Shown here: positions 1-64,000 of the stretch, one piece after another
How positions within the stretch are numbered: the stretch's first letter is position 1
Layout: each line of letters begins with the position of its first letter
Assembly (NCBI GenBank): GCA_046728175.1
Contig: JBKPEA010000050.1
Coordinates: 389-64,388, forward strand
Direction: 5' to 3'
DNA from: Thermodesulfobacteriota bacterium
GTDB taxonomy: Bacteria > Desulfobacterota > Binatia > Binatales > Binataceae
DNA length: 64,000 nucleotides
Program-made: the position numbers and the translations under genes
The notes under the pieces: model-generated
Database searches by the model: none
Seen by the model: only the letters and a program-made list of their open reading frames with translations
Told to the model about the DNA's origin: nothing

Positions 1-41
1 TCAGGTTTCTAAGTCAGTGAAATCTGCGTAATCTGCGGACA

Positions 42-833
42 ATGCGGCTGCGCACGCCTTTCTCAATTACGCTGTTGCTCGCGCTGGCGGGCATCGTGGG
101 CGCCGCCGAGACCGGCAATCTCAAGCTCGATGTGCTCGGCGACATCGGCGCCGGCGCTCAGAACGCAGCCCGGATTATCGGCGCCGATGGAAAGGTCGCT
201 GCCGAGGTCCACGCAGGTTCCTCGATCGCGCTGGCGCCCGGCGACTACAAAATGGTCCTGCCCCTGGTCGGTGGCACAATTACCAAGAACGACATCCGAA
301 TCGAACCCGGACGTACCCGGACCGTGATGATCGACAACGCCGCGGTAATGGAAGTGAACGTGAAAGATCGCCACGGCCAAGATCCCGGCTTCGGAGTGAC
401 CGTGACTTCCTCGAGCCCACCCCACTCCAAAATCATCAGCTTCAACACCGGAGAGAAGTTTTTGTTCGCGCCGATGCTGGTCGACGTCCACGTCGATGCG
501 CCCCCGCAGGGCTACGACTGGAGCGCCGTCGCACTGAAGCCGGGCCAGCGTGCACGGCTTTCCATGGGCGAGGTGGTTCCCGCGGAGCTGGACGTGCAAA
601 CCATGCTGCACCAGGCACCAATCGACCACGATACTCACGTTATGGTGTTTCGCGCCGGTACCCAGAGCCGCGCCGGCGACAGCCCGCCGGGTCCGCACCA
701 GTTCAAGCTTGACCCGGGCGACTATGATGTCTATGTCGAGAACGGCTCGGGCCGGGGACGTCCGACCGCGACGGTATCCGGAATCCATCTGGAGTCCGGC
801 GCCAAATTGGAAAAAACCGTTCCCATGGATTGA
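42..833 (+). CDS. Secreted hypothetical protein with repeated beta-sandwich-like modules
   Basis: 263-aa ORF with N-terminal signal peptide (LLLALAGIVGA) and recurring LxPGDY motifs (LAPGDY, LDPGDY). Confidence 0.75.
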   Translation: MRLRTPFSITLLLALAGIVGAAETGNLKLDVLGDIGAGAQNAARIIGADGKVAAEVHAGSSIALAPGDYKMVLPLVGGTITKNDIRIEPGRTRTVMIDNAAVMEVNVKDRHGQDPGFGVTVTSSSPPHSKIISFNTGEKFLFAPMLVDVHVDAPPQGYDWSAVALKPGQRARLSMGEVVPAELDVQTMLHQAPIDHDTHVMVFRAGTQSRAGDSPPGPHQFKLDPGDYDVYVENGSGRGRPTATVSGIHLESGAKLEKTVPMD

Positions 834-850
834 GGAGAGATCGATAATCA

Positions 851-958
851 ATGGCAAGCGAACGGCAACGCGAAATCAAACGGCGGCGCAAACGTCGCGA
901 AAAAAGAATCAAGGCGAGAATCCGCGAGGCCCGCAGGCATAAGCGCAAACGCGCCTGA
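851..958 (+). CDS. Small, highly basic 35-aa protein (MASERQREIKRRRKRREKRIKARIREARRHKRKRA)
   Basis: ATG at 851, TGA at 956-958, GAGGAG about 13 nt upstream; below the ORF-track length cutoff. Confidence 0.65.
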   Translation: MASERQREIKRRRKRREKRIKARIREARRHKRKRA

Positions 959-1028
959 CGCGATAGAAACCTGACGCAGCGCGAACCCGGGCGGAGTGCG
1001 CCCCGAGCTCGCAGAGGAGATTTTTTCT

Positions 1029-1832
1029 ATGGCCTACGAAACGCTTCTGTACGAAGTTGCCGACGAGATCGCCACGATTACCCTGAATCGCCCGGCCAAG
1101 ATGAACGCTTATACCGCCGAAATGGGTCGCGAGATCGCCGAGGCGATGCTGCAGGCCGACCGCGACCGCAGCGCGCGGGTCGTGATCATGACCGGGGCGG
1201 GGGAGCGCGCGTTCTGCGCGGGAGCGGACATGAGCATGTTTGCTTCCAACATCAAAACGCGCGAACAGCACGGCAGCGTCGATGAAGGGCGCGGCGGCGG
1301 TATCTCGCTGCCCGTCATCATGCGCAACCTCTCCAAGCCCACGATTGCGGCGATCAACGGCTATGCGCTGGGAGTCGGATGTACCATGACGCTGCTGTTC
1401 GATGTGCGCATCGCGTCCGACAACGCGAAGCTCGGCGTGATTTTTCCGCGCGTGGGCCTGATGAGCGAGCTCGGCTCCAGCTACCTGATGCCCCGGTTGA
1501 TCGGTTTATCCCGCACCGCCGAGATGATGCTGACCGGCCGCCAATACAGCGCGCAGGAGTGCCTGGCGATGGGCCTGGTGAGCCAAGTCGTGCCCGCCGC
1601 GGAATTGAAGGCAAAGTCGCGCGAGCTCGCAGCCGACATGCTTCAATGCTCGCCCTTCTCACTGGCGATGACGCGCAAGGCGCTCTACCAGGGACTGGAA
1701 GGAAACCTCGAAAGCGCGATGCAATTTGAAGGCTTTGCGCTCGAAAAATGCTACGTGTCGCCAGAGCATAAGGAATACGTGAACGCCTTCATGGAGAAGC
1801 GCAAGCCCGACTTTGGCAAGCTCAGAAAGTAA
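1029..1832 (+). CDS. Enoyl-CoA hydratase/isomerase family protein
   Basis: ITLNRP, AFCAGAD and AAINGYALGVG crotonase motifs; GAGGAG upstream of ATG 1029. Confidence 0.93.
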   Translation: MAYETLLYEVADEIATITLNRPAKMNAYTAEMGREIAEAMLQADRDRSARVVIMTGAGERAFCAGADMSMFASNIKTREQHGSVDEGRGGGISLPVIMRNLSKPTIAAINGYALGVGCTMTLLFDVRIASDNAKLGVIFPRVGLMSELGSSYLMPRLIGLSRTAEMMLTGRQYSAQECLAMGLVSQVVPAAELKAKSRELAADMLQCSPFSLAMTRKALYQGLEGNLESAMQFEGFALEKCYVSPEHKEYVNAFMEKRKPDFGKLRK

Positions 1833-2066
1833 CCGTCCCTTGCTCGGGGGTGCGGTTGACCCACTGCGACGACGGGGTTATTAATTTAATACTTAGTTGG
1901 TTTTATTTATCACAAATATGTGGTGGCAGAGGTTGAAATAACTCGAAATAGCATCAAATTGGAAAAGCGAGCTTTATTGGAAAAGCAAGCTCTAGTGAGA
2001 TGGCCGAGCGTCCGGATTGGATTGCGGGACCTCGGCAATACAACGTGGAAGGCAGGTATAAGGACG

Positions 2067-2705
2067 ATGGCACTTCATATCGGCAGTGTCGCTCCGGATT
2101 TCACCCAGGAGTCGACCGAAGGAACGATCAAGTTTCACCAATGGATGGGCAACAGCTGGGCGGTCTTGTTCTCCCACCCCAAGGACTTTACCCCGGTATG
2201 CACCACTGAGTTGGGTCGCGTTGCCAAGCTGAAGCCGGAGTTTGAAAAGCGCGGCATCAAGCCGATCGCCATCAGCGTGGACGACGTTGACTCACACAAG
2301 AAGTGGATCCAGGACATCGAAGAGACCCAGAACGTGAAGATGAATTTTCCGATCCTGGGCGATGCCGACAAGAAGGTCTCGAAGCTCTACGACATGATCC
2401 ATCCGGAGTGGAACGACACGCTGACGGTCCGCTCGGTCTTCGTCATCGACCAGAACAAGAAGGTTCGCCTGATCATCACCTATCCCGCCAGCACCGGCCG
2501 GAACTTCGACGAGATTCTGCGCGCGATCGATTCGCTGCAGCTCACTGACAGGTATTCGGTTGCAACCGGAGTGGACTGGAAGCATGGCGACAATTGCATC
2601 ATCGTGCCCTCGCTCACCGATCCCAAGGTTCTGAAGGAGAAGTTCCCCAAGGGCTACCACGAAGTGAAGCCATATCTCCGGATCACGCCCGATCCTTCGA
2701 AGTAA
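2067..2705 (+). CDS. 1-Cys peroxiredoxin (Prx6 type)
   Basis: FSHPKDFTPVCTTE and YPASTGRNFDEILR motifs; AAGGA upstream of ATG 2067. Confidence 0.95.
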   Translation: MALHIGSVAPDFTQESTEGTIKFHQWMGNSWAVLFSHPKDFTPVCTTELGRVAKLKPEFEKRGIKPIAISVDDVDSHKKWIQDIEETQNVKMNFPILGDADKKVSKLYDMIHPEWNDTLTVRSVFVIDQNKKVRLIITYPASTGRNFDEILRAIDSLQLTDRYSVATGVDWKHGDNCIIVPSLTDPKVLKEKFPKGYHEVKPYLRITPDPSK

Positions 2706-2721
2706 GCGACCGTCGTCAAAC

Positions 2722-2763
2722 AAGAAACCCCGGCTCGTTCGACGCGCCGGGGTTTTCTGTTTT
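2722..2763. terminator. Bidirectional intrinsic terminator
   Basis: AAACCCCGGC-N11-GCCGGGGTTT stem with a T-tail, between convergent genes. Confidence 0.75.
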
Positions 2764-2782
2764 GGCTAAATTGATGCGCGCG

Positions 2783-4531
2783 CTATGGCCCCAGCATCGG
2801 CACCAGGATCCCGATGTCCGGGGTACCCCACCCGGTTGCCCCATCGTAACCCGGCTTCGCTTTGAAGCCCGGGACACCATTGAAACTGTTATTCCCTGAG
2901 GTCACGTCATGCAGTCCCGAGGACGCAGTGTTGTTCAGAGGACCCAGCGTGTAGAGTTTCGTGTTTATATTCCCCACCCGCGTCGTCCCCGCACGCTGTG
3001 CAGCGAGCGCGCTGACCCCGGCCCACACCGGTGTTCCAACGCTGGTGCCGCCCGCGATTGCCAGCTGACCGGGCGTTCCGACCGCGATGAAAAACCCGGG
3101 ATGAAGGAGAGAGGCGCCCAGCGCGATATCGGGAACGTCCCTGCGCTTGTCCTTGGGGAAAACGCCTGACTGGAAGCTGGGCTTTGCGAAGACCGAGCTT
3201 CGTCCGCCACCGCCGGCCCCGCGCTGCGACTTCGGAATCGAGGCCTTGTCGTGCCATACCGATTCGGTTGCATAGCCGACGTCATTGCCGCTGCTGTCGA
3301 AAGTGGGAGTGAATTGCGTTCCGCCCACCGCGGTGACGTGCGGGTCAGCCGCCAACTCGCTGACCCGGGGCGCGCCACTGGCAACCACACATCCGCTGCT
3401 GGTCGCTTTCAGTCCCGCCGCGCCCTCATCGCCGGTCGCCGCGAACACCGCCTGTCCCTGCGCTTCGGCCTGCGCCAGAATGGGATCGAGCGTGCCGCTA
3501 AAGAAAGCGGGACCCGCGCCACAGAATTCGAAGCTTAGGCTGATCGCACCACAAGTGTTGTCGCCCACCGCTCGAGCGAGTGCATCCAGCGTCGCATTCG
3601 CACCGGCGCCTAGGTATGCGGTGATTGGAGCGCCGGGCGCTGCGGTGTGCGCATATTCGACATCCAGATCCGATTCGAATCGAGCGTTGGGTGAACCCAT
3701 CCCCGGATTGACGCCGTCCGCGAGAACCCGCGAGGCGGTGATGGCCGGAAGGCCAAATGTCCCATTGAACAGGGCGACCGCGTCATCGTCGAAATCGGCG
3801 GTCTCAACCAGCGCGATACAATCCGCTCCCGCGCCCGTGGTCCCGGCGCTGTTGAGCCCGGTCTCGTCATAGAAGGTCCATAGGTCCTTGGGACCGAATG
3901 CGGTCGTACCGCCTTCAGTCGCCTGTGGGCTGACCTTGGCGGCGGCGGTAACCAGGTTGTTCCTGAAGCGCAGGGTGTTTCCGAGACCTCGAATCGAGCC
4001 GATGAGAGGCGCAACCGAGGCGGGCACTTCCGGGTCGTTGAGATTGGCGAAAGTCGCGCCATCGGCACTGGTTGCGATCTTTACGGCGAAGGTTTTTTCC
4101 ACCGTCGCCGCGGCCGCGGCCGCGGCGACTTCACGCCCGGGGCCAACCACCGATTCGACTGACAGGCCGCGGCTGGTCAACCATCGCTCGATCGCGGCAC
4201 GGTCATCGGCCGTCGGGCCGAAGCGATCGCTAAATTCTTCCGGGGTAAGCCAGCGATGGTACTGGGATGAGGACGGGTCCTGTTGTTGCGCGATCAGCTC
4301 TTCCAACTGGTCCCGATTGCGAAGCGCCAGCGTGATCGTGATGCGGAGCTGCCGGTCCGCGGCTACCTCGCCGCCGGTGAGCTCGGCGGCTTCGTCCGGA
4401 TGATTGCCCAGAATCGTAACCCTGGAATCGGCCGGGAAAACGGGGGCAGCAGCGACTACGATCATCAAAACCGCTGCAGCCAATCCCGCGACGCGTTCCA
4501 ACCGGATAGTCGGGAGTACCGACGATGACAT
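2783..4531 (-). CDS. S53 family (sedolisin/kumamolisin-like) peptidase with prodomain
   Basis: Signal peptide, Pro-kumamolisin domain (QYHRWLTPEEF), ESDLDVE, ATGDEG and GGTS catalytic motifs, GYDGATGWGTP. Confidence 0.93.
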   Translation of the reverse strand: MSSSVLPTIRLERVAGLAAAVLMIVVAAAPVFPADSRVTILGNHPDEAAELTGGEVAADRQLRITITLALRNRDQLEELIAQQQDPSSSQYHRWLTPEEFSDRFGPTADDRAAIERWLTSRGLSVESVVGPGREVAAAAAAATVEKTFAVKIATSADGATFANLNDPEVPASVAPLIGSIRGLGNTLRFRNNLVTAAAKVSPQATEGGTTAFGPKDLWTFYDETGLNSAGTTGAGADCIALVETADFDDDAVALFNGTFGLPAITASRVLADGVNPGMGSPNARFESDLDVEYAHTAAPGAPITAYLGAGANATLDALARAVGDNTCGAISLSFEFCGAGPAFFSGTLDPILAQAEAQGQAVFAATGDEGAAGLKATSSGCVVASGAPRVSELAADPHVTAVGGTQFTPTFDSSGNDVGYATESVWHDKASIPKSQRGAGGGGRSSVFAKPSFQSGVFPKDKRRDVPDIALGASLLHPGFFIAVGTPGQLAIAGGTSVGTPVWAGVSALAAQRAGTTRVGNINTKLYTLGPLNNTASSGLHDVTSGNNSFNGVPGFKAKPGYDGATGWGTPDIGILVPMLGP

Positions 4532-4689
4532 AGTTCCCCCTGCCCGGGCATTTTCGAGGTCTCAACCGGATCACGCAAGACCTTTTTTCTGACCTTAACT
4601 GCTCCAAGCGCGCGCTTCCTCAAATTTCATCCGCCACCGGCTGCTGCTTGGCCTGACCCCCCACGATTTCCCGCGCAGCTTCGGATGCG

Positions 4690-4718
4690 TTGACAGACGA
4701 ACGATTGCGCCGGAAAAT
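4690..4718 (+). promoter_or_regulatory. Putative sigma70 promoter of rpoZ
   Basis: TTGACA-17nt-GAAAAT, 9 nt before the ATG, no Shine-Dalgarno sequence. Confidence 0.5.
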
Positions 4719-4727
4719 TAGCGGATA

Positions 4728-4925
4728 ATGGCGAGAATTACCGTAGAAGATTGCCTGGAGCAGATCCCCAACCGCTTCGAACTGGTCCTCGGAGCCGCCA
4801 AGCGTGCCAAGCAGTTGCTCAAAGGCGCGCGGCCACTAGTGGAAAGTGATAATAAGGAAGTCGTGACGGCACTTCGCGAGATCGCCGCCACCAAGGTCAC
4901 GCTCGAAGAGCCGCCGGAGAAGTAG
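4728..4925 (+). CDS. rpoZ: RNA polymerase omega subunit
   Basis: [28 protein letters not shown] signature. Confidence 0.97.
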
Positions 4926-5027
4926 TTCTCCGAAGTCCGCCGCGATTGGTGTCTCACTCCGGGCGGATTGCGGGTATCCGCGCGCCCGATCTTCACGCGG
5001 CGTCCTTTATCCTGTGCATCCGGTCCC

Positions 5028-6125
5028 ATGGCCCGCAAAGCTGGCAATACTCCGTCTAGGCCGCCGCATGGATCACGGCGCCGATCTTCGCCCCGCGCGG
5101 CCGACCCCCCGCTCGTGGTCCACGATTCAATCGGCGACGAGGAAGCTCCGGTGGTCGAGATCGAAGAGTTTCACCCCGTCGAGAACGACGAGGCCGAGGC
5201 TCCCGACCCTGAATACAAGCTTCGGCAGCCCGCCGACGAGACCAGAAAGGAGTCCTCCGAGACGGGCGAGGGCGGCGCGCTTGTTCCGCTCGATCCATTG
5301 GGCCGTTATCTGTCCGAGATTCGGCGCTTTCCCCTGCTTACTCGCGAGGAGGAAGCCGAGATCGCCAAGCGCTACCATCGACATCACGATCGCGAGGATG
5401 CGTTCCGGCTGGTAACCGCGAACCTGCGGCTGGTCGTCAAGATCGCGCTCGAATTCGCCCGCGCCTCCAGGAACGTGCTGGACCTCATCCAGGAAGGCAA
5501 CGTCGGGCTGATGGAAGCGATCAAGAATTTTGACCCGTACCGCGGCATCCGCTTCCCTTCCTACGCGGTATGGTGGGTGCGCGCCTACATCTATCGTTAC
5601 CTGATTAACAACTGGCGGCTGGTGAAGATCGGAACCACCCAGGCGCAGCGCAAGCTCTTCTTCAATCTCCGCAAGGAGAGCGAGCGACTCGAAGCACAGG
5701 GCTTCCGGCCCGAACCCAAGCTGCTCGCGCAACGGATGGGGGTGAAGGAAAGCGAAGTGCGCGAGATGCAGGATCGGATGTCACAGAGCGAGGTTTCGCT
5801 GGATCAGCCGAGCGGGCAGTCCGAAGATGTGGCGCTGGTGGAGGTGCTTCCGGACGATTCGCACAATCCCGAGGAGGCCGCCGCCGCGGGCGAATGGCGA
5901 AACTTCGCGCGCGAGCGCGTTGAGGAATTCGCGGCGACCCTCAAGGACAAGGAACTTGAGATTTTCCATCAGCGACTTCTGACCGAAGACCCCGCGACCC
6001 TGCAGGAGATCGGGGAACGCTTTGGAATCAGCCGCGAGCGGGTGCGGCAAATCGAGACCCGGCTCAAGAATCGACTGCGCGACTTCATCCGCGGAAAAGC
6101 GGCCGAGCGCGACGAAGCCAGCTAG
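5028..6125 (+). CDS. rpoH: Sigma-32/RpoH-like sigma-70 family factor
   Basis: DLIQEGNVGLM, RpoH box QRKLFFNLR, TLQEIG..SRERVRQIE. Confidence 0.88.
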   Translation: MARKAGNTPSRPPHGSRRRSSPRAADPPLVVHDSIGDEEAPVVEIEEFHPVENDEAEAPDPEYKLRQPADETRKESSETGEGGALVPLDPLGRYLSEIRRFPLLTREEEAEIAKRYHRHHDREDAFRLVTANLRLVVKIALEFARASRNVLDLIQEGNVGLMEAIKNFDPYRGIRFPSYAVWWVRAYIYRYLINNWRLVKIGTTQAQRKLFFNLRKESERLEAQGFRPEPKLLAQRMGVKESEVREMQDRMSQSEVSLDQPSGQSEDVALVEVLPDDSHNPEEAAAAGEWRNFARERVEEFAATLKDKELEIFHQRLLTEDPATLQEIGERFGISRERVRQIETRLKNRLRDFIRGKAAERDEAS

Positions 6126-6218
6126 GAAGCGTCTGCTATCGCGCTCGCCCCGGCACCACGATCTGCCTAATCCGGGAATTCTGCGCTTGCCTTGCTGCCC
6201 TCCTTGGGTAACGGGATA

Positions 6219-6962
6219 ATGCCCAAATCGATGCGAGACCGTACGTGCGCGCTGGTCGTGATCGGAAACGAGATCCTGTCCGGCAAGGTGCAGGACTCAA
6301 ATGCGTACTTCGCCGCGTGCGAGTTGCGCAAGCTTGGGGTATCGCTCCAGCGCGTGACCGTGATTCCGGATGAGGTTCCCAGAATCGCCGAAGAAGTCGC
6401 TTACTGCTCCGCGCACTTTGACATCGTCATTACCTCCGGCGGTGTCGGACCGACTCACGATGATCTCACCATGGAGGGCGTCGCCGCGGCCTTCGGGCGC
6501 AGGATCGTGGTTCACCCCGAGCTGGAGCGGCTCATCCGGAGTCACTTCGTCGGGCGCGTGAATGCCGCGGGGCTCAAGATGGCGGAGGTACCCGAGGGCG
6601 TCATCCTGAACGATGAGGGTGACATCCGGTTTCCTACGGTTCAGATCGAAAATGTCTACGTGCTGCCCGGCATCCCGCAACTCTTTGAAGCGAAGTTAAA
6701 TGCGCTTAAGCCGCGCTTCACCTCAGACCCGTACTATCTCCGCACCATCTATACGAGCGCGACCGAGGGCGTCATCGCCGAGCATCTGGATGCCTGCCTG
6801 GCCGAGTTTCCGGAACTGATGCTGGGCTCCTATCCGCGCATCGGCAATCCCGAGTACCGCGTCAAGCTCACGCTCGAGTCCAAGAATGCCGAGTATCTCG
6901 ACCGCGCATTTCATCGTCTTTTGACGCTTATCCCGAAAGACATGGTCGTTAAAATCGAGTAA
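6219..6962 (+). CDS. CinA-like molybdopterin-binding domain protein
   Basis: IGNEILSGKVQDSN and SGGVGPTHDDLT motifs. Confidence 0.9.
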   Translation: MPKSMRDRTCALVVIGNEILSGKVQDSNAYFAACELRKLGVSLQRVTVIPDEVPRIAEEVAYCSAHFDIVITSGGVGPTHDDLTMEGVAAAFGRRIVVHPELERLIRSHFVGRVNAAGLKMAEVPEGVILNDEGDIRFPTVQIENVYVLPGIPQLFEAKLNALKPRFTSDPYYLRTIYTSATEGVIAEHLDACLAEFPELMLGSYPRIGNPEYRVKLTLESKNAEYLDRAFHRLLTLIPKDMVVKIE

Positions 6963-6995
6963 GATTCGATTCAAGAGGGTTGAGGAGGAAGAGAC

Positions 6996-7580
6996 ATGGG
7001 CAAGATTCGTTCACAGTTTCTGGCGACATCGCTCGCCGCGGCTCTGGTAATTTTCGTTACCGGTAGTGCTCTGGCGCAGGATGCATCGGCTCCGCCAGCG
7101 CAGGCTTCTTCAGCTGCCACCACGATGCAGGTGCAGCAGCCCCAGAGCGGCGTGAACTGGCCCGGAGCGGGGTACGGCGCAGCGGCACTCTTCGGCAATT
7201 TACTTTACTTCCCGGCGAAGTTGGTTTACGCGATCCTCGGGACAATCGTGGGCGGAGGAACCTATCTGGTAACCGCGGGCAACGCTCAGGCTGCGAACAC
7301 GGTATTTCGCAGCGCGCTGGGCGGAGACTACGTGTTAACCCCGCAAATGGTTGCGGGCCAGCAGCCAATCAATTTCAGCGGTCCGACGGAAACACCGCCG
7401 CCGAACACGAACGAGGCCTCGGCCAGCAGCACCGTCCAGCCGATCACTCCACTGCCACCTCCCACATCAGCACCAGCGGCCGCGCCTTCAGTCACCAACG
7501 GAGCAGTGCAGCCGATGGACGCGGGTAGCGGGCCGGTGCATTCAAAGGCCGACTCGACCTCGGCCAGAAGCATCGAGTAG
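6996..7580 (+). CDS. Exported/membrane hypothetical protein
   Basis: GAGGAGG RBS, signal peptide (ALA|Q), hydrophobic core, Pro/Thr-rich tail. Confidence 0.8.
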   Translation: MGKIRSQFLATSLAAALVIFVTGSALAQDASAPPAQASSAATTMQVQQPQSGVNWPGAGYGAAALFGNLLYFPAKLVYAILGTIVGGGTYLVTAGNAQAANTVFRSALGGDYVLTPQMVAGQQPINFSGPTETPPPNTNEASASSTVQPITPLPPPTSAPAAAPSVTNGAVQPMDAGSGPVHSKADSTSARSIE

Positions 7581-7636
7581 AGGCGACCCGCGGTGGAGCC
7601 TGCGTTAGCCGCGGGCTCTGCCGAATTCGTAACCAC

Positions 7637-7987
7637 ATGAAGAAAGCACGCTTTTTCTGGAAATCGACCTGAACTACCTGTCGCAACGCAAGAAGTTTCT
7701 TGCGCGATGATCTCAAGGTCGAATTTGAAGAGCGCGACTACGCCAAAAACCCGCTCGATTTGACCGAACTCAAGGACCTGTTCAAGGGACGCGACCCGCG
7801 CGATTTTCTCAGCACGAAGAGCCCTGCTTTCAAAGCGCTGGGCCTGCGGGGTAAGACGCTCACCGCCGAGCAGGCCCTCAAGCTGATGGCGCAGGAACCT
7901 AATTTGATCCGGCGCCCGCTGGTAGTCGTCGGACGCGAGATAATCGCGGGGCTAGAGCGCGACCGCCTCAAACAAGCACTGCGCTGA
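7637..7987 (+). CDS. ArsC/Spx/MgsR family protein, probable selenoprotein (UxxC)
   Basis: ATG 7637 is in frame with the 7700 ORF: MKKARFFWKST-TGA(7670-7672)-TTCRNAR...; C-terminal PNLIRRP family motif. Confidence 0.88.
7681..7707 (+). promoter_or_regulatory. Putative bacterial SECIS hairpin
   Basis: CGCAAGA-AGTT-TCTTGCG stem-loop (extended by TCG/CGA); apical loop starts 21 nt after the UGA. Confidence 0.7.
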
Positions 7988-8083
7988 CTCTCTCTTCGTT
8001 ACGCTTAGATTTTTTGTCTCGAGCTAACTCCCTTGGACAAAGGCAGGGAATCGGTGCTAGCACCCGAGCAACCGAGGTGTCCC

Positions 8084-9508
8084 ATGGGTTTCTCCGAGGA
8101 ACTGTTTTTCGCACCGGCGGGCCGGCTCATCGCGATGCTCAAGGCGCGAGAGATCTCCGCGACCGAAATCACCGAACAATTCTTCAAACGAATCGACGCG
8201 CTCAATCCCGGGTTGAACGCCGTCATCACGCTGGTGAAAGAGCGCGCTACACGTGAGGCCGCCGACTCCGACCGGCATCTCGCGCGCAGCGGCGAAGCCC
8301 GGCCGCTCGAAGGTCTGCCCGTCACCATCAAGGATTCGATCATTACCGAAGGCGTGCGCTCGACCTGGGGAATGAAGATTTTCGAAGACTATGTCTCCGA
8401 CACCGATGCGCCCGTGGTCGCACGCTTGCGCGCGGCGGGTGCGGTCGTGCTCGGCAAGACCAACACCCCGGAAATGACCTTCGATTACGATTGCGACAAT
8501 CCCCTGTTCGGACCGACCAGGAATCCGTGGAATCGCGAACGCGTGCCGGGTGGATCGAGCGGGGGTGAAGCTGCGGCATTGGCGGCAGGCATGTCGCCGT
8601 TGGGACTGGGCTCCGACTACGGCGGATCGATTCGGGTGCCCGCCCACTTCTGCGGCATCGTCGGACTAAAGCCGAGTTGGGGGACGATTCCGTTGGCCGG
8701 ACATATGTCGCCCGGGCCGGCAGCGCCACCGGGAATTTCCCACATGGCGACACTCGGGCCGATGGCCCGATACGTCGACGACCTGACACTCGCCTACAAC
8801 GTCATCAAGGGAGCGCATTGGAGCGCGCCCTACACCGCGCCGACTCCGGAAGCCCACCCGGAGCGCATCGAGGTGAAGAAGCTGCGATGCGCGTTCTTCA
8901 CTGCGGGAGGCGGCGAGGTACCAGTGGCGCGCGACATCCGGGCGGCTACCGAACGAGCGGCCAAGGCCCTGGCCAGGTCCGGACTGAGCGTGGAGGAGTC
9001 GCAGCCACCGATCCAGGATGGGGCACGCCTGTGGATGGCATATGCGACGGCCGATGGAGGTACGCTGCTGCGGCAGACGCTGGGCGACAAGATCAATCTT
9101 TCGCGCGAGCGCCTGCGCAACGGATTGCTCGCGCCTTCAGAGCCCAAGTCAGCCGCCGAATTCTTTCTCGCCTCGATCGCGCGCGATACTTTCCGCGTCG
9201 AGCTGGCCAAGTTCATGGAGCGCTATCCCATCCTGATCTGTCCGCCGTTCTGCGCCACCGCATTCGCGGAAGGCAAGGAAACCGTGGACATCGATGGCAG
9301 CGAATACCCGCTGTTCAGGGCGAACTGGCCAGTCCTGTTCGGAAACTGCGCGGGCTTGCCGGGAGCGGTGGTGCCGGCAGGCCGCGACCATCAGGGACTT
9401 CCGACCGGAGTTCAGATAGTGGGTCGCGCCTTCGCCGAAGAGGAGGTGCTGGCGGTCGCGAAACTGCTGGAACAGGAACTGGGCGGCTTCCAACCCCCGC
9501 CAGTCTAA
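8084..9508 (+). CDS. Amidase signature family protein
   Basis: GLPVTIKD, GKTNTPE, GGSSGG and GSDYGGSIRVPA motifs. Confidence 0.93.
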   Translation: MGFSEELFFAPAGRLIAMLKAREISATEITEQFFKRIDALNPGLNAVITLVKERATREAADSDRHLARSGEARPLEGLPVTIKDSIITEGVRSTWGMKIFEDYVSDTDAPVVARLRAAGAVVLGKTNTPEMTFDYDCDNPLFGPTRNPWNRERVPGGSSGGEAAALAAGMSPLGLGSDYGGSIRVPAHFCGIVGLKPSWGTIPLAGHMSPGPAAPPGISHMATLGPMARYVDDLTLAYNVIKGAHWSAPYTAPTPEAHPERIEVKKLRCAFFTAGGGEVPVARDIRAATERAAKALARSGLSVEESQPPIQDGARLWMAYATADGGTLLRQTLGDKINLSRERLRNGLLAPSEPKSAAEFFLASIARDTFRVELAKFMERYPILICPPFCATAFAEGKETVDIDGSEYPLFRANWPVLFGNCAGLPGAVVPAGRDHQGLPTGVQIVGRAFAEEEVLAVAKLLEQELGGFQPPPV

Positions 9509-9600
9509 GTGAAAATCGAATCCGGCACGGACCCACACCGCGGCCACACCTGGCGGCTGGGGCGGCCGGATTGAGCGTCAGCGCCCTGCGGTTCTCTTTG

Positions 9601-10599
9601 CTAGGCGAGCTTTTCGACCTTCTCGTTGCCGTCACGATTGCCGTCGGACGTCGCTCGTTCCACGCGCTCGCCGCGGGAGCTGCGCTCGGCCCGCTCCGAA
9701 CGGCCCGGCTTGACGGCGCCATTGTTGTGGGTCAGCACCTCGATAAACTTGCGCACCGCCGGCGATAGTTCGCGGCCGCGCTTGTAGATGATGGCCAACG
9801 GCCGCGTAAAGGTTCCTTCCGAGAATTCGAGCATCTTGAGGGTGCCGCGCGAAACTTCGTTCTCCACCGTCATCCGCGGAACGATCGCGCATCCGAGACC
9901 AATCTCGACGGCGCGCTTGATGGTCTCGATATTGTCGAACTCGAGCACGTACTGCGGCTTGACGCCGTGGTCGCGCAGAATGCGATCCGATGCTTTGCGG
10001 GTGGCGATGTCACGCTCGTAGCCGACGAACTTCTGCCCCGAGAGCGCGCCCACGCTGACCTTGTTGTGTTTCGCGAGCGCGCTGTCGGGGGGCACTACCA
10101 GCACCAGCTCATCATGCCTGAACGCGATGGACACGATCTGGCTGCGCTTGGCGGGATAGGCCACCACGCCCAGATCGATCTTGCCCTCCACCAGGTCTTC
10201 GTAAATTTTGTTCGAGCGCAGGTATTCGAGATGGACGTTGACGGCCGGATAATTGCGCAGGAACTCGGTCAGGTAGGGCGGGAGCTCGTGGAGTCCGACG
10301 CTGTAGACGGTGCCAACCCGAATCGAGCCTGCCACCACCGACCCGATCTCGCGCAGGCGATTTTCGAGCTCCATGAAGCGGCGCACGATCTCTTTGCTGG
10401 CGGTGTAGAGAATCTGTCCCGCGGGAGTTGGTTTGACTCCAGCACGCCCGCGTTCTATCAATCGGCAATCGTACTTTTCCTCCAGACTCCGGACCTGCTG
10501 GCTGACCGCCGACTGGGTTACAAAGTTTTGCGACGCGGCATAAGAAAAGCTTCCACTTTCGATTATGTCGCAGAAAACCTTTAACGTTTCTATGTGCAT
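9601..10599 (-). CDS. LysR family transcriptional regulator
   Basis: N-terminal HTH (SFSYAA..TQSAVSQQVRSLE) and substrate-binding domain. Confidence 0.93.
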   Translation of the reverse strand: MHIETLKVFCDIIESGSFSYAASQNFVTQSAVSQQVRSLEEKYDCRLIERGRAGVKPTPAGQILYTASKEIVRRFMELENRLREIGSVVAGSIRVGTVYSVGLHELPPYLTEFLRNYPAVNVHLEYLRSNKIYEDLVEGKIDLGVVAYPAKRSQIVSIAFRHDELVLVVPPDSALAKHNKVSVGALSGQKFVGYERDIATRKASDRILRDHGVKPQYVLEFDNIETIKRAVEIGLGCAIVPRMTVENEVSRGTLKMLEFSEGTFTRPLAIIYKRGRELSPAVRKFIEVLTHNNGAVKPGRSERAERSSRGERVERATSDGNRDGNEKVEKLA

Positions 10600-10846
10600 A
10601 CTACCTTACGAAATGCTGATTTGTGGCATTAGGCTACGTGATACTCGGAAGTGAGGCAACCAGTAGCCCAATTTAACTCCCACGGCCCTTCCAATTACCC
10701 TGCGGAAAGCGCCAACGCGGGTCAAGAGAGTCCTCTTCCGGAAGTCCACGAATCCGAGAACCAGCCAACCCGAACCGACGCTCAGGCGCGCCATTTTTTT
10801 TCGTAAAACCCTACGTATTCTTCCAAAACATGAAACGGAGCGTAAC

Positions 10847-12016
10847 ATGCCGGAATTGTTAAGAGATCTGGATTTCTTCCATCTGGACGACCTGCTGACG
10901 CCCGAAGAACGCGCCACCCGCGACACCGTGCGCCGGTTCGTCAGCCGTGAGGCGCTTCCCGAGATCGAACGCCACTTCGCCAACGAGACTTTCGCCAAAG
11001 ATCTGATTCCTCAAATGGCCGAGCTGGGTATGTTCGGCGCTAATCTTCGGGGCTACGGATGCGCGGGGATGAACAACGTTGCCTACGGCTTAATCATGCA
11101 GGAACTGGAAGCCGCGGACTCGGGGCTGCGGTCCTTCGCTTCGGTGCAGAGCTCGCTCTCGATGTACGCGATCTACGCCAACGGAACCGAAGAACAGAAG
11201 AAGCGTTACCTGCCGGAAATGGCCAAGGGCAAGCTCATCGGGTGTTTCGGGCTTACCGAACCCGACCACGGCTCCGACGCCGGCGGGATGGAAACGCGCG
11301 CGCGCAAGGACGGCGACGGATGGATTCTCAACGGCACCAAACGCTGGATCACCAACGGATCGATCGCGGATGTCGCCATCGTGTGGGCAAGGGTCGACGA
11401 AGGCATTACCGGATTCCTCGTTGAAAAGGGTACGCCGGGATTCTCCACCCACGACATCCACGGAAAATTCTCGATGCGCGCGTCGATCACCTCAGAGCTG
11501 ATCATGGAAGACGTGCGCATCCCGGCCAGCGCCCATCTCCCCGGCGCGCGTGGACTGAAGGGACCGCTGGGATGTCTCACCCAGGCGCGCTATGGAATCG
11601 CCTGGGGTGCGATCGGCGCCGCGCGTACCTGTTACAACTGCGCGCTCGATTACACCAAGTCGCGCAAGCAGTTCTCGCGCCCACTGGCCGGCTATCAGCT
11701 GGTCCAGAGCAAGCTGGTCACGATGCTCACCGAGATCACTAAGATGCAGATGATCTGCCTGCGGCTGGCCCACCTCAAAGACGCCGGCAAGTACCGCCCG
11801 GAACACGTATCCTTCGCCAAGCGTAACAACGTGAACGAAGCGCTGAAGATCGCGCGCAATGCGCGCGACATGCTGGGCGCAAATGGAATCGTCAACGAAT
11901 ACCCGGTGATCCGGCACCTGCTGAACCTGGAGACGGTAAACACCTACGAGGGCACCTTCGACGTCCACACCCTGATCCTGGGCCGCGACATTACCGGCGA
12001 AAACGCCTTCGACTAA
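10847..12016 (+). CDS. Acyl-CoA dehydrogenase, glutaryl-CoA dehydrogenase-like
   Basis: GCFGLTEPDHGSD, LNGTKRWITN and NLETVNTYEGT motifs. Confidence 0.92.
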   Translation: MPELLRDLDFFHLDDLLTPEERATRDTVRRFVSREALPEIERHFANETFAKDLIPQMAELGMFGANLRGYGCAGMNNVAYGLIMQELEAADSGLRSFASVQSSLSMYAIYANGTEEQKKRYLPEMAKGKLIGCFGLTEPDHGSDAGGMETRARKDGDGWILNGTKRWITNGSIADVAIVWARVDEGITGFLVEKGTPGFSTHDIHGKFSMRASITSELIMEDVRIPASAHLPGARGLKGPLGCLTQARYGIAWGAIGAARTCYNCALDYTKSRKQFSRPLAGYQLVQSKLVTMLTEITKMQMICLRLAHLKDAGKYRPEHVSFAKRNNVNEALKIARNARDMLGANGIVNEYPVIRHLLNLETVNTYEGTFDVHTLILGRDITGENAFD

Positions 12017-12103
12017 CTCGCAATCTTTGCGGGTCACCCGGTTTGCGCGGATTGCCGGAATCTTCCAAATCTGCGAACTCTCATTTCTGAGCGAGGAGGC
12101 GCC

Positions 12104-12919
12104 ATGGAACTCAAAGGCAAGTGCGCAATCGTCACCGGGGCGGCGCGCGGCATCGGACGGGGCATGGCACTCAAGCTGGCGGATGCCGGCGCGAACGTCG
12201 CGCTCGTCGATCTCGGCAATCCCGCCGATCCGACGCTGACCTACAATCTCGCCGCGCAGACCGAGTTGAATCGCACCGTCGAGGAAGTGAAGCGCCGCGG
12301 CGTGCGGGCCGCTGCGATCCTCGCCGACGTGACCCAGTGGGCCGATTGCCAGCGGATGGCCCGGGAGGCCGAGTCGACGTTGGGCGGGATCGATATTCTC
12401 TGCAATAACGCGGGAATCATCGCGGTCGGTCCGGTCGAATCGTTCAGCGAGCAGACCTGGGATCGCGTGATGGGAGTTAACGTCAAGGGCGTGTTCCTGT
12501 GCTCGAAGGCATGCATCCCCGCAATGCGCAAACGCGGCGGCGGCTCGATCGTCAACATCGCGTCGGTGGCAGGCAAGACCGGTCATGGCAACGTGGCCGC
12601 ATATTGCACCAGCAAGTTCGCGGTGGTGGGCTTCACCCAATCGCTGGCCGAGGAACTGGGCCCGGACAACATTCGCGTCAACGCGATATGCCCCGGCTTT
12701 CTGCACACCGCGATGTGGTCGGATGTGCTCGATCCGGTGGTCGCTCCCTCGCTGGGAGTCAATCGCGAGGCGGCTTTCGACGCGTACGTGGAGCGCAACA
12801 CTTTCCTGCGTCGTGCGCAGACTCCGGATGACATCGGGGACGCGGTCGTGTACCTGTGCCGCGCGGACAACATTACAGGCGTGGCACTCAACGTGGCCGG
12901 CGGTGCCGAAATGCACTGA
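12104..12919 (+). CDS. SDR oxidoreductase with an insertion like that of mycofactocin-coupled SDRs
   Basis: TGAARGIG, NNAG and YCTSK motifs; insertion DLGNPADPTLTYNLAAQTEL. Confidence 0.9.
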   Translation: MELKGKCAIVTGAARGIGRGMALKLADAGANVALVDLGNPADPTLTYNLAAQTELNRTVEEVKRRGVRAAAILADVTQWADCQRMAREAESTLGGIDILCNNAGIIAVGPVESFSEQTWDRVMGVNVKGVFLCSKACIPAMRKRGGGSIVNIASVAGKTGHGNVAAYCTSKFAVVGFTQSLAEELGPDNIRVNAICPGFLHTAMWSDVLDPVVAPSLGVNREAAFDAYVERNTFLRRAQTPDDIGDAVVYLCRADNITGVALNVAGGAEMH

Positions 12920-13013
12920 GGAACGCGTCATCTGCGGACTCCCCCGATTGCCGCACTCCTCGTGATCCGTGTAAAGCTGCGAAATCAGCGGCTGCTCTTT
13001 GAGGAGAGATGCG

Positions 13014-13379
13014 ATGATCAAGATCAAAGGCTTCAGCCATAGCGCGGTGCGCATCACCGATGCCGAACGCGCGACCACGTTTTATGAGAGCGTGCTCGGC
13101 CTCAAGAAACTTCCCCGTCCCAATTTTCCGTTTGCGGGAGCGTGGTACGGCGTGGGTGAGAACGCGATTCACCTGATTTCGAGCCAGGACCACGGGCGCA
13201 AGCCCGATCCGCTGGGTGCCCATATCGCGCTCGAGGTGGCCGACTTCGAGGAGACCAAGCGTACCCTTAAGGATATGGGCATCGAATTTCTCGAAGCCCC
13301 ATCCAACATGGGCGCCGGCCGCCAGCTCTGGATCCTCGATCCCGATGGCAACACCGTCGAATTGAGGACCGAACAATAG
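13014..13379 (+). CDS. VOC/glyoxalase family protein
   Basis: HSAVR..FYESVLGL..HIAL..DPDGNTVEL; GAGGAG RBS. Confidence 0.9.
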   Translation: MIKIKGFSHSAVRITDAERATTFYESVLGLKKLPRPNFPFAGAWYGVGENAIHLISSQDHGRKPDPLGAHIALEVADFEETKRTLKDMGIEFLEAPSNMGAGRQLWILDPDGNTVELRTEQ

Positions 13380-13477
13380 AAGAGGCGCGACTCGAACAAT
13401 TCGTGAGCGCGCCTAAGACCGCGCAGTGGCGGGATGTGATCATCAGGCGTAGAGCGCCTGGATGGGAGGATCAGAAA

Positions 13478-14604
13478 ATGTATCCAATGAGAGAACAGGA
13501 GTCTAAGAGTGAGGCTTAGGCACGTAATTGGAGGAGGTTCGGAATCGCTGTAGTTATGGCATCTCTGGTTTCCTTCCTGCGGATCTCGCCAGCACAAGCT
13601 GTAGATCAGCTCATTTTTGGCGGGAACAACGTCTTTCAGCTCGACCATGTCAAATCAGGCGACCGCTAACGCGTGATACGTGCGTTGGAACCGAACCCAA
13701 CTGTTTAATTGGGCAACCGCCGGCACTTGAGCAGGCACCCCCGTGGCCCGCGGACTGGGATGCCCTAGTTTTTCCGGGCCTGGCGCCGGGCACCATCATT
13801 ACGCCCACCCCCGGCGGCGCTCCCTTTGCCGGAACCTTTACCTTGCCTTGGGGCGGGTTCGGTGCTTTCAGCGGCATTTTTTAGGAGCACCTAGTAGACT
13901 TAACTTCCACGATCCTGAAGCAGGGAACAAAAACAGCAATGACGTGTCGACCTGGGTCGTTGCACTCAGAATAGTCCACCGAAAGATGCTTTTGTCGGCG
14001 CCGATCGCAACTTATGTGGGTCCCCCTAACACCAACCACGCCGAACACGAACTTCTTTACCACGGAGCCATCCGCTTCTCCCCGAATGGTTCTGAAACGG
14101 AGGGCATCTGGCTTTTTAAGCAAAATGTCCAGTCTGCACGGGCGGGCCAAATGCCGGCAAAGCGCTATGCGGTAAGGACGGAGTGACGCTCGCACAGCAC
14201 CAAGTGGGTGACGCCTTTCCGTTCATAACTTTCGGGGGAAGCGGTTTTGCGAACATCCAGGTCGCTTCTTGGCAAGGCGCCAACGGCCCGGCAGGCAATC
14301 TGGGCGCCGTTCCCGGTACATCACGTTGTGTCCGGCCGCCAATGACGATGCGTGCGCCGTGACAAACGAGTCCTCGCCGATCACCTTGGGCGCGCCGGGC
14401 GGCGTTCAAGCACCCGGCAGCGGGTTCAACGTGGCCGGAGCAAACTTCGCCGGATTCCCCAACGGCGCAGTCCCGGCGTTGCAATTCGAGGAGGGCGGGA
14501 TTGACCTCAACACGATTTTCAATGGTCCCCCACCCTGTTTCAAATCGTGCATGCACGGACCGCCGCAGGCGCGGCAGACCATGAACCTCCGGTCGGTAAG
14601 ATGA
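13478..14604 (+). pseudogene. Degraded gene for a secreted protein
   Basis: GGAGGA RBS and ATG 13478, in-frame TAG, signal peptide (FGIAVVMASLVSFLRISPAQA), then coding-like pieces in different frames (DWDALVF, LLYHGAIRFSPNG, HQVGD, FEEGGIDLNTIF..PCF). Confidence 0.7.
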
Positions 14605-14610
14605 CCGAGT

Positions 14611-16041
14611 CTAGACTCCTGCCAGTTTGCGCGCGTAGGCGGCGACCGTCTTGAAGTCGTATTCGCGATAGGCCTGCAGCTTCTCTGCCTCGAATCCGCC
14701 CTCCGCGTGCACTGCGAGAACTTCCTGGTATCCGCCGTACTCCGAAGAGGTCAGGTCGCTGATCAAGTTCAGCAACCGCAGCCGCTTTTCCGCGTCGAAG
14801 CCCTTCGCGCCACCCATATACTTGAGCACGTAGTCGCGGGTCGCTTCGCTCTTCAAATCTTCTTCGCCCGGCGCAGTCACCAGCAGTCCGCCGGCGAGGT
14901 CCTGCACGATCTGCACCCCCTGATGGTAGTTGTGCGCGAAGTGATATTTCGCGACGTTGGTCAGCAGCGTATTCGGCACCGCGATTCCGTCTTCGAGCGT
15001 GCAGGTGCGCGCAGCATGTTCGATCAGCCCGCGCACCGTGGTGTGATATGCGGCCAGATGGGTGAGCTTGTCGCGCACGTGTCCGGCACGGGAAATTCCA
15101 TTGGCCTCCGCGATCGCCGCTCCGGCACCCGCGAGCAGCTCCAGCAACGGCAGCTTGTATGACACCGCGGTGAAACGATGAAAGCGGACGAAGGTCAGCG
15201 CGAGCAGGCCCGCGAAGTCGATCTCGCCATTCAGGAAAATTCTCTCCTTCGGCACAAACACGTCATCGAAGACCGTGAGCGTCTCCATCATCTTGTGCCG
15301 CGCGCTGATCGGATGCTCGAACGGATTCTTCTTGCTCGACCCATGCGGACTCGCGATCATCTTCAAGCCCGGTGTATTCATGGGCAGCGCGAACCCGATC
15401 GCATAGGCCTTGTCCTCGGGACGCATCGCTCGCGTCGGCAGAACGATCACTTCGTTGGTGTTGGTCGAAACCGAGGTGTGAACCTTGGCGCCCCTGACCA
15501 CCACACCGTCGGGCCGCTCCTCCACCACGCGCACGTAGTAGTCGGGATGATCCTGCTGCGTGGGGCCCAGCGAGCGGTCCCCCTTGACGTCGGTTTGCGC
15601 GACGGCGACCGCCAGATCGTTGTCACGGCAATGGCGATAGAACTTGTGAATGCGCTCGCGGTACTCGGGTTTGCCCGCGGCCGCCATGCGCTCTCCGATG
15701 ATGTGCAGCGCCAGGAGCGCATCGGTGCCGATCTCCTTGATCAGCACTACCAGCGTGGCGCCCTCCCGGGTCGCAGCGGCGATGAGTGCGCTGCGCTTTA
15801 GCAGATCGTCGCCGTTCCTGGGAAGGTGATAGTAACGGCTGTATTCGTCGGCGCCTTCCTTGACCACCGCCAGCTCCCGGTACTGCGGGTCCTCGGCCAT
15901 CCGGTAGTCAAGCGCGGCGTGTTCGACCGCTATTCCGATAACCGGATGCGCCGTGACATCCGCCACTTTGTCGCCGCGAAAAAATACCGCACGCCCGTCG
16001 CGCAACGATGCCTTGTATTGCTCAGCCGTTCGTAGTCCCAT
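14611..16041 (-). CDS. HpaB/4-hydroxybutyryl-CoA dehydratase family flavoprotein
   Basis: YKASLRDGR, QTDVKGDRS, VVRGAKVH, VFDDVFVP and QDLAGG motifs. Confidence 0.88.
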   Translation of the reverse strand: MGLRTAEQYKASLRDGRAVFFRGDKVADVTAHPVIGIAVEHAALDYRMAEDPQYRELAVVKEGADEYSRYYHLPRNGDDLLKRSALIAAATREGATLVVLIKEIGTDALLALHIIGERMAAAGKPEYRERIHKFYRHCRDNDLAVAVAQTDVKGDRSLGPTQQDHPDYYVRVVEERPDGVVVRGAKVHTSVSTNTNEVIVLPTRAMRPEDKAYAIGFALPMNTPGLKMIASPHGSSKKNPFEHPISARHKMMETLTVFDDVFVPKERIFLNGEIDFAGLLALTFVRFHRFTAVSYKLPLLELLAGAGAAIAEANGISRAGHVRDKLTHLAAYHTTVRGLIEHAARTCTLEDGIAVPNTLLTNVAKYHFAHNYHQGVQIVQDLAGGLLVTAPGEEDLKSEATRDYVLKYMGGAKGFDAEKRLRLLNLISDLTSSEYGGYQEVLAVHAEGGFEAEKLQAYREYDFKTVAAYARKLAGV

Positions 16042-16086
16042 GGCGAATAATCCTTTCCCGATGCTGGCCGCAGACTAGGACACCTA

Positions 16087-16111
16087 ACCACAAAGACACC
16101 AAGACACCAAG
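16087..16111. repeat. Short intergenic ACCAAGAC-type repeat (REP-like half element)
   Basis: accacaaagacaccaagacaccaag. Confidence 0.45.
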
Positions 16112-16223
16112 AAGAGTTGCGATCCGGTTTTGCAGCGGCCATCGGGTTGCGGCCGGTGGTTTATCTGGCCTGAATCCGGGTAAGCTGCGAACTCCGAGAA
16201 TTTCCGCTCCCTGGAGACGGGCG

Positions 16224-17000
16224 ATGTCCGACACGAAGATGTTCGATCTGAGCGGCAAGGTCGCGGTCGTGACCGGCGGCAATGGCGGGATAGGACACGG
16301 CATCGCACGCGGGCTTGCGACCGCAGGCGCGAAAGTCGCCATCTTGGCACGCAACGAACAGCGCAATCGTGATACGCTCGCCGAGCTCCGCGCGCTGGGC
16401 AACCAGGCCATGGCGCTCAAACTCGACGTCTCGCGGCGCGCGGACCTCAAGCCCGCACTTGTGTCTATCGAGCGCGAGCTCGGCCCGGTCGATATCCTGG
16501 TCAACAATGCTGCGTTCGCGGTGCTGAAGAGCCTGCTCGAGCACACCGAGGAGGATTGGGACTCGGTCATCGAGACCGACCTCACCGCGTGCTTTTTGCT
16601 GGCGAAGTATGCAGCGCAATCGATGGTCCAGCGTCGCGCCGGCAAGATCATCAACGTTGCCAGCGTGGGCGGCTACAAGGGCACGCCCATCTACCCCTCA
16701 TACGGAGTCAGCAAGGGCGGCCTTCTGCAGCTGACGCGATGCCTAGCGATCGAACTTGCGCCTTACAATATTCAGGTGAACTCGCTCGCCCCCGGCTGGA
16801 CCACCACCGACATGACCGACTGGATTCGCAATGATCCGCAATACGCCGCGGTGAAACAAGAAATGATTACCCGCACGCCGGCCGGTCGGTTCGCCGAGCC
16901 CGAAGAGATGGCCGGCGCCGCGGTGTTCCTGGCCTCGCATGCATCGGACTTCGTGACCGGCGCCGACATCATAGTCGACGGTGGATTTTTCATAAGATAA
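16224..17000 (+). CDS. SDR oxidoreductase (KduD/gluconate 5-dehydrogenase-like)
   Basis: TGGNGGIG, NNAA, YGVSKGG and RTPAGR motifs. Confidence 0.92.
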   Translation: MSDTKMFDLSGKVAVVTGGNGGIGHGIARGLATAGAKVAILARNEQRNRDTLAELRALGNQAMALKLDVSRRADLKPALVSIERELGPVDILVNNAAFAVLKSLLEHTEEDWDSVIETDLTACFLLAKYAAQSMVQRRAGKIINVASVGGYKGTPIYPSYGVSKGGLLQLTRCLAIELAPYNIQVNSLAPGWTTTDMTDWIRNDPQYAAVKQEMITRTPAGRFAEPEEMAGAAVFLASHASDFVTGADIIVDGGFFIR

Positions 17001-17074
17001 AGAAACAGGATTCCGCAGACTCGTCCCTTCAAGTTCACGGCGAAGCCTGGCCCAGAGAGCTAAAGGAGTTTTGG

Positions 17075-17839
17075 ATGGCTGCACCGAAGATGTTCGACCT
17101 GGCCGGCAACGTGGCCGTGGTGACGGGCGGCAACGGTGGGATCGGCCGGGGCATCGCGCTGGGCTTCGCCGAGGCCGGCGCGGCGGTCGCGATTCTTGCG
17201 CGCAACGAGGAAAAAAATCGCTCGGTCCTGGCGGAACTGGAACGGCTTGGCGCCAGGGCGGTTTCAATTCGTCTCGATGTCACGGAACGCGCGGAGCTGG
17301 AACCCGCGATGGCGGAGATCGAACGCGCGCTTGGCCCGATTTCGATACTGGTCAACAACGCAGGCATCTCGATTCAGAAGAGCGCCGCGAAGCACGACCC
17401 GGATTCGTGGGATCGCGTGATCGAGACCAACCTCAACTCCTGCTTCTTCCTTGCGCAAATCGCGGCGCGCTCGATGATTCCGCACAAGCGCGGCAAGATT
17501 ATCAACATCGCCAGCGAGTATTCACACTTCGGCAGCGGTGCGGTGATTTCCTATTCCGCCGCCAAGGGCGGATTGGTCCAGCTGACCAAATCGCTGGCCA
17601 TCGACTGGGCTCGTTACAACATCCAGGTAAATGCGATCGTCCCCGGGTGGATCAAGACCGACATGACCGCGCCCGCACAATCGGGTCCTTTCTACGATGA
17701 AATAATTACGCGAACGCCCGCGGGCCGGTTCGGCGAGCCCGAGGAAATGGCTGGCACCGCAATCTTTCTCGCTTCACATGCGTCCGACTTCGTGACCGGG
17801 GCAGTGATCAACGCGGACGGCGGCTTCGCGATCAGATAG
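17075..17839 (+). CDS. SDR oxidoreductase, tandem paralog of the upstream gene
   Basis: TGGNGGIG, NNAG, YSAAKGG and RTPAGR motifs. Confidence 0.92.
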   Translation: MAAPKMFDLAGNVAVVTGGNGGIGRGIALGFAEAGAAVAILARNEEKNRSVLAELERLGARAVSIRLDVTERAELEPAMAEIERALGPISILVNNAGISIQKSAAKHDPDSWDRVIETNLNSCFFLAQIAARSMIPHKRGKIINIASEYSHFGSGAVISYSAAKGGLVQLTKSLAIDWARYNIQVNAIVPGWIKTDMTAPAQSGPFYDEIITRTPAGRFGEPEEMAGTAIFLASHASDFVTGAVINADGGFAIR

Positions 17840-18175
17840 GCATCATCCCCAGTCCGTCGGTTGGGGTGTAAGCGAGCGGCAGCTTGCTCACAATATAGGT
17901 CACGGTCATCAGGCCGAAAATAAGTCTTGGGATTTTATCAAGCGGAGTGCCTGCGCGAACCACCTCGCCTCGCTGATTGCTTGTCCGCGGCGAACCGCCT
18001 TATCCAAGGAACCGGGCAGCCTTGCGCTTGACCGAGATTTCGTTTGTTGAGACTACCGGTCGTTGCCGGTGAGCCCACACACCATCTCCGGACGCGCGTT
18101 TGCCACTGCGGCGCTGGGGCGATAGCGTCGCCCTGATTCAGCGGAGATAGCCCCGAATCGAAGGAGCAAGGGGAG

Positions 18176-19370
18176 ATGGACCTGTCAATAAATAACGTCC
18201 GACTGTTCGACGGTTCAGCGGTGAGGGAAGGACGCTGCAGCGTCGGAATCGTCGGAAACAAAATCACCTCCGTTGGATCAGCGACGGTGCACGCGAACCG
18301 GGAGATTGACGCGGGGGGGAAGGTTTCTCATGCCCGGGCTCATCGATTGCCACATCCATCTGCTCAATATGTGGACGGCGACAGATGAGAAGACGATGGC
18401 CGCCGACATCGAGCACGAAATGCCGAAGCGCCTTGAAGACTTTCTTGCGGCCGGCGTCACCACCGTAAAATCGGTTGGCGATTCCGAAGATGACATCCTA
18501 AGGGTGCGGGCCATGCTTACCAGTGGTGAACTCCGTGGCCCCCGATTATTCGCAACCGGAGCTGCGTTCGCGGCTCCCGGCAGTCATCCTGCGACAACCA
18601 TTTTTGGCCGGAATCCGTGGATTCGCCGCCGCTCAACGATCGAGTCCGATTCGTCGTCCGTAGCGCGAGATGCGGTGCGGCGCTTGGCCGAGAAGAAGGT
18701 GGATGCAATCAAGATCGTTCATCAGGGCGGGTGCAAGCACGGAGAACCATATTTTTTTAGGGCGGAAGCGCTGGGCATCAACGTCCAGATCCACAGACTC
18801 GAGCGTGAAGTTCTCAACGCGATCGTAGATGAGGCACATAAGCATGGACTGAAAGCGACGGTTCATACCTTCGATCAGGAGGCCGCCACCGAGGCGCTCG
18901 AAGCCGGAGCCGACGGTCTCGAGCATGGAATCATGGACCATGAGCTAGATGGTGCCCGCGCGATCGAGTTGTTGCTACGAAATCGTGCCTCCTACGTACC
19001 AACGCTTTGGTTGCTTACCTTTGAGGAGAATGCTGCCGCGACGAGATATGCCAATCTGAAGCGGATCGCAGACGCAGGCGTTCGAGTGGTACTCGGGAGC
19101 GATACCTTCTGCGGCTACGGTAAGTTCGGAGAAAACACCATCATCGAAGCGGAGCGTACGTCAGCCGCGGGAATCGCTCCGGAAAAGGTGCTCAGAATGG
19201 CGACCAAAGACGCTGCCGAGCATCTCGGCACAGATGCTCTTGGTACGATCGCGACCGGGAAACTTGCGGACCTGCTTCTGCTTGATGCCGACCCGACGGC
19301 AGACATCACCGCTCTACGCAAAGTTGCCATGGTTGTGAAGGACGGGGCAATTTTGATCGATAAGATGTAA
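18176..19370 (+). pseudogene. Amidohydrolase family gene split by a +1 frameshift in a G7 run
   Basis: Frame 1 reads MDLSINNVRLFDG..IDAGG; frame 2 reads RFLMPGLIDCHIH..; removing one G at 18313-18319 joins them. Confidence 0.85.
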
Positions 19371-19422
19371 CCCCTTCGCGCAGCGGTCGAACTTGAGGCT
19401 TAACTTCGAAGCGCGACGCGCG

Positions 19423-20250
19423 TCAGCTTTTCTTCTGCTCGTCGAAGGTCGCGTCGATGCGCTGAAAGCGGCGCCGGATGAGGTCGCGGCTGTCGTCGTG
19501 CGGCAGGATGTAGAGCCGATTAGCCAGGATCGCCTCGACAACGACCGTCGCGACGTCCTCGGGCTTCATCACCTCGCCCGCCATCACGATGTTGCTCGAG
19601 GCCTCGGGCTGGCGGCGAGGCGAGGCTGCTGCACCGCCGAAATCGGCCGTGCGATTTCGTTCCGAAGTTCCGATGTTGGTATCGACTCGTAGTGGACAGA
19701 GTACCGACACGCCTATGTTATGCTGCCGCACCTCGCGCCGGAGCGTCTCGGCGAGCGCGACCACGCCGTACTTCGCGACCGAATACACGCCGAGGCCTTC
19801 AGTCGGCACCAGTCCCGCAATCGACGAAGTGAATAGGATCTGTCCGCCCTGCTTCTGCTCAATCATACGCGGCAGAAATGCCTCGACGCCGTGAATCGGT
19901 CCCCACAGGTCAACCTTGATGATCCATTCCCAATCGGAATGTTTCATGTTGACCATATGGCCGTCGAGCGCGACGCCCGCGTTGTTGAACAAGATGTGGA
20001 CCGCGCCCATTTTCGAGAATGCCTGCTGAGCGAGGTTCTGCACGGACGCGAGATCGGCGACGTCGCACACGACACCCTCGGCCTTCGCGCCCGAGGATGA
20101 CAACTCGGCAACGGCTTTGTTGAGCGCGGACGCTTCGATATCCGCGATGACAAGCTTCGCACCTTTGGCGGCAAGCGCTCTGGCTGTGGCAAATCCAATA
20201 CCGCTGGCGCCTCCGGTGATGACCGCAACTTTTCCGCTGGTGGTATCCAT
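19423..20250 (-). CDS. SDR oxidoreductase
   Basis: TGGASGIG, NNAG and YSVAKYG motifs. Confidence 0.92.
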   Translation of the reverse strand: MDTTSGKVAVITGGASGIGFATARALAAKGAKLVIADIEASALNKAVAELSSSGAKAEGVVCDVADLASVQNLAQQAFSKMGAVHILFNNAGVALDGHMVNMKHSDWEWIIKVDLWGPIHGVEAFLPRMIEQKQGGQILFTSSIAGLVPTEGLGVYSVAKYGVVALAETLRREVRQHNIGVSVLCPLRVDTNIGTSERNRTADFGGAAASPRRQPEASSNIVMAGEVMKPEDVATVVVEAILANRLYILPHDDSRDLIRRRFQRIDATFDEQKKS

Positions 20251-20395
20251 AGTCACCTTATTCGGTAATCCTGCTTTGCGGATGCTTCTCGTCGAGCCGC
20301 AGAGCGTCGCCTATGCGAACAACCGCCCACGGGACTCTTTCAAAGGCGAATTCTAGTCTCTGCTTTACTCCCAAGGCCAAGACGAAAATCAGTCC

Positions 20396-20425
20396 TCTTC
20401 AAGATCTCTTCTTCAAGATCTCTTC
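20396..20425. repeat. 14-bp tandem duplication
   Basis: tcttcaagatctct x2. Confidence 0.6.
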
Positions 20426-20494
20426 GGCACGACCACTAGTTTGTTGCAAGTTGGTTGAGGCACTGCACGATCAATACTCGGTCGTTGTAAGGCG

Positions 20495-21037
20495 TCACAA
20501 CGTGTGCATCTCGCTGTTCACAACACATCGCCAACGAGATAGATCGGCCAAGACGCATTCTGGACAGTTTTCACCATGCACGTGGGGAGGAAAATGTTCA
20601 GCTACAAAGCCGGCCGCACCGATTTGAGGTGTGGTTTCGAAGACGGTGACGTCAGTCGGAAGGACCATCCAATGCATCGCCGAGCGCGTCCAAAAATGGG
20701 CCGCAGGCTTGATCCAGTTGGGATCATCAAATGTTCCTACCTGAATTCCCCGCGAGCCCGGGAAAATTTCCGCTGTCCATGAGACAGTCGTCCCGCAGGT
20801 CGAGCAAAACTCTGATTTCAGCCAGCGGTTACTTTCGTCCGTGCGAAATTCGAAAGTTTTAAGCGCACCATTTTTTATTTGAACCGGCGATTCATCGAGG
20901 TACCCTGCAACGCCAAGCGCACTTCCAGAGCGTTTCTTGCATAAAGTGCAATGACAGACCACAGCTAGATACGGTTCGTCTGTGACGCGGTAACGTACGG
21001 GCTCCGCACAGACACCACCCTCGTGCTCGTCGGCCAC
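20495..21037 (-). CDS. GFA/Mss4-like zinc protein with a scrambled N-terminal motif (possibly decaying)
   Basis: CHCTLCKK and FCSTCGT motifs present; the first CLC motif is shifted out of frame. Confidence 0.75.
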   Translation of the reverse strand: MADEHEGGVCAEPVRYRVTDEPYLAVVCHCTLCKKRSGSALGVAGYLDESPVQIKNGALKTFEFRTDESNRWLKSEFCSTCGTTVSWTAEIFPGSRGIQVGTFDDPNWIKPAAHFWTRSAMHWMVLPTDVTVFETTPQIGAAGFVAEHFPPHVHGENCPECVLADLSRWRCVVNSEMHTL

Positions 21038-21225
21038 TTTCAGCGACCTCGTGCGATTGCTGGGTTGGAATCAGCTCGCATTGATGGCCTTACCTCCGTG
21101 AATCAGGTCGGAACGGCTTCAAGGATGGTGTCTAAGACCCGGACGAAATTCTAGCATCAGCGGGTTCATTTACCTTTAGTGGTAAACTCACACCATCGCG
21201 ACCCTGTAGAGGTTACGATGACGGA

Positions 21226-21840
21226 CTACTTCTGAAGCTGAGAATCCCCGCCAGTGACCGGGGGAGCCAGAAGAGCAGAAGCTGACATTGCCTTCGACGC
21301 ATGCAGGTTGTCTAGGCCCGTGATGTTGCCCACCAGATTCGCGTACTGATTTGGTATCCGAGGCTCGTTCAGGATTCCAAACCTGGAGCCGTCTGGGGAG
21401 AACCTCAAGACGGAAGTGCCGAATGCGCGCCTGATGGTCAATGTGCTGCCGCTGAATTTGATAAATCCATCTACCGGCGAGCCGCCGGTCACGTGAAATC
21501 CTTCGTGCATAAGCCAGTCGGACACCTGGTCGAATTCGGGTTGCGTGACGCCGAAGCGGCTGGCGTATTCCTGTGGGGTCAGCCACCTATGATACTGCGG
21601 CGACCCGGGGTCCTGCTGCCCAGCAAGCAACGCGTTCAGTTGTTCCTGATCGCGGGGCTTGAACCAGATTTGCAGCGGGAGGGTGTGGGTTGCAGGCAGG
21701 TCGCCATAGGTCGGGAGCTTCTGCGCTTCCGCAGAAACCGTACCGCGCAACGGGACCGTTTGAGCGTCGATGTGCGCAGGGGCGGCAATCACGCACATAG
21801 CGACCGCAATGGCGCGGAAAATGAGCTGACCTGCTGTCAT
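21226..21840 (-). CDS. Stand-alone S53 protease prodomain (truncated protease or propeptide-only protein)
   Basis: Signal peptide plus QQDPGSPQYHRWLTPQEY..ITGLDN; stops before any catalytic domain. Confidence 0.75.
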   Translation of the reverse strand: MTAGQLIFRAIAVAMCVIAAPAHIDAQTVPLRGTVSAEAQKLPTYGDLPATHTLPLQIWFKPRDQEQLNALLAGQQDPGSPQYHRWLTPQEYASRFGVTQPEFDQVSDWLMHEGFHVTGGSPVDGFIKFSGSTLTIRRAFGTSVLRFSPDGSRFGILNEPRIPNQYANLVGNITGLDNLHASKAMSASALLAPPVTGGDSQLQK

Positions 21841-22072
21841 CCAACTCCCCTTCGCTAAGGTTCCCCAAAGTTCTAGAGAATCAGTCGCCTTGAGCTAAAT
21901 CCTATTGACTTTACCTTTTCTGTCTTTACCTAAACTACTCGGGCAGAGTTGGATGACGCTTCCCGACCCCATTGACGAGGGGAAGTCTTTCGATCTCGCG
22001 GGTCAAGTTTTGAACCTCGACTGCCCCGCGACGCTTTAAGCATCCGACGACTATCCGTATCATCCGCAAACC

Positions 22073-23581
22073 ATGCCTCGTTCACGAACCAAAGGGCCCC
22101 GAACATCTGCTTTAAGCCAACTGGAGCTGCCGAACCTTCGTCCCCTGCGCGTGCTGGTCATCGGCGAGGTCATCCTGGACCGCTACCTGTGGGGCGACGT
22201 TGCGCGTATCTCGCCGGAAGCTCCCATTCCAGTACTTCACGTCGAGCGTCGCGAGGAGAAGCCCGGCAATGCCGGTTTTGTCGCTGCTAATCTACGCGCG
22301 CTTGGTGCCGAGGCCTCGATAGTCAGTCTGGTGGGGCGCGATCGCGGGGGGCTGATGCTCCGTGAGATTCTTGGAGGGATGGGGGTTCGCACGCGTTCGC
22401 TGATTGAAGATTCCGATCGCGGCACCATCGTAAAGGAGCGGATGCTGGGTTCGGTGCAGGCGGCACATCGCGGTACCCAGCAGCTTCTTCGGGTCGACGA
22501 GGAGGATGCTTCCACGCTGCGCCCCGCGCGCGAACGCCAGCTGATTGCGCGGGTCGCAGCCGAACTTCCGCGCGCGGATGGCGTGCTCATCAGCGACATC
22601 AACAAGGGACTCCTGACGGAGAGGTTGCTGCGCACGACCATCGATGGCGCACGCCGACGGAGGATTCCCGTGGTTATCGATCCGCGCCTGACCGACGATT
22701 TCTCCATCTATCGCGGAGGTACCGCAATCACGCCCAACCGTTATGAGACCGAGCTGGCCACCGGCATGAAGCTCACTGACCGTGACGCGTGGCGACGCGC
22801 GGCGGAGCTGATGGTGCGCAAGCACAACCTTGATGCGTGCCTGATTACGCTCGATCGCGACGGGATGTATCTGGCCGAGCGCGGGGGAGCCGATACCTAC
22901 ATACCGACGATTCCGCGCGATGTGTACGACGTCACCGGCGCGGGCGACGTGGTGCTGACCGTATTCGGCCTGTTTGCAATCGCGGGACTCGGCTTTTCGT
23001 CGGCGGCGCGAATTGCCAATGTGGCTGCGAGTATCGAAGTGACCCGTATCGGCACCGAAGTGATCACGCGCGAGGACCTCGCGCGGGCACTCAGACCGGG
23101 CGATGGCCACGAGCGCAAGATTCTTTCGGTCGAGGAACTAAGGGTCGCGCTCGATCGCGAGCGGCGCGCCGGCCACCGGGTGTCATTCACCAATGGGTGT
23201 TTCGACCTCCTGCACGCGGGTCATATCCAGATTCTGAATTTCGCGCGCGCACAGGCGGACTGCCTGGTGGTAGGCCTTAACAGCGACCGCTCGGTGAAAG
23301 CCCTCAAAGGCAAAGATCGCCCGATTTATCCGGCCGCCGACCGAGCCCGCATCCTGGCCGCGCTTGAGTGTGTCAGCTACGTGGTGGTCTTTGACGACGT
23401 CCGCGCGGAAAAAACCATCCGCGCGGTGCGGCCCGATGTCCTGGTCAAGGGCGAGGACTGGAAAGGCCAGACCGTTGATGGACAGGAGTTCGTCGAAGCA
23501 CGCGGTGGCCGCGTCGTCCTCGCGCCGCTGCTGCAAGGCCACAGCACGACCGGGACCATCGATCGAATGAAACAAAGATAA
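22073..23581 (+). CDS. hldE: Bifunctional heptose 7-phosphate kinase/heptose 1-phosphate adenylyltransferase
   Basis: RISPEAPIPV, DVTGAGD, FTNGCFDLLHAGH and GLNSDRSV motifs. Confidence 0.95.
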   Translation: MPRSRTKGPRTSALSQLELPNLRPLRVLVIGEVILDRYLWGDVARISPEAPIPVLHVERREEKPGNAGFVAANLRALGAEASIVSLVGRDRGGLMLREILGGMGVRTRSLIEDSDRGTIVKERMLGSVQAAHRGTQQLLRVDEEDASTLRPARERQLIARVAAELPRADGVLISDINKGLLTERLLRTTIDGARRRRIPVVIDPRLTDDFSIYRGGTAITPNRYETELATGMKLTDRDAWRRAAELMVRKHNLDACLITLDRDGMYLAERGGADTYIPTIPRDVYDVTGAGDVVLTVFGLFAIAGLGFSSAARIANVAASIEVTRIGTEVITREDLARALRPGDGHERKILSVEELRVALDRERRAGHRVSFTNGCFDLLHAGHIQILNFARAQADCLVVGLNSDRSVKALKGKDRPIYPAADRARILAALECVSYVVVFDDVRAEKTIRAVRPDVLVKGEDWKGQTVDGQEFVEARGGRVVLAPLLQGHSTTGTIDRMKQR

Positions 23582-23629
23582 TCGGGTACCAAACACCGAC
23601 TGCGAAGGAAAAAGCGGAGCATTTTCGCT

Positions 23630-25258
23630 CTATCGTCCACCGAACCGGCGACGCACCATCGCGACAAAAGCATCGAATTCGGGCAATCGCAACATCTTCG
23701 CCATCCCCAGGTAGATCGCGCCATAGACTGGCAACACGATTAAGCCCTGCGGGCGCGGCCCGAGTCCGGCGGTTTCCCGCTTGAGCGCAAATCCAATCAG
23801 GCCCGCGACGATTGCTATCGACCAAAGCTTCGTCACCAGCGCGCGATTGAGCCCGGTTGGCCCGATTCGCTGATTCATCCGCCACCTGCAGAGCACGAAC
23901 TCAATCCAACCCGATACCCCCGCCGACGCGGTGAGACCGGCAACGCCCCAGCGCGGTGGGATACCCAGCAGCGGAGGCAGCAGGATGGCACACGCGTAGC
24001 CGAGCGCGAGGGTCAGCGAGACGCGCACCACTGCAAAGCGAAGCGGCGTACGCGCATCGAGCAACGAGTAGAATGCGGCGTTGTAGAGCTGCACCATCGT
24101 GGTCGCGAGCAGGCCGACCCCCGAGCCCGCCAGCACCGCCCACAGGTAAACCGCATCCGCGTGCGAGAAATGCCCCGATTGATAGACAAACGCCGCGATC
24201 ACGTCGCCGAGAAAAATGAACCCGGCGGCCGAGGGCACGATTAGGAATGCGATCTGACGTAGTCCGGCGTTGAGACGCGGCCGCAAAGCCGCGCCGATCT
24301 CCTCGACCGTGCCCGACGCACGCGACATGGTCGGCAGCTCCGATGCCGCGACCGACGATCCGAACAGGCTGACCGGCAGCATGTACAAGATCTGGCCGAA
24401 GTTGATCGCGGCGACCGCACCGGTCGGCAACAAGCTTGCCAGCAGCTGGTCGACATAGGCGCTGATTTGCGCGACGCCCTTGGTGCCGACCACCGCGAAC
24501 ATGTTGCGGAACACCGTCCACAACGCTTCGCTTACCCGTCCGAAACTGAGTCGACGCCGATGCATCAACGCCACGACTTGCGGAACCTGCACCCCCAACT
24601 GGACGCCGGCGCCAGCCACCGATCCCCATGCCACATCGATCGCGAGCGCATCCTGCGCGCGGCGCGGCCCAAACCACAGCATGGTCGCGATAATCACGAG
24701 GTTCCAAAACACCGGCGCGAGATACGAGGCGAAGAAGCGATGATGGCTGTTGAGGACACCCAGGCACCATGCCGACATCACCAGGATCCCGATGCCGGGA
24801 AATACGATACGCACGATCGCGATGGTCAAGTCGCGTTTCTCGGCGGCAAACCCGGGCGCGATCACGTCGATCAGGTAAGGGGCGAACCCGACCCCTAGCG
24901 CAACCAGAATCGAGGTGGTGAGCGCGAGTACCGCCCCAACCGCCCATGCCAGCAAGTCTGCATCTTGGTCGCCGTCGCCGAGCATCTTGCTGTAAACCGG
25001 GATGAACGATGCGGACAGTACGCCTTCACCGAGCAGGTTCTGGAGGATATTCGGGATGCGCAGACCGGCGGTGAGTGCATCCGCCACCGCCGAGGTACCG
25101 AAGTAGTGCGCCAGCACGCTCTGGCGCAGGAATCCGGTAAGGCGACTGAGAAAAATCCCCGACGCGACGATCCCGGCAGCGCTGCCGGGCGGCCGCAAAG
25201 TGGTGTCTGCACCGCTTAAGGGCTCCTCTGCGACCGGCTTTGTAACGCTCTCAGCCAA
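23630..25258 (-). CDS. murJ: Lipid II flippase
   Basis: SRLTGFLR, RIPNILQNLLGEGVLSASFIP, many transmembrane segments. Confidence 0.94.
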   Translation of the reverse strand: MAESVTKPVAEEPLSGADTTLRPPGSAAGIVASGIFLSRLTGFLRQSVLAHYFGTSAVADALTAGLRIPNILQNLLGEGVLSASFIPVYSKMLGDGDQDADLLAWAVGAVLALTTSILVALGVGFAPYLIDVIAPGFAAEKRDLTIAIVRIVFPGIGILVMSAWCLGVLNSHHRFFASYLAPVFWNLVIIATMLWFGPRRAQDALAIDVAWGSVAGAGVQLGVQVPQVVALMHRRRLSFGRVSEALWTVFRNMFAVVGTKGVAQISAYVDQLLASLLPTGAVAAINFGQILYMLPVSLFGSSVAASELPTMSRASGTVEEIGAALRPRLNAGLRQIAFLIVPSAAGFIFLGDVIAAFVYQSGHFSHADAVYLWAVLAGSGVGLLATTMVQLYNAAFYSLLDARTPLRFAVVRVSLTLALGYACAILLPPLLGIPPRWGVAGLTASAGVSGWIEFVLCRWRMNQRIGPTGLNRALVTKLWSIAIVAGLIGFALKRETAGLGPRPQGLIVLPVYGAIYLGMAKMLRLPEFDAFVAMVRRRFGGR

Positions 25259-25414
25259 CGGTCTCTGAAGTATAGCGGCGCGAGGCCACCCCTTGCAGCC
25301 GGTGGCGATCGCAAGTCCGAGACTTCCGGAAATTCAACCCCAGTTGCAGGAGAGTGGCCGAGGCTCTAGCCTGTCCTCTGCTTCCGGCACGCAGACGCCC
25401 AAGCGGGTAAGATT

Positions 25415-26587
25415 GTGAGCTTTTCTCTCTACGTGCATATTCCGTACTGCCAGGCGAAGTGCCCGTACTGCGACTTCAACTCCTACGCGGCAGCCACCTG
25501 GCCGGAGGCCGATTACACGCGTGCGCTGACCCGGGAGATCGAACACCGATACGGCCAGCCTCCGTTCGCGGGCGACTCACTGCGCACGGTCTTCTTCGGG
25601 GGTGGAACGCCGTCACTGTTCGCCCCGGAATCGATCAGCGCAATTCTCGAGGCAGCCAATCGGCGCTTCCCGATCGAGCGCGATGCGGAAATAACCCTGG
25701 AGGCGAACCCCGGCACGCTGAGCGAGCCAAAACTCGCCGGGTTGCGCTCGGCCGGAGTCAATCGCCTAAGCCTCGGCGCCCAATCGTTTAACAACCAGAC
25801 CTTGAAATTTCTCGGCCGGATTCACGACGCCGACCAGACGCGCCAGGCGGTGGCCATGGCGCAGCGCGTCGGTTTCGATCGCCTCAACCTCGACCTGATT
25901 TTCGCGGTGCCCGGACAGACCGTGGAAAGCGTGCTCGCTGACGTCGAGCAGGCCATTGCGCTCGGACCCGACCATATCTCCGCGTACAACCTGACTTTCG
26001 AGGAAGGCACCACATTTTTCACCGATCTGAAGCGCGGGCGAATCAAGGCACTGGCCAACGACGAGCAGGCGGCGATGTATGCCGCGGTGCGCACGGAACT
26101 GCCCCGACGCGGCTTCGCGATGTATGAAATTTCGAACTATGCGCGCCCCGGCCGCGAGGCCCGACACAATCTTACCTACTGGCGCGGGCAGACTTACCTC
26201 GGCGTCGGCGCCGGCGCGCACAGCTTTGCTCTGGCGCCGTCAGACTCGCGTGCAGTACCCAACTCCTACGGCCGGCGCTGGTGGAACGAGCGTAACCCGG
26301 GGCGCTATATCGAGCTGGCGGGGGGGGAGGGCTGTGCGGAATCCGGTGGTGAAGAAATCGATCAGATGACCGGCGCAAGCGAATTCGTGTTTCTGAATCT
26401 GCGCCTGCGCGCGGGGTTCGCGGAGCAGGAGTTTGCTGCGCGGCTGGGACGGTGCTTTGATGATGTGTTTGGAGCTCGCGCCGCGCGATTGGTGGAAGGC
26501 GGTTTGTTGATGCGAAACGCCGAGCGCATCTTCCTGAGCGATCGCGGGCTCGAACTCGCCGATTCAGTCTTCGCGGAATTCGTATAA
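25415..26587 (+). CDS. hemW: Radical SAM heme chaperone
   Basis: LYVHIPYCQAKCPYCDF, GGGTPS, YEISNY and HNLTYW motifs. Confidence 0.93.
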   Translation: MSFSLYVHIPYCQAKCPYCDFNSYAAATWPEADYTRALTREIEHRYGQPPFAGDSLRTVFFGGGTPSLFAPESISAILEAANRRFPIERDAEITLEANPGTLSEPKLAGLRSAGVNRLSLGAQSFNNQTLKFLGRIHDADQTRQAVAMAQRVGFDRLNLDLIFAVPGQTVESVLADVEQAIALGPDHISAYNLTFEEGTTFFTDLKRGRIKALANDEQAAMYAAVRTELPRRGFAMYEISNYARPGREARHNLTYWRGQTYLGVGAGAHSFALAPSDSRAVPNSYGRRWWNERNPGRYIELAGGEGCAESGGEEIDQMTGASEFVFLNLRLRAGFAEQEFAARLGRCFDDVFGARAARLVEGGLLMRNAERIFLSDRGLELADSVFAEFV

Positions 26588-26680
26588 AGCCTCCCCCGCC
26601 ACTGACCAACCGAGAAAGGAACACGAAGGTTTCGCCAGCCGAGCCGAATTTGTGCTTGGTGGAGATGAGCCAGGACTGCT

Positions 26681-28294
26681 CTACGCACGCAGCATCGCGG
26701 TATCGAGCAACTGAGCTACCTGAACCGGCGTCGCCAGGCGGATGAAGGCGCCCAAGCGCGGGCCGCGTTCCTGCGCGAGGATCGTCCGGTAGAGCAAGGG
26801 GAAAATCTTGCCGGGCTTGTCGTAATATTGGCGGCCGAAGTCGTAGATCGTTTTTTCAATTTGTTCGGCACCGGCTGCTGGGTTGGCGCGCAGCCAGTCC
26901 GCGATGGCCGCCAGCTGCGGGCGCTCGGCCGCGTTCGGAATGTAGGGCTTCTTGGTCGGCTCGATGAAGTCCTGATAAAAATTCTCTGCCGACTGCATCA
27001 GAGTAAGCGCCAGTGCCCTGGTGTCCGCGTCATTCTCGATCGCGGGGTCGTAGCGCTTCAGATATTCCCAGAGGTAGTTGCGCTCCAGGGCGCCGACCGC
27101 GGGCACCAGATTCATCATCATCGCGAAGGTCAACTGTGAGTCGAAGCGGCGCGGGCTCTGGTCCTGCAGCACGAACACCAGCGGCGAATTGTGACGCGTC
27201 TCCTGGTTGGGAGCCGCGGCGTATTCCCTGAGCGCGTCGAGGTATTCATCGACGTATTGGGGGATAGTCGCAAGGAACAGTTTGCGAGCGCGGCGCGGAT
27301 TGGTCAGAAGAAAAAACTTGAGGACTTCGATGGGCGCATAGCGTTCCCATTGCTCGACGGTAACGCCGCGGCCGATAGACTTGGAGACCTTGTGCCCCTC
27401 GTCGTCGAGGAACATCTCGAACGGAAATCCGAGCGGCGCGCGGCCGCCCAGCACCCGGAGGATCAGTGCGGATAGCCGTGCCGAGTCGGTCAGGTCCTTG
27501 CCGTAGAGCTCGTAGTCGACCGCCAGCGTGAACCAGCGCAGCGCCCAATCGACCTTCCATTGCGCTTTGGCGTGGCCCCCGAAGACGGTCTGCTCGCCGC
27601 TCCACCCGCAGCCGGCGGTCCCGGCCGCGCTCCGTTCGCACGTGAATTCGATGGTCCCGCGATCCGGATGATATGCGGTCACCGTGCGTTCGATCATTTT
27701 TCCACACCCGGGGCACAGCGGCATTAACGGAGACCATCCGGGGCGATTTTCCTCGCGCAGCGTCGGCGTGACTATCGCGGCTATCTCGGCATGCCTGGCC
27801 AGGATGCGCTTGAGTCCCTCGTCGAATTCGCCGTTTCGATACATGTCGGCCGAACGCCGCAGCTCGTACTCCACTTCCACCGGCGCCAGGAACTCGCGCA
27901 GCAGGCCAATCATGTGATCGGCGAAGCTGGCGCAGCATCCGAACGGGTCCGGAATACGCGAGACCGGGACCCCTAAAAATCCGCCCAGCTCCTCGCGCCG
28001 CGGGACATTCTCGGGCACCTTGCGGAGTCCATCCATGTCGTCGATGAATACGATGAGCCGCGAGGCCCGCGCCGGCTCGAGCATCGCAAAGGCCTCGCGC
28101 ACGTAAGCCGGGCGCAGCACCTCGCACATGGTGCCGAGGTGGGGCAGCCCCGACGGCCCGAAGCCACTCTCGAAGATGACGGGACGCTCGGGCGGGTAGT
28201 CGCGAATGCGCTCCCGAAGCCGCCGCGCTTCTTCGTGCGGCCACGCATCGCTGCTGGTGGGCAGTTTGTCGAGTGGTTGTGCGCCTGGGGGCAT
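26681..28294 (-). CDS. lysS: Class I lysyl-tRNA synthetase
   Basis: SGFGPSGLPHLGT, WKVDWALRW, YGKD, KVSKS and GPRLG motifs. Confidence 0.93.
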   Translation of the reverse strand: MPPGAQPLDKLPTSSDAWPHEEARRLRERIRDYPPERPVIFESGFGPSGLPHLGTMCEVLRPAYVREAFAMLEPARASRLIVFIDDMDGLRKVPENVPRREELGGFLGVPVSRIPDPFGCCASFADHMIGLLREFLAPVEVEYELRRSADMYRNGEFDEGLKRILARHAEIAAIVTPTLREENRPGWSPLMPLCPGCGKMIERTVTAYHPDRGTIEFTCERSAAGTAGCGWSGEQTVFGGHAKAQWKVDWALRWFTLAVDYELYGKDLTDSARLSALILRVLGGRAPLGFPFEMFLDDEGHKVSKSIGRGVTVEQWERYAPIEVLKFFLLTNPRRARKLFLATIPQYVDEYLDALREYAAAPNQETRHNSPLVFVLQDQSPRRFDSQLTFAMMMNLVPAVGALERNYLWEYLKRYDPAIENDADTRALALTLMQSAENFYQDFIEPTKKPYIPNAAERPQLAAIADWLRANPAAGAEQIEKTIYDFGRQYYDKPGKIFPLLYRTILAQERGPRLGAFIRLATPVQVAQLLDTAMLRA

Positions 28295-28300
28295 GCCCGG

Positions 28301-28540
28301 CTATTCCTCACCCTCCCCGCGCAGTACCCGCGCGACCGCATCGTGAATCCAGGGATCGATTTGCAGATCGCGATTCTTGGCGGAGGCAAGCCGAAGCTTA
28401 ACCGCGCAATTCGCGCAGATAAAGGCCCGCTGGGAAAAACCCGCCGCATCCTCAACGCTGATGCGCAAAAGCCAGTCGCCCACCGGCCTGCGGCACAGTA
28501 CACATTTCTCCGGTGGCGATGATGAATTCTGATGTTCCAT
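28301..28540 (-). CDS. Small hypothetical protein with two CxxC motifs
   Basis: CVLC and CANC; ends 7 nt upstream of lysS. Confidence 0.6.
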   Translation of the reverse strand: MEHQNSSSPPEKCVLCRRPVGDWLLRISVEDAAGFSQRAFICANCAVKLRLASAKNRDLQIDPWIHDAVARVLRGEGEE

Positions 28541-28731
28541 GCGGCCGCTATTGTACATCATTGCTTCGCGGCAGGATGCTGTGGTAACTCCCGAGTCGCA
28601 TGGAGCCCGACCCGGGCGTTATCATTCATCCAAAGCAGTCCGCACCGGCGCGCGAGCTGTGCGCGTCTTTAGGCTTCGAGCTCACCGCCGTGACGCGCGC
28701 GAGCTCCACGGCGATTTTTCACGCACGCTGA

Positions 28732-29775
28732 ATGGATCAGGCATATACCAAACAGAAACTGAAGGAACTGCGCGCCCTGATCGACGAGGGCGATCGGGTC
28801 GCGATCGTGTTGCAGGACGATCCTGACCCCGACGCGATGGCTAGCGCGATGGCGCTGCGCACGCTGCTCGGCCGCAACAAGCTCACCACTCCGTTGTTCA
28901 GCTTCAAGCCGGTCACCCGTCCGGAAAACCGCACCATGGTCCATCTGCTCGAGATCGATATCGAGCCGGCCGAGCCCGCGGAACTGGACGAGTATGACAA
29001 GATTGCGATGGTCGATGTGCAGCCGCCGTTCTTCGGCGACAAGCTGACCCGCGCTCACATCGTGATCGACCACCATCCAAACTACGAGCCGAGTAACGCA
29101 CCGTTTGTGGACGTCCGCACCAAGTACGGAGCGACCTCCACGATCATGACCGAGTACCTGATTTCCGCCGACGAGCGCATCAGCGAACGCCTCGCGACCG
29201 CGCTGCTGTACGGAATCCGCAGCGATACGCTGGCACTCTCGCGACGCGTGACCGACGACGATCTGCAGGCGTTCGTGACGCTCTATCCGATCGCGAACTA
29301 CAACATGCTCAAGCAGATCGAGCGTCCCGAACTGCCGGCCAAATTCGCCAGAATTCTCTCCCGCGCCCTGGCGCGAATAGAAGTCGTTGACGGACTCGCG
29401 GTGCTCAACCTGGGCCGGGTCGAGCGTGACGATATCATCGTGCAGGTCGCGGATTTCTGCCTTCAATTCGAGGGCGTGGAATGGGTCGCGGTGGCAGGAA
29501 AGCTGGGTGACGACCTGGTGATCGCGGTGCGCAACTATGGCATGAGCGGCGACAACGCCGGCGAGGCAGTCAAAAACCTGTTCGGCGACATCGGCAGCGC
29601 CGGTGGCCATCGCCACATGGCAAAGGCGGTCATCAAGCAGACAGCGTGGCGGAGCCGTGAAGGAAGCACGCGCGACCGGTTTGTCGAAGAACGTCTGCGT
29701 GAGCTGTTCGTCGCCGAAATTTCCGGCGAGCGCAAGAGCCACGAATCGCGCGTTGCCTCGCGCAACGGCGGATAA
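28732..29775 (+). CDS. DHH/DHHA1 family phosphoesterase
   Basis: DPDPDA, IDHH, GATSTI and AGGH motifs. Confidence 0.92.
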   Translation: MDQAYTKQKLKELRALIDEGDRVAIVLQDDPDPDAMASAMALRTLLGRNKLTTPLFSFKPVTRPENRTMVHLLEIDIEPAEPAELDEYDKIAMVDVQPPFFGDKLTRAHIVIDHHPNYEPSNAPFVDVRTKYGATSTIMTEYLISADERISERLATALLYGIRSDTLALSRRVTDDDLQAFVTLYPIANYNMLKQIERPELPAKFARILSRALARIEVVDGLAVLNLGRVERDDIIVQVADFCLQFEGVEWVAVAGKLGDDLVIAVRNYGMSGDNAGEAVKNLFGDIGSAGGHRHMAKAVIKQTAWRSREGSTRDRFVEERLRELFVAEISGERKSHESRVASRNGG

Positions 29776-29961
29776 ACGCCCTCTTACGCGATACCAAACG
29801 CCGCGATGAAGCGTGCGTGCAGCTCGACGACATTTACACCTGGCCTGAAGGATCGCAGCACGCTGCTTGAGAATTGAGCAATTCAACCTGACAGCCTTTT
29901 CCTGGGGGTTTGGTTTATCCATCAGTTTACCCGCGCCCTCGCAGTCCGTATCGTATACGCC

Positions 29962-30234
29962 GTGAGCGTTGTGGAGGCGACGGTAGAGGTCAAAAATCGA
30001 CTGGGGCTCCATCTTCGTGCCGCATCGACGGTGGCGCAGGCCGCCGGCCGCTTTTCTTCCAAGATCACGATCGCGCGTGGCAAGAACCAGGTCAGTGCCA
30101 AAAGTGTGACCGGCTTGATGATGCTTGGTGCGGAGAAGGGCGTGAAGGTAAAAATTCGCGCAGACGGTGAAGATGCTCGCGATGCGCTGAGGACGGTCGA
30201 AACGCTATTCGAAGAGGGTTTTGGCGAGGAGTGA
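29962..30234 (+). CDS. ptsH: HPr family phosphocarrier protein
   Basis: NRLGLHLRAA and AKSVTGLMML motifs. Confidence 0.93.
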   Translation: MSVVEATVEVKNRLGLHLRAASTVAQAAGRFSSKITIARGKNQVSAKSVTGLMMLGAEKGVKVKIRADGEDARDALRTVETLFEEGFGEE

Positions 30235-30411
30235 CGCTGACAAGAGAGATTGCTCATTCAGCCGAGAACATTGCTTATTTTCTTTGCAGGATGGTTGGGT
30301 CGAAGCTTGGTCCGCAATCGGGAGTTCGGCCGCCGCACGAGGTTTGTGGCATCGCACCTTGATTCGACCTGACCGGTCGGTTATTAGATCGGCAACCAAA
30401 ACTCAGACTCG

Positions 30412-30483
30412 AATCCGCAGAAATTGCCAGACTTCACAGGGTCTTCCGTTCTGATCGTCGCGCATCTGCGAAATCCGCGGATT
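30412..30483. repeat. REP-like imperfect palindrome upstream of metK
   Basis: AATCCGCAG...ATCTGCGAAATCCGCGGATT; related motifs at 21-38, 12043-12077 and 12930-12991. Confidence 0.5.
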
Positions 30484-30514
30484 TCCGTTATGCCGTTTCA
30501 AGGAGCGATCGCGC

Positions 30515-31678
30515 ATGCCGCTTAAGGACTTCCTTTTTACTTCGGAGTCAGTCTCCGAAGGTCACCCCGATAAGATGTGCGACCAGATTTCCGACGCCGT
30601 GCTCGATGCGCTGCTAAGGGAGGACCCGGGATCGCGTGTCGCGCTCGAGTCACTGGCCAAGACCGGGCTCATCGTGCTGGCCGGGGAAATCACCAGCACG
30701 GCACACCCTGACTTCGTGAAACTGGCGCGGGATGTCGCGCTGGAGATCGGTTACGACTGCGCCGCCAGCGGGTTCGATGGACACACCTGCGCGGTGCTGA
30801 CCGCGATCGAGCCGCAGTCCGCCGATATCTCGCAAGGGGTCACCGAGGGCAAAAGCAAGGAACAGGGCGCCGGCGACCAGGGGCTGATGTTTGGTTTTGC
30901 CTGCGATGAGACAGATGAGCTTATGCCGCTGCCGATCGCGATGGCGCATCGGCTGATGGAAAATCTGGCAAGCATGCGCAAGCAGAAAAAGGTTGATTGG
31001 CTGCGCCCCGACTCCAAGAGCCAGGTCACGGTGCGCTACGCGGATGGCAAGCCGGCGGAAATCACCGCGATCGTAATCTCAACCCAGCACACTCCCGAAG
31101 TGAAGCAGGAAACCATCCGCGAGTGCATGATCGAGGAACTCATCAAGAACACCATTCCCTCCAAATATCTGACCCGCTCGACGGTCTACCACGTAAACCC
31201 GACCGGCCGTTTCGAAATCGGCGGACCGCATGGCGATTGCGGTCTGACCGGTCGCAAAATCATCGTCGATACCTACGGCGGATATGGACGCCATGGCGGG
31301 GGCGCTTTCTCGGGCAAGGATCCGAGCAAGGTCGATCGCTCCGCGTGCTACATGGCGCGCTATGTCGCCAAGAACGTGGTTGCCGCCGGCCTGGCCAAGA
31401 AGTGCGAGATCCAGGTCGCGTACGCAATCGGGGTTGCGGAGCCGGTCTCGCTGCTGGTCGATACCTTCGACACCGGCGTCGTGCCGGACGCGAAACTCTC
31501 TTCCCAGCTGCGCGAACTTTTTGACTTTCGCCCCGCCGGAATTATCCGAAAGCTTGACTTGAAACGGCCCATCTACCAGAAGACCGCCGCTTACGGGCAT
31601 TTCGGTCGTACGCCCCACGACGGGTGGTTTCCGTGGGAGCGCACCGACATGAAGGAAAAGCTGCGCAGCGCTTTCTAG
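30515..31678 (+). CDS. metK: S-adenosylmethionine synthetase
   Basis: [19 protein letters not shown] and GGGAFSGKD motifs. Confidence 0.98.
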
Positions 31679-31736
31679 ACGTGCCAGCGCGAAGCTTCAG
31701 GCCACGTCTGCAGTAAACTCTGGAGAACCGACCCCA

Positions 31737-33056
31737 ATGCCATCGACTGCAACCAAAAGAAAACCCGCGTCTAAGGCCCGCCCCGCCGCGCTCGGCGTGC
31801 CGGAATACGACGTCCACGACCTCGGTCTGGCCGCGGCAGGCTTCAAACGAATCGAATGGGCCGAGCGCCAGATGCCGGTTCTGCGGCGTATCCGCGAGCG
31901 CTTTTCCAGGGAGCTCACGCTCAAGGGCCAGCGCCTCGGCGCGTGCCTGCACATCACCTGTGAAACCGCCAACCTGCTGCGCACCCTCAAGGCCGGCGGC
32001 GCGGCAGTATTCTGCTGTGCGTCGAACCCGCTCTCGACCCAGGACGATGTTGCCGCAGCGCTGGTTAAGGAATACGACATTCCGACCTACGCCATTCACA
32101 ACGAAGATCGCGACACCTACTACAGTCACCTCCGCGCAGTACTCGAGCGCCGGCCAACCATCACGATGGATGACGGCGCTGACCTCGTGAGCCTGCTGCA
32201 TACCGAATACAAGGATCGCGCCGAGGAAGTGCGGGCGAGCATGGAGGAGACCACGACCGGGGTTATCCGGCTGCGCGCGATGGAAAAAGACCGGGCCCTG
32301 CGCATTCCGGTGGTCGCGGTCAACGATGCACAGACCAAGCACATGTTCGACAATCGCTATGGCACCGGCCAATCAACCCTCGACGGCATCATCCGCGCCA
32401 GCGGACTGCTCATCGCCGGATCGGTGGTCGTAGTGGGCGGCTATGGGTGGTGCGGCAGAGGAATCGCCACGCGCGCCCGCGGACTGGGGGCCGACGTAAT
32501 CGTCACCGAGGTCGATCCGGTGCGCGCGCTCGAAGCGGCGATGGACGGCTTGCGCGTCATGAAGATGGCCGACGCGGCCAGGGTTGGGGATATCTTTATC
32601 ACCGCCACCGGTGACAAGCACGTGCTGACCTCACAGCACTTCAACCTGATGAAGGACGGTGCGACGCTCTGCAATTCCGGCCACTTCGATGTGGAGATCG
32701 ATATGGCCTATCTGAACGACACCGCCAAGAAAATCGAGCACGAGATTACCGAGAACGTTGATGCCTACCATCTCGCGAACGGGCGTGTGCTCTACGTGCT
32801 CGGACAGGGGCGGCTGGTAAACCTGGCCTGCGCCGAGGGGCATCCCGCGCAGGTGATGGATATGAGCTTCGCTACGCAGGCGCTGGCATCGGAGTGGGCC
32901 GCCAAGAGCGACGGACTTGCAATCAAGGTCCATGACGTGCCGATCGAGATCGAAGACGAAGTCGCCGGGGTGAAGTTGGCCTCCATGGGTATCAAGATCG
33001 ATACGCTCACCGCCGAACAGAAGAAGTACCTGGAAAGCTGGGACAGCGGCACGTAA
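31737..33056 (+). CDS. ahcY: Adenosylhomocysteinase
   Basis: SNPLSTQD, EETTTG, FDNRYGTGQS and GHPAQVMDMSF motifs. Confidence 0.97.
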   Translation: MPSTATKRKPASKARPAALGVPEYDVHDLGLAAAGFKRIEWAERQMPVLRRIRERFSRELTLKGQRLGACLHITCETANLLRTLKAGGAAVFCCASNPLSTQDDVAAALVKEYDIPTYAIHNEDRDTYYSHLRAVLERRPTITMDDGADLVSLLHTEYKDRAEEVRASMEETTTGVIRLRAMEKDRALRIPVVAVNDAQTKHMFDNRYGTGQSTLDGIIRASGLLIAGSVVVVGGYGWCGRGIATRARGLGADVIVTEVDPVRALEAAMDGLRVMKMADAARVGDIFITATGDKHVLTSQHFNLMKDGATLCNSGHFDVEIDMAYLNDTAKKIEHEITENVDAYHLANGRVLYVLGQGRLVNLACAEGHPAQVMDMSFATQALASEWAAKSDGLAIKVHDVPIEIEDEVAGVKLASMGIKIDTLTAEQKKYLESWDSGT

Positions 33057-33140
33057 AAGCTGAGAATCCGCGGCTGGCGCGGCCAGAGAGAGCGGGGGCA
33101 ACTCCGCTGACCTTGAAGCCACCGCGGAGCCCACTGCCCA

Positions 33141-33887
33141 TCAGGCAATGGATTCGTTGGTCTCTGAGACTTCGATCTTCACGGCGGACCGCCGCCGCCA
33201 CAACTCGCCGCATCCCACCGAAGTCGCGATCAGCAGCAGCGCAAGGAAGAAGCGCGGCGAGAGCGGATGCCAGAGCGCATCGCCCAGAAACGCGAACAGG
33301 ATGGTCCCCGGAATCATCCCGATCACGCTGGCCCACAGGTAGTCTCGAAAAGCTATCCGCGAGGCGCCCGCGATCAGATTGAGCGCGTTGTACGGGATCA
33401 CCGGGACCATACGAAGGTAGAGGATGATGTGAAAGCCATGCCGGGCGATTCGTCCGAGCATCGCGTCAAACCGTTTTCCCACCACGCTCTCGACGAATCC
33501 CCGTCCGAGAAAGCGTCCTGCTCCGAACGCCACTACGGCGCCGACATTGGCCCCGATCAGCGAATAGACCGATCCCCACAGCGTACCGAACGCAAGTCCC
33601 CCCGCGACCGTCATCACCGCGCCCGGCACCAGGAAGGAGGGACCCACGGCGTAGAGCATCATGTACACCAGTGGCCCCCACACGCCCCACGCCAAGACCT
33701 CGAGTTTGACCTGCCTCGGATCCTCGAACCATTCGCGATGCGCGAGCAACAGCCACAGCGAACCCGCGGCGATGATCGCCACGATCCCGACCTTGAGAAC
33801 GTTCAGCCACGGCCGGCTTCCACCGGCGGGATTCTCGCGGGATTCCTTCAACGTAGGTGCGGCTGCCATCGGAACGAACTCGCTCAT
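33141..33887 (-). CDS. TVP38/TMEM64 (DedA-like VTT domain) membrane protein
   Basis: PGAVMTVAGGLAFG and LRMVPVIPYNALN motifs; start uncertain (33887 or 33869). Confidence 0.88.
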   Translation of the reverse strand: MSEFVPMAAAPTLKESRENPAGGSRPWLNVLKVGIVAIIAAGSLWLLLAHREWFEDPRQVKLEVLAWGVWGPLVYMMLYAVGPSFLVPGAVMTVAGGLAFGTLWGSVYSLIGANVGAVVAFGAGRFLGRGFVESVVGKRFDAMLGRIARHGFHIILYLRMVPVIPYNALNLIAGASRIAFRDYLWASVIGMIPGTILFAFLGDALWHPLSPRFFLALLLIATSVGCGELWRRRSAVKIEVSETNESIA

Positions 33888-34029
33888 GATATGGGGGGAC
33901 GGCGTAACGAGACAAGCTGGGGCAAGACCGCTCACGGAAAATTGATCTGGGTTTGTGGCGGGCAGGAGATGCGATTACAGTCTCGATGATTAGGCGCTTA
34001 CGCGGCGCCGTTTAACGGAGTCTTCGCGG

Positions 34030-34812
34030 ATGAACGAGTTGCAGGACAAGGTTGCTATCGTCACCGGCGGCGGTTACGGCATCGGCAGGGAAATCGCGCT
34101 TGCCTACGGACGCGCCGGGGCTAAGGTGGTGGTCGCGGCCCGCACCGAGAAGCCGCTTAAGGAAACCGTCGGCGCGTTGAACCAGCTCGGTGCCACCAGC
34201 ACTTTTGTTCGAACCGACGTGTCGAAGGAAGCCGATTGCGCGGGGATGGCCGAGCTGACGCTGAAGGCCTTCGGCCGCATCGATATTCTGGTGAACAACG
34301 CGGGCATCGCCGGCCCGACCAAGCGCATTCCGGATATGTCGCTGGCGGAATGGCAGGAAACCATCGATATCAACCTGACCGGCGCGTGGCTCGCGGCGCG
34401 CGCAGTGCTTCCGACCATGGATAAGCAACGCTCGGGTCACATCCTGAACATTTCGTCGGGAGCGGGACGCCGCGGCTACCCGATGCGTTCGCCGTACGCC
34501 GCATCGAAGTGGGCGATGCTCGGGCTTACCCAGACCATCGCCGGTGAGTGGGGCGCGCGCGGAATCCGCTGCAACTGCATTTGCCCGGGGCCGATCGCGG
34601 GCGATCGTATCGAACGCGTGATGCATGCGCGGGCCCAGGCGATGAAGCTCCCCTACGAGCAGATTCGTGCGCAGTTCCTCTCGCAGTCGGCGCTGAACCG
34701 GATGGCGACCGAAGAGGAATGCGCCCGCGTGGCACTGTTCCTGGTCAGCGACGCATCGGCAGGGCTGACGGGCCAGACCGTGAACGTGGACGCCGGCTCC
34801 ATCATGAGCTGA
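34030..34812 (+). CDS. SDR oxidoreductase
   Basis: TGGGYGIG, NNAGIAGP and YAASKWA motifs. Confidence 0.92.
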   Translation: MNELQDKVAIVTGGGYGIGREIALAYGRAGAKVVVAARTEKPLKETVGALNQLGATSTFVRTDVSKEADCAGMAELTLKAFGRIDILVNNAGIAGPTKRIPDMSLAEWQETIDINLTGAWLAARAVLPTMDKQRSGHILNISSGAGRRGYPMRSPYAASKWAMLGLTQTIAGEWGARGIRCNCICPGPIAGDRIERVMHARAQAMKLPYEQIRAQFLSQSALNRMATEEECARVALFLVSDASAGLTGQTVNVDAGSIMS

Positions 34813-34867
34813 TTTGCGCGGCGGGCGGGGCCAAGGACGCACGCACTCGCGGATTCCTGCCCGCCTG

Positions 34868-35755
34868 CTATTTCTTGATGTGGTGGTCGCGGACTGTCGA
34901 CTCGAACCCGAGCTTGAGCAGCCGCTCGGCGAGTTCCCGCGCCAGCACCGGCGAGCGATGCCGTCCCCCGGTGCAGCCCAGGCCAATCATCAGGTAGCTC
35001 TTGCCCTCGCGTCGATAGAGCGGCAGCAGAAATTGGAGGAGCCCTACCACTTCATCGAGAAAGCGGCGCGCCTCCGGCTCGGCCATGACGAAGTCGTGCA
35101 CCCGGATGTCGTGTCCATCCAGGTGCTTGAGCTTCGCCACAAAAAACGGATTGGGCAGGAACCGGACGTCGAGCACGATATCCATCCCGACCGGAACGCC
35201 GTATTTGTATCCAAACGATGCGATCGAAATCGCCATTCGCGAGCCGGTTGACGCGTTCAAAACCGCGGCGGTAACCACCTCGCGCAATTCGTGAATCGTC
35301 AGGGTCGTAGTATCGATGATGCGATTGGCGCGGTCGTGCAGTTCGGCGAGCGCGATGCGTTCGCTGTGAATTCCCTCGGCCACCGTGAGGCCACCCTCGG
35401 CCATCGGGTGCGGGCGGCGGGTCTCGGAATAGCGCCGCGCCAGCACTTCATCGGACGCATCCAGAAAGATTACTTCCGGGTATATGGCATTGCGCTCGAG
35501 TTCGGCGAAAATCCGCGGCCATTGCGGAAAGAACATCCGTTCACGCGGGTCGATGCCCAGCGCCACACCGGACAGCGTCGGGTCGCGCCCCTCGGTGAGG
35601 CGCATGACCTCCAACGCCAGCCCAACCGGCAGGTTATCGATGCAGTAGAAGCCCAGGTCTTCGAGCACGCGCAGCGCCGAGGCGCGACCCGAACCTGACA
35701 CTCCCGTTACGATGATGAGCCGGGAGCTGTTCGAAGAAGCCGGAGCCATCGGCAT
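34868..35755 (-). CDS. rapZ: RNase adapter RapZ
   Basis: TGVSGSG, DNLP, RRPHP, SFGYKYG, DVRFLPNP and GCTGGRHRS motifs. Confidence 0.96.
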   Translation of the reverse strand: MPMAPASSNSSRLIIVTGVSGSGRASALRVLEDLGFYCIDNLPVGLALEVMRLTEGRDPTLSGVALGIDPRERMFFPQWPRIFAELERNAIYPEVIFLDASDEVLARRYSETRRPHPMAEGGLTVAEGIHSERIALAELHDRANRIIDTTTLTIHELREVVTAAVLNASTGSRMAISIASFGYKYGVPVGMDIVLDVRFLPNPFFVAKLKHLDGHDIRVHDFVMAEPEARRFLDEVVGLLQFLLPLYRREGKSYLMIGLGCTGGRHRSPVLARELAERLLKLGFESTVRDHHIKK

Positions 35756-35788
35756 TTCCCGCAGAGCGCGGCAGGCCGTACTAGGCGC

Positions 35789-36250
35789 TCAATACTTGCT
35801 GTCCTCTTCCTTGATGAGCCGGTAGATTTCGGCCGAATCGGCGGCCTCGATGAGGCGCGCCCGGAAGCCGTCGTCCTTGAGCAGCCGGGAAACTCGCGCA
35901 AGCGCTTTCAGATGCAGGCTGGCGGAATCCTCGGGCGCGACCAGGACGAAGAAAATATGGGTCGGATTGCCGTCCAGCGATTCGAAATCCACGCCCGCGC
36001 GATGGCGCCCGAAAGCGCCGATGATCTTGTTGGCGCCGCGCAGCTTGCCGTGCGGGATCGCGATCCCGTCGCCGATCGCGGTCGAGCCGAGCCGTTCGCG
36101 CTCGCTCAGTACCGCGGTCAGGTCCTCGAGCCTGATGCCTGGGTATTTGGCCGCCAGTCCCTGAGCGAGTTCCTTGAGCACTTGGTCCTTGGAGCTTCCC
36201 TTCAAATCGGGGAGGACCATTTCCGGAGCGAGGATTTCGGTTACTTTCAT
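35789..36250 (-). CDS. ptsN: PTS IIA-Ntr-like protein
   Basis: RERLGSTAIGDGIAIPH and HLKALA motifs; rpoN operon context. Confidence 0.92.
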   Translation of the reverse strand: MKVTEILAPEMVLPDLKGSSKDQVLKELAQGLAAKYPGIRLEDLTAVLSERERLGSTAIGDGIAIPHGKLRGANKIIGAFGRHRAGVDFESLDGNPTHIFFVLVAPEDSASLHLKALARVSRLLKDDGFRARLIEAADSAEIYRLIKEEDSKY

Positions 36251-36290
36251 CGGATGATGCTTTTTAAGTGGGCCGGTAGCTGCCTCACGC

Positions 36291-36704
36291 CTAGCTCTCC
36301 TCTACTTCGCTGAGAATCTCGCCGGCGGAAAGGGTGCGCACCTTGTTGGTCGCTATTTTCTCCAGATGCCGAGTAAGCTGGCGGACAACTTTATCCTCGA
36401 GCAGATCGATGACCGAATAAAGATCTCTCGACTCCTGCTCCGCAGTCGCCGACAATCGGCCCGATTTGACAGTAACTTCGCCGTGCTGCCGGTATTTGTC
36501 AACCGAGAGGATTACGTGGGCTTCACATGTGCGTTTGAGGAACTTCCCCAAATGCGCGAATTTCCGTTCCGCATAGCCACGCACCGCGTTGCTCGGGGCG
36601 ACGTTGCGAAAAGTGACGGTCACCATGGTGGCGACCGGGCCACGCGCGGCACGCCGCTGCTTGCGCATGGCCTTTCTGCGCTTCCCTTCGACCTTGTTCT
36701 TCAT
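36291..36704 (-). CDS. hpf: Ribosome hibernation promoting factor (RaiA/HPF)
   Basis: VTFRN..YAERK..DLYSVID..RQL; directly downstream of rpoN. Confidence 0.85.
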   Translation of the reverse strand: MKNKVEGKRRKAMRKQRRAARGPVATMVTVTFRNVAPSNAVRGYAERKFAHLGKFLKRTCEAHVILSVDKYRQHGEVTVKSGRLSATAEQESRDLYSVIDLLEDKVVRQLTRHLEKIATNKVRTLSAGEILSEVEES

Positions 36705-36731
36705 TGGATTTCGCCTTTCGGCCGGTAATCT

Positions 36732-38303
36732 TCATCCGACCTGCTTGCGATTGGCCGACGGCAGGATTCCGAGCGCCTGGCGATACTTGGCGACCGTCCG
36801 GCGCGCGATATTGATTTGCTTCGCTCGCAGCATCTCCGCGATCGCCTGGTCTGACAGGGGGCTACCCGGTTCCTCCGCCGCCACCAGCGTGCGAATTTGC
36901 TCCTTCACCGTCTCCGCGCTGACATCTTCGCCGGTCGCTGCCTTGACGCCGGAGGTGAAAAAGAATTTCAGCTCGAAGATTCCCTGCGGGGTATGCGCGT
37001 ACTTGTTGGCGGTGGCCCGGCTGATCGTGGATTCATGCATCCCGATGTCTTCCGCCACATCCTTGAGCACCAGCGGCTTCAACTGACTGATGCCATGGTC
37101 GAAGAAGGCCCGCTGAAACTTGACGATCGAATTGGCTACTTTGAAGATCGTCTGCTGGCGCTGGTAGATGGACTTCACCAGCCATTTTGCCGAGCGCAGC
37201 CGCTCCTGCAGATACTCGCGGGTCTCCGGCGCCGAGTTGCTGTCGTTCATCACGCGCTGGTAGTAGCCTGCGATCCTGAGACGCGGCACCGCATCGCGAT
37301 TGAGGGTCACGATGTACTCGTTCCCGATCTTATGAATGTAGACGTCGGGTACGACGTAGGTGGGCTCCTCGCCGCCGTAGTCGCGTCCCGGCTTGGGCTC
37401 CAACATCGCGATGATCTTGTGCGCCTGTCCCACCATCTCCACGGTGACGCCGAATTGTTTGGAGATTTCGCTGTAACGATGCTTCTCCAGAAGGTCTAGG
37501 CGCTCGCGGACGATCCGCGCTGCGAGCGATCCTTCCATTCCCAGGTTCTCGAGCTGCAGGAGCAGGCATTCGCGCAGATCGCGCGCCGCACAGCCAGGCG
37601 GGTCGAAGCGCTGTACCCGCTTGAGCACACGCTCTGCCTCGCCCGCTGTGGTCTCGAGCTGTTGCGCCAACTCGTCCAGCGGTGTCTCGAGATAGCCGTC
37701 GTCGTTGAGATTGTAGATGATGGTTGCGGCGATTCTCTGGTCCGCCTCGCTTAGGCTGGTAAGCCCGAGCTGCCACATAAGATAGTCTTCGAGCGTGCGG
37801 CGACGGATCGAGGTATTTTCGAGCGCGCTGCGATGGTCGTCCTCGGAATCCGACGGCGTGCTTTCCTGCCAGTTATTCGGGTAGGTCTCCCAGTAGTCAC
37901 GCCAGTCCAGTTTGTCGAGTCCATCCAGTTCCTTCAGTTCTATGGCGGCGTCGTGAGCCTCGGTCTCGAGGGTTTTGAGCGGTCCCTCGGGGGCACCGTC
38001 GCCAGGTTCCCAATCGTCGACCGGCTCGTCGGGCGGCGTGGCCTCGGGCTCGGCCCCCAGCCGCTCGTCTTCCGCCGCGGCGACCACTCCGTCTCCAGCG
38101 GGAGCTTCGGCCTCGCGCGCAGCCTCAGCCGGGCTCTGGTCGAGCGGTTCGAGCATCGGATTCTGCTCGAGCTCCGTTTGCACGACGGTTTCCAGTTCTG
38201 GCAGCGAAAGTTGAAGAATCTTGATCGCCTGTTGCAACTGGGGTGTCATCACCAGTTGCTGGCGGAGTCGCAAATCCTGTCCGAGTTTTACCTCTAACGC
38301 CAT
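36732..38303 (-). CDS. rpoN: RNA polymerase sigma-54 factor
   Basis: MTPQLQQAIKILQL, HESTISR and RpoN box ARRTVAKYR. Confidence 0.98.
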   Translation of the reverse strand: MALEVKLGQDLRLRQQLVMTPQLQQAIKILQLSLPELETVVQTELEQNPMLEPLDQSPAEAAREAEAPAGDGVVAAAEDERLGAEPEATPPDEPVDDWEPGDGAPEGPLKTLETEAHDAAIELKELDGLDKLDWRDYWETYPNNWQESTPSDSEDDHRSALENTSIRRRTLEDYLMWQLGLTSLSEADQRIAATIIYNLNDDGYLETPLDELAQQLETTAGEAERVLKRVQRFDPPGCAARDLRECLLLQLENLGMEGSLAARIVRERLDLLEKHRYSEISKQFGVTVEMVGQAHKIIAMLEPKPGRDYGGEEPTYVVPDVYIHKIGNEYIVTLNRDAVPRLRIAGYYQRVMNDSNSAPETREYLQERLRSAKWLVKSIYQRQQTIFKVANSIVKFQRAFFDHGISQLKPLVLKDVAEDIGMHESTISRATANKYAHTPQGIFELKFFFTSGVKAATGEDVSAETVKEQIRTLVAAEEPGSPLSDQAIAEMLRAKQINIARRTVAKYRQALGILPSANRKQVG

Positions 38304-38316
38304 CTAACCTGTCGCC

Positions 38317-39960
38317 TCAGGGGTTGTTGGGTTCGGTCGGGCTCCCCTGAATTGCCGGAGGCACCTGCGGCGGCCGATCGGGCGTTTGCAAGGCCGCGGA
38401 AGTGCCGCGCGAGGTGGTCGCTGCCCCATCGACCGAGGGCTTGGATTCCTTGGGGTAGATCACGGCGCGCGCGTTCTCCACGTCGCTCTGGTTGGTGTCG
38501 AGGTGCACCGTAATCTTGGTGCCGGCGATCTGATCTTCGCCGTCATGCACCACCGGAGAGCCAGTCAGGGTCACGGTATGCCGGGTCTGGTCCAGTATCG
38601 CATGATCGCCGGTCGCCCAGCGCGTGCCCTGACTTATACGCACGTTGCCGTCGGCGATCATTTCTCTGACGTCACGTAGATCCTGTCCGTAATTCACCCG
38701 CAAAGTGTCGCTGGCGACCTGGCTGTTTCCATTGTTCACGTGAACCCGCCCAGACCACAGCACGGACTTTTTGTTTTGGTCGACCGACATGGAGTTCCCG
38801 GTGATATGGATGGGTTCCTTGCCGCTGGAAAACTGCATTCCCGGGAACGCTCCCTGGTTGGGCTCGTTGGATGCCATCGTGCTCGGTTCTTTGCCGTGGG
38901 GTTTGGGCCGATCTTTCCCGGCTGACGCCTTGGTAGTCTCACCCGCCATTTCGACGGGAGCGGATCTTTCAGGGGCTGCTGCGACCGGAGCCGTTGCAGG
39001 CGTCGCCGTTTCCGCGGCGGCAACCGGCATTACCGGCCCGCCAGCCGCCGTCGCGACCGCGACAGGCGTAGCCGGCGCTGGAGCGGTTGCAACCGCGGGA
39101 GCCGATGGCGAAGCAATTCCAGCAGGCGCTCCCGATTCCATCGGGAGCGGAGTTGGACTGCTCACGATCGGCGCCAGTGAAGGTTCCGCCGACGGCATTG
39201 GAAGCGAATTCGTGGTGCGTTCCACACGAACCTCTGATGCATGAGGAGCTTCCGCCGCGGGCGAAGCAATCACCGCCGGCGCTCCCGATTCCATCGGAAC
39301 CGGAGGTGGAGTGCTCACGATCGGCGCCGGTGAAGGTTCCGCCGACGGCATTGGAAGCGAATTGGTGGTGGGCTCCACACGAAACTCTGATGCATGAGGA
39401 GCTTCCGCCGCGGGCGAAGACGCGGCTTCCGGAGCCATGGGCGGAAGCGAGGCAGGAGGTGCAGTTGCTGTGACCGGCGGAGTTTCGGCCGGGAGGGACG
39501 GTGGCGACTGCGAAGTTGCTACCGGTGGCGATGCCGGAGGTGCGGCCGCGGTGACCGGCGCAGGTTCCACCGGGACCGCGGGTGCCGGCTGCGAAGTTGC
39601 CACCGGCGGGGCTGCTGGCGGTGGTACCGAAGCCGCTTCCGCTGATGGAGCGGGCTCGGTCGGCCCCGCTGCGCTCGCTCCAGTATCGCTTCCCGGACTT
39701 GCTGTCGCTCCAGGTACGCCGCCGTACACGTGAATGGAGTCTGGGCCCTGGTCGAAATCCTCGACCGCATTCCCTTCAGGTGCGGGCGGGCTGGCCGACG
39801 GGCCCGACCGAATCGAGGCTCCTGCATGGCCTGATGGCGCGAGCTCTTGTGCGCGCACCGCGCCCGGTACCGCCATCCCCAATGTCACCATCGCCGCGAT
39901 CAAAATGCTCTGGCATCGATGCGACGAGAGCGGGGCCTCAGCTTTGGTTGGCCTTGCCAC
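38317..39960 (-). CDS. lptA: LptA/OstA family protein with a long Pro/Ala-rich N-terminal region
   Basis: Signal peptide; C-terminal OstA domain (PIHITG, GNVRISQG, LTGSPVV); follows lptC. Confidence 0.82.
   Translation of the reverse strand: MARPTKAEAPLSSHRCQSILIAAMVTLGMAVPGAVRAQELAPSGHAGASIRSGPSASPPAPEGNAVEDFDQGPDSIHVYGGVPGATASPGSDTGASAAGPTEPAPSAEAASVPPPAAPPVATSQPAPAVPVEPAPVTAAAPPASPPVATSQSPPSLPAETPPVTATAPPASLPPMAPEAASSPAAEAPHASEFRVEPTTNSLPMPSAEPSPAPIVSTPPPVPMESGAPAVIASPAAEAPHASEVRVERTTNSLPMPSAEPSLAPIVSSPTPLPMESGAPAGIASPSAPAVATAPAPATPVAVATAAGGPVMPVAAAETATPATAPVAAAPERSAPVEMAGETTKASAGKDRPKPHGKEPSTMASNEPNQGAFPGMQFSSGKEPIHITGNSMSVDQNKKSVLWSGRVHVNNGNSQVASDTLRVNYGQDLRDVREMIADGNVRISQGTRWATGDHAILDQTRHTVTLTGSPVVHDGEDQIAGTKITVHLDTNQSDVENARAVIYPKESKPSVDGAATTSRGTSAALQTPDRPPQVPPAIQGSPTEPNNP
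39107..39419. repeat. 153-bp (51-aa) in-frame tandem repeat in lptA
   Basis: ctctgatgcatgaggagcttccgccgcgggcgaag at 39232 and 39385; an additional 81-bp unit at 39510/39591. Confidence 0.9.
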
Positions 39961-40537
39961 TGTCCTTCTTGGGCGTGATTTCGGTGCTCACCTGCTGATT
40001 CAGTTCGAACACGCGAGTCTTCGAATTCCCCGTGAGTCCGATCCCAACTACCTTGACCCCTTCACCTTCCAGGGTAACCTGCCCGGGCGCTTCCACCTTA
40101 TCGAGGTCCGGCAGGAAGCTGACGACTTCGGTCGTCACCGTGAAATCGCCGTACTTGATAACCGTGCCGCCACTCAAGTCGGCGCGGTTCACGTGATTGC
40201 CGTTCATGTGAAGAACGGCGTGGGGCGCCACTATTTTTACCGGTTTTCCATCGTCTGAGGTCATCGCGACGTCGGCATCAGTCAGGACCACGGCAGACTT
40301 GTCGCCCGAGTAGGCCGCATCGGAGGCGGTCAAGACCCATTGAGGGGTGCCTGCCTTCATCTGAGTCCAATGGAAGTTATGCGCGTGAAGCAGGGAACCA
40401 GGAACCAATCCGGCCACTTTTTGTATTGCCTGGGCGTCGTGCCGATGCCGAACTACCCATACCGTAACGCCCAAAAGTATCAGGAGCGCGACTGTACCGA
40501 ACCCCGCCAGCGCCCTGGCGATTCGCCTCGGACTCAT
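39938..40537 (-). CDS. lptC: LPS export periplasmic protein LptC
   Basis: Single N-terminal TM helix, WVLTAS..A.Y beta-jellyroll pattern, upstream of lptA. Confidence 0.82.
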   Translation of the reverse strand: MSPRRIARALAGFGTVALLILLGVTVWVVRHRHDAQAIQKVAGLVPGSLLHAHNFHWTQMKAGTPQWVLTASDAAYSGDKSAVVLTDADVAMTSDDGKPVKIVAPHAVLHMNGNHVNRADLSGGTVIKYGDFTVTTEVVSFLPDLDKVEAPGQVTLEGEGVKVVGIGLTGNSKTRVFELNQQVSTEITPKKDSGKANQS

Positions 40538-40655
40538 CTCACGCTCCGTCCAATCAAACTATCAAGGGGATTTTTCCAAGTAAACCGAAGGGTCGCCGGA
40601 CAGGCTTGCCAGGTCGGAATTTCGTCACGCCACCGCGCGGCGGTTCTTGCGACAG

Positions 40656-40693
40656 ATCGGTCGGCTTTCACATCATCGGTCGGCTTTCACATC
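40656..40693. repeat. Perfect 19-bp tandem duplication
   Basis: atcggtcggctttcacatc x2. Confidence 0.8.
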
Positions 40694-40753
40694 AATGGTG
40701 TGAGGGTAATCGCAAGCGCTAAACGGGGAAATCTTAAGCAAGGAGAACTCGTT

Positions 40754-41401
40754 ATGCTGGACCTCGATCACGCGATCCCGGAACGTCATTCCACTCGGCG
40801 GTTTTTACCCAGTCCGGTTCCGCGCGAGTTGGTGGATCAGGCGCTCGTCTTAGCTTAGTGTGCGCCGTCAAACTCAAACATCCAGCCATGGCACGTAATC
40901 TTCGCGTCCAGAGCATGCCGAGATCGACTCGTCGCCGCGCTGCTCGACGAGGCCAAGCGCAGGCCGCCCAATATTCACCGCCCCAAGTCGTTCGAGCACT
41001 ACCGGCGCGACCTCGGCGCTGAAGTTTACGGATCGATGGGTATCGCTCGTGAGGATACGGCGGGTCACGCGGCCGCGGTCCTGCGCAACTGGGAATTTTT
41101 CTGCGCGCGATTGGCTGGCATCATCTGCATGCATCGATCTCTCGGTCCCGCAGACGCAGTGAGCGTTGGAATGTTCCTGCAAACATCGTTGCTGGCGATG
41201 ACGCAACGTGGGCTAGGTAGTTGTGTCGAGGTCTCGGTCACGGGGAATCCAGAGATCCTTCGCGCGCAGCTGGCAATCTCCGAGGAACTGTCGATTCTAT
41301 GCGGCGTGGCGATTGGCTATTCAGATCCAGACTTTGCCGCTAACCAGCTGCACATCGAGCGGGAGCCGATCACGGAGAACATAGTGTTCGTGGAAAAATA
41401 G
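40754..41401 (+). pseudogene. Nitroreductase with an internal amber stop
   Basis: AGGAG RBS; ERHSTRRF..ALVLA-TAG(40856-40858)-CAPSNSNIQPW continues in frame to AIGYSD. Confidence 0.85.
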
Positions 41402-41671
41402 TGGCTTGCAAAGAGTGACGAAGGTAAGCGGCGTCAGTCCTGGCCCTTCGTTACAGTCGCCTGCTGATGTTCCAAGTTGGACCCTTTGTGAAACGAGGGA
41501 AGCTCTGTGCCTAGCCTTTCGGCAGGAGACCTTTCGGACTGATGAAATCCAAGATCAAACCGGAAATTCCGATTGACACCGGTTCGTTTCCGGTCGGCGC
41601 AGAGATGAAAGGTACACTGGCATGCGAGGAACTGGTCAGTTCGCACGCAAGCGAACTTCGCGCCTCGAAAC

Positions 41672-44896
<3,225 letters not shown>

Positions 44897-45102
44897 CGAT
44901 GACGCTGCCAGCTTACTCCCTCTTTTGCGCTGGGACTGGAAGCTCGACGGGGCACGTATATTGGTAACCGTCGCGTACCGGCCTTGTCAATTTCGTGGGG
45001 TTCGGTTTCCCACAAAAGGTGGTCCCGGGCCGTCAATCGCGAAATAGGCTGACGGGTGTTCATCGGCCCGCAAGAAAAAATCCCGGCGGGAGCAAGGTTC
45101 GC

Positions 45103-45144
45103 TTGACATCGGCGGCTGGGCACGGTTAGTGTTCGTTCACTAAC
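45103..45144 (+). promoter_or_regulatory. Promoter with overlapping palindromic TetR operator
   Basis: TTGACA (45103) and TAGTGT (45127); inverted repeat GTTAGTG-N6-CACTAAC at 45125-45144. Confidence 0.7.
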
Positions 45145-45146
45145 TA

Positions 45147-45728
45147 GTGCAGGTACTCAAGGAAAAACCGGGCACCAAACGGCCGGCGATCGTGGCCGCG
45201 GCGACCTCGTTGTTCGCCAAGGTCGGCGTCGATGCTACCAGCATGCGGGACATAGCCGAGGCGGCGGGGGTGCGCGAGGCCGCGATCTATCGCCACTTCA
45301 CCGGGAAGGAGCAGATGGCGCAGGAGATCTTCGCAAGCTGGTATGGCTGGTACGGCCAGCAGGTACGCCGGATCGTAGAGGGGAAGCGCCCCCTGCGGGC
45401 GAAGCTGCGAGCTCTGGTCCACGTGGAATTCGAAACCGCCCGGACCCACCCGCAGGAGTTTCTGTATTTTTGTGAGAACGAAGCCCGGTTCCTCGCCGCG
45501 CTTCCGCAAGGCGTGCCACGCGTCCGGCAAGAACTCATCAGGATGATCCGCGAGGGGCAGAGCCACCGAGAGGTGCGCGCCGGTGATCCGGGGTTGCTGG
45601 CGGACCTGCTGAGCGGGGCGCTCTGCGCGGTGGCCATTTCAGCGCTTGTACGCCGGGACTTGGAGGTCCTGGGTGGGGAAAAATTGACTGCCGAGAGCTG
45701 TTGGCAGATGCTCCGGCTCAACCGTTGA
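45147..45728 (+). CDS. TetR/AcrR family regulator
   Basis: LFAKVGVDATSMRDIAEAAGVREAAIYRHF HTH. Confidence 0.93.
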   Translation: MQVLKEKPGTKRPAIVAAATSLFAKVGVDATSMRDIAEAAGVREAAIYRHFTGKEQMAQEIFASWYGWYGQQVRRIVEGKRPLRAKLRALVHVEFETARTHPQEFLYFCENEARFLAALPQGVPRVRQELIRMIREGQSHREVRAGDPGLLADLLSGALCAVAISALVRRDLEVLGGEKLTAESCWQMLRLNR

Positions 45729-45739
45729 GGAGGTTTCTC

Positions 45740-46105
45740 ATGACTGCGGAAGAGGAACTCATCAGGCGCTATTTCGATGCATTCAACCGGCACGACGTCG
45801 AAGCCGTCGTCGCCTGTTTCCACCCCGACGCAGTGCTGGTCGGGCCGAACGGCAAACGCCTGGTCGGCCTCGCAGAGGTGCGCCGTTCGTACGAAACCGA
45901 GTTCGGACTGTTTCCTGATGCGCATTGCGAGCTACGTCTGTGCACCGGCAATAACGGACGCGGGGTAGCTGAGTCCTTCTTTACGGGAACCCGATCGCGA
46001 CGCGGAAAGATCGAAGCGATTGGCGCGGAGGTGATGGAGATCGTGGACGGCAAGATCAAGGAGATCCGCGACTATCATCAGCCGGTGCCCGCCACGGCGG
46101 CTTAG
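45740..46105 (+). CDS. SnoaL/NTF2-like protein
   Basis: YFDAFNRHD..DGKIKEIRDY; GAGGAGG RBS. Confidence 0.88.
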   Translation: MTAEEELIRRYFDAFNRHDVEAVVACFHPDAVLVGPNGKRLVGLAEVRRSYETEFGLFPDAHCELRLCTGNNGRGVAESFFTGTRSRRGKIEAIGAEVMEIVDGKIKEIRDYHQPVPATAA

Positions 46106-46154
46106 CAGACGCCCCGCGTCAGACTCCAACCCATCGTGCGGTCCTAAGTCCAAC

Positions 46155-46961
46155 ATGAAATCGGCTGGCAACACCGGACTGGTCGATGTGGGCGCGATCT
46201 ACGGCGGACCGCAGGGCGACCTGTATTCACTCCTGATGGGGCAGCAGCTTCACGCCGGCGGAATGAACGCCTCGCTCGATCTTGCCGAACGCGCAGGCAT
46301 CGGCGCCGGACAGAAAGGAATCGATCTGTGCTGCGGCACTGGCGGCGGCATGCGCGTGCTCGTGCGGTTTTGCAAGGTTGCTTCCATGGTCGGCATCGAT
46401 CTTACCCCGCGCAACGTCGAGCGAGGAGAGCAACGGTGCCGCGAAGAAGGACTCGCCGATCGGGTCCGTTTCGTGGTCGCTGACGCGTGTTGCACCGGTC
46501 TGCCGGGCAGGAACGCTGATTTCGTATGGGGCGAGGACGCGTGGTGCTATGTCCCGGACAAGGCGAAGCTGGTGGCAGAAGCGGCGCGCCTGATTCGTCC
46601 AGGCGGTGTAGTCGCCTTCACCGACTGGGTCGAAGGGCCGACCGAGCTTAGCGCCGAGGAGGCTCAGCGCGCTTTGACCCTGATGGGGTTCGTCAATGTT
46701 CTCGATATACCCCGCTACGTCCGACTGCTGAGCGACCACGGGTGCGAGGTGCGGGTGGCGCAAGATACTGGGTATCTTCCGGAGTTCTTCGATCTGGGTT
46801 TGAAAATGATCGAGAAGCAGTTTACCTATGACGTTCTCGCGACCGTCCAGTTTCGGATTGACGTGCTGAAGATCATCGCCGATAATTTTCGGTTCCTCGG
46901 CGGTCTCGCGCGAGCGGCCAAACTGATCCAGGCACGCTTCGTGGGTCGCAGGGTCGCCTGA
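46155..46961 (+). CDS. Class I SAM-dependent methyltransferase
   Basis: IDLCCGTGG, RLIRPGG and FTDW motifs. Confidence 0.9.
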   Translation: MKSAGNTGLVDVGAIYGGPQGDLYSLLMGQQLHAGGMNASLDLAERAGIGAGQKGIDLCCGTGGGMRVLVRFCKVASMVGIDLTPRNVERGEQRCREEGLADRVRFVVADACCTGLPGRNADFVWGEDAWCYVPDKAKLVAEAARLIRPGGVVAFTDWVEGPTELSAEEAQRALTLMGFVNVLDIPRYVRLLSDHGCEVRVAQDTGYLPEFFDLGLKMIEKQFTYDVLATVQFRIDVLKIIADNFRFLGGLARAAKLIQARFVGRRVA

Positions 46962-47189
46962 TCCAGCCGGCCTCGGGCGATCGCAGCGACCGACGACCAC
47001 CCGCTAGCCGACGTGCAAGATCCCGCGGGAGCCGACTTAGCGGGAACCGGGAATGGGTCGAACAAGTCGTGGAAGTTGTGGGCAGGCCGACTCGTCGCGG
47101 AGGGTTTGATGCGCCTGCGGACCAGGAATTTGTGGCGGCTTTCCCTTTCCGGGGTCGGAAGCAAGTCAGGTCGGGTCGCGCACAGCGCC

Positions 47190-47273
47190 CTACTTTCCTC
47201 GCTTGCGGGTTCTGCGCATGCGCCGCTGGCGGGCCTTCGCCTGGACCGGATTGCTGCGACGCTTGCGCGCCAT
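47190..47273 (-). CDS. Tiny Arg/Lys-rich peptide (MARKRRSNPVQAKARQRRMRRTRKRGK)
   Basis: Open frame directly downstream of the dac gene; alternative ATG at 47315 overlaps the dac stop. Confidence 0.45.
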   Translation of the reverse strand: MARKRRSNPVQAKARQRRMRRTRKRGK

Positions 47274-47311
47274 TTTGCGATTACGCCGATTACGCTGACG
47301 TGAAGCTACTT

Positions 47312-48547
47312 TCATTGCGGCTCCGGGTTTTGAGGGGTCTGATTGTAGGCGGTTGGTTTTGCGGCATTCCATCCCGAGTCGCCGGCCTGCAAGGTGTCGC
47401 CCGGCAGGCTGATTGAAACCGGACTCAGCGCCGTTGCTTCCGTCACTATCCCGTCCCGGTTGTGCACCACCACCAGCCCGAGCTGTTCTCCTGCCTTGAT
47501 CGGACCGCCGACCGAGTTCGGTACGCGATATTCGAGCTGGATGCCCGCGGTGTCGTCGCGCGGCAGTACGACTTTGAGCTCGCGACCGACGATCGGCTGG
47601 ATAAATTGCCCGGTCTCCACCCGGACCTGCACCGGTAGCGCCTCGCCCGACTTGAGCAGCGCCACCGCCGTGTAGTTTGCGAATCCCCATTCCAGCAACC
47701 TCGCCGACTGGGCAAAGCGTTGCTGGTTGGATGCCGCGCCAAGTATCACGCTTACCAGGCGCAGGTTACCGCGTCTGGCGGTCGCGGTGAGATTGAATCC
47801 AGCCTGGAACGTGAATCCGGTCTTCAGTCCGTCGCATCCGTCGAAGCGCCCGATAAGATGATTGGTATTGTGCAGGATGCAGACTCCGCCATCGAAGTCC
47901 GCTTGCTCGAGTCCCGACCACTTCAGGAGATCCGTTCCGTTGATAATCGCGCGCGCCAGCGTGGCCAGGTCGCGCGCCGAGGTCTGATCGACGTCGCGGG
48001 TGGGCCGCGGCGGTAACCCGTCGACGGTGTTGTACGCGGTGCTGGTCATCCCGAGACTTCGCGCACGCGCATTCATCATCCGCACCGTCGCTTCCACCGA
48101 GCCCCCGATCTTTTCCGCGATCGCGACCGCGGCATCGTTAGCCGACTTGATCAGCGCCGCCTTTATCAGTTCCTCGAATGGGTAGACCTGTCCCTCGATC
48201 AGGCCGACCCGCGATCCCCCCGTATGCGCGGCGCGTTCCGAGACTCGCACCGGGTCGTTCGGTCTGACGTTGCCAGCCTTAAGCTGATCTTCCGCGATCA
48301 GCAGCAACATCATCTTGGCCATCGATGCCGGGGGCCACGACATGTCGGCATTAGACTCGTAGAGAACTTTGCCGCTGTCGGCATCCTCGACCAGTGCGCC
48401 TTTAAACGGCTCGACTTCGGTCTTCACACGCTTGGCGGACGCGTGCCCGTGTCTGCCGTGCCGTACCGCGGCGCCCGCCGGGCCTGCCAGCAGCCCGAGT
48501 ACCGCCCCCCCGGTCAATATCGCTGCGATCTTATGCGATGCTCTCAT
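47312..48547 (-). CDS. D-alanyl-D-alanine carboxypeptidase (S11)
   Basis: PASMAK (SxxK), SAND (SxN) and LKTG motifs; signal peptide. Confidence 0.93.
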   Translation of the reverse strand: MRASHKIAAILTGGAVLGLLAGPAGAAVRHGRHGHASAKRVKTEVEPFKGALVEDADSGKVLYESNADMSWPPASMAKMMLLLIAEDQLKAGNVRPNDPVRVSERAAHTGGSRVGLIEGQVYPFEELIKAALIKSANDAAVAIAEKIGGSVEATVRMMNARARSLGMTSTAYNTVDGLPPRPTRDVDQTSARDLATLARAIINGTDLLKWSGLEQADFDGGVCILHNTNHLIGRFDGCDGLKTGFTFQAGFNLTATARRGNLRLVSVILGAASNQQRFAQSARLLEWGFANYTAVALLKSGEALPVQVRVETGQFIQPIVGRELKVVLPRDDTAGIQLEYRVPNSVGGPIKAGEQLGLVVVHNRDGIVTEATALSPVSISLPGDTLQAGDSGWNAAKPTAYNQTPQNPEPQ

Positions 48548-48607
48548 CCACCCCCCCCGATTCCATCCACCCATTGTGCAGATGCGTGCGGTTTTTCCCC
48601 CAAGGCA

Positions 48608-49312
48608 CTACGGCTTGCGCGCGAAGCCGCTCTGCCCCGAGAGGCCCTCCAGGCCAGTCCGTTCGACGCGTTGCAAGATATTCAAATTCGCGCGCGCCGG
48701 GGCATAGTCGGGGTTCGCCGCCACCAACTCCGTCCACTCGTCGTGCGCGCGTAGGTACTTGCCTTCTTCGGCGTAGATCGCGCCCAAGGTGTTGTGCGCC
48801 TCTACCTGGGTAGGATCAATCTGCAGCGAAAGCAGCATCTGCTGCTCGGCCTGATCGAGCATGCCGCGGCGCTCGAACGCAAGCGCGAGATTAAAATGCG
48901 GCTCCGCATGGTCCGGTCCCAGGAGCGCCGAAAGCCGCAATACCTCGGTGGCATCCTGAAGCTGCCCATTCTCCAGATAGAGGAGGCCGAGATTGAGAAA
49001 CAGTTGCCAGTCATCAAGCCCCAGGCTCACCGCTTTCTGGTACTCGGCGAGTTCGCGCTGATGCTGTCCCATCAGGCCGTATGCGAACCCGAGATGATAA
49101 TGTGCCAGTGCATTGTTTGGATTGCTGTCGATCACCTCGCGATGGCGCTGAATCGCTTCAGGGTAGTTCTCCATCCCCAGGTAGTAGTCGGCCACTGCGT
49201 CACAAACTTGATCATCGGGAGAGGAACTCCCGCCGGCGGCCGACGCGAAACCGAGCGACTGGAGGACCAGCACTATCAGGACGCAGAGCCCCGCGCGGTA
49301 AAGAATTGACAC
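48608..49312 (-). CDS. Exported tetratricopeptide repeat protein
   Basis: Signal peptide; AHYHLG, FLNLG, PHFNLA and AHNTLG TPR repeats. Confidence 0.88.
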   Translation of the reverse strand: MSILYRAGLCVLIVLVLQSLGFASAAGGSSSPDDQVCDAVADYYLGMENYPEAIQRHREVIDSNPNNALAHYHLGFAYGLMGQHQRELAEYQKAVSLGLDDWQLFLNLGLLYLENGQLQDATEVLRLSALLGPDHAEPHFNLALAFERRGMLDQAEQQMLLSLQIDPTQVEAHNTLGAIYAEEGKYLRAHDEWTELVAANPDYAPARANLNILQRVERTGLEGLSGQSGFARKP

Positions 49313-49513
49313 TTAGATGCTCACTTTCACGCCTTTGCGAGAAAGCAGAGCGATGGTAGCAGGAAAATTGCGGCAAGAAAAAGCAGTAAGCCCCACGCCG
49401 CCTTAGGTATGGCGAGGCGACACTTCGCGGCACCCTCGGGTCATGTATGCGCGGCCGACCGCAGGGAAGGACAGCGGCTGCCCTTCCACCCCTGTTCCGT
49501 CGCGACGCTGATC

Positions 49514-49756
49514 TTAGTGGGCGGTAGAGTCTGACGGGGCGGCAGATGGCTCCGCGCCGCTGCCGCTCGACTCACCGGATTCTTCGCCCTTCTTCTTGTG
49601 GTGATGATGCTTGTGGGCAGGCTTTTCCGATGCGGCAGGGCTTGCCTCGGGGGCCGGGCTGGCTTCGGGTGAGCTGGCGCCGCTCTGCGCAAAGGCCGGG
49701 ACGGCAATCGCACTAGCGAAGATAGCGGCGGTGAGAATGGAGAGGGCGCGCTTCAT
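49514..49756 (-). CDS. Small secreted disordered protein (Asr acid-shock-like)
   Basis: AAGGAG RBS, signal peptide AFA|Q, HKHHHHKKK patch. Confidence 0.8.
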   Translation of the reverse strand: MKRALSILTAAIFASAIAVPAFAQSGASSPEASPAPEASPAASEKPAHKHHHHKKKGEESGESSGSGAEPSAAPSDSTAH

Positions 49757-49819
49757 ATCAGTTGGTCTCCTTGCTTTTTGAGCGGTCCGTCATTGGCCGC
49801 CTCGACATCCGGTGGGTAT

Positions 49820-49835
49820 AGCTATTGCCGTGCCA
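49820..49835 (-). promoter_or_regulatory. Putative sigma-54 promoter
   Basis: TGGCACG-GCAA-TAGCT with GG-N10-GC spacing, upstream of the Asr-like gene. Confidence 0.6.
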
Positions 49836-49958
49836 CCTCTGCAACATCGAGTTTTTCCGGCATTTACGCAGGATTTTGTACTCCCGCGAGCCAAACTGAC
49901 GGAATCCGTCCAGATACTGGCCGTTTTGCGCTATTGTGACAGGCGCCCCGCGTGCGCT

Positions 49959-50681
49959 TCAATCTTTTTTCGCTTCCCGGCGCAAATCGCCATAGAGCGT
50001 AAACAATTCCTTAAAGGCGCGCGCGACCACCTTGATATTTGCGCCCGATTGCTCGCCCGCCAGTCGCGGCAGGTGGGTTACCTCGACCTCACGGACCGTG
50101 GCGCCCAATCCGACCAGCCTCATCATCAGTTCGGTGGAAATCATCGCGCCTCGCGCGCGCAGCTGGATCCGGTCCAGGAACTCGCGCTTGAAAAGCTTGA
50201 ACCCGCAATCGATGTCGTGGATGCCGACGCCCAACAGCATGCGCACCAGCAGCGTCCATGCCTCGCCATTGAGTTTACGAATCAGGCTATCGGCGCGATG
50301 GATCCGGCGCCCGACCACCACGTCGTATTCCGGGACGAAGGCGACCAGTTTACCGAGCTCGTTTGGATCAAACTGGCCATCTCCGTCGGACAGCACCACG
50401 TAGGGCAGCTTGGCCGCACGAATCCCCGAGCTCACCGCATCGCCATAGCCGCGATTGACCCGGTGATGAACCACTCGCACGTGGCTGTCCTCCGCCGCCA
50501 GACGCTCCGCAATCTCGCCGGTTCGGTCGCCGCTGCCATCGTTGACGACGATGACCTCGTACGCCTGGGCAAACCGGGGCAGCGCGGCAAGGTAACCGCG
50601 TACCACGCGCTCGACGTTGGCTTCTTCGTTATGCGACGGCAGAAAGACGCTCAGCCCTGGAACAGGTACCGGGTTGTTCAC
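49959..50681 (-). CDS. Glycosyltransferase family 2 (DPM1-like)
   Basis: LPSHNEE, VNDGSGD, NRGYG, DGDGQ and DIDCGFK motifs. Confidence 0.92.
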   Translation of the reverse strand: MNNPVPVPGLSVFLPSHNEEANVERVVRGYLAALPRFAQAYEVIVVNDGSGDRTGEIAERLAAEDSHVRVVHHRVNRGYGDAVSSGIRAAKLPYVVLSDGDGQFDPNELGKLVAFVPEYDVVVGRRIHRADSLIRKLNGEAWTLLVRMLLGVGIHDIDCGFKLFKREFLDRIQLRARGAMISTELMMRLVGLGATVREVEVTHLPRLAGEQSGANIKVVARAFKELFTLYGDLRREAKKD

Positions 50682-50721
50682 GGGGGACCAGGTCGCATGG
50701 AGAATTCCGATTGGCGCCCGC

Positions 50722-51198
50722 TCAGTCGCCGAGCGCCCGATATCCGCCTCGGAAAAAGAGCAGCGGCCTCGCGTCGCGCGTTTCCGCCTGATCGATCTCG
50801 CCAAGGTAGATCGTGTGGTCTCCACCCTCGTATGTGGAAACCACCCGGCACTCGATGTAGCCGATGGTGCCGTGGAGAATCGGCGCCCCATTGGCGCCGA
50901 GGCGATAGCTGATGTCGACGAACTTGTTGCCACCGCTGACCGCGAATTTTCGTGATACGTCTTCCTGGTCGTCAGCGAGAATATTGACCGTGAACACACG
51001 GGTCTCTTCGAAGCACGGGTAGCTTTCCGCTTTCTTGTCTACGCAGACCAGCACCAGAGGCGGCGTCAGCGAGACCGAGGTGAACGCGTTGGCAGTGAGG
51101 CCGTGCAGCTCGCCCGAGCTTCGCAGGCTGGTTATGACGGTAACGCCAGTAGCGAAATGGCCCATCACGCGGCGCAATTCGTTTTTGTCAATTGGCAT
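50722..51198 (-). CDS. Flavin reductase family protein
   Basis: FATGVTVIT, SVSLTPPLV and GDHTI motifs. Confidence 0.93.
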   Translation of the reverse strand: MPIDKNELRRVMGHFATGVTVITSLRSSGELHGLTANAFTSVSLTPPLVLVCVDKKAESYPCFEETRVFTVNILADDQEDVSRKFAVSGGNKFVDISYRLGANGAPILHGTIGYIECRVVSTYEGGDHTIYLGEIDQAETRDARPLLFFRGGYRALGD

Positions 51199-51316
51199 CG
51201 AAAAAATCTCCGCGCGGATGCTAGCAAAGCGTTTTGTCGCCGGTCAATTTGGTCTCCCGGGGATAACGACGAGACGCGATCGCGGTTGACTCAGGTTCAC
51301 GCGTAGAGCCCCTGTC

Positions 51317-51829
51317 TCACCAACCCGCCCGATCTCTCTGAACCACGTTCTTTCCCCCCACATATACATAGTCCAGGTCCAGCGATGTCAGCGGGCGCTC
51401 GCCGCTGCCGATTCGCACGCCCACCGGTTCGGCGATGAATAGCGTGTGGTCCCCCGCGATCTTCTCGTCGACGACCCGGGCCTCGATCGAGACCATGGCG
51501 AGTTTGAGCCACGGCATCTTGAGTTTGGGAGATCGCTCGCATTCTAACGCATCAAGGTTGTCGGCCCGTTTCGCTCGGCTCGAGTAGAAGTAGTCCTCCA
51601 ATCGCCTGCCACCCATACCCACCACGTTGAGTCCAAACGCCTTCGCCCGGGTGACCATCGCGTTGCTGAAATGCCCACGATCGATCGCGGCCATCAGCAG
51701 TGGCGGCTCGCCGGAAACCTGGGTAACCCATGAGGACGACATCCCATGGCGGCGCGCGCCATCATCGACGGTCAGGACGTAGATTCCGCTCGTTAATGCC
51801 GCCATTGCACGAGCAATTTCGCTCTCCAT
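51317..51829 (-). CDS. Flavin reductase family protein
   Basis: SWVTQVSGEPP and AGDHTLF motifs. Confidence 0.88.
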   Translation of the reverse strand: MESEIARAMAALTSGIYVLTVDDGARRHGMSSSWVTQVSGEPPLLMAAIDRGHFSNAMVTRAKAFGLNVVGMGGRRLEDYFYSSRAKRADNLDALECERSPKLKMPWLKLAMVSIEARVVDEKIAGDHTLFIAEPVGVRIGSGERPLTSLDLDYVYVGGKNVVQRDRAGW

Positions 51830-51961
51830 CGACTCATATCCTCTTGCGCGCGACTATCGCGGGGCCCTGTGCTTTAATGCCGCGGTAGTCGATTCTTAGG
51901 GCTACATAATTGACGCGGACCGTCAGGGTTTTCAAAATAGGGAAGTGGAACATCTATCTCG

Positions 51962-52753
51962 ATGATTGCAAGGTTCGCGCGTGCCGCCGCCTGCGCGGCA
52001 GCAATTTTGACCTTCCTCGCAGTGGTCACTTTCGCGGCCGGCCCGGCTCCCGTCCCTACCCCGGCACTTGTGTATAGCCCGGTCCCTGCGCCGACGCCGA
52101 CCGTCGATCCATACTGGGTACCAGCTCCCGGCACCGCCGCCTACGATCCCAACGCTTCAACCCCTGTGCCGTCGGCGGTCGCGCAGACGTGGGCTACCAG
52201 CGCCGCGTCGCTCGATGGCCACAAGGTCGATCGCAACCGGCACCAGGTAACGCCCGGGGAGCGAGCCTACGAGCTTACCCACGACCTATCCTATTTACAT
52301 CCGCTCAGTTGGAACGTCACCGCCTGGAAATCACGTCACCAACTGACCGTCTACTACAAGGGACACGAATACCGGACCTATCACGCGGTGTTCGGCCGCA
52401 ACCGCCTAAACGGAACCAAGTTGTGGGAAGGCGACGGACGCACGCCCGAGGGCGTGTACACGATAATCGAGAAACACCCCAGCCTGCGCTGGCAGTGGTT
52501 CCTCGGTTTGAACTACCCAAACGACGTTGACGAGTATCGTTACAAGCAGCTACGTGACGCGCAGGAAATTCCAGAGGAAGGTGGCCGCGACGTGGGCGAG
52601 GGGGGGCATATCGGAATTCACGGCACCGACGATCCGATTCTCAACTCGGGAAATATTGATTGGACGACGGGCTGTATTTCGGTCAACAATTTAGACATCG
52701 ATGAACTCAGTCGCATCCTGCCGGTGGGAACCCTCGTTATCATCAATCCGTAG
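51962..52753 (+). CDS. L,D-transpeptidase (YkuD) family protein
   Basis: EGDGRTPEG, LNYPN and IGIHG..WTTGC motifs; signal peptide. Confidence 0.9.
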   Translation: MIARFARAAACAAAILTFLAVVTFAAGPAPVPTPALVYSPVPAPTPTVDPYWVPAPGTAAYDPNASTPVPSAVAQTWATSAASLDGHKVDRNRHQVTPGERAYELTHDLSYLHPLSWNVTAWKSRHQLTVYYKGHEYRTYHAVFGRNRLNGTKLWEGDGRTPEGVYTIIEKHPSLRWQWFLGLNYPNDVDEYRYKQLRDAQEIPEEGGRDVGEGGHIGIHGTDDPILNSGNIDWTTGCISVNNLDIDELSRILPVGTLVIINP

Positions 52754-52839
52754 CGGGATGCGCCAGAGTCAATGCTCCGCCCGGATTGACGCGGCGGCGC
52801 GATAGTCCAACGCGGTCCTGCCGCGCGGGAGGCCGTTAC

Positions 52840-53973
52840 TTGGATTCCACTCAGGGCGTATACCGGTTCACTCGCCTGGAAAGTGTCATTTTTGGCGCCG
52901 GACGCATCGCCGCACTTGGCGCCGAACTGCAGCGCCGCCACTTGAGCCGGGCTCTGGTGGTGACGGGCACCTCGCTCGGACGATCAAAACTGCTCGATGC
53001 CGTCAAACGAGCCGCCGGAGCCGCCCTGGGGGGAGTGTTCACCGGCGCCGCGCAACACGTCCCCTCTCGCACCGTGGATGCACTGGTCGACGAAGCGCGC
53101 CGCCTGGGCACCGACTCCTTGGTAAGTTTCGGCGGCGGCAGTCCCATCGACACCGCCAAGGTGGCGGCGATGCGGCTGCTTGGCGACCAGCCAGCGGATG
53201 CGGAGATGCCGCACATCGCGGTGCCTACCACCTTGTCCGCCGGCGAATTCACTCCCTTCGGGGGAGTTACCGACGAGGCCAAACGCCAGAAGGGCGGGGT
53301 CGGAGATCAGCGCCTCCAGCCGAAGGTCGTGATTCTAGATCCGGAGCTGACACGCGAGACTCCCGCGTGGCTGTGGGCCTCGACCGGAATGCGCGCGCTC
53401 GACCACGCGGTTGAATGTGCGTATTCAGCCCGCCATCAGCCGCTGACGGACCTGACCGCGGCGCGCGCGATTGCCCTGCTGGTGAAACATCTCCGGCCTT
53501 CGCTGGCGACTGCTGGATCCGAAGAGCTCGAGCATCGCGTGCAATGTCAGCTTGCGGCATGGTTCTCGATTTTCGGCGCCATGAACACCGGTCTGGGTGT
53601 CTCTCACGCATTGGGCCACCAGATCGGTCCGTACTGGAATGTCCCCCACGGCATCACCTCGTGCATCACGCTGCCACACGTGATGCGGTTTATGGCCAAA
53701 GTCGGGCCGGAACGGTTCGCGCCTATCGCGGAGGGCTTCGGAATTCGTTTTGAGGCCGGCAGCGCAAAGCGGTCGGCGCTCGAATGTGCCGACCGCGCCG
53801 CGGAATTCATCGCCCAGTTCGAAGTTCCCACACGACTGCGCGATGTCGGTGCGCCCTACGAACAACTGAACCGCATCGCGGGAGCGGTGCTCGCCGAACT
53901 GGATCGCTCAAATGTCGTGGGGCGACCAATAACTTCGGAGGAACTGCATAGCTTGCTCGAAGCGGCGTTCTGA
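52840..53973 (+). CDS. Iron-containing alcohol dehydrogenase (maleylacetate reductase-like)
   Basis: GGGSPIDTAK, PTTLSAGE, DHAVE, HALGH and PHG motifs; GGAGG before the TTG. Confidence 0.9.
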   Translation: MDSTQGVYRFTRLESVIFGAGRIAALGAELQRRHLSRALVVTGTSLGRSKLLDAVKRAAGAALGGVFTGAAQHVPSRTVDALVDEARRLGTDSLVSFGGGSPIDTAKVAAMRLLGDQPADAEMPHIAVPTTLSAGEFTPFGGVTDEAKRQKGGVGDQRLQPKVVILDPELTRETPAWLWASTGMRALDHAVECAYSARHQPLTDLTAARAIALLVKHLRPSLATAGSEELEHRVQCQLAAWFSIFGAMNTGLGVSHALGHQIGPYWNVPHGITSCITLPHVMRFMAKVGPERFAPIAEGFGIRFEAGSAKRSALECADRAAEFIAQFEVPTRLRDVGAPYEQLNRIAGAVLAELDRSNVVGRPITSEELHSLLEAAF

Positions 53974-54002
53974 GGGGGCCATCACGCCGCGCTGGAGGAC
54001 TT

Positions 54003-54626
54003 ATGCGCGCTCCGATGCTTCTCCAATTTGCCACACTGGCCGCGGTTCTGATCACCGGGTGCGGCGAGCAACCGAGCTCAGACTCCACTTTGCCACCCGA
54101 AGCTCCGCCGACCACCTACCGCGTTACGGTCCATGAGGTATACGGCTCGAGCGACCCGGTCGCGGTGATGACATTCGAGCGCGACGCCAGCGGCAATCCG
54201 ACCCGTGGATCTATCGTAGGAAAGATTCACGGCTGGCCCTTCCCTCACCTGGACAAAGGTGGCGATACCGGTGAGGGTCTGTTCACTTATCGAACCGATT
54301 TTACCGTCTCGAGGTCCGCTAAAGACCGGTTGCCCGAAGCGGCGGACGGCAGCCGCACGGTCTATTTCCATCCGAATCGCCTGCCGATGTCGCTGGAGCA
54401 GACCGCGGCGCTCGCTTCTGGGGAGCCCATCATCCGTGACTCGGTCAAACTGCTGTTTTCCTTTCAGTCCCGGGACCGAGCGGAGGTCGCTACCACGGCA
54501 AGCCAGATCTGGACCCATTCCTTCTCATGGCAAGGCGTGACCATCCAACCGCCAGGCGAGCCGCCCGCGACCCAGACGGCCACCGCGACCTACTCAGCTC
54601 AATACGATGGCTATGTGTTCCGCTGA
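54003..54626 (+). CDS. Hypothetical lipoprotein
   Basis: GGAGG RBS; lipobox LITG|C. Confidence 0.75.
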   Translation: MRAPMLLQFATLAAVLITGCGEQPSSDSTLPPEAPPTTYRVTVHEVYGSSDPVAVMTFERDASGNPTRGSIVGKIHGWPFPHLDKGGDTGEGLFTYRTDFTVSRSAKDRLPEAADGSRTVYFHPNRLPMSLEQTAALASGEPIIRDSVKLLFSFQSRDRAEVATTASQIWTHSFSWQGVTIQPPGEPPATQTATATYSAQYDGYVFR

Positions 54627-54654
54627 TCTGCGACAAAGTCGGTTTCGCGGAATC

Positions 54655-54984
54655 CTACGGGCCGAGCGGGCCGGCACCCGTCACGCTGTTAGGAGTCTGC
54701 GTACTTTCACCCCAGGTTTCGATGGGCGAGAGGGGAGAATTTTCAGGCGTACCGGGTCCCTCGACCGTCACAGTGCCTCCTTCGGGAATCGGTACCGTGA
54801 CTATGGATCCGTCGCCACCCGGATCGATGTCCGGGAAGGGCACCGCGGGCTCTAGCTGAGCGGGTGCGACGGTGCTCGCCTCGTAGCTCGTGTCAGGCAC
54901 TCCCGCAACCGCCTCCTGGGCCAGCGCTGGTAGCGGTCCTGACACCAGCAGAAGAATGGTTGCGGCCGCGGTGAGCGTCTTCAT
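54655..54984 (-). CDS. Small secreted acidic Pro-rich hypothetical protein
   Basis: Signal peptide MKTLTAAATILLLV..ALA|Q. Confidence 0.7.
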   Translation of the reverse strand: MKTLTAAATILLLVSGPLPALAQEAVAGVPDTSYEASTVAPAQLEPAVPFPDIDPGGDGSIVTVPIPEGGTVTVEGPGTPENSPLSPIETWGESTQTPNSVTGAGPLGP

Positions 54985-55148
54985 CGAGGTCAGCTTTGCA
55001 CGTGCTCCCGCGGTTGTCATCTCGGTAACGATGAACCGGCGTTAAGGTGACGAGGAGCGCTTGGTTTGACGCCCCGGACAGGTAGGTTCGCGTGGCGGCC
55101 TCCAAACGCGCTAGTTATTGCTCAGCAACCTGAGAAGGAGATCGGAAA

Positions 55149-55547
55149 ATGACTGCGGAAGAGAAGAAGGAACTCGTGACCCGGACCTGGACCCTTTTCG
55201 GCAAGGGCGACATCAAGGGCGCGTTCGCGAATATGGACGATAACGTGAGCTGGCTGGTTCCCGGCAATGTTCCCGGTGTTTCGGGTCTCAAGAAGGGCAA
55301 GGACGAAATCCTGAAGTTCATGTCGGGCGTCGGTGCCGTGTTTCCAGAGGGGCTCAAGAGCGAATTCCGACGCATCTACTGCGACGGCGACACGGTGATC
55401 GTCGAATTGACCAACCGCGGCAAAGTCTCCAACGGCAAACAGTATGAAAACGAGTACTGTTTCGTCTTCGAGCTCGAAAACGGCAAAGTTCGCCGCATTC
55501 GCGAGTACGTTGATACGCAAAAAGTCGTCGACACCGTGATGAAGTAG
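55149..55547 (+). CDS. NTF2/ketosteroid isomerase-like protein
   Basis: DGDTVIVE, YENEYCFVF and IREYVDT motifs; AAGGAG RBS. Confidence 0.9.
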   Translation: MTAEEKKELVTRTWTLFGKGDIKGAFANMDDNVSWLVPGNVPGVSGLKKGKDEILKFMSGVGAVFPEGLKSEFRRIYCDGDTVIVELTNRGKVSNGKQYENEYCFVFELENGKVRRIREYVDTQKVVDTVMK

Positions 55548-55645
55548 ATTCCCGGGGAACGCCGCGACGGTCGCCTGGCGCACAAAAGGAAACCACCGAT
55601 TGGGAAAGTGAAGTCGCCGCCACGCGCTCCCGCCTCGCCGTGACT

Positions 55646-56449
55646 TCAGCTTCCCGACGATCGGTAGTGGCGGATACCGATACGCCACACGCGCAGCGCC
55701 ACGGCGAGAAACAGAAATCCCATCAGCGGGCTTACGCTGCCCAGCCAGGCGGGTGCGCCCAGCGAATCGTGGTGCCCGAGTATTCGCACTACCGGGAAGT
55801 AACCGACGCAGGCGAGCGGGACCACGAAAATCAGGAACTGGCGAAACCAGCGTACGTAGATATCGAGCGGATACTGCGATGCCTCCACTCCGCCATAGGT
55901 GAGCGTATTAGCGACCTCCAGGCTCTCGATGGTCCAGAATGAAAGGGTCGCCTGCAGGATCATGATTCCGGCGAAGAGCGCAACCCCGCCCGCGATGGTG
56001 GCGAGCAACAGCGTGACGGTCGCGATGCTGAGATCGAGGTGCACAAATTGCGCCGCCACCACCAGCACCACGGCGCCCTGCAGAAATCTGTCGAAGCGAG
56101 TCAAGCGGCATTCGTGACCGAGCAATTGCAGCGGCGTGCTGCGTGGACGCAGCAGCAGTCGATCAAAATTCCCGGTCTTCACGAATTGGGGACCGAAGAC
56201 GTCGAAGCCCCGCGCGGTCACTTCCGTGATTGAGAAAGACATATTGATAACCGCGTAGAACACCGCGACTTCGGGGAAGGTCCACCCCTTGATTTGGCCG
56301 AAGTGTCGGAACAGCGCCCAGATCCCGACAAATTCGGCCGCGGTCGCCAGCGCCTGGGAAATCAACAGCATCAGGAACGACCCTGGGAACTGCATCTGGG
56401 CGCGTACCGAGGCGGCCAGGAAGCGCCAGTAGAGGCGGATACCGCTCAT
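55646..56449 (-). CDS. ABC-2 type permease (DUF990-like)
   Basis: GNFDRLLLRP, YPLDIY and TM pattern. Confidence 0.88.
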   Translation of the reverse strand: MSGIRLYWRFLAASVRAQMQFPGSFLMLLISQALATAAEFVGIWALFRHFGQIKGWTFPEVAVFYAVINMSFSITEVTARGFDVFGPQFVKTGNFDRLLLRPRSTPLQLLGHECRLTRFDRFLQGAVVLVVAAQFVHLDLSIATVTLLLATIAGGVALFAGIMILQATLSFWTIESLEVANTLTYGGVEASQYPLDIYVRWFRQFLIFVVPLACVGYFPVVRILGHHDSLGAPAWLGSVSPLMGFLFLAVALRVWRIGIRHYRSSGS

Positions 56450-57282
56450 CCGCCCTGCACCTCAAGCCTGCTCATCACGCGTTCCATCAGGCGCCGTCCG
56501 ATCGCGATGAGCGCGGCGACCCATACCACCATCTGCAGGAGTCCCGCCAGCGCCAGCCTGCCGGCGAGATTGCCGGAGTAAATCCGAAACGGGATGTCCG
56601 CGAGACCCGCGCACGGCTGAAGAAAGAGAAAGGTGCGCATCCAGCCGGGAAAGAACGGCAGCGGTACCAGAATTCCGGACAGCAGCGTCACGGTTTGCGT
56701 CGCCAGCAGGCTTGGTCCGCGGTCACTGATCAGCACCACCACCAGGAGGTTGATTAGCATGAGGATCGCGCCGGAAAGGAGGACCGCCAGCAACATGCCC
56801 GCCACGAACAGCGCGGCCGCCCGCGGACTCGGCGGCGGCGCGAGACCCCACTGCCCGAGGCCGACCAGCGGGACCAGCAGCGCGACGAACGCGATCATCA
56901 TGGCGGCGCGCGGCACCATTCGGGCGCTTATCCACGCCAGCGCGCGCGCGTACCAGAAAAAATAAGTATCCAGCGGTCGCAGACGCTCGTAGGAAACATT
57001 GCCGCTGCGCACCATCTCGGTGATTTCGGGATCGCCCCACCACGGCATCAACATCAGGAACGCCTGCCCAAGCCACACGTACGCCACCGTTTGCGGAAAG
57101 CTGAGTGGTTGCCGCGCCGATGCGCCATGGTAAAAAGCTGCAAACACCATCACCTTGATGATTCCCCACCAGCACTGGGTGACGAACCCCGCGACCACCG
57201 CGGCACGATATTGCAGCATCAGCATGAATCGCGCGGCGAACACCGAGCGGTACGATCGCAGCGACCCGGCTTCGACTGCCAT
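56446..57282 (-). CDS. ABC-2 type permease
   Basis: LQYR, SGNVSYERLRP, LSGILVPL, C-terminal VQGG. Confidence 0.88.
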   Translation of the reverse strand: MAVEAGSLRSYRSVFAARFMLMLQYRAAVVAGFVTQCWWGIIKVMVFAAFYHGASARQPLSFPQTVAYVWLGQAFLMLMPWWGDPEITEMVRSGNVSYERLRPLDTYFFWYARALAWISARMVPRAAMMIAFVALLVPLVGLGQWGLAPPPSPRAAALFVAGMLLAVLLSGAILMLINLLVVVLISDRGPSLLATQTVTLLSGILVPLPFFPGWMRTFLFLQPCAGLADIPFRIYSGNLAGRLALAGLLQMVVWVAALIAIGRRLMERVMSRLEVQGG

Positions 57283-58274
57283 CAGGCCTCGCTGGCGCCA
57301 TGAAGGTCGTAGAAGCGCGCGATCACTTCTTCGATTTGCGGCTGCTCGACGTGGACATCGGCAAGCTCGTATTTGGCGCTGATACTCTCGATCAGCTGCG
57401 GAACCGAGATGAGGGCGGGATCGAATGACAGCTCGATTGAGTTGCCGTCGCGATTGCGCACCACCGCCCCCGAAATCTCCAGTGCCGGGGCGGCACCGAC
57501 AAAATCCGCGAACAGGCGCCGCTCGGTGAGCACTTCGGCTCGCAGCAGCGCGAAAGGCTTGTCGGCCAGGATGACGCCGTTGCCGATCACGATCACGCGC
57601 TCCGCCAAAGCCTCGATGTCATGCATGTCGTGGGTGGTGAGAATGACCGTCACGCCTTGCTCCCGATTCAGCGTTTTCACGAATTCGCGCACCGCCAGCT
57701 TCGATGGTGCGTCCAGACCGATGGTCGGCTCATCCAGGAACAGAAGCGCGGGACGATGCAGCATCGCGGCCGCGATCTCGCAGCGCATGCGCTGGCCCAA
57801 GGACAACTGCCGGACCGGCTGGTCGAGCAGCCGCTCCAGGCGCATCAGGCCAATCATCTCATCACGGGTGCGGCGGTACTCGCTCTCCGAAACGCGGTAG
57901 ATGTCGCGCAGCAGGTCGAACCCGTCGATCACCGGCAGGTCCCACCACAGCTGGGTGCGCTGGCCAAATACCACACCGATGCGCGCGACATGCCGAATCC
58001 GATCGCGCCACGGGGTGAGCCCATCTATTTCGCAGCGGCCGGACAGCGGCTCCAGGATGCCGGAGAGGATCTTGATCGTGGTCGATTTGCCCGCGCCATT
58101 GGGGCCGATAAAGCCCAGCAGTTCGCCGCGCTCGAGCGAGAAGCTGATGCGCTTGAGCGCGTGGACCAGGCGGTGGCGGCGCGCGAACAGGCCTTGCACC
58201 GCACCCCAGGCTCCGGGCCGACGTTCCGACACGCGGTAGGTCTTCGACAGATTTTCTACGAGAATCTGCGGCAT
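57282..58274 (-). CDS. ABC transporter ATP-binding protein
   Basis: GPNGAGKST, LSLGQRMR, FLDEPT and TTHD motifs. Confidence 0.94.
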   Translation of the reverse strand: MPQILVENLSKTYRVSERRPGAWGAVQGLFARRHRLVHALKRISFSLERGELLGFIGPNGAGKSTTIKILSGILEPLSGRCEIDGLTPWRDRIRHVARIGVVFGQRTQLWWDLPVIDGFDLLRDIYRVSESEYRRTRDEMIGLMRLERLLDQPVRQLSLGQRMRCEIAAAMLHRPALLFLDEPTIGLDAPSKLAVREFVKTLNREQGVTVILTTHDMHDIEALAERVIVIGNGVILADKPFALLRAEVLTERRLFADFVGAAPALEISGAVVRNRDGNSIELSFDPALISVPQLIESISAKYELADVHVEQPQIEEVIARFYDLHGASEA

Positions 58275-58357
58275 CCGACGCGCCCCCCCGACCGATGTGG
58301 AAACCGTCGACACTATCCGCGCGCGGGTGCCCAGTCAACGAAGAGGTAGCCGCGCGC

Positions 58358-58717
58358 TTAGGTGGCCCCTGGGGCGCGGACCACGCAGAAAAGATTGCCG
58401 TCGGGGTCTTCCAGGACAACGAAGTCACTGTTGGGTCTATATCGCCATGGGTAGCGGGTGGCCCCGAGCGCCACAAGTCGCTCCACTTCGCTCTCCCGGT
58501 CGCCCGCGTAGAGGTCAAGGTGCAATCTGCTTCGCTTGCCCGAGCGTTTTTCCGCGACCCGGTTCAAGGACAAATTCGGCCCTTTTCCCAGGGGATCACG
58601 AAGAACCACCCAACCCCCCTGCGCGGGCTCTCTGGGGACGTAGTGAAGCGCTTGCTGCCAGAAGGCCAACATTTTCTCGAACTCGTAGCAGTTGACGACG
58701 ATCGAACCGATTTTCAT
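58358..58717 (-). CDS. VOC family (glyoxalase-like) protein
   Basis: FWQQAL, RLHLDL and DPDGNLFCV motifs. Confidence 0.88.
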   Translation of the reverse strand: MKIGSIVVNCYEFEKMLAFWQQALHYVPREPAQGGWVVLRDPLGKGPNLSLNRVAEKRSGKRSRLHLDLYAGDRESEVERLVALGATRYPWRYRPNSDFVVLEDPDGNLFCVVRAPGAT

Positions 58718-58788
58718 CTCCCCCCTCACCAACCCGCATTTCTTCTTCCGAGTTTTGCATGGTCGCAAATCCAAGGACTTTCTGCTCT

Positions 58789-60285
<1,497 letters not shown>

Positions 60286-60429
60286 GATGCGTCCACCCGC
60301 AATTGTCCTGACCCCAACCTTACCCCGAACCGGCTACTTACCAAGAACCCCGGTGTGAAGAGCTATTAAGCGAGGTGCGAGAATCGGTACCGACTATAGC
60401 GGGCGCTCGGGCTCTGCGCCTGAGCTGGT

Positions 60430-60488
60430 TAGAGACACCCCGTGAAGCCGGTGCCCCTTTCGAAAAGAACACCGCGCGGCGGTCTCTA
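60430..60488. repeat. Nested hairpin (REP-like or terminator) between the permease and mmsA
   Basis: TAGAGAC...GTCTCTA enclosing CGGTGCCCCTTT-CGA-AAAGAACACCG. Confidence 0.5.
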
Positions 60489-60511
60489 GCCTCGCCCCCT
60501 CGCTGACTCAC

Positions 60512-61945
60512 TCAAGTCTGCCGGCGCGTCACAAAATAAATGGGTACTCCGCTCAACACGATGATCACTCCGGGCCACGAGAAACGCGGTTTCATCACCA
60601 GCAAGTCGATCATCACTGCCGCCGCGGCAATGATGTACGCCGCGGGCACGATCGGATAGCCCCACGCTCGATATGGGCGCGGCACAGCTGGGCGCGTTCT
60701 CCGCAACCTGAACACGGCGCCGACCGTGAGCACGTAAAAGAACAGGGCCGCAAAAATTACGTAGTCCAACAAGTCGGAATAAGTACCGCTCAGCGCCAGC
60801 AGCGCTGCCCACACCCCCTGGACGATCAGCGCAAACGCAGGGACGTTCGCGGCATTGAGACGCCGTGCGGCGGCAAAAAAGACGCCGTCTTCCGCCATCG
60901 CATAGATGACCCGCGCTCCGGTCAGGATCAGGCCGTTGGCACATCCGAACGCGGAGATCATGACGAGGATCGCGGTGAGCGATGCGCCCGCGGCGCCCCA
61001 TACTACTTTCATGGCGGCGGAAGCCACCCGGTCGCTGGCGGCGTGCGCGATTCCGCGCGCGAAGACGTCCGAAACATGAGGGACTCCCGTCGCCGGAAGT
61101 TGGAACAGGTATGCGAGGTTGGTCAGCACATACAGAAGGATGACCGCGCCACTGCCGAAGGCGAGCGCGCGCGGCAGATTCCGATGCGGATTGCGGATTT
61201 CCGACGCCACGAAAGTTACCGACGCCCACGCGTCGGCCGAGAACAGCGCTCCCACCATTGCCGCTCCGAACACTGCCAGAAAGTTGCTCGGCGGCACGTC
61301 CTGGAAGAAAAACCTGTAGGCGCTCCCGAAGTTGGCGCGCAGCGCGGCCGGATTCGGAAACAGGACGCATCCAACCAGCACAATCATCACCAGCGCAAGA
61401 ACCTTTGCGGTGGTGAACGAGTTCTGCACCAGGCGCCCCAGATTCAGGCCCCGCAGATTCGCGAAGGTGAGGACCGCGATCACCATGATCGCGCCCACGC
61501 GTTCGCCGGAAAGTCCGAAAGTGCCGGCGCCCAGGAAGACCCGCGATCCGAGTACCGGCCACAGAACATCAAGAAAGCGTGCAAACGCTACCGCAACTGC
61601 CGCGATGGTTCCGGTCTGGGTGATCAGGAGCAGCGTCCAGCCGAACAGAAAGGCCCATAGGCCGCCGTATGCTTCGCGCAGGTAAACGTACTGACCGCCC
61701 GCCTGCGGCATCATGGCGGCCAACTCTCCATATGCCAGTGCACCCGCGATGGTCATAAGTCCCGCGACGATCCAGGTCGCCAACAGAGCCGCCGGGGAGC
61801 CGACCTGCCGCACGATATCCGCCGCTACGATGAAGATGCCGGAGCCAATCATCGAGCCGGCGACCAGGGTTATTGAATCGAACAGCCCAAGGCCCGGCCT
61901 GAGCCCCGCTACCGTCGGCTCCGCTCTAGCCGCCGCTTGCTCCAT
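60512..61945 (-). CDS. APC family amino acid permease
   Basis: GSMIGSGIF, GGQYVYL, EIRNP and RPYRAWGYP motifs. Confidence 0.93.
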   Translation of the reverse strand: MEQAAARAEPTVAGLRPGLGLFDSITLVAGSMIGSGIFIVAADIVRQVGSPAALLATWIVAGLMTIAGALAYGELAAMMPQAGGQYVYLREAYGGLWAFLFGWTLLLITQTGTIAAVAVAFARFLDVLWPVLGSRVFLGAGTFGLSGERVGAIMVIAVLTFANLRGLNLGRLVQNSFTTAKVLALVMIVLVGCVLFPNPAALRANFGSAYRFFFQDVPPSNFLAVFGAAMVGALFSADAWASVTFVASEIRNPHRNLPRALAFGSGAVILLYVLTNLAYLFQLPATGVPHVSDVFARGIAHAASDRVASAAMKVVWGAAGASLTAILVMISAFGCANGLILTGARVIYAMAEDGVFFAAARRLNAANVPAFALIVQGVWAALLALSGTYSDLLDYVIFAALFFYVLTVGAVFRLRRTRPAVPRPYRAWGYPIVPAAYIIAAAAVMIDLLVMKPRFSWPGVIIVLSGVPIYFVTRRQT

Positions 61946-62056
61946 GGGTGCATCATCGTAGCAGCGCCGTTTGATTTGCGCGCGGGTCTCGGCCCCTCTT
62001 GCCGGATTGATTTTTTCAGGGCAGAGACCTAGCAGAATGGACTGTCGCACGAACCA

Positions 62057-62279
62057 GTTTGAGTAGGAATCATGGTTGCCCATAATCCCCTCAACAGATC
62101 CGGACGAGCGGTATTGCCGCATCCGGCTCTTGCCTCAGGTAATGACGCCGAGACCCCTGTCAACGCTTCGACGCTTCCCTTGCGAGAAGCTCCGCATGAC
62201 TCAGGGCCGTCATGGGTCGCTGGCCCTTTAACGCGTGACTCTTTCATTCACAACACCTCGCCGGTTTAGCCCGGCGCAC
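62057..62279 (-). mobile_element. Internally deleted (ORF-less) group II intron
   Basis: 5' GTGCG end; domain V GAGCCGGATGCGG..CCGCTCGTCCGGATCT; domain VI with bulged A, ending in AC; last IEP codons (LGVIT*) retained. Confidence 0.88.
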
Positions 62280-62293
62280 AAGGAGAGCAACCG

Positions 62294-62770
62294 ATGCGGC
62301 AGAAAAAGAAGAGGGTTTCCAAACCTAAAACGGCGCGCAAACGCACCAAGCCGGCTGCGGGCGGGTCCCAGCTGTCGCAGCTCAGATCGATGGTGTCGCA
62401 ACTCCGCGCCCGCATTGAAAAAGAAGCGCGTGCCCGCAAGCTCAACACCAGCCTCATCAATGAAGCCAAACGGGCGCGTGACGAGATCGTGCGGCAGGTT
62501 ACTTCCCTGCGCGACCAGGGAAGAAAGCTCGCCGAGCAGCTTCAGAGCACGCTTACTGACTCAAAGAAGAGAGAAAAGGCCCGTCGGGATGCGCTGGCGA
62601 TCGTGACTGAACTTCGCGAGGAACTGGCGCGCAAGACCGAAGACTTGCGTCTCAAAACCGTGGAACTAAGAAACCTCGCGCAAGAATCGGCGCAGCGGGC
62701 TCGCGAGATCATCCAAGGCGCCCCGCCCGCGCCGCACCCGGGTCCGGGCGAACCGGGTAGCAAGGAATAG
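62294..62770 (+). CDS. Hypothetical coiled-coil protein with basic N-terminus
   Basis: AAGGAG RBS; heptad-rich 158-aa ORF. Confidence 0.8.
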   Translation: MRQKKKRVSKPKTARKRTKPAAGGSQLSQLRSMVSQLRARIEKEARARKLNTSLINEAKRARDEIVRQVTSLRDQGRKLAEQLQSTLTDSKKREKARRDALAIVTELREELARKTEDLRLKTVELRNLAQESAQRAREIIQGAPPAPHPGPGEPGSKE

Positions 62771-62850
62771 CGCTGACCTCCGCAATGCAAACAAAGCCAG
62801 CGCGTGCCCCCCGGTCGACCGCTCAGAAAATTGAAGGAAAAGAGGCTGGT

Positions 62851-62889
62851 TAGCCGCGCGCCGCCTTAAAGGGGCGGCGCGCGGAACTA
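62851..62889. terminator. GC-rich hairpin between convergent genes
   Basis: CCGCGCGCCGCC-N7-GGCGGCGCGCGG. Confidence 0.6.
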
Positions 62890-62907
62890 TCCTTGAGCCG
62901 AAGTTGC

Positions 62908-63084
62908 TTACGGAGCTGCCGGACTGGCTCCCGGGCTGCCCATTTCCCCACCACCGCCGGGCGCAGCCGGGCTCGCTTCAGCGGAAGCGGACGCCTCCGG
63001 AGCGGCTGGAGCTGTCTCTTCGGATTTGCTGCACGCGGCCCCCAGGAACAACGCAACTAGTGCCAGAAGCAGGACTTTGCGCAT
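62908..63084 (-). CDS. Small lipoprotein
   Basis: AAGGAGG RBS; MRKVLLLALVALFLGAA|C lipobox; Ala/Pro-rich tail. Confidence 0.8.
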   Translation of the reverse strand: MRKVLLLALVALFLGAACSKSEETAPAAPEASASAEASPAAPGGGGEMGSPGASPAAP

Positions 63085-63304
63085 CGCTTCCTCCTTGAAT
63101 TCCAAGCTACCCTAAACAATAGCGCAAAAACTGAAAACGCCGCCAACAATACGATAGGCGCAGCACAACTTCAAGCGCGAGTACGCGCAGGCAAGATAAG
63201 CGTAAAGATCACCATCGCGCCTATCAAAATTCATACCACTATTTTGAAATGAGATTGGGCGCGCTATTATCGATTCAAACGTCTGTCGTGGGGAGGATGG
63301 GAAG

Positions 63305-63538
63305 TTGGTGCGTAGCAGGCGCTTGTCAGTCGCGCTCGATCGAGTGCACCCCGACCAGCATGGTTTGGTGGTCGAACCCGAACTGGACATGAATCGGCAA
63401 CACCGCCGGGAGCCGACGCTGTTGCTCCGATTCTGGCGGCTCATCCACTGGTTGAGGCCCGAGTCCGGAATGGTGGAACCGCCGATGAGATCCATCGCGC
63501 GGGAGCTCGAGGAGCGGTTTCCGTCACGCGATATCTGA
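63305..63538 (+). CDS. Small hypothetical protein
   Basis: 77-aa ORF with GGAGG upstream; no recognised motif. Confidence 0.4.
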   Translation: MVRSRRLSVALDRVHPDQHGLVVEPELDMNRQHRREPTLLLRFWRLIHWLRPESGMVEPPMRSIARELEERFPSRDI

Positions 63539-63577
63539 GACGTTCCCAAAGCGGGCGCTCTCAGGAGGGGAGATTTG

Positions 63578-64000
63578 ATGGCGCAACTTGTGCGCATTGC
63601 GAGCGGCACGCCGTGGGAACCGGTCGCAGCTTATTCGCGAGCCGTCAAAGCCGGAGAATTCGTCGCGGTATCCGGGACCACTGCCACCGATGAGCGTGGC
63701 CTGGTGGTCGGCGGTGGCCAGATGTACGTGCAAGCACACCAGGCGCTGATCAACATCCGCACCGCGCTCGAGAGAATGGGGCTCTCGATGCAGGATGTGG
63801 TCCGCACCAGGATGTTCGTTACCGACATCTCGCGCTTCGCCGAGGTGGCCCGCGCGCATCATGAGTTCTTCGCCCAAGCGCCGCCGGCCTCGACGATGGT
63901 CGAAGTAAAAGCCTTGGTCCATCCCGCAATGCTCATCGAGATCGAAGCGGATGCCTATCGCGGATCTGCGCCGCCGCCCGCGCCGCCACCCAAGTCCGCG
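63578..64000 (+). CDS. RidA/YjgF family protein (runs off the window end)
   Basis: SGTPWEPVAAYSRAV, VSGTTA, VVRTRMFVTD and LIEIEADA motifs; absent from the ORF track. Confidence 0.9.
   Translation, partial: MAQLVRIASGTPWEPVAAYSRAVKAGEFVAVSGTTATDERGLVVGGGQMYVQAHQALINIRTALERMGLSMQDVVRTRMFVTDISRFAEVARAHHEFFAQAPPASTMVEVKALVHPAMLIEIEADAYRGSAPPPAPPPKSA

Follow-up and report, generated by a model that had tools for sequence, protein, structure and literature searches.

A probable UxxC selenoprotein gene of the ArsC/Spx superfamily behind a false TTG start in a soil bacterium

In the 64,000-nucleotide stretch of DNA analysed here (the window), the ORF list gives a 95-residue reading frame that begins at TTG 7700, and the same frame can be followed upstream across one in-frame TGA to an ATG at 7637. 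This raises the question of whether the TGA is a stop codon, a lesion or a codon for selenocysteine (Sec), and, in the last case, what kind of protein the gene encodes. The initial annotation had proposed a hidden selenoprotein of the ArsC/Spx family with a UxxC motif and a SECIS-type hairpin, and this proposal is borne out by the Pfam score of the product, the Sec/Cys pairs among its orthologs and the sel genes of the genome. Judging from these comparisons, we consider it about 90% probable that the gene at 7637-7987 is a real selenoprotein gene in which the UGA at 7670-7672 is decoded as Sec. The features of the locus are as follows.

7637-7987, + strand: coding sequence of the putative ArsC/Spx-like selenoprotein, 116 residues, from an ATG start to a terminal TGA (translation; Pfam ArsC match; orthologs aligned over residues 1-116)
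7670-7672, + strand: in-frame UGA, codon 12 (U12), predicted first residue of the U-T-T-C redox motif, opposite Cys in eight orthologs and TGA in 15
7679-7681, + strand: TGT, Cys15, candidate resolving residue of UxxC, an invariant column aligned with Cys13 of Spx
7687-7704, + strand: SECIS-type hairpin, stem 7687-7693 / 7698-7704 (7 bp), loop AGUU 7694-7697 (RNAfold, pairing counts and rare codons)
7700-7702, + strand: TTG, Leu22, false start of the 95-residue ORF (7700-7987 in the ORF list), within the 3' arm of the hairpin
7985-7987, + strand: terminal TGA, stop, with ortholog ends 0-3 residues from it

In the translation of the window, the frame opened by ATG 7637-7639 reads MKKARFFWKST, TGA and then TTCRNARSFLR. 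It contains a single internal TGA in its 116 codons and joins the ORF from TTG 7700 in phase, as had been stated before. The internal TGA had also been placed at the first Cys of a CxxC motif, which is confirmed by its alignment with Cys10 of Bacillus subtilis Spx (PDB chain 3gfk_A). When the product was scored against protein profiles with Cys standing in for Sec, it matched Pfam ArsC (PF03960) over residues 7-111 with 59.8 bits against a cut-off of 24 (E = 3.3e-16).

Six-frame searches of 41 genomes, comprising the own genome and 40 relatives, yielded 23 strong orthologs: the own copy, 21 copies in the same family and one in another family of the class. We regard them as positional orthologs because homologs of the same two genes, both on the strand of the selenoprotein gene, lie upstream in 21 of the 23 loci.

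6192-6962, + strand: CinA-like / MoCF-domain gene, two genes upstream (Pfam PF00994 and PF24102)
6996-7580, + strand: orf194, the upstream neighbour, encoding 194 residues, hydrophobic at the N-terminus and rich in Pro/Ala towards the tail, without a Pfam match

One in-frame TGA is present in 15 of the 23 orthologs, which span at least 14 genera, and none in the remaining eight. In the tblastn alignments every one of these TGA codons falls opposite query residue 12, where the eight others have TGC. The check that had been proposed on PF03960 homologs, namely Cys in the TGA column together with TGA in relatives, therefore comes out as expected for a selenoprotein. One of the Cys copies (G022) comes from an unpublished genome, without which the ratio of Sec to Cys forms is 15 to 7, and that of G013 is frameshifted. 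In an alignment of 51 sequences, the column of residue 12 is invariant in the sense that it holds Cys or Sec, and S10, T11, C15, R16 and R19 are invariant as well.

A wider survey, in which a natural Cys ortholog served as the query, found the gene in 142 of 165 genomes of the family (144 rows). One in-frame TGA was present in 105 of these genomes (107 rows) and none in 37, the position of the TGA having been inspected in 15 loci and the remaining TGA rows having been counted by their number of internal stops. Excluding six unpublished genomes leaves 102 genomes with a TGA and 34 without among 136. A tree of 22 orthologs, from which the frameshifted copy (L043) was excluded, requires about three changes between Sec and Cys; only one of its 19 inner branches is well supported, and it gives no direction of change.

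The segment between the ATG and the TTG also behaves as coding sequence. Across codons 2-21, pN/pS is 0.265 in the 14 Sec forms of the family and 0.240 in seven Cys forms, and it is 0.383 in the remainder of the gene; codon 12 was excluded from these values, which include neither the distant L042 nor the frameshifted L043. On this pattern of substitution, codons 2-21 are to be regarded as translated and under purifying selection.

With respect to the hairpin, a 7-bp stem with an AGTT loop placed 21 nt after the UGA and a G as second loop base had been reported, and all of these elements are present where they had been located. The 5' arm CGCAAGA and the 3' arm TCTTGCG lie within codons 17-23 (N-A-R-S-F-L-R). 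As a single sequence, the hairpin alone is not significant, a 61-nt fold having z = -1.21 and 29 of 200 shuffles folding at least as well. The element fits the bacterial SECIS hairpin as described in the review PMC9312934 and in the legend of Figure 4 in PMC1794560. No Rfam family was found at the hairpin, whether the whole window was scanned with the gathering threshold or the segment 7600-7800 with E values of up to 10; Rfam has poor coverage of bacterial SECIS elements. A lower stem (7680-7684 / 7704-7708) was considered and dropped, as it is not conserved among relatives.

Comparative evidence, namely the TGA column, the contrast in pairing and the use of rare codons, indicates that the hairpin is non-random. 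Counted in a fixed 7-bp register on ungapped alignments, 98 of 105 stem cells (93.3%) are paired in the 15 TGA forms versus 40 of 56 (71.4%) in the eight Cys forms (34 of 49 when G022 is omitted), part of the pairing being forced by conserved amino acids. The pair 28-37 is formed in 13 of the 15 TGA forms and in none of the eight Cys forms, and a perfect 7-bp stem is found in ten and none, respectively. Median local folding energy is -9.3 kcal/mol for the TGA forms versus -6.3 kcal/mol for the Cys forms (one-sided Mann-Whitney p = 0.002, a value that overstates the difference because the relatives are not independent). The five imperfect TGA forms still fold: in G012 and G010 the stem is shifted one base downstream and has 8 bp, the AGUU loop being kept through several changes on both arms, another form pairs 6 bp around a 6-nt loop, a fourth pairs 6 bp, and the fifth carries a single mismatch. 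The copy of G034, with 36% protein identity, retains the same 16-nt hairpin. The loop sequence GUU is present in all 15 TGA forms, but also in five of the eight Cys forms.

Strict covariation is modest, only one of the seven pairs being changed on both sides (two cells, in the fixed register), and we consider codon choice the more telling evidence that the hairpin is maintained. Four of the stem codons GCA-AGA-AGT-TTC-TTG are rare: five neighbouring genes (1,848 codons) encode Ala by GCA in 9% of cases, Arg by AGA in 2%, Ser by AGT in 4% and Leu by TTG in 8%. At the stem positions, the Cys forms mostly have GCG, CGC or CGG, and CTG. Three Cys forms keep remnants of the hairpin, which are described in the legend of Figure 4 in PMC1794560 as a feature of Cys genes that descend from Sec genes.

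The initial annotation also implied that the genome encodes selA, selB, selC and selD. Three of these genes are present in the own genome with scores above the respective cut-offs (selA 581.7 bits, selB 352 bits and selD 383 bits), and of selC only a 3' fragment was found in the assembly. Absence of the Sec machinery in a genome whose orthologs all carry TGC or TGT had been named as the outcome that would speak against a selenoprotein; the presence of selA, selB and selD and the TGA in 15 of 23 orthologs are the opposite of this. The selD gene adjoins selB and has an in-frame TGA of its own at the AAG-U-AGK motif; a comparable stem-loop, with G as the first loop base, follows this UGA in a fold read by eye. 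Among the relatives, selA scores above its cut-off in all 24 family members checked, Sec and Cys forms alike, and the switch between Sec and Cys is therefore an event at the level of this gene and not a loss of the Sec trait.

No complete tRNA-Sec gene was detected in the own assembly (94.4% complete, 168 contigs) with Rfam model RF01852, ARAGORN or blastn with the genes of five relatives. The best RF01852 match reaches 43.1 bits, short of the gathering score of 47, and is a tRNA-Leu. ARAGORN made 42 tRNA calls without a tRNA-SeC, and neither tRNA-Asn nor tRNA-Ile was among them, so the tRNA set is visibly incomplete. A 97-nt "tRNA-Glu" on contig C19 was considered as a miscalled tRNA-Sec and set aside owing to its poor cloverleaf. 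In all five relatives checked, tRNA-Sec is found at 70-74 bits. In the own genome, blastn revealed a 34-36-nt 3' fragment of tRNA-Sec at 57825-57859 of contig C55, ending 44 nt from the contig end. The flank of this fragment finds its match in G005, a genome of the same genus, at a degenerate partial copy that is followed, after about 1 kb, by the complete tRNA-Sec. Most simply, selC would be located in an assembly gap beyond the end of C55. When the contigs of three soil runs containing the window (X1-X3) were compared with the selC region of the relative (L055:400-1700), only X1 aligned, with two pieces of 35 nt, and X2 and X3 did not, which is no evidence either way.

Two readings would do without Sec. 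According to one, the true product is the 95-residue protein starting at TTG 7700 and the upstream frame is a short leader peptide that ends at the TGA. Public gene calls do give 95 residues, in line with the start in the ORF list, and 73 of the best 120 database clusters are N-terminally truncated, 66 of them being exactly 95 residues long with Leu22 as the first residue; the other 47 are full length and have CxxC. Such a product, however, would be without strand 1 and the entire redox motif of the ArsC fold, whose Pfam match runs over residues 7-111; codons 2-21 are coding-like and match the N-termini of the Cys forms residue for residue, and the TTG is simply Leu22 of a conserved F-L-R motif. 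We give this reading almost no weight: the 95-residue ORF of the public databases is an annotation artefact that starts at a Leu codon within the hairpin. From their length and start, the truncated clusters appear to be TGA forms, and the deposited proteins consequently lack the redox centre. The other reading takes the gene for a pseudogene whose TGA arose by nonsense mutation or by an error in sequencing; the lack of a tRNA-Sec in the assembly and the frameshifted copy of G013 could be quoted in its favour. It is just as improbable, since the TGA stands at one column in 15 orthologs and as a single in-frame TGA in most genomes of the family that have the gene, purifying selection acts on both sides of it, and the hairpin is kept against codon bias. 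Considering the ortholog counts and the selection, as far as sequences allow, the pseudogene reading is refuted in practice, and the locus is best understood as a selenoprotein gene.

If so, translation would begin at ATG 7637, and the hairpin at 7687-7704 would hold SelB with Sec-tRNA(Sec), such that Sec is inserted at UGA 7670-7672. The resulting protein, 116 residues long, would have a thioredoxin fold and belong to the ArsC/Spx superfamily, its redox centre U12-x-x-C15 being located where helix 1 begins. If they behave like the CxxC of Spx and of further thioredoxin-fold proteins, U12 and C15 might cycle between the selenol/thiol and the selenenylsulfide state, and the family suggests a small redox-active oxidoreductase or a redox sensor. 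The insertion of Sec, the selenenylsulfide chemistry and the cellular role are what we infer here.

The initial annotation had offered a choice between a Sec-containing arsenate reductase and a redox regulator. The presence of Sec and the membership of the ArsC family hold as far as the comparisons above go; as to the choice itself, the product stays below the cut-offs of all the glutaredoxin (Grx)-type ArsC and Spx models.

TIGR01617 (Spx/MgsR family, the best NCBIfam match): 71.2 bits, cut-off 75.05, a narrow miss
NF002459 (Spx proper): 56.9 bits, cut-off 123
NF009210 (Spx): 35.8 bits, cut-off 159
NF009885 (Spx): 31.1 bits, cut-off 152
TIGR00014 (Grx-type arsenate reductase): 46.3 bits, cut-off 106.05
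NF041106 (selenoprotein-aware ArsC model): 23.2 bits, cut-off 85

That the protein is a true Spx-type regulator is suggested by TIGR01617 being its best match, by a sigma-70-family gene located 1.5 kb upstream on the same strand, and by the best solved relatives, which are six Spx structures (E = 4e-13 to 1e-11). With B. subtilis Spx (PDB 1z3e, 3gfk and 6ghb) the similarity extends over residues 7-114 at E = 4e-13, U12 and C15 being aligned with C10-x-x-C13 and R93-P94 being common to both. Nevertheless, the scores for NF002459 and NF009210 fall far short of the cut-offs, the protein is shorter than Spx (116 versus 131 residues) and thus has no C-terminal extension, and Spx regulators have been described from Gram-positive bacteria. 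In the phmmer alignment, moreover, the counterpart of Spx G52 is Pro54, an invariant residue within a D-P-R motif (a tentative call, given the gaps beside G52), that of R60 is Lys61 and that of K62 is Pro63, likewise invariant. PMC2801614 reports that positive control by Spx depends on the C10-C13 disulfide, that G52 is absolutely required for binding to alpha-CTD and that R60 and K62 are needed for activation. The protein thus differs from Spx in having Sec for Cys10 and, on the alignment, Pro at the positions of G52 and K62, and we regard a true Spx-type regulator as unlikely. Even less likely, in our view, is an arsenate reductase that is coupled to glutaredoxin and in which Sec has replaced the catalytic Cys. 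It would accord with membership of Pfam ArsC, with homologs that bear database names such as 'arsenate reductase family protein', and with the invariant Arg93-Pro94 and nearly invariant Arg108. Together, Arg93-Pro94 and Arg108 may match part of the arginine triad of R773 ArsC, and we presume that the conserved D53-P54-R55, R93-P94 and R108 hint at an ArsC-like anion-binding site. Against this, TIGR00014 is missed by a wide margin, no ars genes are found among the six neighbours, the motif is UxxC as in Spx versus the single-Cys form of Grx-type ArsC, and a much closer ArsC-type UxxS paralog, with 101.3 bits, is encoded on contig C22.

Because the evidence counts against both Spx and arsenate reductase, we commit ourselves to a redox-active selenoprotein, whose partner is left unspecified; given that the gene encodes a selenoprotein at all, such a product is likely on the basis of its sequence relationships. 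A bolder version, for which we see rather little chance, is a Sec-containing Spx-type switch, that is, a selenenylsulfide sensor that would dock on RNA polymerase to govern a stress regulon of Binataceae. If it were true, the selenoprotein would be a transcription regulator and not an enzyme, Sec would tune the reactivity of the sensor, and the Sec and Cys forms of sister species would provide ready-made variants to compare.

The six neighbours encode a sigma factor, the CinA-like protein, the 194-residue protein without a Pfam family, an amidase, a LysR regulator and an acyl-CoA dehydrogenase. A promoter and terminator scan of 4500-9700 gave counts equal to those of shuffled sequence and is uninformative with regard to operon structure. 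The paralog on contig C22 (G000:C22:26019-26366) is a UxxS selenoprotein candidate, whose score is that for TIGR00014 (cut-off 106.05); no ars context is seen there, its four neighbouring ORFs all being without a Pfam family. The genome thus carries both ArsC-like types, UxxC and UxxS.

Both types have been reported before. The conserved-domain entry cd03032 denotes the Spx subgroup. In the Global Ocean Sampling (GOS) data, two ArsC selenoprotein families were distinguished, a UxxS family (type 1) and a UxxC family (type 2); the latter ('Arsenate reductase 2') was placed under cd03032, and 42 Sec sequences and 238 Cys homologs are tabulated for it (PMC2398784). UxxC ArsC-like selenoproteins were therefore already described in 2008 (GOS; Zhang & Gladyshev, PMC2398784), and the kind of protein is not new. 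A review of 2022 lists the UxxC type as 'arsenate reductase-like protein' in its entry citing the GOS paper (PMC9312934), and ArsC-like selenoproteins appear in PMC1794560 as 'ArsC-like' of Desulfotalea psychrophila and 'distant ArsC homolog' of Desulfuromonas acetoxidans. The gene described here resembles the GOS UxxC family in belonging to the thioredoxin-fold ArsC family, in having Sec as the first residue of UxxC and in having many Cys homologs, and the function of both is putative. The GOS family was derived from marine metagenome reads, whereas the present gene comes from a soil clade, probably Binataceae to judge by the names of close database homologs (Candidatus Binataceae / Binatus), and is at most a possible member of the same subclade; what is described here in addition is the use of Sec by the majority (105 of 142 genomes) and the false TTG start inside the SECIS element. 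With the UxxS ArsC-like selenoproteins (GOS 'Arsenate reductase (ArsC) 1', Desulfotalea and Desulfuromonas), the protein shares the superfamily and the structural position of Sec (PMC2398784 and PMC1794560), but those Grx-type proteins differ from it by their UxxS motif. The curated, selenoprotein-aware model NF041106 ('ArsC family (seleno)protein', ArsC_rel_Se_1) also lies within the ArsC family, yet its low score indicates that the protein is not a member, and it is probably because this model misses the protein that annotation pipelines fail to rescue the TGA.

On the whole, this is a genuine but ordinary selenoprotein gene whose main value lies in the correction of its annotation. The error recurs at scale, as illustrated by the in-frame TGA in 105 of 142 Binataceae-family genomes and by the truncation of 73 of the best 120 clusters, and it exposes a general trap for gene callers, in which a rare TTG kept for the stem of a SECIS element is mistaken for a start codon. 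Our literature search found no paper that combines Binataceae with selenoproteins. The orthologs form a natural series of Sec and Cys forms with intact, shifted and decaying SECIS hairpins, which may be useful for studying the exchange of Sec and Cys and the requirements of SelB recognition, and the gene would be an addition to the selenoproteome of a little-studied soil lineage.

Within the window, the genes that precede the ArsC/Spx-like selenoprotein gene on the same strand include the following.
Window 4968-6125, + strand: sigma-70-family gene with regions 1.2, 2, 3 and 4
Window 6996-7580, + strand: gene for a 194-aa protein, directly upstream of the ArsC-like gene
The sigma-70-family gene lies approximately 1.5 kb upstream of the selenoprotein gene. 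The 194-aa protein is hydrophobic at its N-terminus and ends in a tail rich in Pro, Ala and Ser; a Pfam search assigned it to no family. At 21 of the 23 ortholog loci its gene stands directly 5' of the ArsC-like gene and follows a CinA-like gene. The sole Rfam match within the window was to a group II intron domain (RF02005; 76.4 bits, gathering threshold 49).
Window 62125-62242, - strand: RF02005 match

Among the relatives, the Cys-form ortholog of G013 (L043:1501-1837) is split by a frameshift after approximately residue 53, and is either a pseudogene or the product of an assembly error. Further loci in relatives' genomes are as follows.
G003:C315:19997-20212
G005:C29:6191-6409
G018:C1:171264-171473

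A second ArsC-family selenoprotein candidate was identified in the same genome (G000), outside the window.
L090:1020-1367 (contig G000:C22:26019-26366), + strand: candidate of 116 aa
A TGA occupies the catalytic column of its H-N-P-G-U-G-N-S-R motif, which is of the UxxS type, and is followed by a GC-rich hairpin. Against TIGR00014 (arsC) the candidate scored 101.3 bits, below the 106.05 cut-off, and at least nine relatives share its truncated 104-aa frame. The four neighbouring ORFs have no Pfam family, and no ars context was recognised there.

With regard to the Sec machinery, two tRNA-related regions of this genome and one of G005, a member of the same genus, were considered.
L020 (G000:C19:10980-11076): 97-nt 'tRNA-Glu(ttc)' call by ARAGORN
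G000:C55:57763-57903: degenerate partial tRNA-Sec (3' third), at a contig end
L055:437-536 / 1497-1592: partial copy and complete tRNA-Sec region of G005
The first folds into a poor cloverleaf; it was rejected as tRNA-Sec and is probably a false positive. The degenerate copy lies 44 nt from the contig end, and in G005 the equivalent partial copy is located approximately 1 kb from a complete tRNA-Sec. The partial copy resembles a scar left by an element formerly integrated at selC, which may be the reason for the assembly break at this contig end.

The genes selD and selB directly adjoin each other on another contig.
L010 (G000:C3:50044-50970), - strand: selD
G000:C3:51065-52957: selB
In this organism selD, too, encodes a selenoprotein: its AAG-U-AGK motif contains a TGA.
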